A DNA stretch of 64,000 bases, from the NCBI RefSeq assembly GCF_021028975.2, contig NC_059437.1, forward strand, positions 21,452,001-21,516,000, read 5' to 3'. The translations under genes and the position numbers were made by a program. Every line of letters starts with the position of its first letter. Within the stretch, counting starts at the first letter, position 1. This stretch comes from Sphaerodactylus townsendi (taxonomy: Eukaryota). Positions 1 through 64,000 of this stretch are shown here, piece after piece. Under the pieces are notes generated by a model, which was not told the origin of the DNA, did no database searches, and was given only the letters and a program-made list of their open reading frames with translations.

Positions 1-2281
1 AACCTTGACTATTGTGTTGGAAGATGCACTGTCTGGGGTACAAAAAGAGAAGAAGTTCCTGCAGAGGGCAGCATATGGAAAATTAGGCAGGAATGTGTGT
101 TTCTACCTTCTTCCTTTGGCTGAGTGTCATTTCCCCATATGTTTCCAGGGTGCAATTCCCAGCCTGTTCCTTCTCAGAGTTCCCTTCCACCTGTGTAGCA
201 AGTTCCTAAATAAAGTACTGAGCCTTCATGTTTGTGTGATTAATACTATATTTGCTGAGCTGAAACTGCACATTTGTGTGCATGTGAATGTGTTTAAAGA
301 GGAAAACAAGGTCCAGTGATACATAGCTCAATATCAAGTCAATAATGTAAAACAATTATTTATTTGAATGATAAATTACAATAAAATTAATTCAGCATAT
401 GTTACACATGGGTTGTACAGACTGCAAAATGCAACAATGGCACCACTGTAGCCAAGTTAAATGAATTGTTAACAATTAGCAGAGACAGTTAGTGAAAACA
501 GCAAAAGTACCTTATTATTAGATTTAAAAAAAATGTTTGCATCAAGGCAGAAAGCAGTCATGAAAATGCTTTCTAGCAGCTCCTGAAAATGCTTTCTACC
601 AGTATCATGTGAGAATCAGCAATAATATCCACATGAGGACATTGTTAGAACAAGTCAACCAAGAGGTGTCATGATCAGTAAGTCGTGATCAATAAGTCGT
701 GATCAGTATGTTGGACATACGGTAAAACTGGACAGAGAATGAGAAAAATTGGGTTCAAATTCCCTTTAGCCACAAAGCTTATCAAGTGAGTTTGCACCTG
801 TCATCATGTCTCAGTCTGAATATATCATAAGTTGTGAGGATAAAAGGGAGCAGGGAAGCCAAGAGATCCTTGGACAAAGGGCAAGAGAAAAGTGTAAATT
901 TTCTTATAATAACCACATAGAACTGGCAGGAAGATCCTTCCCATCATTTGTAAAGTGGACATCTCATTACGGAAGAAAATGTAGTGGGGCTGTAAGTAGG
1001 TTTTGCACCACCTGAGATTTTCATGAAGGTGTTTTAATATGTGGCATTGCACCTTGATTTGAAGAATGATGTTCTGCTTTAGAATAGGCACATTTCTGAT
1101 GAAAAAACAGAAATCATGCAAATTGTTGTTCCATATTCAACTACTTAATGTTCCAGTCTTTGGTCCTCCCCAGATTACACTTGAGCTGTGATAAATTTTC
1201 CTTTACCATGCTATGATGAAAAAATTCCCCTTTAGCTATTATAACATTGAGCCTCTTGGGGAACTAAAAGGTGACTTAAGGAAGTTGTTATGGGAAGGTG
1301 CTCATTTATAAGGAGGTAAATACTTCCGAATGTACATTTTTTTCAAACAATAAAACAATGTTCCACTTACCAGTAACTGTTGTTAATTGAGTGATTGCTA
1401 CAGGCGTACAGAAGCCATGACAAATGGATGACACAAGCACTATATTTATTTAGTTCATTTTGATTTCACTTTTCTCTGCAACAAGATTCCAAATCATTCA
1501 CTGTTCCTCCATTTTATCCTCACAGCAGCCCTGTTAGGTAGGTTATCCCGAGCATAAGTGATTGGCTCAAGCTTCACCAGCAAGCATCCACTCCAAACTC
1601 ACAGGGGCCAAATAAGTCTCTCAAAGCTGCAATATATTGTAAAGTTGACTCCCCGGCTATTGTTCACACTGACAGAATTTATAGCATCACATTAAATTTG
1701 GGCATCAAAAAAAATCCTTCAGTGCAGTAAGGACAATTTCACATTTCTCATCAGCAAGAGGAAAGAAATATAAAATATGTTGTCCTTCTACTCCCAGGAG
1801 GAGCAGCGTAAGTTTCCTTTCCTCAGACACATCTGTGTCACTACTTGCAAGCAGGTAATTATTTAAAGAAAAACAATTCCATGAAGTAATAGCAATTACA
1901 GGCTCACCTGGACTTTGTTAAAAATGCTGCCAGTGAGTTCAAAAGCAAAAAGCCATCCCATCTTCTTCACCGATTTATTATGTCTGTCTAATAATCAGGG
2001 CCCGAGCAAGGGGGGGGGGGGAACAGTGCCCAGGGCACGCATGTGCCCCGCATGCACACCCTGCCACACCCCCGCACCGGCACGTGTCCAGTACGTTGCA
2101 CACACCCCCATCCCCTTGGCGCTACGTCACTGCTAATAATGTTTCCATGTTCAGTTCCAAATGTCTTTATTCAAGCTTAAATTAAGCAACAAACAACACC
2201 CAAAAGCTGCACCCACTCCCCCTCTTTTCATAGCCTTATTTGCAATTCTCTTAAAGGGACATACACACTACACCACACCAT

Positions 2282-2421
2282 GGCCCCTTCCACACATGCA
2301 GAATAATCCACTTTCAATCTGCTTTCACATTGTTTGCAAGTAGATTTGGCTATTCCTCACAGCTGCAAAGTGCATTGAAAGTGGATTGAAAGTGCATTAT
2401 TATGCATGTGCGGACAGGGTC
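2282..2421. mobile_element. ~140-bp Harbinger-like MITE (older copy)
   Basis: Similar to 36281-36421. Confidence 0.75.
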
Positions 2422-2638
2422 TACGTCAGAGTGGGGAGTCAAACCTGGCTCTCCCGGATTCCAGTCTGATGCTCTGTAGAGTCTTGATGCCAAGTGTCAA
2501 CCGCACAGCACATAATTGTTTAGTTATCACCACATTCCCTACCCCCCATCCCACCCCATAACTCCCATGTTATGGATGTCACTTTGCCACCCAGAAAAAC
2601 TGACAAGAAGAATCCTGTTCATTTCTTTGGGCGCCTCA

Positions 2639-3382
2639 GGGCGTTTTCGCACACACTGTTTGTTGCAGATCCAGCATGTGAGTTCGTTGCTGTTTTCCAC
2701 ATTTTTTCGCACACACTTAAGCCGAAATGTGTCCCGACCCCCCTTCTGTGCCACATTCCAGCCGTTGTTCCACATTTTTCCTGTAGCTCGATACTTCTGC
2801 AACTTTCTTGGAAAAACCGGTTTCCCCCCACAATCTGGTGGCTAGGTGCGAAACAAATCTGGAGTAAGCGACAGTCAGGGGTGACACCCACAGTGTGACG
2901 CGATTTGATCCAGCCAATGGGAACGCAATTGGACTTGCTGGTTGCGCGCGCACATCCCATTGTTCCGCTTGAGTCTCACTCGACTCCCTCCCCTCCTCGC
3001 GTTCGGTTGTGTGCGCCTGATAGCTCAAGCTACCAAGTCCCCGTGGCACCGTTGCTTTGATACATTTGCAGCACGGTGACTCATTCGATCGTTTCGCCTC
3101 CGTTAACGCGGTAGCTCAACAGCCCGTCCACGGAAACGGGATGGGAAGCAATTTGGAAGCCCGCCCCCGGACGGCCCCATGATGGCGCGACAGCCAATCA
3201 GAGCGGTCGTTTGCGCCGCATTACTGGGCAATGCAGAAACCCGGGAGTTGCGAAGCAGGCAGAAGATGCGTGACTACCTGGCCATGTGTGAATGCCATCG
3301 AGCGACAAAACTGCATCAAAAAGGTCAGGGATCAATGCGGTTTGCTTTTATTCAAGAATAAAAAGTGTGTGCGAAAACGCCC
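2639..3382. mobile_element. 744-bp non-autonomous DNA transposon, perfect 19-bp TIR GGGCGTTTTCGCACACACT (Harbinger-like)
   Basis: Exact inverted termini; CpG-rich interior; no transposase. Confidence 0.8.
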
Positions 3383-3689
3383 ATAGTCTCACATTTGATT
3401 GGGCAATGAGGACTAATGCAATCCTCAGTGCTTTGTCAAATGCTGTATGGAATCATGGGGACAGCTTCACTGAAAGAGTTTTCTTCCTCAGTCCTGATCA
3501 GATCCGGTTCACTCCACTGATCACCACAAAGCCTGTTTCTGTTGCTGCCACACCGTTTAGTATCATTGTGGAACTTTTCCTCCCAATGTTTTATTGGTTA
3601 GAAACAAAAAGGGGCTGGTTGCCCAACCATACCCAATTCAAAGAAAGATGTACAGGGATGGTGACTCCATCTTGCAATGGAAGTCATTT

Positions 3690-3885
3690 TCAGGTAGCTG
3701 GCTCAGCTTTCCACCCTTCCGGTCTTCCCAGTCTTCCAGGGTTGGTAAGTGTAGATGACCGGGGAAGGCAATGGCAAACTATTCTGTAAACATAGTCTGC
3801 CTAGTTAGTAAATGTCATGATGTGACATCACCCCATGTGTCAGTAATGACCTGGTGCTTGTACAGGAGACTACCTTCACCTTTAA
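3690..3885 (+). mobile_element. Sauria/RTE-type SINE 3' part
   Basis: GGGGAAGGCAATGGCAAAC motif and (ACCTT)n tail. Confidence 0.55.
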
Positions 3886-5949
3886 TTAACCTGAGTCATA
3901 GGGTGTCAAAATGCAGTGAATGCTCTTACCAGGAAATACCCAGATAATTATCGATTGCACTAATTTGTCATGTCCGTTGAAAACAAGGACTAGCATTTTA
4001 CTGTGATGAAATGTCTTCTAGCTCCCAATAGTGCCACAAATGATATGAACAAATTAGAGCAACATCAGATACGCAAAACTGCTGACGAAAGGAACAGTGT
4101 GTTATGTTGGTGGTTGGGTGCCATTAACGTTCACAGATTCTGGGCAATAATAGCACAGTCCTAAGTGGCATTATACCCTTCTAAGGCCATGGACTTCAAT
4201 GCAGAATCCTCTACTCCAACAACACTGTTATTGCTTGACTGGATTGTTATGGAGGCTTTCAAACTTCCTGGCACTAGGGAACTTTTTGTACATTGACTGG
4301 TCTGCAAAGGAATCCTTGTACGGCTGGCATTGCATGGCAGAGGAATCTGAGATGCATTCTAGGGCATGCACTTTTGAACAGAAGGGACCTGGTTATAAAC
4401 CACTATTTATTGTAGGGAGTATTTTACTGTATGTTATGTGGGCCATACAACATGTTTATTGGCAGTTTTGTGGGTGATTGTTTATATTTTGTATAATATA
4501 TATATATATATTAAAAATGTATTTAAAAGGAAAAAATGATGGTGAGCAAAACTTTCGTAGGCAGTTTCTCTGCCATTTCAAATTTTCAAGAAACTCCAAA
4601 GTCCCTTGGAATATGGTTTGAGGCCCTCTGATTTAGTAGAAATAGATTAAAAAATTATACTTTGTGCCATGGTTTCAGAATCCAAAGCTGCTCTTAGGAA
4701 TTGCTTCTTTCTGGCTTATTCTTTCTTTTCCTGCTTCTCTCTGAGTAATTGTGATTCTCACAACAGTGTGGCAAGATAGGCAACTATTATTATATCCGTA
4801 TTGCACATTGGGGAAAGAGTCTGAGGGCAGCAAGGTTTGCCCAAGGTCAACTACAGTACTTGCGGCACAGTAGAGATCTGAACCTTTTAGATCACAGATC
4901 ATTCTCTTAGTTGCTTCACAATTCTTGCTCCGAAACAAAGGAACAAAGCTCTCAAATGCCACAGCAAACTGGCAGTAAGGATGTTCTAATGCAATGGACT
5001 ATTAATTTTTAAACTGCTACAGCTTGCCTCCCGTGCATTTTCAAGGCTCCTCTGAATGTTTTGTGGATGATCTGGGATCAAGTGTGGAAAGAAATGGGTA
5101 AGGTAAATGATGATGGATTTATCATTGCAGAGCTGGTTATTGTATTTCATAAATGTAGTTTTCAACAAAGGCAAGGAAACATTCTCTGTGGTTGCATTAG
5201 ACTTCTATGAGGAGGGTTTTTTGTCCTTTTCTTGTCCCCTGCCACTGCAGACCATGAATAAGACACCCACTTTACATAACACATACACTTCAAACCCATC
5301 AAAAGTGTTATTGCTGCACTGAGATTCTGGTGCTGTCTTGCTATGCTTGCAAAAGAATAGGCCTGCTCCCATGAAAGCTGAAATCCCACCTTTTGAAGAT
5401 TATACGAATCTACTGGAAGAGCCTGTGACAGACCAGCTACAAAGCAGGAACTGCTGTACATAAAATCTAAATATTAATACTGTTGCTACATTTAAGTCCT
5501 CTGAGAGGAAGGGGGAGAGTTAACTTCATATAGACTGCTCTTTAAAATTTATAACAAGGGCATTTTAATATGCATGCATTTAAGAGACGAAAATATTAGT
5601 TCATTGGAACTTTTCTGGCTGATTGTCAAGGCATTATGCAGAAAGCAGGCAGTAGCTCATACAGCAAAACTGGCGCAGAATGAGAATAGGGGCGGGAACT
5701 GGATTGGGGCCAGCTGGTCAGCTGACTAGGGATCTGCTCCTGCTTCTGTAGCTTGAGCTCCCAGAGGGCAGAGGAGAGTAGGGTGGTAGGAGCAGGCTGT
5801 GCCAACTGAAGCGAAGGAGGGTCATTAGGTTTTACTTCTGGTCCTTCTCTCATCCCAAGGGGACCTAGTAATGTTGTTTGTTCAACCCTTAAGCCTAAAA
5901 GCACTGCTGTTGTATATCAGTTTGGCTCAAAATAAAACAACTCTCATCC

Positions 5950-7850
5950 AGTATTTAATGCAGGATGAGGAGGCCAACCTGATGTGCATCATGGAGACCT
6001 GGGTGGCTAAAAGGGGAGAGGTGGCTCTCTGTCAAATTTGACACCCCTGATTTCCTGCTACAGCATCAGCCTAGAGTTGGTACATGGGGAGAGGTCTATC
6101 TGTGGTCTATCTGACCTCTGTGACACTCACCAAAAGTTTTCTTATCCAGTTCTGCCATATGTGTATTTGATTTGAGGAACTTGGGCTGTAATAGGTGTAT
6201 TGTCCACCCTACTGCCCAACATTCTTCCTCCATGAGCTGAGGGAGGCGGTTGGTGGTGAGGCCCTTGAGGATTGGTGTTCCTGAGGGCTTCAGTGTCCAT
6301 GCTGAGGCTACCTTAATGGTAACCCGGGATTCATGACCACAAGAAACATGGAGCTGTCCAAAAACATTCTGGTCCCTGCATATATAACACATCATACGTT
6401 TGATTTTCTCTGGGGATAAAATGTGTGGCTTGATAATGGACAAGATTTTCCACTCCCCCCTTTTCATAGGCCCCACCATTATCTGGTGAGGTTTAGACTC
6501 ATGGACACTCAGAACCTCTGCAAGAATGGGGGATGGGCAATAAGGACAGTCTGCCACAGAAGGCTGATAGATCCAGATGGTTTCAGGCATCTCTTAGGAA
6601 TTTCGCAGTCAGCAAAATTGGTTTGCAGCCCTGGCTGAATATGGAGGTGAATATTTAGGTGATCTGGGCTGCAGCAAACTAGTTCTGAGATACCCTCTTC
6701 CCTTCCATGGATCTTGGCATGTGCCTTGGTTTACTGAGGAGCTTGGAGCAATGAAGTTGTTGGCCAGATAGTTGGAGGAACATTCAAAGTGAATATGACC
6801 ATAGGTGAGAACAAATTGTCACTAGTTTGCAGCAGTGACAGTGATGAAGCGACCTCACTTCACCTGCACAATGCCATCTGGGAGAGCTTTTCTGGATTGT
6901 GACAAGACTTTTATCCCAGGGACTTATGGATGTAAAGCCCAAAGATGTACAGGCTCTCTATGACATGTTTGTGATGTATTTTGTGAATAAAGGTGCTGCC
7001 ATTTGCCATGACTTAGATTCAACTGTCCTTGACAGGTAAGTCATGCAGATCTATGGAAGGCCTGAACAGAATGGCTTAGTGCAAATAAACCAAACCTCAG
7101 TATAGGCAAGGTACTTGCAGTCAATGACAAAACTGTTCAGGGACTGAGGAGTCATCCTTTCTGGGAAGGAACTGCATTCCCCCGAACAAGCAGGTTTGTA
7201 GCTTGAGGATGCTGCTGGATCTTGGTCTGGTCTTCTCTGAAGCACAGTGCCTTTTATCAGCTTCTGCTGATGTGCTAACTGCCACTGTTCTTCAAAAAGT
7301 ATGAACTGGCAACAGTGATCCATGTCATGATTACATCTAGGTTAAATTAGTGAAATGTTTTGTGGTAAAACTACACTTGGAGGCAGCAGTGGGATGCACG
7401 GAACTGGGTTTTCCTTTTGATATACAGCTTCCGTGGCAGACTACCTAAAGAATCTCCGTAGTTGCTGAGTGATCTAGTTGAGTTCCTTTGTGTTTTCCAG
7501 GCTTCCTACGGGGCCAACTGTTTTCTTCAAATTTCCATCCCCTTTAGGTGTGACCTCTTGCTGTCTAAGCTCCTGTTTTTTCCACCTTGTAGGGTCTCTG
7601 ATAAAGTGTTGGTTCAGGAGAATTTGTAGCTTTACCACACATTTTACCTGGCGATGCCTTAAAAATGATCTGGCAACTTCAGTTGGTCTAAAGCACAACA
7701 GTCAGGCTACTGTCAGGGTACTGGCTGTCCATTTGTTTCCAGGCAAGTGTTGGGCTTACCTTTAAAGCCCTAAACGGCTTGGGGCAAGGATACTGGAAGG
7801 ACCACCGCTTCCCATTCAGTGGAATGGCGCCCCAAAAGATAAGGCTCATC
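5950..7850 (+). mobile_element. Old degenerate L2-clade LINE fragments
   Basis: Decayed endonuclease/RT-like segments (e.g. ccttggtttactgaggagc = PWFTEE); boundaries approximate. Confidence 0.6.
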
Positions 7851-8099
7851 AAACACCTATGCTACTTTCATTTAAGTACTAGGCCAAACCTGTTTCCCCA
7901 GTCTTGAATTAAAGGGGAATATCTTTTAACACCTCAATACCCTTCTTATATTGACTGTTCAGCATGTACACTCTTAAATTCACTTTAAATTCACACTTAA
8001 ATTCACACACATATGCATGTGTGTGTGTGTGTGTACAGCATTAAAATTAACACCAAGCAAGAGCATGAAGCATATATATACTGAATGCTTATAAATACC

Positions 8100-9810
8100 T
8101 GAAAGTCTCAGGGAGGGTTACAACATGACATAAAAATCACCTAAAAACAGTTATAAGATGTACACAATAAAACCTGTTTAGAATCCCAAAAAAACTATTA
8201 GAATTCCTAAAAACCTATTTAAATCCTGATATTTTCAAAGGGGGAAACCATCTCTTCAGCCAAAAGTCAGGGTAAATAACTGTCTACCAATTTTCTAAAC
8301 ATGTATAGAGAAGATGCTTGAGGTACCTAAGGAGGGAAATCATTCTACAATCTCAAGGCCATCACTGAAAAAGCTGTGTCTTGGGTCTCCACCTTTTTTT
8401 AATCGCTGAAGGTGGTGGTTCTACTAGAAGGGTTTAATCTGCTGATCTTAGGGCATGAACAGGTCAATATGGGAGAAGGTGTTCATTTAAATATTTGAGG
8501 CCCAAGATGTTTAGTCTCCCATGACTACCTTCTAGTACTGGCCTTGGAGGTAGGAGCAGAACTACTGCAAAGAAAGGCCCCTCAACGCCCAAGCTCTGTA
8601 GCCTTTCCAGGATACTGTAGTCAATAGTACCACAAGCCACCAAGAGATCCAGGAGGACCAACAGAGTTGCATTGACCCTTTGTCTCTCCCAGAAAAGGTA
8701 AGAATTCAGGGCAACCCAGGTGGTTTCAATTCCATGACCGAGCCTGAACCCAGGCTGAAATGGGTCTAGATAATCAGCTTCTTCCAAACATGCCTACAGT
8801 TGAACAGTCACAACCCTCTCTATCTTAGCTAAAAAAGGTATGTTGGGCCACCAGGCGATAGTTTTTTAGATCCTCAGGGTCTAAAGAAAATCCCTTAAGG
8901 GGGAACACCACCGCCTCCTTGAGAACCATCGGAACTACTGCCTTTCTCAAGAAGGTATTCACTATCCCCGTGGTGGCGAACCTTTGGCACTCCAGATGTT
9001 ATGGACTACAATTCCCATCAGCCTCTGCCAGCATGGCCAAGTGGTCATGCTGGCATGGGCTGATGGGAATTGTAGTCCATAACATCTGGAGTGCCAAAGG
9101 TTCACCACCACTGCACTATCCTCAATATCCATTCTGTCATACCCAAGTGGCTAGTTTTTATAACCCAAGAGAGGCAAACATCTAGAAGACATGTAGTTGG
9201 CTGGACTCAACAAGCAAATTGTCCACATCTTCAGGCCTCATTAATTGAAACTGATCCAAAATAACTGCACCAGATGGTTCTCTGGATGCCCCCTCTGAAC
9301 TACTCTCAGTTGTGGCATCCAATTTCCAGTGGATCTGAGCGACTTTGCCCTCAAAGCGTCTTGCAAAATCGTCACAGCAGACATTATCTGTCCACTGCCC
9401 TTGTCTCCTTGGACTTGACCTTACAAGAGTGTTCACCGTACAGAAAAGTTCTGCTGGATGACTACTTGAGGACACAATGGTGACAGAGTAAAGCACCTTT
9501 CTGCTATCACCACAACCATCTGGTATAATAACATGCTCTTAACTTGTATTTAGTCAGCCTCACAGCAGGATTTATACCATCTGCACTGTAGCTGTCGACC
9601 TTCTTGTTTCATAGCCTGAAGCTCTGTAGAATACCAAGGAGTTTTATGGGTTCTATAGGTAAGGTGAGGGCACTCGAGAATGATGGTGTCAATGGCCCTA
9701 TTCATCAGTCCAGAGAGAGACCAAAGCCTTGACTGAAGTGCCATCCATGCAAACTGGAAAGTCCCCGAGAACATTCAGGAACTGCTCTGGTTTTATCTGT
9801 CTCCGACAGT
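8100..9810 (-). mobile_element. Old L2-clade LINE fragment
   Basis: LDPFQPGFRLGHGIET, LLVLLDL, PWYSTELQAMK in ORFs 8464-8787 and 9550-9774. Confidence 0.8.
8968..9113. mobile_element. Fully palindromic hAT MITE, 8-bp TSD CACTATCC, nested in L2
   Basis: TSD at 8960-8967 and 9114-9121; near-perfect ~70-bp arms. Confidence 0.9.
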
Positions 9811-10179
9811 GGACCATCTCAATGGGTCTCCCTCTTCAGGGAGGAGGGGAAATTGTCACTGCGTCCAAATCTTACCAGGAAATGATCGGTCTATTTTCTA
9901 TGTAAACTGGAAAAGACTAGCAAATTGGTTACAGAAGGCAGAAAAGCAAGCGAGGAGAGTCAGTTCAAAGCATTATTTTAGCCTCTACTGTTGTCAGGCT
10001 GGATATAATCCATTAAAGTTGCAAAATTGCCTATGCCATCACTTCTTATAGCTCTTTCACATTCCTCTAAAAGTATTCCCATTCCTTTATATTAAGAAGG
10101 CAGGAAAAGGGATAGGGGAAATGAGACTAGAGTTTGTTCACAATCACACTTATCACTTCTTACCTGAGAAACAAATGGC

Positions 10180-13095
10180 AAACCATAAGAAAATGCCTTT
10201 ATTAAAAATTTGTCACCAAGGTTGGATTGCAAAACAGCTCCAAGATTAGTTTACATGATTACAACACTTTAAAAATAACTGTAACTCTTCCTTCAATATA
10301 TTAAAATAGGTTCTCTAAAGCTTTAATCCAGCATGATGGAGAAGGGAGGAATTTAACTTTTCATTTGCCAAAGATCAACAATTAATATTTATAAGCAAAA
10401 TATGTACCTTCATTTCCAAATCTCTGTTATGCACACGTGTTCTAGCATTGTCCCTGGGTCTACAGATTAGAAAATATGCATAGTTCAAGGATTTGCTTGG
10501 TGTTTCCAGGGGAAAAAAAGCAAAAGGACCTCTGCATTTTGGAAATATTTCATCCTTAGAGAAAAAGAAATCCACATCCTGTTGGAATTACATGAAGTTA
10601 CAAAGACACGCAAACAAGACAGATGGCCAGACCGCCAGCCGAAGAATGCAACTCACCAAGTGCCACTGCTTTGTTCTCACGGGCTGTACTCTCACATAAA
10701 CCTCATTAAAGATACAATAGAGGATGCACAGCCGGAGAATTGGGAAGGCTAAACTCAGCATTGATACATGTGAATTTTAAATAACTGTACCAGAAGCAGA
10801 ACACCAAACATTAGGCTAAAGAGCGTTTAAATACAGCATGCTTGCATTTGTGGCTAATATTCCCACCGCTACCACACACACAAAAAAATCCCTAGCCTGT
10901 TAATGAATGAAAAACATTATTCAAATGGCTGCTGTGGAGAGCTGCACCTCAAGGGCATATCAGTTAGGAGGACTGAGACAGTTTAACCCCTGTGACTGCC
11001 TGTCAGCAGCCTCCCTCCCTCCACAGTAGTGTGAATTAGGACCCAAACCTACAATCTCACACTTTACTACCTGTGCTGATCCCACTCGAGTCAGTGGGAT
11101 TTTCAAGCACAGGATTGCAACTGTAGTGTCCTACTTTCTGGCAAACAAAGGCTCATGTGCAACAAACTGGCACTTTAATGTTTCTAAGTTGGAAGATATA
11201 CAAGATGCTCCGTTCACATCTGCTGGACGTTCACTTAGCAGCAGGATGAGGGTGTTATAGCATATCAGACGGTCACAAATTGACTCACAAGTCAAGGAAC
11301 AAAACACCCTTGACTAATCCAGCAACTGAGAGCGAGGCACAGGAATTAACACAAGACAGTAGATCCAAACACTGGAGAACAAATTTATGTGGAAAATGCA
11401 CACAAACTTAGGAATTATTAATGTGTGGGAAGCATTGTCAGTTTGCTTACTCTGGAGTCACTCACATAAACCAAAGGACTTCATGTTGATGTGCCAGCAA
11501 CCAATCACCTGTGACAGACAGGAGCTTAAAGGGTCACCACGTTCTAATTCAAATTGAAAAAGGAAAGCCACCATTCTGGACTTCACCAACCACTTCGTGA
11601 AACTGTTGGTATTCTTTGACAAGTGTCTGACCATGAGCCTGTTAAATAAGATTGTCTTGCTTACATTTTAGTCAGTTGATCCTTTCAGATTTACTCCGTG
11701 TAAAACTGGACAAGTGTGCATGCAGGGCAATTAGACTATCAAATTCTAAAACAAAAACCACACTTGACTAAGCAGTGAGGGGTGAAGGCAATTCCTCAGC
11801 GCTTGTATTATGTAGTGTGTGTGTGTCTGCACATGCAGTCAGTTTTCCACATATTTTACATTTTGAAATAACTAAGGCTGACACATGTTGACTGCAGTCC
11901 ACGTCAACACTACTGTTGGTCCCCTATTTTAGTGCATCAGATCCTACGCAAGTTTTAGTGAGAAGAGTGGGCAGATCTTGCCCATCTTCCCCTTTCCTCC
12001 GGGATCTGAATACTGGAGGCCCAAATAGAACCATGCAATAGAGAGAGAGGCTGCAGTGAAGAAGTGAGGAGGATCACCCCCTTTGCCTCTTCTGCCCTTT
12101 GAGTCTCTGGTGGAACCCTCTCCTCAGCAGCTGGTTGTGTGGCTTGTTCAACCATGCAACCTTCGGCATCGCCTTCCTGATTCAGAAAGGCAGGAAAAAG
12201 CTGCTTCTGCCAATGGTTTGCACTGGTGGCCCATTCCTCTTTGGTACAGATTAGCATCAACGTGATTAGTACACCATGAAAACTCAGGGATAGGAGATGG
12301 TACCAGCTTTTTACTTCCATGACAATAATAAAAGGAGGGCGAAGGGGGCCACAACACTTATTCCAGGGCCACAACACAAAGCGGAAGAGGCACATAATGC
12401 AGAGCCAAATGTGCAACTTTAGCCCTGCATGCTCTGAAATTTTCTTTAAATTTTAACCATCCCAAACTGTGAGAAGATTTTGGCCAGAACAACTTTAGCC
12501 TGGAGCCCATCAAGGTGGTAAAACTCTCTAAAACGTACTGGTCTGGCCAGCAGGAGGGGCTTCATGGGGCAGAATACTGCCCCACTCTCCAAGAGTCCTC
12601 TGACCTAAATTAAAAATGAGCAGCATTCAGTCATTGAAGCTGAAACCTGCAGTCTGACTTGCTCTAACCGAAACAAATATTTAATTCCTTGGAGATTTGG
12701 CCTCTGAATACCTTTACCTGAGACATGCCACAAGGCAGGTGATAGATGGGAGAAAGGGTGACTGGTACAGGCTGCTGTTTCAAGGAAAAGGCCAAGTCAT
12801 TCTCCAGCAGTTATACTAGGATGGGTTTCTGATACCGATTACATGCTCATGTCAACATTGATTCTCTCATCCTCAAGACACTAGGACTAGAACAAACAAA
12901 CCCCAATTTAGCAGTCACCTGATTTGTACGGTTCTTTAGCACACTATGTTAGTGGAATAACTTCTGTTACTCCAAAGCAAGCAGCCTCTTGAGATCCAGT
13001 TTTGGGTATTAATGAGGCTACTACACTCAGCTAACAAAGTTCTGTCACCTGTGATTAATGTTCTGATTTGCACTAATGTGGCACAATGTTCCCAA
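10180..13095 (-). other. XIAP: Putative XIAP 3' UTR (~2.9 kb), polyA signal AATAAA at 10203-10198
   Basis: Transposon-poor stretch after the stop codon; AATAAA followed by U/GU-rich sequence; dense TE content resumes below ~9800. Confidence 0.5.
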
Positions 13096-13289
13096 TCATG
13101 ACATATAGATCTTTTGCCTTTTTGTAATAGGCGTGCAACACAAAGGGCATTTTTCAACAGCTTCCGCACAATCTTGACAAGTGACGAGGTGCCCACAAGG
13201 AATAAGGACCACAGAGATGGTTTTATCCATACATATTTTGCACAACTTCTCCTCTTGCAAGCGTCTTAGTTGCTCTTCAATACTGAGGC
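13096..13289 (-). CDS. XIAP: XIAP exon 7 coding part (RING finger, ends KIYMS-stop)
   Basis: [21 protein letters not shown]...PCGHLVTC..C......CPLC; TGA at 13098-13096. Confidence 0.97.
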
Positions 13290-14006
13290 CTATGGGTGGA
13301 GGGAATAAAATAATTTCAGAAGGAAAAAAGCACCAGATTTTACATTTCTCCCTCCTTACACCCCCCTCCTCATGACTCTGTATACAAAACATCAAAACAG
13401 AGATACAGTGTAGTGGTTAGTGTTTGGTCTTACACTGGAGAAATATGGGTCCAAATCCCCACAGCCATAAAGAACATTGGGTAAGACTAAGCCAATAATT
13501 TCTGTCTGCCTTACCTACTTGGTAAGGTTGTTGCAAGGATATAGTGGAGATGGAGACATCCTCTATATCTGCTATACCCAAGGCTCCGTAGACCAAGGGA
13601 AGAGCAAAGGATTGTAGATTTGTGTTCAGATCAGGAACTACAATTCCCATCAGCCCCTACCAGCATGGCCAATTGGCCATGCTGACAGAGGCTGATGGGA
13701 ATTGTAGTTCCTGAACATCTGGAGAGCCGCAGGTTCCCTACCCCTGAGCTAGATGAACTGGTGCACAGTACTGAGTAAGTAGTCCTCCGGTTCAGGCTGC
13801 ATCACTGTTCCTGTGAATAGGGGCCACAAGCAATTTACTTGCCTCTTAACCATAATTCCCTCCATCTGCAACATGGGCAAGATTTACTGAATCTTACCAA
13901 CTTTCCACTGGCAGAAACAGATAATTTTTCCACCTTTCCTTCTTAAGCAGCCCATTTGCATTCCTGTAAATGTTACAGGCTGGGGGGAACCTGTCTTTGA
14001 ATGTCT

Positions 14007-14043
<37 letters not shown>

Positions 14044-17000
14044 AATATGAGATGGAGGCTGTAGTTAAGGTGTGTTAGGGTGAACTAGGTGAGAAGCCCT
14101 TTCTCTTAATACTGAGATAAATCACATGAGGATTCTGTTTCTGGACTACAAACCTCATACAACCTGTGTCCTCCCCCCACCCAAGTAAAAACATCTCTCA
14201 CCCACATTTCTTGTTATAATGATGATGTTTCAAAATTCATTGTGCTCACCTTTCTGAAAGGTGCTCTCATTAGATGGGCTGCATATATTTTCACGCTGTG
14301 CATTTATTAAATCTGCAACCAGAGCCTCCACAGATGTGTAGTGTTCAATGGAAAGGTGGCGTTTCCTTTCCATAGCTTTCCTTATTTCATCCAGGCTGAA
14401 ACCCATCTGTATCACACCCTGGACCAAATGGTTCTGTGAAAGTTCCTCATCTGCAGTGCAAACAGTAAATGAAAAGAGACACCAGGAAATTATTGTAAGT
14501 CACCTTGACCCAAGAAGAAAAGCAGGATATCAGTGTTTGAATAACGGTTTCAAAAATATAGGTTGTGCCCTGAAAATACACTCATTTCACATACTTAAAG
14601 GAAAGCGTTAATGCTAAGCTAGATAGATGTTCATTAATCATTTTTACCATCAAATGTTTAACTACTGGAAGAAAACTGAAGCCTCCATGTTAACATTTCC
14701 CCACCTCCCAAATCATTAAAAAAAATTCTAAAGCAGGAAAAATGTTAGCAAAAACAAAGGCCCCTTCCGCACACGCAAAATAATGCGTTTTCAAACCATT
14801 TTCACAACAGTTTGCAAGTGGATTTTGCTATTCCGCACAGCTTTAAAGAGCACTGAAAGCAGTTTGAAAGCATGTGCGGAATGAGCCAAAGTGTCTTATA
14901 CGAAGTTTTTGTGCGCTGGGAGCTTATTTTGGTAGGATACATGAAATATTATCCTCAATAAGCAGGTTTTAGAAACATGCACGCATAAAAAGAACGCGTA
15001 TGAGTGTGTGAGTGAGCGAGAGACAGAGAACAAGTAATGCATGAGATTATGCAAATTATGAACACACAGATTCCATCAAGAGAGTACAAAACCCAATCAG
15101 AAAGGATTATAATTATCCCAAGCAGGATAAATTTATGATGAATTTGTGCTCAATCCAGTAAATAAAAAGCCATGAAGGAAAAGTCTCAACCAAGCTAGCA
15201 CAACTTGTGATCTTCCAAACGGAACACAAATTGACAGCTAATGCTGTAGCCTGCAAGATGCTCAGTAACTAAAAATGCAAAGTTTACTGAGAACCTATTT
15301 GGCGGGCATGCAGGGCTGGTGGCTTGCATTTGGCTTGCTGCGTTAGAAAGTGGAGCAGGCCCACTGTGAACACTGGCATACTTACCTTTGATAAATGCTG
15401 AATTTTCAGTACTCATCTTTGAGGGGGAAAAAAGCAGAAACTTAAATCACATTTTGGTTACAATGGATGTAAGATGCAAAGATATAAAGGGGAAAAACTA
15501 CCACAATTGGTGCAAATCTATCAGCTCTATCCNNNNNNNNNNNNNNNNNNNNNNNNNNNNNNNNNNNNNNNNNNNNNNNNNNNNNNNNNNNNNNNNNNNN
15601 NNNNNNNNNNNNNNNNNNNNNNNNNNNNNNNNNNNNNNNNNNNNNNNNNNNNNNNNNNNNNNNNNNNNNNATCCTCTAGGCAGTGTACAGATCAGTAAAA
15701 ACACAGTTTGGTTTAAAATTTCAATTAAAATCATTCCAAAAACAGACACTCCAACTTTAACTCCAAAAATCATTACGAATTCAGCATCACGGCTCATCAG
15801 GGCAGTTACACAGTGAGTGTGAGCTCTAGAGATGGAATATGGAATATAGGAGATGGTACCCTCAACAGCTGACCTCCCCAAAAGCCCGGCGGAATAACTC
15901 TGTCTTGCAGGCCCTGCGGAACTGTTCTAGGTCCCACAGGGCCCAGATGGTTGGGGGGAGAGTGTTCCACCAGGTGGGGGCCAGGGCACTGAAGGCCCTG
16001 GCTCGGGTGGAGGCCAGCCGTATCATGGAAGGGCCCAGGACTACCAACAAATTGGCCCCTGCCAAATGCATAGGCCAAACGGGGGCGTATGGGGACAGAT
16101 GGTCCCTAAGATATGAAGGCCCCAGGGAGCGGAGTGCCTTAAAGGTTAAAACAAACACCTTAAAGACAATCTGGAACTCCAGTGGGAGCCAGTGCAGCTG
16201 GTGCAGAACAGGCGAGATATGGTCCCGTGATGAACTGCCCATGAGAAGCCGGGCCGCTGCATTCTGGACAAACTTCAACTTCTGGATCAACCGTAAGGGA
16301 AGGTCCGCGTAGAGCGAGTTACAATAGTCTAACCTGGAGGTGACAACGATGCTAATAACAGCATCCATTTTCTGGGCAAAAATCTGCAACCCCCCCCCCC
16401 CCTACACATTTGTTTTTCACTACATTCTATCAACAACAACAAATACACAAAATCAAGTAACTTGAATGCCACTCTCCTACTGAAGCAGTGAACTCGTTCA
16501 GTCATACCATGTACTCATTAAAGGAAATACACAGGCAACTGGCAAAACACTAAAAAGAAAGCATTCTGCAACCCAAAGGCCATTATTAATTCAATTGAAT
16601 GATTGAGCTCATTGGCAAAATATGTTACTGAGGAGAAAACCTCATACTCACTGTAGAAGCCTGAAGTGAACGACTTAACTGAACACTGTTGACAAAATCC
16701 TGTCCTTTTTCTTCAAGCAAATAATGACATCTAGGAAAATAAAATCATCTGAGTAAAAAAAAATCCTGAGGTTACTTAAAATAGGTAATGAGGCTATGGG
16801 TCAAAATCTGAGAGACTAAATTAGCTAATAAAAAAGAGTCCTTAATATGTCCTAAAAAGAACATATTATAGAAAACATATTTACCCAATGGCAAATAAAG
16901 CCCAGACATATCAAGGACTACATTGGTGGGTCAGATGGAAGGGGGATGCCAAAGATGTTAACTGTTGCCACCTCAACCGTACCCTGGTGGAACAGCTCTG

Positions 17001-20000
17001 TCTTGTAGGCCCTGCAGAACTGCATTACATTCCTCAGGGCCCTGATCTCATTCAACAGTGTTCCACCAGGTCGCTCTGGTTAAGGCAAGCCGGACTTCCT
17101 TTGGGAGATCACCAGTAGATTTTCAGATGCTGATTGAAGTATCCTTTGGGGACATAATGGGAGAGACAGTCCCTTATGTAGCCCGATCTTTGTGCTTTGT
17201 ATGCTAGTACCAGAACCTTGAACTTGTTCTGGTACTCCATCTGGAGCCAATGCAGCTGACAGAGCACAGGTTGCATGTGTGCCTGCCATGAGGTTCCACT
17301 AAGGCCCTTGCGGCTGCATTCTGGACCAGTATAAGTTTCCAGAGCAGGCATGCATCCCCATGGCTAAGTCATTTTGGGGTGGATAAGGTGCCAATTGCAT
17401 CACCTTTTTTAATAATGATTTTTATTGAATTTTAACAACTACTCACTACAACTAAAACACCACACTACCCATCTTTACATCATCACTCTAACATTAAAAG
17501 CTACTTAAACAATATAAAGCAACATAAAACTACTTGACTTCCTGCCCAAAACCCATTGCAAAATTTATCTTTAATACTGTACTGTTACCATTAATATCTA
17601 GATCCACGGGCTTTTTTTAAAAAAAGAAAAAAGCTATTCAAATTTCCACTCCATTTCATATAAAGTACATACATAATGTAGCCTTATCTCTCTAACTTAT
17701 TTCTTGGACTTAAAAACTATTTACAAATAGATTCTTGAATCCTTCCTTCTCCTTCTGACCTACTAGTTAAATACTTACAACTGTTATCTGACAATCTTTT
17801 TAAAAATAATATTTAACATGCTACTCTGGTTTTACTGACTTTTACCTACATTTCAGCTGTTTCACTGGATGTGTTTAAGTAAACTCTTTCATTTTTTAAA
17901 TAGAATTCTTTGGCGCTTTGCAGCAGAGCTGACTCTCTGAGGCTGTCATTACTGTCATTTGCACATAAAAAGAACTTATTCTCACTTGAGCCAGGTTAAT
18001 CTTATTTGTTTTTTTCCTTAGAGCTTCCACTAGAAAAATATAGTCCTTTTGCTTCTGCAGGACCCTTGGGAGAAGTTCCTTCATGATGACGATGTCTTTG
18101 TCATCCATCTTAAATGGTGATTTTCTATGGGCCTCCATAATTTGATCTGCAGTGTCTTTTGTAGAGAAAAAGATGATAATGTCTCTACACAGCTCCTGTG
18201 ATTTTGGATTTTTGGAGTTTGTATATTTTTTCAATCTTTCCAGCCATCTCTTCATCTTGTATCATCATAAATTTGGCCAAAGTGTTGGAAAGCTTCTTTT
18301 TAAGGTTCTCTTTAGAAAGGTCTAGTTCCTCTACAACTTTTCTGTCTTAAGGCCTTTTCTCTAGTCTGATATTCCCGATGTACGGCAGGTTCATGCACTT
18401 TGGATTCCATATGAACGGAGTTAGCTCTTTTTTAAATGAAATCTTAAATTTCTTCCTTTACCATCTTTACGTCTTCATCCAACTGACCAATAATCTTATG
18501 ATCATTCTTTATTTCTTTAACTTCTTTCAATAATTTGGCTGTTGTTGGTGTGCTTATTTCAACACTACTTTTTATAGACTGGTTGTTGTGGGTTTTCTGG
18601 GCTGTGTGCTGGGGTCTGGTAGATCTTGTTCCTAACGTTTTGCCTGCATCTGTGGCTGGCATCTTCAGAGATGTATCACAGAGAGAAGTCTATACGCTGC
18701 GTCCAGTCAGAAGGGAAACTTTAGTGGGGTATATATTTCTACTTTTTATGGAGTTCATTTTCTATTGTAGACTTAGTATACTTGTAGCCATTGCTTTGAT
18801 ATTATTTGACAGCACTTGAAATCCCAACGATACTGAACCTTTACTTGTGAAGCCATCTCTGACCACTAGATGTCACTGACAAGAATCCATATTAGCAACA
18901 GAGTATAACTGAAACTGTCCTTTCAGTCATGTCCCTTTCTATGATTCAGTAAAGCTTTCTTCCTTTATAGTGTTTCTTTTCTGGTCTTAACTGTCCTTAA
19001 CCTGGCATCCCACCAGCTACAGAGAACAAAGAAAAACTAGCTCAGTTGTTTTTATAGCCTTAAAGCAGCTATTATTCTCTAACACCATTATTTCCAAGCT
19101 TCTCCTTTAAAGCAGTTTCATTTTGCCTCTTTTAAAATAAGCTTTTTGTTTACTATAAGGTCATACCTTTTAGAGGGATCTTCTGGTTTTTGCTGGACTA
19201 ATCTGCGACACATTTTTGACCTCTCTTATTGGTCTCCATTTCATCTTTGTTTCTTCGTGAGAGGAGCATGACTTGGATGTAATTTTCTGTGGGGAAGGCG
19301 AAATCTCCAGCAGAGAAAGATGATGATGCCACTAACTTGTCTTCTCTACCTCAGTGAATTGCTACAGTAAACGTCCCTTCCCGTGTGATCCCAGCAAGGG
19401 GAGGCAGTCTTAAGAGTCTATGTGGCTTCCTCTGGCTCTCCCCTTAATCTGAGGTGTGCAACTCCCTTTGAGCCACCAAATGGAGTTTTGAATCCCGGAG
19501 AAAGCCAAAGACCAACCATTTTATGTCATGGCTAGACAAGAAGTCCCCAACTGATTCACCGAGCAAAGACTGAAAAACACCAAGCGAGTAGCGCATTTCA
19601 CCTGAGCCTGCATCATCAGGGAGGAATCAATGAACACTCATAGGCTGTTGACAGTTGGCATGGCAACTAGTTGTATCCTGTCAAGTTGGCAACTGACATT
19701 CTCCAACCTGCCCTTTTGGCTCAGCCGCAGGATCTCTGTCTTTGGTGAATTTAGCATCAGCTGGCTCTTTTTCAACCATTCCATCATAGCTCCTAAGCAA
19801 CTGGCTTAAACATCTAGAGTGGTGTCTGGATGACCATTCAATCGTCAGACACAGCAGGTTGTCATCAGCATATTGATAACAACTGAGTCCAAATCCCAGG
19901 ATCAACCTGACAAGAGAATGCATATAAATGCTAAATAATATTGGTGAGACAATTGCTCCTTGTGGGATGCCATATATTGAGGCGGATGGAAGTTCTCCCA

Positions 20001-23000
20001 CCAATTGCAACCGTCTATCCTTGGTCTTCAAGGAATGAGCAAAGTCACTGCAAGGCTGTCCCAGAAATCGCCACACCAATGAGGAGGATGGTCAGAATGT
20101 CATGGTTGGCCAAGTCAAAAGCTGCTGTTAAGTCTAACAATAACAGCAGCACTGACCTGCCCCAAGCCAATTGTTTCCAGAGGTCATTCATGAGGGTGGT
20201 CAGAACCGTCTCTACCCCATGGCCAGCTCAAAAGCTGGACTGGAATGGGTCCAGGGCCGATGTTTCCTCCAGTTAAGCCTGGAGGTGCTCGCAACCACTC
20301 TCAATTACCTTGCCCAGGAAGGATAGATTTGACACTGGTGTTAATTGCTCAGGTCAGACAGATCTAGAGGTTTTTTTTAAGAGCAGGGTAATCATTTTAA
20401 TGTGTGTGTGACTTTAAACTGAGAGCTGAGTTGGAGAAAGGGGGGATGAGAGGTGGATGACAGCTATATGATTGGTTGATTACAGAGTGTGCATGTGGGA
20501 AAGCTATGCTGAACTGGCAGAGAGTGAAAGCATTTCAGAGTGGGAGTGTCAAAACTCTAGTGAGAGAGAGTTAAAATTGCGCTCAGTGGTTGGGAAGTTC
20601 CGCTCAGTGATGAAAAAAAATTAGAGGGACACTGGTCTTCCCAAATAATTACTTAGTTCTAAACCAGCAGGCAACTACATCTAAACCCACACTTTTAACA
20701 GTGCTTAATTTAACAGCAATTAACTGATATTGATAGCCTTCAAAAGCTTGTGGTTATGACAAGAGGCTGCAATCTTCCTCAGAAGACCCTGATGCCCTCA
20801 AGAACATTTCAAAGTCTTCTGTAGCTCCTCAGGGTTTCCCAAGACTTTCCCTGGCTCTCCAGACTTGATTCTCTCTGGTGCTCTCAAGTTCCTCAAAGTT
20901 TTTCTTGTGTTCTTTCCTTTTTTATCCAGGCTTCTGGGATTCTCATCCTGGTGCATAACTCATCAAAAACGGGATCAATTTGAGATACAAAGCATGGCCC
21001 AAACTTGTACATGGTGTTATTTGCTTTCTTTTATTAACATTATTAACATTTTGCTAACAATATTTAAATTATTTATTTAAACATAAATGAAATTTTTCTG
21101 AAAAATGTCTGAAACTGTGCATCAGTGGATGGGATGGTAAAAAGTGTTTTCATATGTTCAAAGCTTCCTGAGTGCTGTAATAACAATACACAGGTCGGAG
21201 AAGACAAGCTTTTTATTCCATCTCTGTCACGAGGCCTACAGCTCAGAGACACTCAGATTTCCCACCCACAACTGGTAGGTTTCTCAGAGGAATCCTCTAC
21301 CAACTGAGTGCATCACAGGGCAATGACATCACTTGCTTTCCTGAAACCCATGGTGGCTAACATATTGACTAATGATGCTCAGAAGAGCCACGTGTCACAC
21401 CTGAGCTGCTGAGTATCACTGTTCTAAGCCCTGGGTGACTGGCTGAGAAATTCATGTGTGGGTCTTGATTAAACAGGAAAATGGGGTCCAGGCATATGGA
21501 AAGTGCTACCAATTTAATATACATGCAACAAGCTCAAAAAGGAAGGGCCTTACCCAGGAAACCACTGGGCATGTTGCTCCCAAGCATTATCATCTGCCCT
21601 CCATTCCCGTAGTCCACCACTACAGTGAAAGCAAAGAACATTATCACCATCACCTGTGGAGAAAAAGGAGGCAAACCTGGTTAATTAAAATCTGTTCTTG
21701 CTTTCTACCGTTTGCAAATAAAACTCTGGTAAGCTGATTACAGCTGCATGCTATGAAACCTCCCCAATCTCTTCACATTTATATCACATTCTTCCTCAGG
21801 GAGATGTGCATGGATAGGGTGACCCAACATGAGTATCAAGTGTCATTTGGACAACAATTGGACAAACAAAAACAAAAGCTGCTCCAGCAGTCAACAAACA
21901 AGCCAAACACAACAACTACCGCATCAACTAGGTTTGGAGATTTGGATACACTGAATCCCTAATTCGGCCCAAATCTGGGCCCGTTCAGGCATATTCAGGT
22001 CAAAATCAGCCCAAATATGTCCTGCCAGAATATGAGCCAATCTGAATTCAATGCATTCTGGCTTTTTTGTTTTTTGTTTTTGCATTTTGGCCTGCAGGGG
22101 GTGCATTTTTTAAACACACACACAGAAATTTCCCGTTGGCTACAATGGAGCCAAGCCACTGCAGAGTAGAGAATCTGGGCAAATTTCTTGGGGTGCCTGT
22201 CGGGTGCATTTTTAAAGCTACTGGCACCAAAATTTCAGGGTCTCATCCAGAGACTGTCCTGATGATACCAACTGAGTTTGGTGAAGTTCGGGGGGGGGGG
22301 GGAAGTTATGGCCCCTCAAATGGGTAGCCCCATCTCCTGTTAGATCCAATTGGAAACAATGGGGGATGGGGCACTCATTTTGGGGATCCATAACCTTATC
22401 CTCCTTGAACCAAACTTCACCAAACTAGGGTGACATCATCAGGATCATCTCTGGATGAGATCCTGAAATTTTGGTGCCACTAGCTTGAAAAATGTACCCC
22501 CTGCAGGCCAAGACACAAAAAACACCAAAAAATACCAAAAAAGTCAGATGAACCTGAATATATTCAGGCATACCGAATCTGCTACTCAGGCTTATTCAGG
22601 CATACAGATACTTTATGCCCAAATAAGCTCGAATCTGAATTTTACCAAATATATAAGGTATTGACCAAGCCTAGTATCAACCAGATACTGCCAAAGGATC
22701 TGGGCACATAGTTGTTATTGGTGTCTTAGTGGTACCTGTTTCCTGGTAAATATGTCAAAATCTGGTTGGTACTATGGAAAAAGCCAACATGAAATCAGTG
22801 CAGACCCTAGAAAAGCCCTCTCAGAGGTCTACACAGAAGCAGGCTTTGAGGTCCCTAGTCATAATAAAAATTTTAAAAAAACTACTATTCATGATGTGCA
22901 TAAGAGCATGTGTATGTTTGTTGAAGTCACAGCTGACTTATGGAATCCCCATAGGGTTTTCAAGGCAAGAGACATTCAGAGTTGGGTTTGTCATTACCTG

Positions 23001-26000
23001 CCTCTGCATCACAACCCTGGCAGTCCCCGGAGGTCACCCATCCAAATACAAGCCAGGGCTGACCCTGCTTAGTTTTTGAGATTTGACAAGATCAGGCTAG
23101 ACTGGAGCTATGCAGGTCAAGATAAAAACTAGTTACAAAAGTGATAAAATGTTGAACAATTTTAAAAATCCAAATTTGAGGCCTGCTTTGAGACTGCCTG
23201 TATAAAATGGCTCGACACCCTCCTTCAGTTGGCCCTAACACATTCACCATTCCTCAAAAGGCTGCATTTGAAAAGGACAGTAGTAATGGAGATGTCTTTT
23301 TAGGAAGCTTGTCTGTATTTAGTGATGTTTTTATTCAAAACCCAGTGTGGTGTGGTAGTTAAGCATTCAACTAATATCTGGGAGACTCAGGTTTAAATCC
23401 CCCATTCTGCCATGAAACTCTGATGGATGACATTAGGCTGATCACTCACTCTTAAATGCTTCTGTATCAGAGCACCTTGGTTCAATAATGCACAAAATAA
23501 TGATTTTGACAAAGGCAACATGATGTGATAATTCTTATATTCGTTTGAGACTATATTCTAATGTACAAGCACACAATTTTCTCAACCGCTGCACCTCAAC
23601 TGAACATACTAATATTTTTAGCCGAGACAGAATATACAGACAGATCTTCCAGCATCTCAGTATTTAAACCTTAGCAAAAATAAAGGACAGGAAAGAGAAA
23701 ACATTTTCTATTTCCAAAGCACAGCACAGAAGTAACTAAAGCACAGTCACAGCCAGCATCAGGAAAGTTGCTTATGGAGTACATTTATTTCCAAAAGCAG
23801 AAATAAGAAGAGGAGTTTGGATTTATATTCCCCCTTTCTCTCCTGTAGAGACTCAAAGGGGCTTACAATCTCCTTTCCCTTTTCCCCTCACAACAAACAC
23901 CCTGTGAGGTGGGTGGGGCTGAGAGCTCAGAAGAACTGTGACTAGCCCAAGGTCACCCAGCTGGCGTGTGTTAGAGTGCACAGGCTAATCTGAATTCGCC
24001 AGATAAGCCTCCACAACTCAAGTGGCAAAGCAGGGAATCAAACCCAGTTCCTCCAGATTAGAATGCACCTGCTCTTAATCACTACGCCACTGTTGCTCCT
24101 ATAAGGATAGAGTTCTTCCATGTAAACAAATAATCAGACTGTGGGTGCCTTTTCAATGTGTTTACAAAAATAAAGGACAAAATATCTTCTTGGATTAACC
24201 AGATACTGACTAATCTTGTCTCTTGCAAAGAGGCAGGAAATTACATGACCATGTTAGCTATGCACCTACATGCCCCTGAGACTAATGAGATACAGAGCAC
24301 CAGGCACAAGAATGCTCCCATTCAACAGTGGCTCCTAGGGAAAGAGAACCCTCTCCCAGAAAATTGATTTCCACTGGCATTCTGGGCTGTCCTGGGAGAG
24401 GGAAGGCAGGAACATTGTACACCACAAACGGAAGTCCCTGCACCTGCAGAAACAAGCATCTGGAGTCACTCCATAATCAGATTTCATTCTGTGCTTTCTG
24501 CCTTTTCTGGCCTCTCAAACCCCTTTTTAAAAACCGTCCCACATAAAATGAGTGAAAAGTGAGGATTCCCTTAATGCTTATGAAAAAGTGGGCTCTGGTC
24601 CACAGAAGTTTATGGTGGCGTTAAAAAAAAGTGTCAAGTCTTTAAAGTGTCATAGGACTCCTGTTTATTTTCTATCATGATTTTCAGAAAAACCCATATT
24701 GCACTAGTATGGAATGGGGAAGACAAATCGTGGCACACGTGGCAACGGCCACGCTCCAGATCACTTGCATGGCACCTAGGGCCAGATCTTTGTCCAAGCA
24801 ATCAAAGCACTAGGAATACTGCTGGGTTTGGTGGTGTAGCAAAAGGCAAATCTTGGCTTTCTCCTCTCATCATTACTCAGACTTGCACAGTCACCAGCTG
24901 AGTTTAAACCAAATCCCTAAGATGCTTTTAGCATTGCCTTGGTTGCAATTTCAAGGTGGAAAGAAGGACAGACATCTACAGCAGTTATGGGCTTCTTTGT
25001 TCTTTTTCTCATTTATATTGTTAAATGGAAAATAAAAAGTAGAGATTTCATAAACCACTTCACCGTATGTTCCATCACAAGGTTCACGATGAACATAGGA
25101 ACACTTTCTTGAGTGGGTACATTTTTATGTAAAAAGAGGAGGTTTTGTCTCTTGAGAGACTGATTTTAATCAAGCGTAAACTCTCATCATTAATTTAGGG
25201 TTTCTCTCTCTCACTCCAAGCTTCTCTGATTGGGGGAGGGAGGGTGCTAGGAAGTTCAGGACATATAAGTTTACCCAGAACCAAGCAAAAGGAATAGGGC
25301 AAGTTCAAGTATAAATGACACGGCTCCAAATAAACCCAACATTTTTAAAGGCAGCTCCTTAGAAAACTGTCACCGCTTCTTGGGTGTGTACAGCATTTAC
25401 TTACCAATGACTTTAAATTCACTACTTGCTAACCCAGTGATGAGCTGTGTAAAAATCTTCCTATGCGTGGCTGACCATATTGTGCAAAATTTATTCCATG
25501 GATGGTAGCAAGACAAATCATGACACCTGGCATCCAGCTTACCTGTGCTATAAAACCCTGCTTGAGCCAGCTGCTCCTTGTTAACCGAATACCTCCACGT
25601 TATAAAGGACCTGAGTCGTGCTTCGTAACTTGACATAGATGGGTTTTTTGGAAGCCTGGGATCATGTACGTCACTTATATTCAGTTCCGCACTGCTCGGT
25701 TGATTTGGGGCACTTTCAACATTCCCGACATCATGGCCAAGGACAAACAGACACCTAGGGAAGTGGCGCCTGTGTTCTGACCAGGCCTGGTCACCAGGTT
25801 CCCAAGTTCCCAGCTTGCCTCCACAACAGAAGCACTCAACTTGATCGGCGATTCCGGCATAATAGAAACCTGCACTGGCTAAGTCGGTTGGCATTACAGG
25901 AGCGTAGGCAGGCCAGTTACGGAAAGATTCCAGCCTGGCTTCTTCACTACACATGGCAGGAGTCCTGGGATACAGGCTGCCCGAAAGATCCACCACCTGC

Positions 26001-26425
26001 CTAGTTCTTAGCAGATAATCTGCAGAGAGGTCAGAGGAGAAAGCAGAGGACTGTTGGCTACTAGCATTTGCAAGGCGGCCATCGGCTCTCTGCTGAACAT
26101 TCGGAAGAGCAGAACACGCCCCATTCCTACAACAGTTCATGCCATTAATAAACGCACAGTTTGGAGAGACAGTTTTATGCCTCCCGGCTGCAGTGTCCCC
26201 GGGCTGCCATCCTTCTATGGTTGCGTGGCAACTGAAGCACCTGACTTTGTCCCTTTCACCAGTGTAGAAGAAGCCAGCTCGTGCAAGACTTAAGGCAGAA
26301 ACGGGACAAAAATTTGGGAACGTGGTAAACGTCTGCAGTCGGGAGCATTCTTTCGCCAGCTCTTGGTCAGATTCACTATTGTGGTTGGCACCAGCTGTGC
26401 AGTTATTTGGTCCATTACACGTCAT
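13096..26425 (-). CDS. XIAP: XIAP (E3 ubiquitin ligase / inhibitor of apoptosis), complete spliced CDS: join(26425-25543, 21653-21554, 16730-16652, 15416-15386, 14450-14250, 13289-13096) = 1488 nt, 495 aa
   Basis: BIR1-BIR2-BIR3-UBA-RING architecture; all junctions GT-AG with consistent phases; exon sizes 100/79/201/194 match mammalian XIAP as recalled; neighbour is THOC2. Confidence 0.97.
13627..13746. mobile_element. Related palindromic hAT MITE, left end lost
   Basis: GGAACTACAATTCCCATCAGCC...GGCTGATGGGAATTGTAGTTCC core. Confidence 0.8.
14007..14040. repeat. (GT)n microsatellite
   Basis: Directly visible. Confidence 0.95.
14250..14450 (-). CDS. XIAP: XIAP exon 6 (UBA domain, MGF motif)
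   Basis: 201 nt; [10 protein letters not shown]...[10 protein letters not shown]; AG/GT boundaries. Confidence 0.95.
14759..14887. mobile_element. Harbinger-like MITE, TSD AAA
   Basis: TIR GGCCCCTTCCGCAC / GTGCGGAATGAGCC. Confidence 0.85.
15386..15416 (-). CDS. XIAP: XIAP exon 5 ([10 protein letters not shown] linker)
   Basis: 31 nt; acceptor ttttttccccctcaaAG, donor AAG|GTAAGT; phase 0 to 1, exactly as needed to join exons 4 and 6. Confidence 0.88.
15533..15670. other. Assembly gap (138 N)
   Basis: N run in XIAP intron 4, adjacent to an L2 3' end. Confidence 0.99.
15690..16345 (-). mobile_element. 3' fragment of the same L2 family
   Basis: ORF 15862-16389 is highly similar to the C-terminus of ORF 52646-53806. 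Confidence 0.9.
16652..16730 (-). CDS. XIAP: XIAP exon 4 ([26 protein letters not shown])
   Basis: 79 nt; acceptor ttttcctAG, donor GTGAGT; last Zn-ligand Cys of BIR3. Confidence 0.95.
16930..17390 (-). mobile_element. Old L2 3' part (separated from 19561-20400 by a later insertion)
   Basis: [26 protein letters not shown]. Confidence 0.75.
17405..19546 (-). mobile_element. L1-derived ORF1-only (HAL1-like) retroelement, decayed
   Basis: ORF1-like fragments 18444-18662 (coiled coil) and 17896-18255 (RDIII.F..K...IM); AATAAA plus poly-A at 17426-17405; degenerate 14-bp TSD; no ORF2. Confidence 0.6.
18577..18695 (-). mobile_element. Penelope-like element end with a mutated hammerhead motif
   Basis: Reverse complement CTGAAGATGCCAGCCACAGATGCAGGC-AAAAC-GTTAGG; same family as 60623-60887. 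Confidence 0.75.
19561..20400 (-). mobile_element. Old L2 RT part
   Basis: [17 protein letters not shown]...YQYADD. Confidence 0.8.
21554..21653 (-). CDS. XIAP: XIAP exon 3 (BIR3 core [34 protein letters not shown])
   Basis: 100 nt; acceptor tttttctccacAG, donor GTAAGG. Confidence 0.96.
21929..22673. mobile_element. Non-autonomous hAT element, TIR TAGGYTTGG, 8-bp TSD GYATCAAC
   Basis: TSD at 21921-21928 and 22674-22681; internal inverted repeats and subterminal repeats. Confidence 0.8.
23808..24100 (-). mobile_element. tRNA-derived, L2-tailed squamate SINE (Squam3-like)
   Basis: A-box TGGCGTAGTGATTAAG, B-box GTTTGATTCC, (TTC) tail; similar to 46005-46280. Confidence 0.8.
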
Positions 26426-26447
26426 TCCTCCTTCCGGAGCCAGGTAA
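25543..26447 (-). CDS. XIAP: XIAP exon 2 (22 nt UTR, ATG at 26425; BIR1, BIR2, start of BIR3)
   Basis: ORF MTCNG...[10 protein letters not shown]...CFSC...H...C; acceptor ttcacAG (AG at 26449-26448), donor CAG|GTAAGC. Confidence 0.96.
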
Positions 26448-28794
26448 CTGTGAATGTATTATACAAGAATATATTAATTAGAAATCAATAATCAGAAATT
26501 ATTTTATGCTTATTTAACACAGCACAGTGACAAATGTCTACCCCCATTCAGAATAGCTTGAGCATGTATTACGTTATAACTGAATTCACTGCATTAAACT
26601 GGGTAGGAAAGAAAAGAAGGAAATATGCTAAAATGCTGCACAGAAACATTTACAGTATGGGAAGAAGACTCTGTAAAAACATAATTAGCTAGAGAAACAT
26701 TAACCATGACTTAAGCTGGCATCTTATCTATATTGTATCGCTATACATTTATTATGTTTTATTATCGTATTGCATATGAACATAAGGGTGTGTCAAAGAA
26801 TAAGTGATGGCATAAAGAAAAGAAGAGTTGCAACCCTAAGGGCACTTTTCTGGGAAGAAGCCCTACTGCATAACATGGGACTTACTCCCAAGGAAACCTG
26901 TTAAGGATACTTTCCTAACAGCATTCTTCGACATACTATAATATGCAGCGATCTTGGGAAGTGGTAGTAACATAACTAAAGTAAACCAGATTTATCTGGT
27001 GAACCAGATTTGTTTCTCCACTCCTACATTCTTGTGGGTAAGCTTGGGAATACTCAGTTCCTCAAAACTCTCTCAGCCCCACCTACCTCACAAGGTTTCT
27101 GGTGTGGGGAGAGGAAGGGAAAGTAGCCTGCGCCACCTGCTGCCTCTCAGATCCCCATGGAGTCCAAAAGCAGGCATATTTTTCAGGTTTGGTTTTAATA
27201 ACCCAAAAATATTCAGGAAAACTCGAAAAAGCAGATATGTAGTATCAGCTTTTCAAGGGGCGGGGGTTCAAAAATTTCTGCGTCTAACAAACCCCTCAAA
27301 AAGTTTTGACTGTCAGTCGTCATCCAGAGCAGGACTACTTTAAAAATGTGATTACTGTTGAGATTCTCCAATGTGTAATGTGTCCAAACCACGAATGAAG
27401 CTTTCAATTTGCGGAAACATTAAGCCTGCACAGCTGCCAATCAAGATAGTGAATTCAAAAGCATTTTATTCTGATATAGCCAACTGACTTCAGTGGAATT
27501 GATCTGGAGATTTATGTATCAAGCTGTAATCACCTTATCTGAAAAGCATACCTTCTATACTTATGTGTTTAATGTTTTAAAGACTGGGCTTGGCCAGATA
27601 AACAACTGGGAGAAGAACATTCAACAGCTGTTTTTGTGTTATAAAGTTCCACATGCGCTTTATGTATTTACAAGGTTGTAACTGCTTTCCCATTGCCAGA
27701 TGCACAAACCAATGATTGGTTTTTAAAAACAAAACAGCTAAAACAACAAAACAGCTAAGCTTCAATATTTATTCAGCTAACTAGTTGGTTAATCAATTAA
27801 ATATCCTTTCAGTAACAATGTGCCCTCAACGAAACAGGTAATTTAAAAAATAGGTATTACAAAAAAACCCCATGAAAAGTAGAATTTTAGAAAAGGCATT
27901 CCTGAAGATCTCTTGCGTTGGAAGGAACGCCTCTTCTAAGATGACTACGATAGAATAATGTTTCATATTAACCAGTTGCATTATGAACTGTAATGCACTG
28001 TATCTATAGTGCTGCCAATTGTTCAAAACACTTTACATGCTTTCTTACTATACCTCAACCATGAAAGACATGTTAGTTGAAGCAAGATCTACTCATTGGA
28101 CCTTGTGATTCCAAGATCAGCCATTACACTGCACTTGCTTTTTGCTGCTATTCAATTTCCTTGCGTAAATTCAAATGTATTAACCAATACCAATTAACAC
28201 AGCCCTTCAGTCTGATGCTACAAATGCAGACAGCAAAATAATAGCTCCACAGTTACAACAGAAAAACAAAACAAATATTTTGGCACAACAAGCTGTATTG
28301 CTAAAAAAAGGCTGTAGATTCCAACTGAAGATGGACCACAAGCTGGAAAATTGTTTCAATGCTCCATCAAATAACCTGCCACGTTAACAACAACACAAAA
28401 CAGACTACAGCAGCAAATAAGTTGGGCGGCAAAGTAGCTATACGAGAGCAGTAAAATGTACAAGCCACCAATTAAAAAACACACAACAAAGATGGAGAAA
28501 CAATTTGCTAATGGTGTATTTGGAAGACTTGTTTGAGGGCAGTAATTTAACTCTGCATTCTGTTAGATTTTAAAAAATTAGATTCACAGGCAAAAGATGC
28601 CAGGGGTGGAGTCTTGTATAGTCTGCAAGTGAGTACAGCAGGGGTGGGCAACCAAAGGGTCTAAAAAGGTTTTGACCTCTACCCATGAACGTATTGATGC
28701 ACCAGCAACAAAAAAAGGGGAGGGGACCCGATATGGGCTGTACCTGGACACTGCTGGAACATGTCAAAACCCAGTATTGCCACCAGTATTGCAT

Positions 28795-30370
28795 GGATCA
28801 GGCTCCATCCCTGAAGACTGGAAGATGGCCAATGTCACACCAATCTTTAAGAAAGGATCTAGGGGGGACCCGGGAAATTACAGGCCAGTCAGTTTGACAT
28901 CTGTTCCTGGTAAATTAGTAGAATCTATCATTAAAGATAAAATTATAAAACATGTAGAAAAGCAAGACCTGCTGAGAAAGAGTCAGCATGGCTTTTGCAG
29001 AGGCAAATCCTGTCTTACAAACTTACTAGAGTTCTTTGAGGGTGTAAACAGGCATGTGGACAGGGGTGAACCGATGGACATTGTCTACTTGGATTTCCAA
29101 AAGGCTTTTGACAAAGTTCCTCACCAGAGACTGTTGAGAAAACTCAGCAATGAAGGAATAAGAGGGGAAGTCCTCCTATGGATTAAAAACTGGTTGAGGA
29201 ACAGGAAACAAAGAGTGGGTGTAAATGGGAAGTTCTCACAATGGAGAGATGTAGGAGTGGTGTCCCCCAAGGATCCGTTTTGGGACCAGTGCTCTTTAAC
29301 CTATTCATAAATGACCTGGAAATTGGGGTGGAAGTAGCGTGGTGGGCCAAGTTTGCAGAAAATACCAAATTATGTAGGGTGGTGAGAACCACAAAGGAGT
29401 GAGACGAGCTCCAAGCCGGACCTTGATAAATTAAGGTGAGTGGGCTCAGAAATGGCAAATGCAGTTCAATGTAGCAAAATGTAAAAAGTGATGCACATAG
29501 GGGCAAAAAATCCAAACTTCACATACACGCTACAGGGGTCAGTGCTATCAGTCACAGACCAGGAAAGGGATTTAGGCGTCTTAGTTGATAGTTCCATGGG
29601 AATGTCAACTCAATGCATGGCAGCTGTGAAAAAGGCAAACTCTATGCTGGGGATCATGAGAAAAGGAATTGATAATAAAACTGCAAAGATTGTCATGCCC
29701 TTATATAAAGCAGTGGTGCGACCGCACTTGGAGTACTGTGTCCAGTTCTGGTGGCCGCATCTCACAAAAGGATATTGAGGAGATAGAAAAAAAGTGCAGA
29801 GAAGGGCAACAAGGATGATTGAGGGACTGGAGCACCTTCCCTATGAGGAGAGGCTGCAGCGTTTGGGATTCTTTAGTTTGGAGAGGAGATGGCTGATGGG
29901 GGGATATGATTGAAGTCTACAAAATTGTGCATGGGGTAGAAAATGTTGACAGAGAGAAATTTTTCTCTCTTTCTCACAATACTAGAACCAGGGGGCATAC
30001 ATTGAAAATGCTGGGGGGAAGAATTAGAACTAATAAAAGGAAACACTTCTTCACGCAACGTGTGATTGGTGTTTGGAATATGCTGCCACAGGAGGTGGTG
30101 ATGGCCACTAACCTGGATAGCTTTAAAAGGGGCTTGGACAGATTTATGGAGGAGAAGTTGATTTATGGCTACCAATCTTGATCCTCCTTGATCTGAGATT
30201 GCAAATGCCTTAACAGACCAGGTGATCGGGAGCAACAGCCGCAGAAGGCCATTGCGTTCACATCCTACATGTGAGCTCCCAAAGGCACCTGGTGGGCCAC
30301 TGCGAGTAGCAGAGAGCTGGACTAGATGGACTTTGGTCTGATCCAGCTGGCTTGTTCTTATGTTCTTATG
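28795..30370 (+). mobile_element. 5'-truncated CR1 LINE (ORF2 RT, frameshifted), antisense in XIAP intron 1
   Basis: PEDWKMANVTPIFKKG..DPGNYRPVSLTS, YLDFQKAFDKVPH, RPHLEYCVQFW; (TTCTTATG)n tail. Confidence 0.93.
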
Positions 30371-31779
30371 GATCCAACCCTGGACATAACAGGTAGCTGT
30401 TTAGGTCAGGGTGATGATGACTGACATAAGTAATGCCTGTCGCCTTCTCTTGCACTGTTGACTTCAGCAGTGCTGCCAGGGCAAGGCTGGCTGGAGATGT
30501 GCTCCTGGATGCCAAGCAAAACAGTCTGGTGTACTACTGCAGGCACAATGTTAGAGGATGCCTACCCTTCGCCCCTGCTCTGCAGCAATGCTCAACTATC
30601 AGCTCTTCAGTTCTGCAGACCAGATGTCACACCAGTCCACTATACTTGGGACTGCCCATGCAAATCAACCTTGGATTTTTTAAAAAAGTACAAGTGACCA
30701 TAATGCAGTAGGAAAGAAATGTACATCATAGCATGCTCTAGCCCAGGGGTGCTGAACTCATTTGTTACAAGGACCAGATATGACATTAATGTAACTTGGT
30801 CAGCCGGACCTGGACTAGCAAGGTGTATACATGTGTGTAGCTACCTCAGTTGGTGAGATTGGGAGCAAGAAGGGGTGTTTGTCTCAGCTAGCTCACTGGC
30901 CTGGTCAGCCCTCTCAAGGATACGCATACTGATAGCCCTACTGTAACCTGTACTCAGGACTCACAACACACTTGTCAAAAAAAGCTGGTCCTCGCCCTGC
31001 TAATTTCTTCACATTTCAGTTCTATGCACCTTTACTTGGACATATTCTACTGAAGTCATTACAACTTTCTAGATAAGTCATGTACAGATGACTGCAAACT
31101 TCAGTTCTCATTTTAGTGGTGCATGAAAGCCATTTGTCTGCAGAAAAAAAGTATCGCATATTCCAATCCGGAGTCCAGGCCTGATGAGTCATACCAAGCA
31201 CCCAGCATTCCATTTGTACCAGGAAGACATCAGCAGGCATGAAAGCGAAAGGGAAAGCCATTGCCTGCAACTGGAGCTCAGTTTCCTTCTAACCTTTGCA
31301 CCTTTTGAAAGACCTGTCCTTGGGAAAAAAAACCCTACTTCCCTTTTAAAGCTATCTTAACCAAATGATAATCACTGTGGAATCAAATGCACTCTCAATC
31401 AAGTCCAGAAACTTAGCATTTGTTAAAGATACTGCAGATCTTTCCTAGCAAGACAGATTGTAGTAGTTATGGACAACAGGTCATGCAGGAGCTTTCAAGT
31501 AACACGCTTGCAATTAGGGTACTAGCTTTCTCAAGGTGAAATTCCCTCTTCAGTTATTCCGTTCTAAATCCAAGAACTTTCCACTCTATTCCAAGAACTT
31601 GTGAGCTATTCCACTCTAAATCGAAGTTGTGGAGTAACTTGTGAGTTATTCCACTCTGAATCCAAGAACTTGTGAGAACTTGTGGAGTCACTCAGTTTAG
31701 GAATGGCTAGTGATCTATGGGCATAAATAAATAATTCTATTGTAATTATAGTAGGGGATTAATACCAAGGGAACCGGTC

Positions 31780-32720
31780 AGAGCCGAAGACATGGTTGAC
31801 ACACGAGGAGAACCGCACACGGGAAGGCGACCCATGACACGCATTTGAAAACACCCTCGTTAGGTCTGTGTAAACGCTGAAAACACGTGCCTTACGACGA
31901 GAGACATGAATCTATCAAATGACAGACTCGCGTGCACGCAACAATCTTCTCCTGCAACCTTCATTCTGACCGCCCCAGACGATACCCAGGGAGGAATACC
32001 GCCCTCCCTCTCCAATATCTGCAAAAACAGAAAAGGAATTACTGGAGGCATGTGCCGGAGGGCGTGCAAATGGGATCCTCTTTTTTCCTCCACCCTGCAA
32101 CCAAACGGGAGGAAAGTGCACAGTCGCACCTTGCAGGCGAACACATTTTTCTAGCAGGGTATGAGCTCGGGCGAGTCACGGCTCATGTGGACTAACGAGG
32201 AGAGAGGTCCATAGCAGCTCTTACGGGGGAAGGAGCAAGCGATGCCCTCCGCCCTACTAAGCGATTGCTTAAGTGTGGGTCAACCTTGCCTTTACCTGCA
32301 AGGTTGTTCGTTCCCTTCCAGCAACCACTGAGCCCTAGCACTAGGGCAGAAACGTTTGCATTCCCCTTCCCTGCAAAAAGCGGACCGCCCTGGCCGGGAA
32401 CTCACCGCGCAGTCCTGCTTCCGAGGAGCCCCTCCGCCACCAGCTGCCCAAACTGGCTCAGGGAGGTGAGAAAATGGCGGCGCTTGTGAACTTGGGAACG
32501 TCTGACCGGAGCGGAGGGAGAACCGAAGCGCCCCCGCACGGCCTTGGAGAGGAGCCACAACATAGCCGAGTGACACCTGGTGGCGGAACTGCGCAACTAC
32601 CAGGCGCGAATTCGCATCATCTGGTTCACACGGCGAACGGGGAGGGGCGGGGGATTAAAAATGACCAGAGCCTGAATGGGCTGAAAGGATGGCCCCGCTT
32701 CAACGACAAGGGGAGAACCA
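31780..32720. promoter_or_regulatory. CpG island / XIAP promoter with YY1 motif (AAAATGGCGGC, 32471-32481) and GC box (GGGGAGGGGCGGGGG, ~32639-32653)
   Basis: High CpG density against a CpG-depleted background; TATA-less motif set. Confidence 0.75.
32406..32620 (-). other. XIAP: Putative non-coding exon 1 of XIAP (5' end approximate)
   Basis: GCG|GTGAGT donor (GT at 32405-32404) inside the CpG island; alternative donor CAG|GTAAAG at 32295. Confidence 0.6.
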
Positions 32721-32969
32721 GAAGGTTCACGTTGGAATGTTTTCTTATGTTTAACATGCCAGTTGGGCTCTTTTTCTGTTTGCTTGGGCGTTTGTGATGT
32801 GAAAGAATGCTGAAAAATGGAAGCATCCCGCTCGAGGGTTCTGAAAGAATTATGGGGAACATCCAAACATATAACTGACTTCTGAGTAGACCTTAAGATT
32901 GCTCCTAAAATTAAATCTGCCACCTCTTGGCTTGGCCACCTCATTCTCTGGCCACCAGGGACCACAGTG

Positions 32970-33196
32970 CAGCGTGGTGTAGCAGTTACGAGCTGTAGAC
33001 TCTAATCAGGTAACCAGGTTTGTTTCCCCGCTCCTACACATGAAACCTTGGGCTAGTCACAGTTCTCTCCAAACTTTCTCAACACCATCTACCTCACAAG
33101 GTGTGTTCTGGAGAGAGAAAGGGAAAGAGTTTTGTAAGGCGCTTCGAGACTCCTTATAGTCGAGAAAAGCAAGATATAAACCCAAACTCTTCTTCT
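32970..33196 (+). mobile_element. tRNA-derived squamate SINE
   Basis: Same head and tail as the other copies. Confidence 0.7.
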
Positions 33197-34175
33197 AAAC
33201 AGTTACACCATTCCAAGTCCTTCAAAGTAAGGAAGCTTAGAAGGGTACCGCTCCACTTGTGGTAGCACTGCCATGATCTAAAGGTGATGCGTGCAAATGT
33301 CACAGCTAGCTTTCTTGGTGGTTATCTGGGAGATGAGGATGAGGTAGATAAAAGGAGTGCACTTCCTAGCTGTGAATGTTTTTTTGCCTTAAAAAAACCC
33401 CTTCCATGGAATTAGAAAGAGTAGCCCAGCTGAGAGATTTTGACATATTTGACATATCACAGCTTTCTAAAATGTGGCTCACCTCTCTCAAGTCTGAAGT
33501 CTGTTCTGCCACCTCATTCCCAGCATGCACTCCTGCATATATGAACCTAACTTGATAATCCTAAACAGAACTTTTACTTTAGAAGTTCTCTTTATCATCA
33601 ATGACTGTCCAAAAACATGGTTAGAATCAGGATTGCATAACAATAAGGCAGCGGGGGGAGGGGGGGTGTTTGAGGTAGAGGTGTGGAATTGGATTGACAG
33701 CCTCAGGCTGGGAAATGCTAGGAGACTGGGTAATGGTGTCAGGAGAGGGTAATGGGGGTGGGACACCTCAACAGGGGACAATATCATACAATCCATTCAC
33801 CAAAGCAGCTATTTCCTCCCAGGAAACAGGTCTCCACAGTCTGGGGATCAGTTGTCATTCTGGGAGTTCTGCAGGCCACACTGTAGCAAGAGATTGCCTC
33901 TGCACTCCACAGTTTTCAAGGCTTTTCCTGTGAAAGCACTAATTAGCCAGAAATCTCCAGCATTTATCACATTAAAGAAACTTTTCTGCCTTCAGTTCTG
34001 ATAATACAACTGTAGGAGAATGAGTTCTATTCTCTGTACTGTCAGTCAACAAGCCACACAGGATACCTGCATAAATGTTTACCTTTTAATGAAAAAAGAG
34101 CCGATTCTTTTTATTGAGCAAGGCAAGGAAAAATAAAGGCACAAAAAATTAACCCCACAATTATTGTGGAAATAA

Positions 34176-34206
<31 letters not shown>

Positions 34207-36280
34207 AAACTTTTATACCGCCCCATCCTCTAGGGGCTCTGGGCGGTGATCTTTGGGGAGGGTGTCCTAAAATATCCTAAAATATCAGCATTTCTGGCAT
34301 TGCTTAATTAACTGTTTTAAAACAAATCAGGGTTCAATTTTTGTTTCACCGCTTTCACTGTGTGTGTAAAATGCCGTCAAGTTGCAACTGACTTATGGCC
34401 ACCAAGTAGTGTTTTCAAGGCAAGAGACTAACCGCCCAATCCAAAGGGGGTAGAGGCAAATTGGACTATGGAGCCGGCACGGGGCCATGCTGACACATTT
34501 GCCCACCTTGCCAGTGTAAGTGGCACTTAGGCAGGTGGGGCGGGCAAACTGGACACCCAACCTGGAAATGCTTGGTTCCTGGAGAGCTGCGCTGGTCTAA
34601 ATCTGGCTGCCGGTACAGCTGGGGACAGGCTAGGGGCATTCATAGGGGTCGAGCCAACATCAGTCTGCGCTGGTCTAAATCTGGCTGCTGGTACAGCTGG
34701 GGGCAGGCTAGGGGCATTCCTACGGGTCAAACCAACATCACCTAGGCTTTCAAGCTGGGAACACCAACCTAGGCGCCTCAAACCAAAAGGATGGCATAAT
34801 TCTGTTTTGCCCTTTTGAGGGATTTCCAGGTGGCTGGTTTTTTTTCTTTTCTGCCTCCCCATGCTGCCTGAAAGTCCTTTAGATGTGGCGCTGTCCCAGA
34901 TTGCCCCAGCCTCTTAATATGGCTGCCTACCTGCTCTAGATGTGGTTTGCTATTGCCTTCCTCTGCATAGAGACCCTGGAATTCCTTGATCATCAAGTAG
35001 TAACTAGGGCTAGCCCTGCTTAGCTTCTGAGATCTCATGAGATCAGGCTAGCCTGGGCCATCCAGGTCAGGGTCCCATTGCTCTTAGAGATTAACAAAAA
35101 GCCCAAGTTACTCATGAATCTCTCCCACAGATCTCACTTCTTCTTCTTCTGAGACTTCCAGCCAGAGAAATATGATCTGCTTGCCTATGCCTATGCATAG
35201 AAAAATACCAGTCTTCTCCTTCTCCAAGTTTGATTTATTACACATGTGGTTATTTCTGATTGGTTTCAACATAAGTGCAATCAGCAGGTACATATGAGAT
35301 ACAGCAAGTCAAGAAGGCTGATCACAACTCTTAAAAAACCAATTAATCTAGCCTTTCTCTGTGTTTCAACTAACTACTGAAGATGAAGGTAGATCTAACC
35401 AACGGAATTTAAGGTCAGTTGAACAAGTGTGTAATCTCTCAATCAACCTGCAAATTCAGCATGAAAAAAGTTGATATCATTGTGACTGCCAGACCAACTG
35501 GAGGTCGGCAACATTAGTGTGGGATAATACCACACCTTCTCAACTATACATCTCTCCCACAGCTAGAGAAGTCTTATCCTAACTATGTTTTCTTGGATGT
35601 TAATTCCACTGATTTCAAATTGGACTGATATCCAAATAAATCAATTAGAATTAAGACTGCAGTCTTCATGCAGTTTGTACGCTGTGCTAATTTCAACCAT
35701 ACTCAAAATAAGATAAGCTGCAAATCTTGCAATCCTGTGCACGCTTATATAGGAGTTATTTGCACTGAGCATACTTAAAAGTACATGAGACTGACTGCAC
35801 AGGAATCAAAGTCCTACTCATTGTCCATGGGAGGTGGGGGTGGGGGAGTTCAAAATGTATTACATTCAGGAAATCATTTCTGTTCTAATTACAGTGTACC
35901 AAAATTTTATGTTTGTTGTGAAGGAGTCTGGAAAGTGTTCTAGGTACATGCTAAAGAGTCCCTTCTCACAACTTTTGCACATGCTTCCATGTTGCAGAGC
36001 TAACATCAGAAACCTTGGTCACATGGGAACAGCCATGGTTATTCCTGTGCTAGTATCAGGAAGGTGCAATACAAGTGCAGAGAGGAGCAAGCATGAATCA
36101 ACTCTTTTGTTATTACCTGAGCACTCTAGTAAGGACCTCATAAGGGCCAATATTGTACCCTAAAACACATCCAGTACTCTGTGGGGAAGAGGGTGAGTTT
36201 GTGACAAACCAGCCCTATTCAGTTGTTAAATGGACATACAAACATCCTGAAAGTACATTAATAATTATTTCTGTATACCT

Positions 36281-36421
36281 GGCCCCTTCCGCACATGCAA
36301 AATAATGCGTTTTCAAACCACTTTCACAACTGTTTGCAAGTGGATTTTGCTATTCCGCACAGCTTCAAAGAGCACTGAAAGCAGTTTGAAAGTGCATTAT
36401 TCTGCATGTGCGGAATGAGCC
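36281..36421. mobile_element. Harbinger-like MITE, TSD CCT
   Basis: Long TIRs, 3-bp TSD, near-identical to 61565-61705. Confidence 0.88.
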
Positions 36422-36841
36422 CCTGACAGGTTGTGAACATCAGCCTCATGTCAGGTGGAGCTTGGCGGCAAGCCAACAGTATAAAGCTGGAGCCAGTCAG
36501 CCCCAGCTGCTCAGTTTGATCCTGGCTTCAGCGAGGCTTGGATCAAGCTTTAAATTGAAGGATCAAAGCCTGCTGTTTAAAGCTGGACCTATGGAGTTGA
36601 GGCCAGCATCAAATGGGTCTACGCTCCTGAGCTGCACATGGAGTTCAGGGGTGGGGCAACTTTGGTTCTTTTGCCCTGCTTGTAGCGCTCCTGGGGCAAT
36701 TTGATGGACCATTGCGTAGAACAGGACGCAGCAGGGATGCACTTCCGGGCTGAAGCAGATGTTGCTCACCTCTGAGTACCGCTACCCTAAATCAAGAACC
36801 CAAGGCCTGAAACAAGAACCCAAGGTGGGAGAGAGAGGGAA

Positions 36842-36872
<31 letters not shown>

Positions 36873-37800
36873 CCCCAAAGAAAGCATGCCTCTTCCAGGG
36901 GACACACACACACACCCTCCCCAAAGAAAGCATGCCTCTTCTAGGGAACACACACACACCCTCCCCGAAGAAAGCATGCCTCTTCCAGGGGACACACACA
37001 CACACCCTCCCCAAAGAAAGCATGCCTCTTCCAGGGGACACACACACACACCCTCCCCAAAGAAAGCATGCCTCTTCCAGGGGACACACACACACACCCT
37101 CCCCAAAGAAAGCATGCCTCTTCCAGGGGACACACACACATACCCTCCCCAAAGAAAGCATGCCTCTTCTAGGGAACACACACACACCCTCCCCGAAGAA
37201 AGCATGCCTCTTCCAGGGGACACACACACACACCCTCCCCAAAGAAAGCATGCCTCTTCTAGGGAACACACACACACCCTCCCCAAAGAAAGCATGCCTC
37301 TTCCAGGGGACACACACACACACCCTCCCCGAAGAAAGCATGCCTCTTCTAGGAAACACACACACACACCCTCCCCGAAGAAAGCACTCTCTTCTAGGGG
37401 ACACAGACACACCCTCCCCGAAGAAAGCATGTCTCTTGTAAGGGACACACACACGCACACCAAAGAAAGCATGCCTCTTCTAGGGGACACAGTTACACCC
37501 TCCCCGAAGACACCATGTCTCTTGTAGGGGACACACACACCTCCCCAAAGAAAGCATGCCTCTTCTAAGGGACACAGATACACCCTCCCGGAAGACAGCA
37601 TGTCTCTTGTAGGGGACACACACACCTCCCCAAAGAAAGAATGCCTCTTCTAGGGGACACACACACACACACCCTCCCCGAAGACAGAATGTCTCTTGTA
37701 AGGGACACACAAACACACACACACACACACCCTCCCCGAAGACAACATGTCTCTTTCAGGGGACACCCACAATCTCGCCGGGGAACGCCTGCCTCTTCTA
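36842..37800. repeat. Minisatellite, ~21 units of ~40-46 bp: (CA)n-CCCTCCCCRAAGAAAGCATGCCTCTTCYAGGGR
   Basis: Directly visible tandem array, homogeneous on the left and degenerate toward the THOC2 promoter. Confidence 0.97.
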
Positions 37801-37964
37801 GGACCGCGCTCCTCGCCGCCGCTGCTCTCTCCCGGTGTCTGAAAGACGCTCAAAGGGCAGCCGGCCCCGGCGCTCCCGTCATGCTCCGCGCGGCCGCCCC
37901 GTCGTCCCTTCCGCCCTCAGGCCTGCCTCTCGCGCATCCGGGCTCTCAGCGCCACACGGGGAAG

Positions 37965-63183
<25,219 letters not shown>

Positions 63184-63219
63184 GTGAGCTACTTCAAACT
63201 TATTCCTGGAATTGTACAT

Positions 63220-63430
63220 AATATCTGTATACTCTTGGAAAACAGAATAATGCTAGGAAAGGTTGAAGGCAGCAGGAAAAGAGAAGCCCCAAAATGAAAT
63301 TGATTGACTCCATAAAAGAAGCCATGGCCTTCAGTTTGCAAGTCCTGAGCAAGGCTGTTAACAACTGGACATTTGGGAGGATTCATAGGGTCACCATGAG
63401 TCTGGAGCTACTTGATATCACTTAATACAC
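63220..63430 (+). mobile_element. RTE/BovB-like LINE 3' end
   Basis: Encodes decayed LE..IMLGKVEGSRKR, typical of the RTE C-terminus. Confidence 0.7.
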
Positions 63431-64000
63431 ATTTATTCTTTTCCTGCATAGACAGCTATTGCATTTGTTGAAAGTACTCTCCAAAATTCAATCGATATCT
63501 TGCATAAGCACCATGAAAGTTGGAACCCACTGAACTGGTCCTGTGATGCTCTACTCTGTCTTGAGAGCCAAGAAGCATATCCCCTGAACCAATGGAAACA
63601 AATTGTACGATCTTTGTGGCTTCCAAAGTAGAAGTCTGATCCCAGGCATTTGTCTGTGCGCATTCATATGTGTGCACATACCTCTGTAACCCTGGTTATT
63701 TAATTGGAACATTGGTTCTAGAAGGGGCACACTGCTCACAAATCACATTTACCAGCTTAGCTACATTGTTTTGTTTTATTAGGAATGGTTGTGGTTAGAT
63801 TGTAATATTGTTGTAATCTGCTCACTGGCTGACAACTTTTTTATCATATTTGTAATCTGCTTCAAGTCCCTGTGAGAAAGGCGAATAAATGAAATAGTAA
63901 TGACCCTGAGGATTTTTTGGGTTTCCCCGTAGCCTTCCCTGGCATTAGCTTGCGGTGGGGATCATGTAAGTGGTCTGGTGTTACTGCAGTCCCACCTCTG

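Follow-up and report, generated by a model that had tools for sequence, protein, structure and literature searches.

A CA-containing promoter minisatellite with 14 p53-type half-sites beside THOC2 in Sphaerodactylus townsendi, probably an ordinary fast-changing repeat

The tandem array directly upstream of THOC2 in Sphaerodactylus townsendi, which was analysed within a window of 64,000 nucleotides (the whole stretch of DNA under study), is best explained, with a probability of roughly 0.7, as an ordinary single-locus, polar, CA-containing promoter minisatellite in which a chance half-site was multiplied by recent expansion, likely without p53 control. An ordinary fast-changing repeat is the most likely reading because the half-sites copy one motif, no full p53 site is present, and larger arrays of a control motif exist. 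The promoter-edge sequence beside a CA tract may have been duplicated first, and slippage or unequal exchange would then have added approximately 11 near-identical units at the left, promoter-distal end. Contact of p53-family proteins with the lone half-sites would be brief at most, so that THOC2 would still be driven by its CpG island as a housekeeping gene.

The locus and its gene context

The array (36842-37810) opens with a (CA)14 tract, after which come 21 tandem units anchored on a common core, and Tandem Repeats Finder calls a repeat of period 46 with 85% matches at 36856-37718. The core anchoring (36870-37810) bears out the approximately 21 units given in the preliminary description, and the array does lie between the two promoters named there, approximately 155 bp before the THOC2 ATG (37965), with the CpG island of XIAP approximately 4.2 kb away. 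The features are as follows.

36842-36869, no strand: (CA)14 microsatellite at the array's left end; the longest alternating purine-pyrimidine run (28 bp)
36870-37369, plus strand: units 1-11, a homogeneous block that is likely a recent expansion; units of 44-46 bp, mean core identity 0.95, 11 perfect half-sites
37370-37810, plus strand: units 12-21, a diverged block that grades into the promoter; 3 of 10 half-sites perfect
36882-37561, no strand: 14 perfect RRRCWWGYYY decamers, starting at 36882, 36928, 36972, 37018, 37064, 37110, 37156, 37200, 37246, 37290, 37336, 37425, 37467, and 37552
37811-37964, plus strand: CpG-island stretch from the array to the start codon; CpG observed/expected 0.82-0.85
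37965-38041, plus strand: first coding exon of THOC2, with a GTGAGT donor directly after it
25397-26458, minus strand: open reading frame with the BIR-domain exon of XIAP (BIR domain match, E 1.9e-51)
approximately 31500-32750, minus strand: CpG-island-like stretch with a donor-like GTGAGT at 32400-32405 (minus strand)

The peptide that starts at the ATG at 37965 is one that we take to be the N-terminus of THOC2, and THOC2_N Pfam matches follow downstream on the plus strand (51058-51204 and 59231-59413). The stretch between the array and this ATG probably comprises the THOC2 core promoter and 5' UTR, with a predicted transcription start, and the CpG-island-like stretch on the other side is the putative XIAP promoter with a non-coding exon 1. 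The array adjoins the THOC2 island, and across it CpG observed/expected drops from 0.82 to 0.1-0.26. A YY1-type motif, AAGATGGCGGC, spans the THOC2 start codon (37962-37972), and another, AAAATGGCGGC, lies in the XIAP island (approximately 32472-32482); YY1-type motifs occur at such places in housekeeping promoters.

A coding role for the array was considered and rejected, as a stop codon at 37566 lies in frame with the THOC2 ATG and before it, and the reading frames hold only low-complexity repeats. If transcribed, the plus strand of 36842-37800 would carry RBFOX and hnRNP L motifs, in the form of 15 GCAUG words and CA runs, and 19 AUGs. Two further tandem duplications, of 20 bp (36786-36825, directly left of the array) and of 78 bp (34587-34740, nearer XIAP), indicate that locally duplicated sequence is frequent in this intergenic region. 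A MITE-like element of 141 bp with 56-bp inverted arms that are 80% complementary lies 420 bp left of the array (36281-36421).

Unit structure and p53-type half-sites

Each unit comprises a core of approximately 32 bp and a CA spacer, and the units follow each other head to tail with lengths of 38-58 bp (typically approximately 45 bp), i.e., within the 10-60 bp of minisatellites and VNTRs. An exact search for RRRCWWGYYY recovered all 14 of the p53-type half-sites previously described, 13 of them AAGCATGCCT and one AAGCATGTCT, so that 14 of the 21 units hold a perfect decamer, always with a CATG centre; 19 further half-sites are scattered through the rest of the window. The pitch of 44-46 bp attributed to them holds for the first 11 starts, but the last three intervals (89, 42, and 85 bp) are irregular because broken units intervene. 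By chance, a perfect half-site arises in 1.0% of shuffled units (200,000 trials) and one with a CATG core in 0.19%; among 62,671 46-mers taken from the remaining window and circularised, the respective values are 1.4% and 0.37%. In a tandem array, any motif in the unit is multiplied along with it, and the 14 half-sites thus count as one event, not 14.

The two blocks differ in how the decamer has fared. It is present and invariant in 11 of 11 units of the homogeneous block, while four other columns vary (too few variants for testing), and this invariance, together with the best core, CATG, in all 14 half-sites, speaks against the ordinary reading. In units 12-21, the half-site is broken in seven of 10 (the core C or G is lost in three, and unit 12 has a one-base deletion), and the mean core identity across units 13-21 is 0.81. 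Differences per column in units 12-21 amount to 0.21 within the decamer versus 0.14 outside it, which indicates that the decamer is not spared in the units nearest to the promoter; distinct alleles number 10 in the 10 decamer columns versus 19 in the 22 other columns.

A canonical p53 element is taken here as two decamers with a spacer of 0-13 bp (in practice 0-2) and at most approximately 3-4 mismatches. No such element is formed by any of the 14 half-sites, for which the best partner at a spacer of 0-1 has six mismatches. Within 13 bp, a partner with at most three mismatches was found for one of the 14 (three mismatches, spacer 8), and the nearest perfect partner is 32 bp away, the spacers between perfect half-sites being 32-36 bp, or 75-79 bp across broken units. 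Three-quarter sites, in which a perfect quarter-site abuts the half-site, are likewise absent (0 of 14). Fourteen of the 21 units fall into the half-site class of p53retriever (a perfect decamer with an AT centre), which is grade 2 of 5 for CATG half-sites in a scheme that, as described, ignores clusters (PMC4470028).

Half-site clusters elsewhere in the genome

Three CATG half-sites 25-45 bp apart gave 26 matches at 13 loci genome-wide, nine of them in the THOC2 array, which with its 14 sites is the largest tight cluster among these loci (the next have nine and six). This rank, the position beside a real promoter, and the yield of the reversed pattern (10 matches vs. 26) are evidence against the ordinary reading. 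However, YYYCATGRRR, which is not a p53 site, is a fairer control than the reversed pattern, since it retains CATG in the middle and exchanges only the flanks. It gave 90 matches, and the 50 matches listed comprise 11 loci with clusters of 33, 22, and 17 copies; CpG-island-like windows were seen at six of the 11 control stretches among the matches listed versus four of the 13 half-site loci, and two control stretches are longer. The proposal that the array is designed for a p53 response therefore fares poorly: it has no paired or three-quarter site, seven of 10 older half-sites are broken, and the control motif yields more and larger arrays.

Among the matches listed, the control arrays with most copies are L051 1461-2953 (33 copies, period 44), L047 1478-2110 (22 copies, period 48), and L046 1445-2354 (17 copies), the last lying approximately 0.6-0.8 kb from CpG-island-like sequence. 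L042 2570-3226 is a perfect 16-bp, almost all-C repeat of at least 657 bp and may be an assembly artefact. Two of the half-site loci fit p53 rules better than the THOC2 array. L020 1409-1643 (G000:C1, approximately 2478082) is an 18-bp fuzzy repeat with nine perfect half-sites and seven spacers of 8 bp, closer than the THOC2 array to the p53-responsive repeats of the mouse, with no CpG island within 1.5 kb; L024 1491-1601 (G000:C2, approximately 129990050) is a 15-bp repeat with five perfect half-sites, two pairs of which are 5 bp apart. A 37-bp minisatellite at L028 1394-2805 (G000:C6, approximately 112879200) has 38 copies and 16 perfect CATG half-sites, and a long, CpG-rich 21-bp array (L033 1483-3091 and L034 1-2247, G000:C11) has 18-19 half-sites per 3-kb stretch, with two three-quarter sites in each of the two stretches.

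Is the array a weak p53-family element?

Among the alternatives, it is conceivable, though unlikely, that each 45-bp unit seats a p53 tetramer half-specifically, or a p63 tetramer on the in-register pair CATG-N6-C(C/T)AG, and that 11-14 such weak sites jointly exert a modest influence on THOC2, specific to stress or to epithelium and larger with more copies. One observation in its favour was overlooked in the preliminary description: besides the CATG cores (14 of 14), a second C..G core stands in exact register (C4, G7, C14, and G17) in 12 of the 14 half-sites and in unit 21, compared with none of the 19 half-sites elsewhere in the window. This, too, counts against the ordinary reading, although the C..G-N6-C..G pattern alone is found 2.6 times per kb. 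The same four positions mark p63 elements according to Riege et al. 2020 (PMC7735755). Their table contains, among the matches listed, eight human p63 elements that share the 11-mer CATGCCTCTTC in either orientation, and one shares 14 bases with the TAG-type units, so that the inner flank is tolerated. However, positions 14 and 17 are in register within flanks that do not fit the consensus, and the base after the second core is a pyrimidine in eight of eight comparable human elements among the matches listed but G in 12 of 12 units. CTTCTAGGG, CTTCCAGGG, and their complements do not occur among the matches listed for this table, whereas CTTCTAG and CTTCCAG occur at least 12 and at least 17 times, respectively. 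The second core of the unit is thus a near miss, fitting p63 elements in its core bases but departing from them in the outer flank, and it gives the bolder variant described below its most favourable form.

Proteins that could occupy such sites appear to be encoded. A P53-domain search of the genome identified two p53-family loci (L035-L040, G000:C16 and C8), which we take, from their peptides, to be a p73-like and a p63-like gene; none of the 10 candidates scored was TP53-like, which does not show that such a locus is missing.

Published work on half-sites points in both directions. Tetramers are described as binding single half-sites with lower stability (PMC7528078), half-specific p53 binding is reported at 20-bp spacers (PMC6696488), and species-specific, repeat-borne p53 control is known in the mouse (PMC3386156), all of which favour a weak p53-family element. 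According to Jordan et al. 2008 (PMC2518093), lone half-sites gave 4-6-fold induction of a reporter with overexpressed p53, compared with 35-fold for a full site; this induction and the disregard of clusters by the grading tool are further points against the ordinary reading. The same source indicates that p53 no longer acts on half-sites as a pair once they are more than approximately 3 bp apart, and that in yeast lone half-sites reach 2.4-10% of the activity of a full site, at high p53 only. Verfaillie et al. (PMC4937571) report that TP53 binds double sites with spacer 0, not single half-sites, and that clusters are not characteristic; half-sites and spaced sites underlie 1.1-5.1% of p53 peaks in Riege et al. 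2020 (PMC7735755), and fewer than 8% of even full motifs recruit p53 according to a review (PMC7498329). Synergy with copy number, on which an additive effect on THOC2 would depend, is described in the consulted part of PMC10570033 for full 20-bp sites with spacers of 4-14 bp only. The decay of half-sites in the promoter-proximal units also argues against a weak p53-family element.

Five supplementary files of a census of human p53 targets (PMC5511239), as far as their contents were covered, contain neither THOC2 nor XIAP, and CDKN1A is found in three of them. No paper on this locus, on regulation of THOC2 by p53 (judged by title and opening of the abstract), or on p53-binding promoter minisatellites or VNTRs emerged from the literature searched, and among the matches listed for the XIAP promoter and p53, none is titled on direct activation by p53. 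For the proposed action on XIAP, nothing speaks beyond the distance of 4.2 kb.

Single locus, copy number, and age

The unit pattern had 13 matches in the genome, and all 13 are inside the THOC2 array, as expected of a single-locus minisatellite. A dispersed element or transposon tail as the source of the unit was rejected, as neither the pattern scan nor a DNA search ignoring common words gave a match outside the locus.

Fourteen public runs contain part of the stretch, and four of them (X3, X4, X5, and X8) were compared. The 230 promoter-side bases were recovered in one piece with no differences in X3 (organism A), two in X4 (organism B), and six in X5 (organism C), and each of these runs has further unit-bearing contigs; for X8 (organism D), no contigs were recovered for the stretch, which is no proof of absence. 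X3 comes from the same organism and is perhaps related to the source of the assembly, and the three informative runs derive from two studies. Relative to the flank, the summed contig depth on one unit is 45x in X3, 8.8x in X4, and 8.1x in X5, although depth of this kind does not equal copy number. Simulated 31-mer unitigs (haploid and unsimplified) gave 43x for 21 units, 8x for units 12-21 alone, and 9x with one more. The unit count of the assembly therefore looks right, and the array is estimated at approximately 21 units in the same organism and approximately 10 in relatives B and C. In the single same-organism run X3, in which depth is similar, one junction is at least one letter off the window.

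Since depth fits 21 units here and approximately 10 in the two relatives, the homogeneous block, which has 11 of the 14 half-sites, looks recently amplified and is apparently lacking in both of them; this also weakens the case for a weak p53-family element. The array's end units were found in both B and C, and in organism C the decamer is perfect in one unit whereas the core of another is broken. The comparison favours a changeable copy number, which differs between lineages in the manner of a VNTR and appears to change fast, although these contig-derived counts are approximate. Human minisatellites are reported to gain units at one end (PMC3356730).

A bolder variant of p53-family control would draw on the same data: a lineage-specific doubling may have laid 11 p53-family docking units at a 45-bp pitch on the THOC2 promoter, each combining a perfect CATG half-site with the second core in register, on which p63 or half-specifically bound p53 tetramers would load in proportion to copy number, making mRNA export stress- or skin-responsive in this species and not in its close relatives. 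This is speculative and improbable. An equally doubtful explanation is an effect of length that is independent of p53, in which the array would act as an expression VNTR that sets the border of the CpG island, the placement or spacing of nucleosomes, or the binding of other factors to the C-rich and CA parts. The abutting island and the drop in CpG observed/expected across the array agree with it, as does the link between VNTR length and nearby expression in humans (PMC8024321), but the reported base rate is low (163 of 10,264 loci genotyped). The few patterns tried for other factors revealed no further strong motif, with one TTC-N3-GAA and no EBF-type site. In addition, the doubling of length between close relatives suggests that the array is tolerated.

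DNA structure and integrity of the assembly

It had also been suggested that the array forms cruciforms or Z-DNA. An imperfect palindromic outline of the unit is indeed present, but its longest perfect arms are 5 bp, whereas cruciforms call for near-perfect long arms with a short loop. For single units 1, 2, and 13, five folds showed no advantage over shuffled sequences (z from -1.2 to +0.1), and a hairpin instead of duplex would cost 33-39 kcal/mol per unit core in a crude estimate that omits junction and supercoiling terms. The cruciform element is thus not sustained, and cruciforms at the array are unlikely. On the other side, unit 20 folds at z -2.9, and the single strand of a stretch of two neighbouring units reaches -12.3 kcal/mol (z -3.8, with none of 200 shuffles as good); single strands can therefore pair between units, and such pairing may help slippage. 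The CA runs inside the array are short (10-18 bp), apart from a 28-bp one at the left end, and short CA runs generally do not convert readily to Z-DNA. Taken together, a structural element that acts by cruciform extrusion or CA-run Z-DNA under transcription-driven supercoiling between the divergent promoters is very improbable, despite the two-unit fold, unit 20, and the 28-bp run. A G-quadruplex or i-motif was also rejected, as the array is below the usual thresholds, with no canonical G-quadruplex and a G4Hunter magnitude of at most 1.32. The G-rich start of THOC2 intron 1 (38040-38400), with G4Hunter values of up to 2.28, makes a better quadruplex candidate than the array does.

Assembly errors are common where repeat units are nearly identical, but an expansion artefact as the source of the homogeneous block is scarcely credible, as units 1-11 show interleaved variants at four columns and the depth of X3, though this run is perhaps related to the assembly's source, is that expected of 21 units.

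Comparison with known systems

The PIG3 microsatellite, proposed earlier as a precedent, reportedly consists of abutting quarter-sites in its (TGYCC)n units, and it is therefore a poor precedent for the THOC2 array, in which quarter-site pairs are isolated by 32-36 bp. The likeness is confined to a repeat-encoded, p53-type promoter sequence with variable copy number (as cited in PMC3386156). Closer precedents are the fuzzy repeats of the mouse described by Simeonova et al. 2012 (Rbl2, Ncoa1, and Klhl26; PMC3386156). Like them, the THOC2 array is a poorly conserved tandem repeat with a cluster of many perfect half-sites near a start site, within -10/+5 kb. However, the elements of Simeonova et al. 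are paired, with a CNWG-N6-19-CNWR core and a matrix score above 10.5 (PMC3386156). This core geometry fits 13 of the 14 THOC2 half-sites by eye, with 6-7 mismatches in the partner. In the mouse repeats, half-sites are dense (seven in 117 bp at Rbl2) and make up scored pairs with spacers of 0-13 bp, with proof by ChIP and reporter (PMC3386156), whereas the THOC2 array has one half-site per 45 bp and partner decamers with 6-8 mismatches. The half-site elements of Jordan et al. 2008 (PMC2518093) resemble single THOC2 units in their perfect decamer and CATG core; they are described as weak, acting only at high p53 or with a partner factor, and the THOC2 array differs from them by its 45-bp pitch.

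In its build, the THOC2 array is akin to the polar GC-rich minisatellites MS32, MS205, and MS31A (PMC3356730) and to expression VNTRs (PMC8024321), with which it shares a single locus, variant units of 40-60 bp, the gain of units at one end, and a position beside a promoter. It differs from them in having a compound unit with a 32-bp core and a (CA)n spacer.

The THOC2 array is thus a caution against counting the copies of a motif in a tandem array as separate events, and a reminder that control motifs can give bigger arrays. The paper on p53 grading leaves aside whether many unpaired half-sites act additively (PMC4470028), and the approximately 10 versus 21 units in close relatives form a natural series for this question. 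If unpaired half-sites were additive, the p53/p63 network would extend, differently from species to species, to promoter VNTRs that carry lone half-sites; and if a doubling did lay down docking units for the p53 family, the THOC2 locus would amount to a natural experiment on whether half-sites far apart have additive effects.
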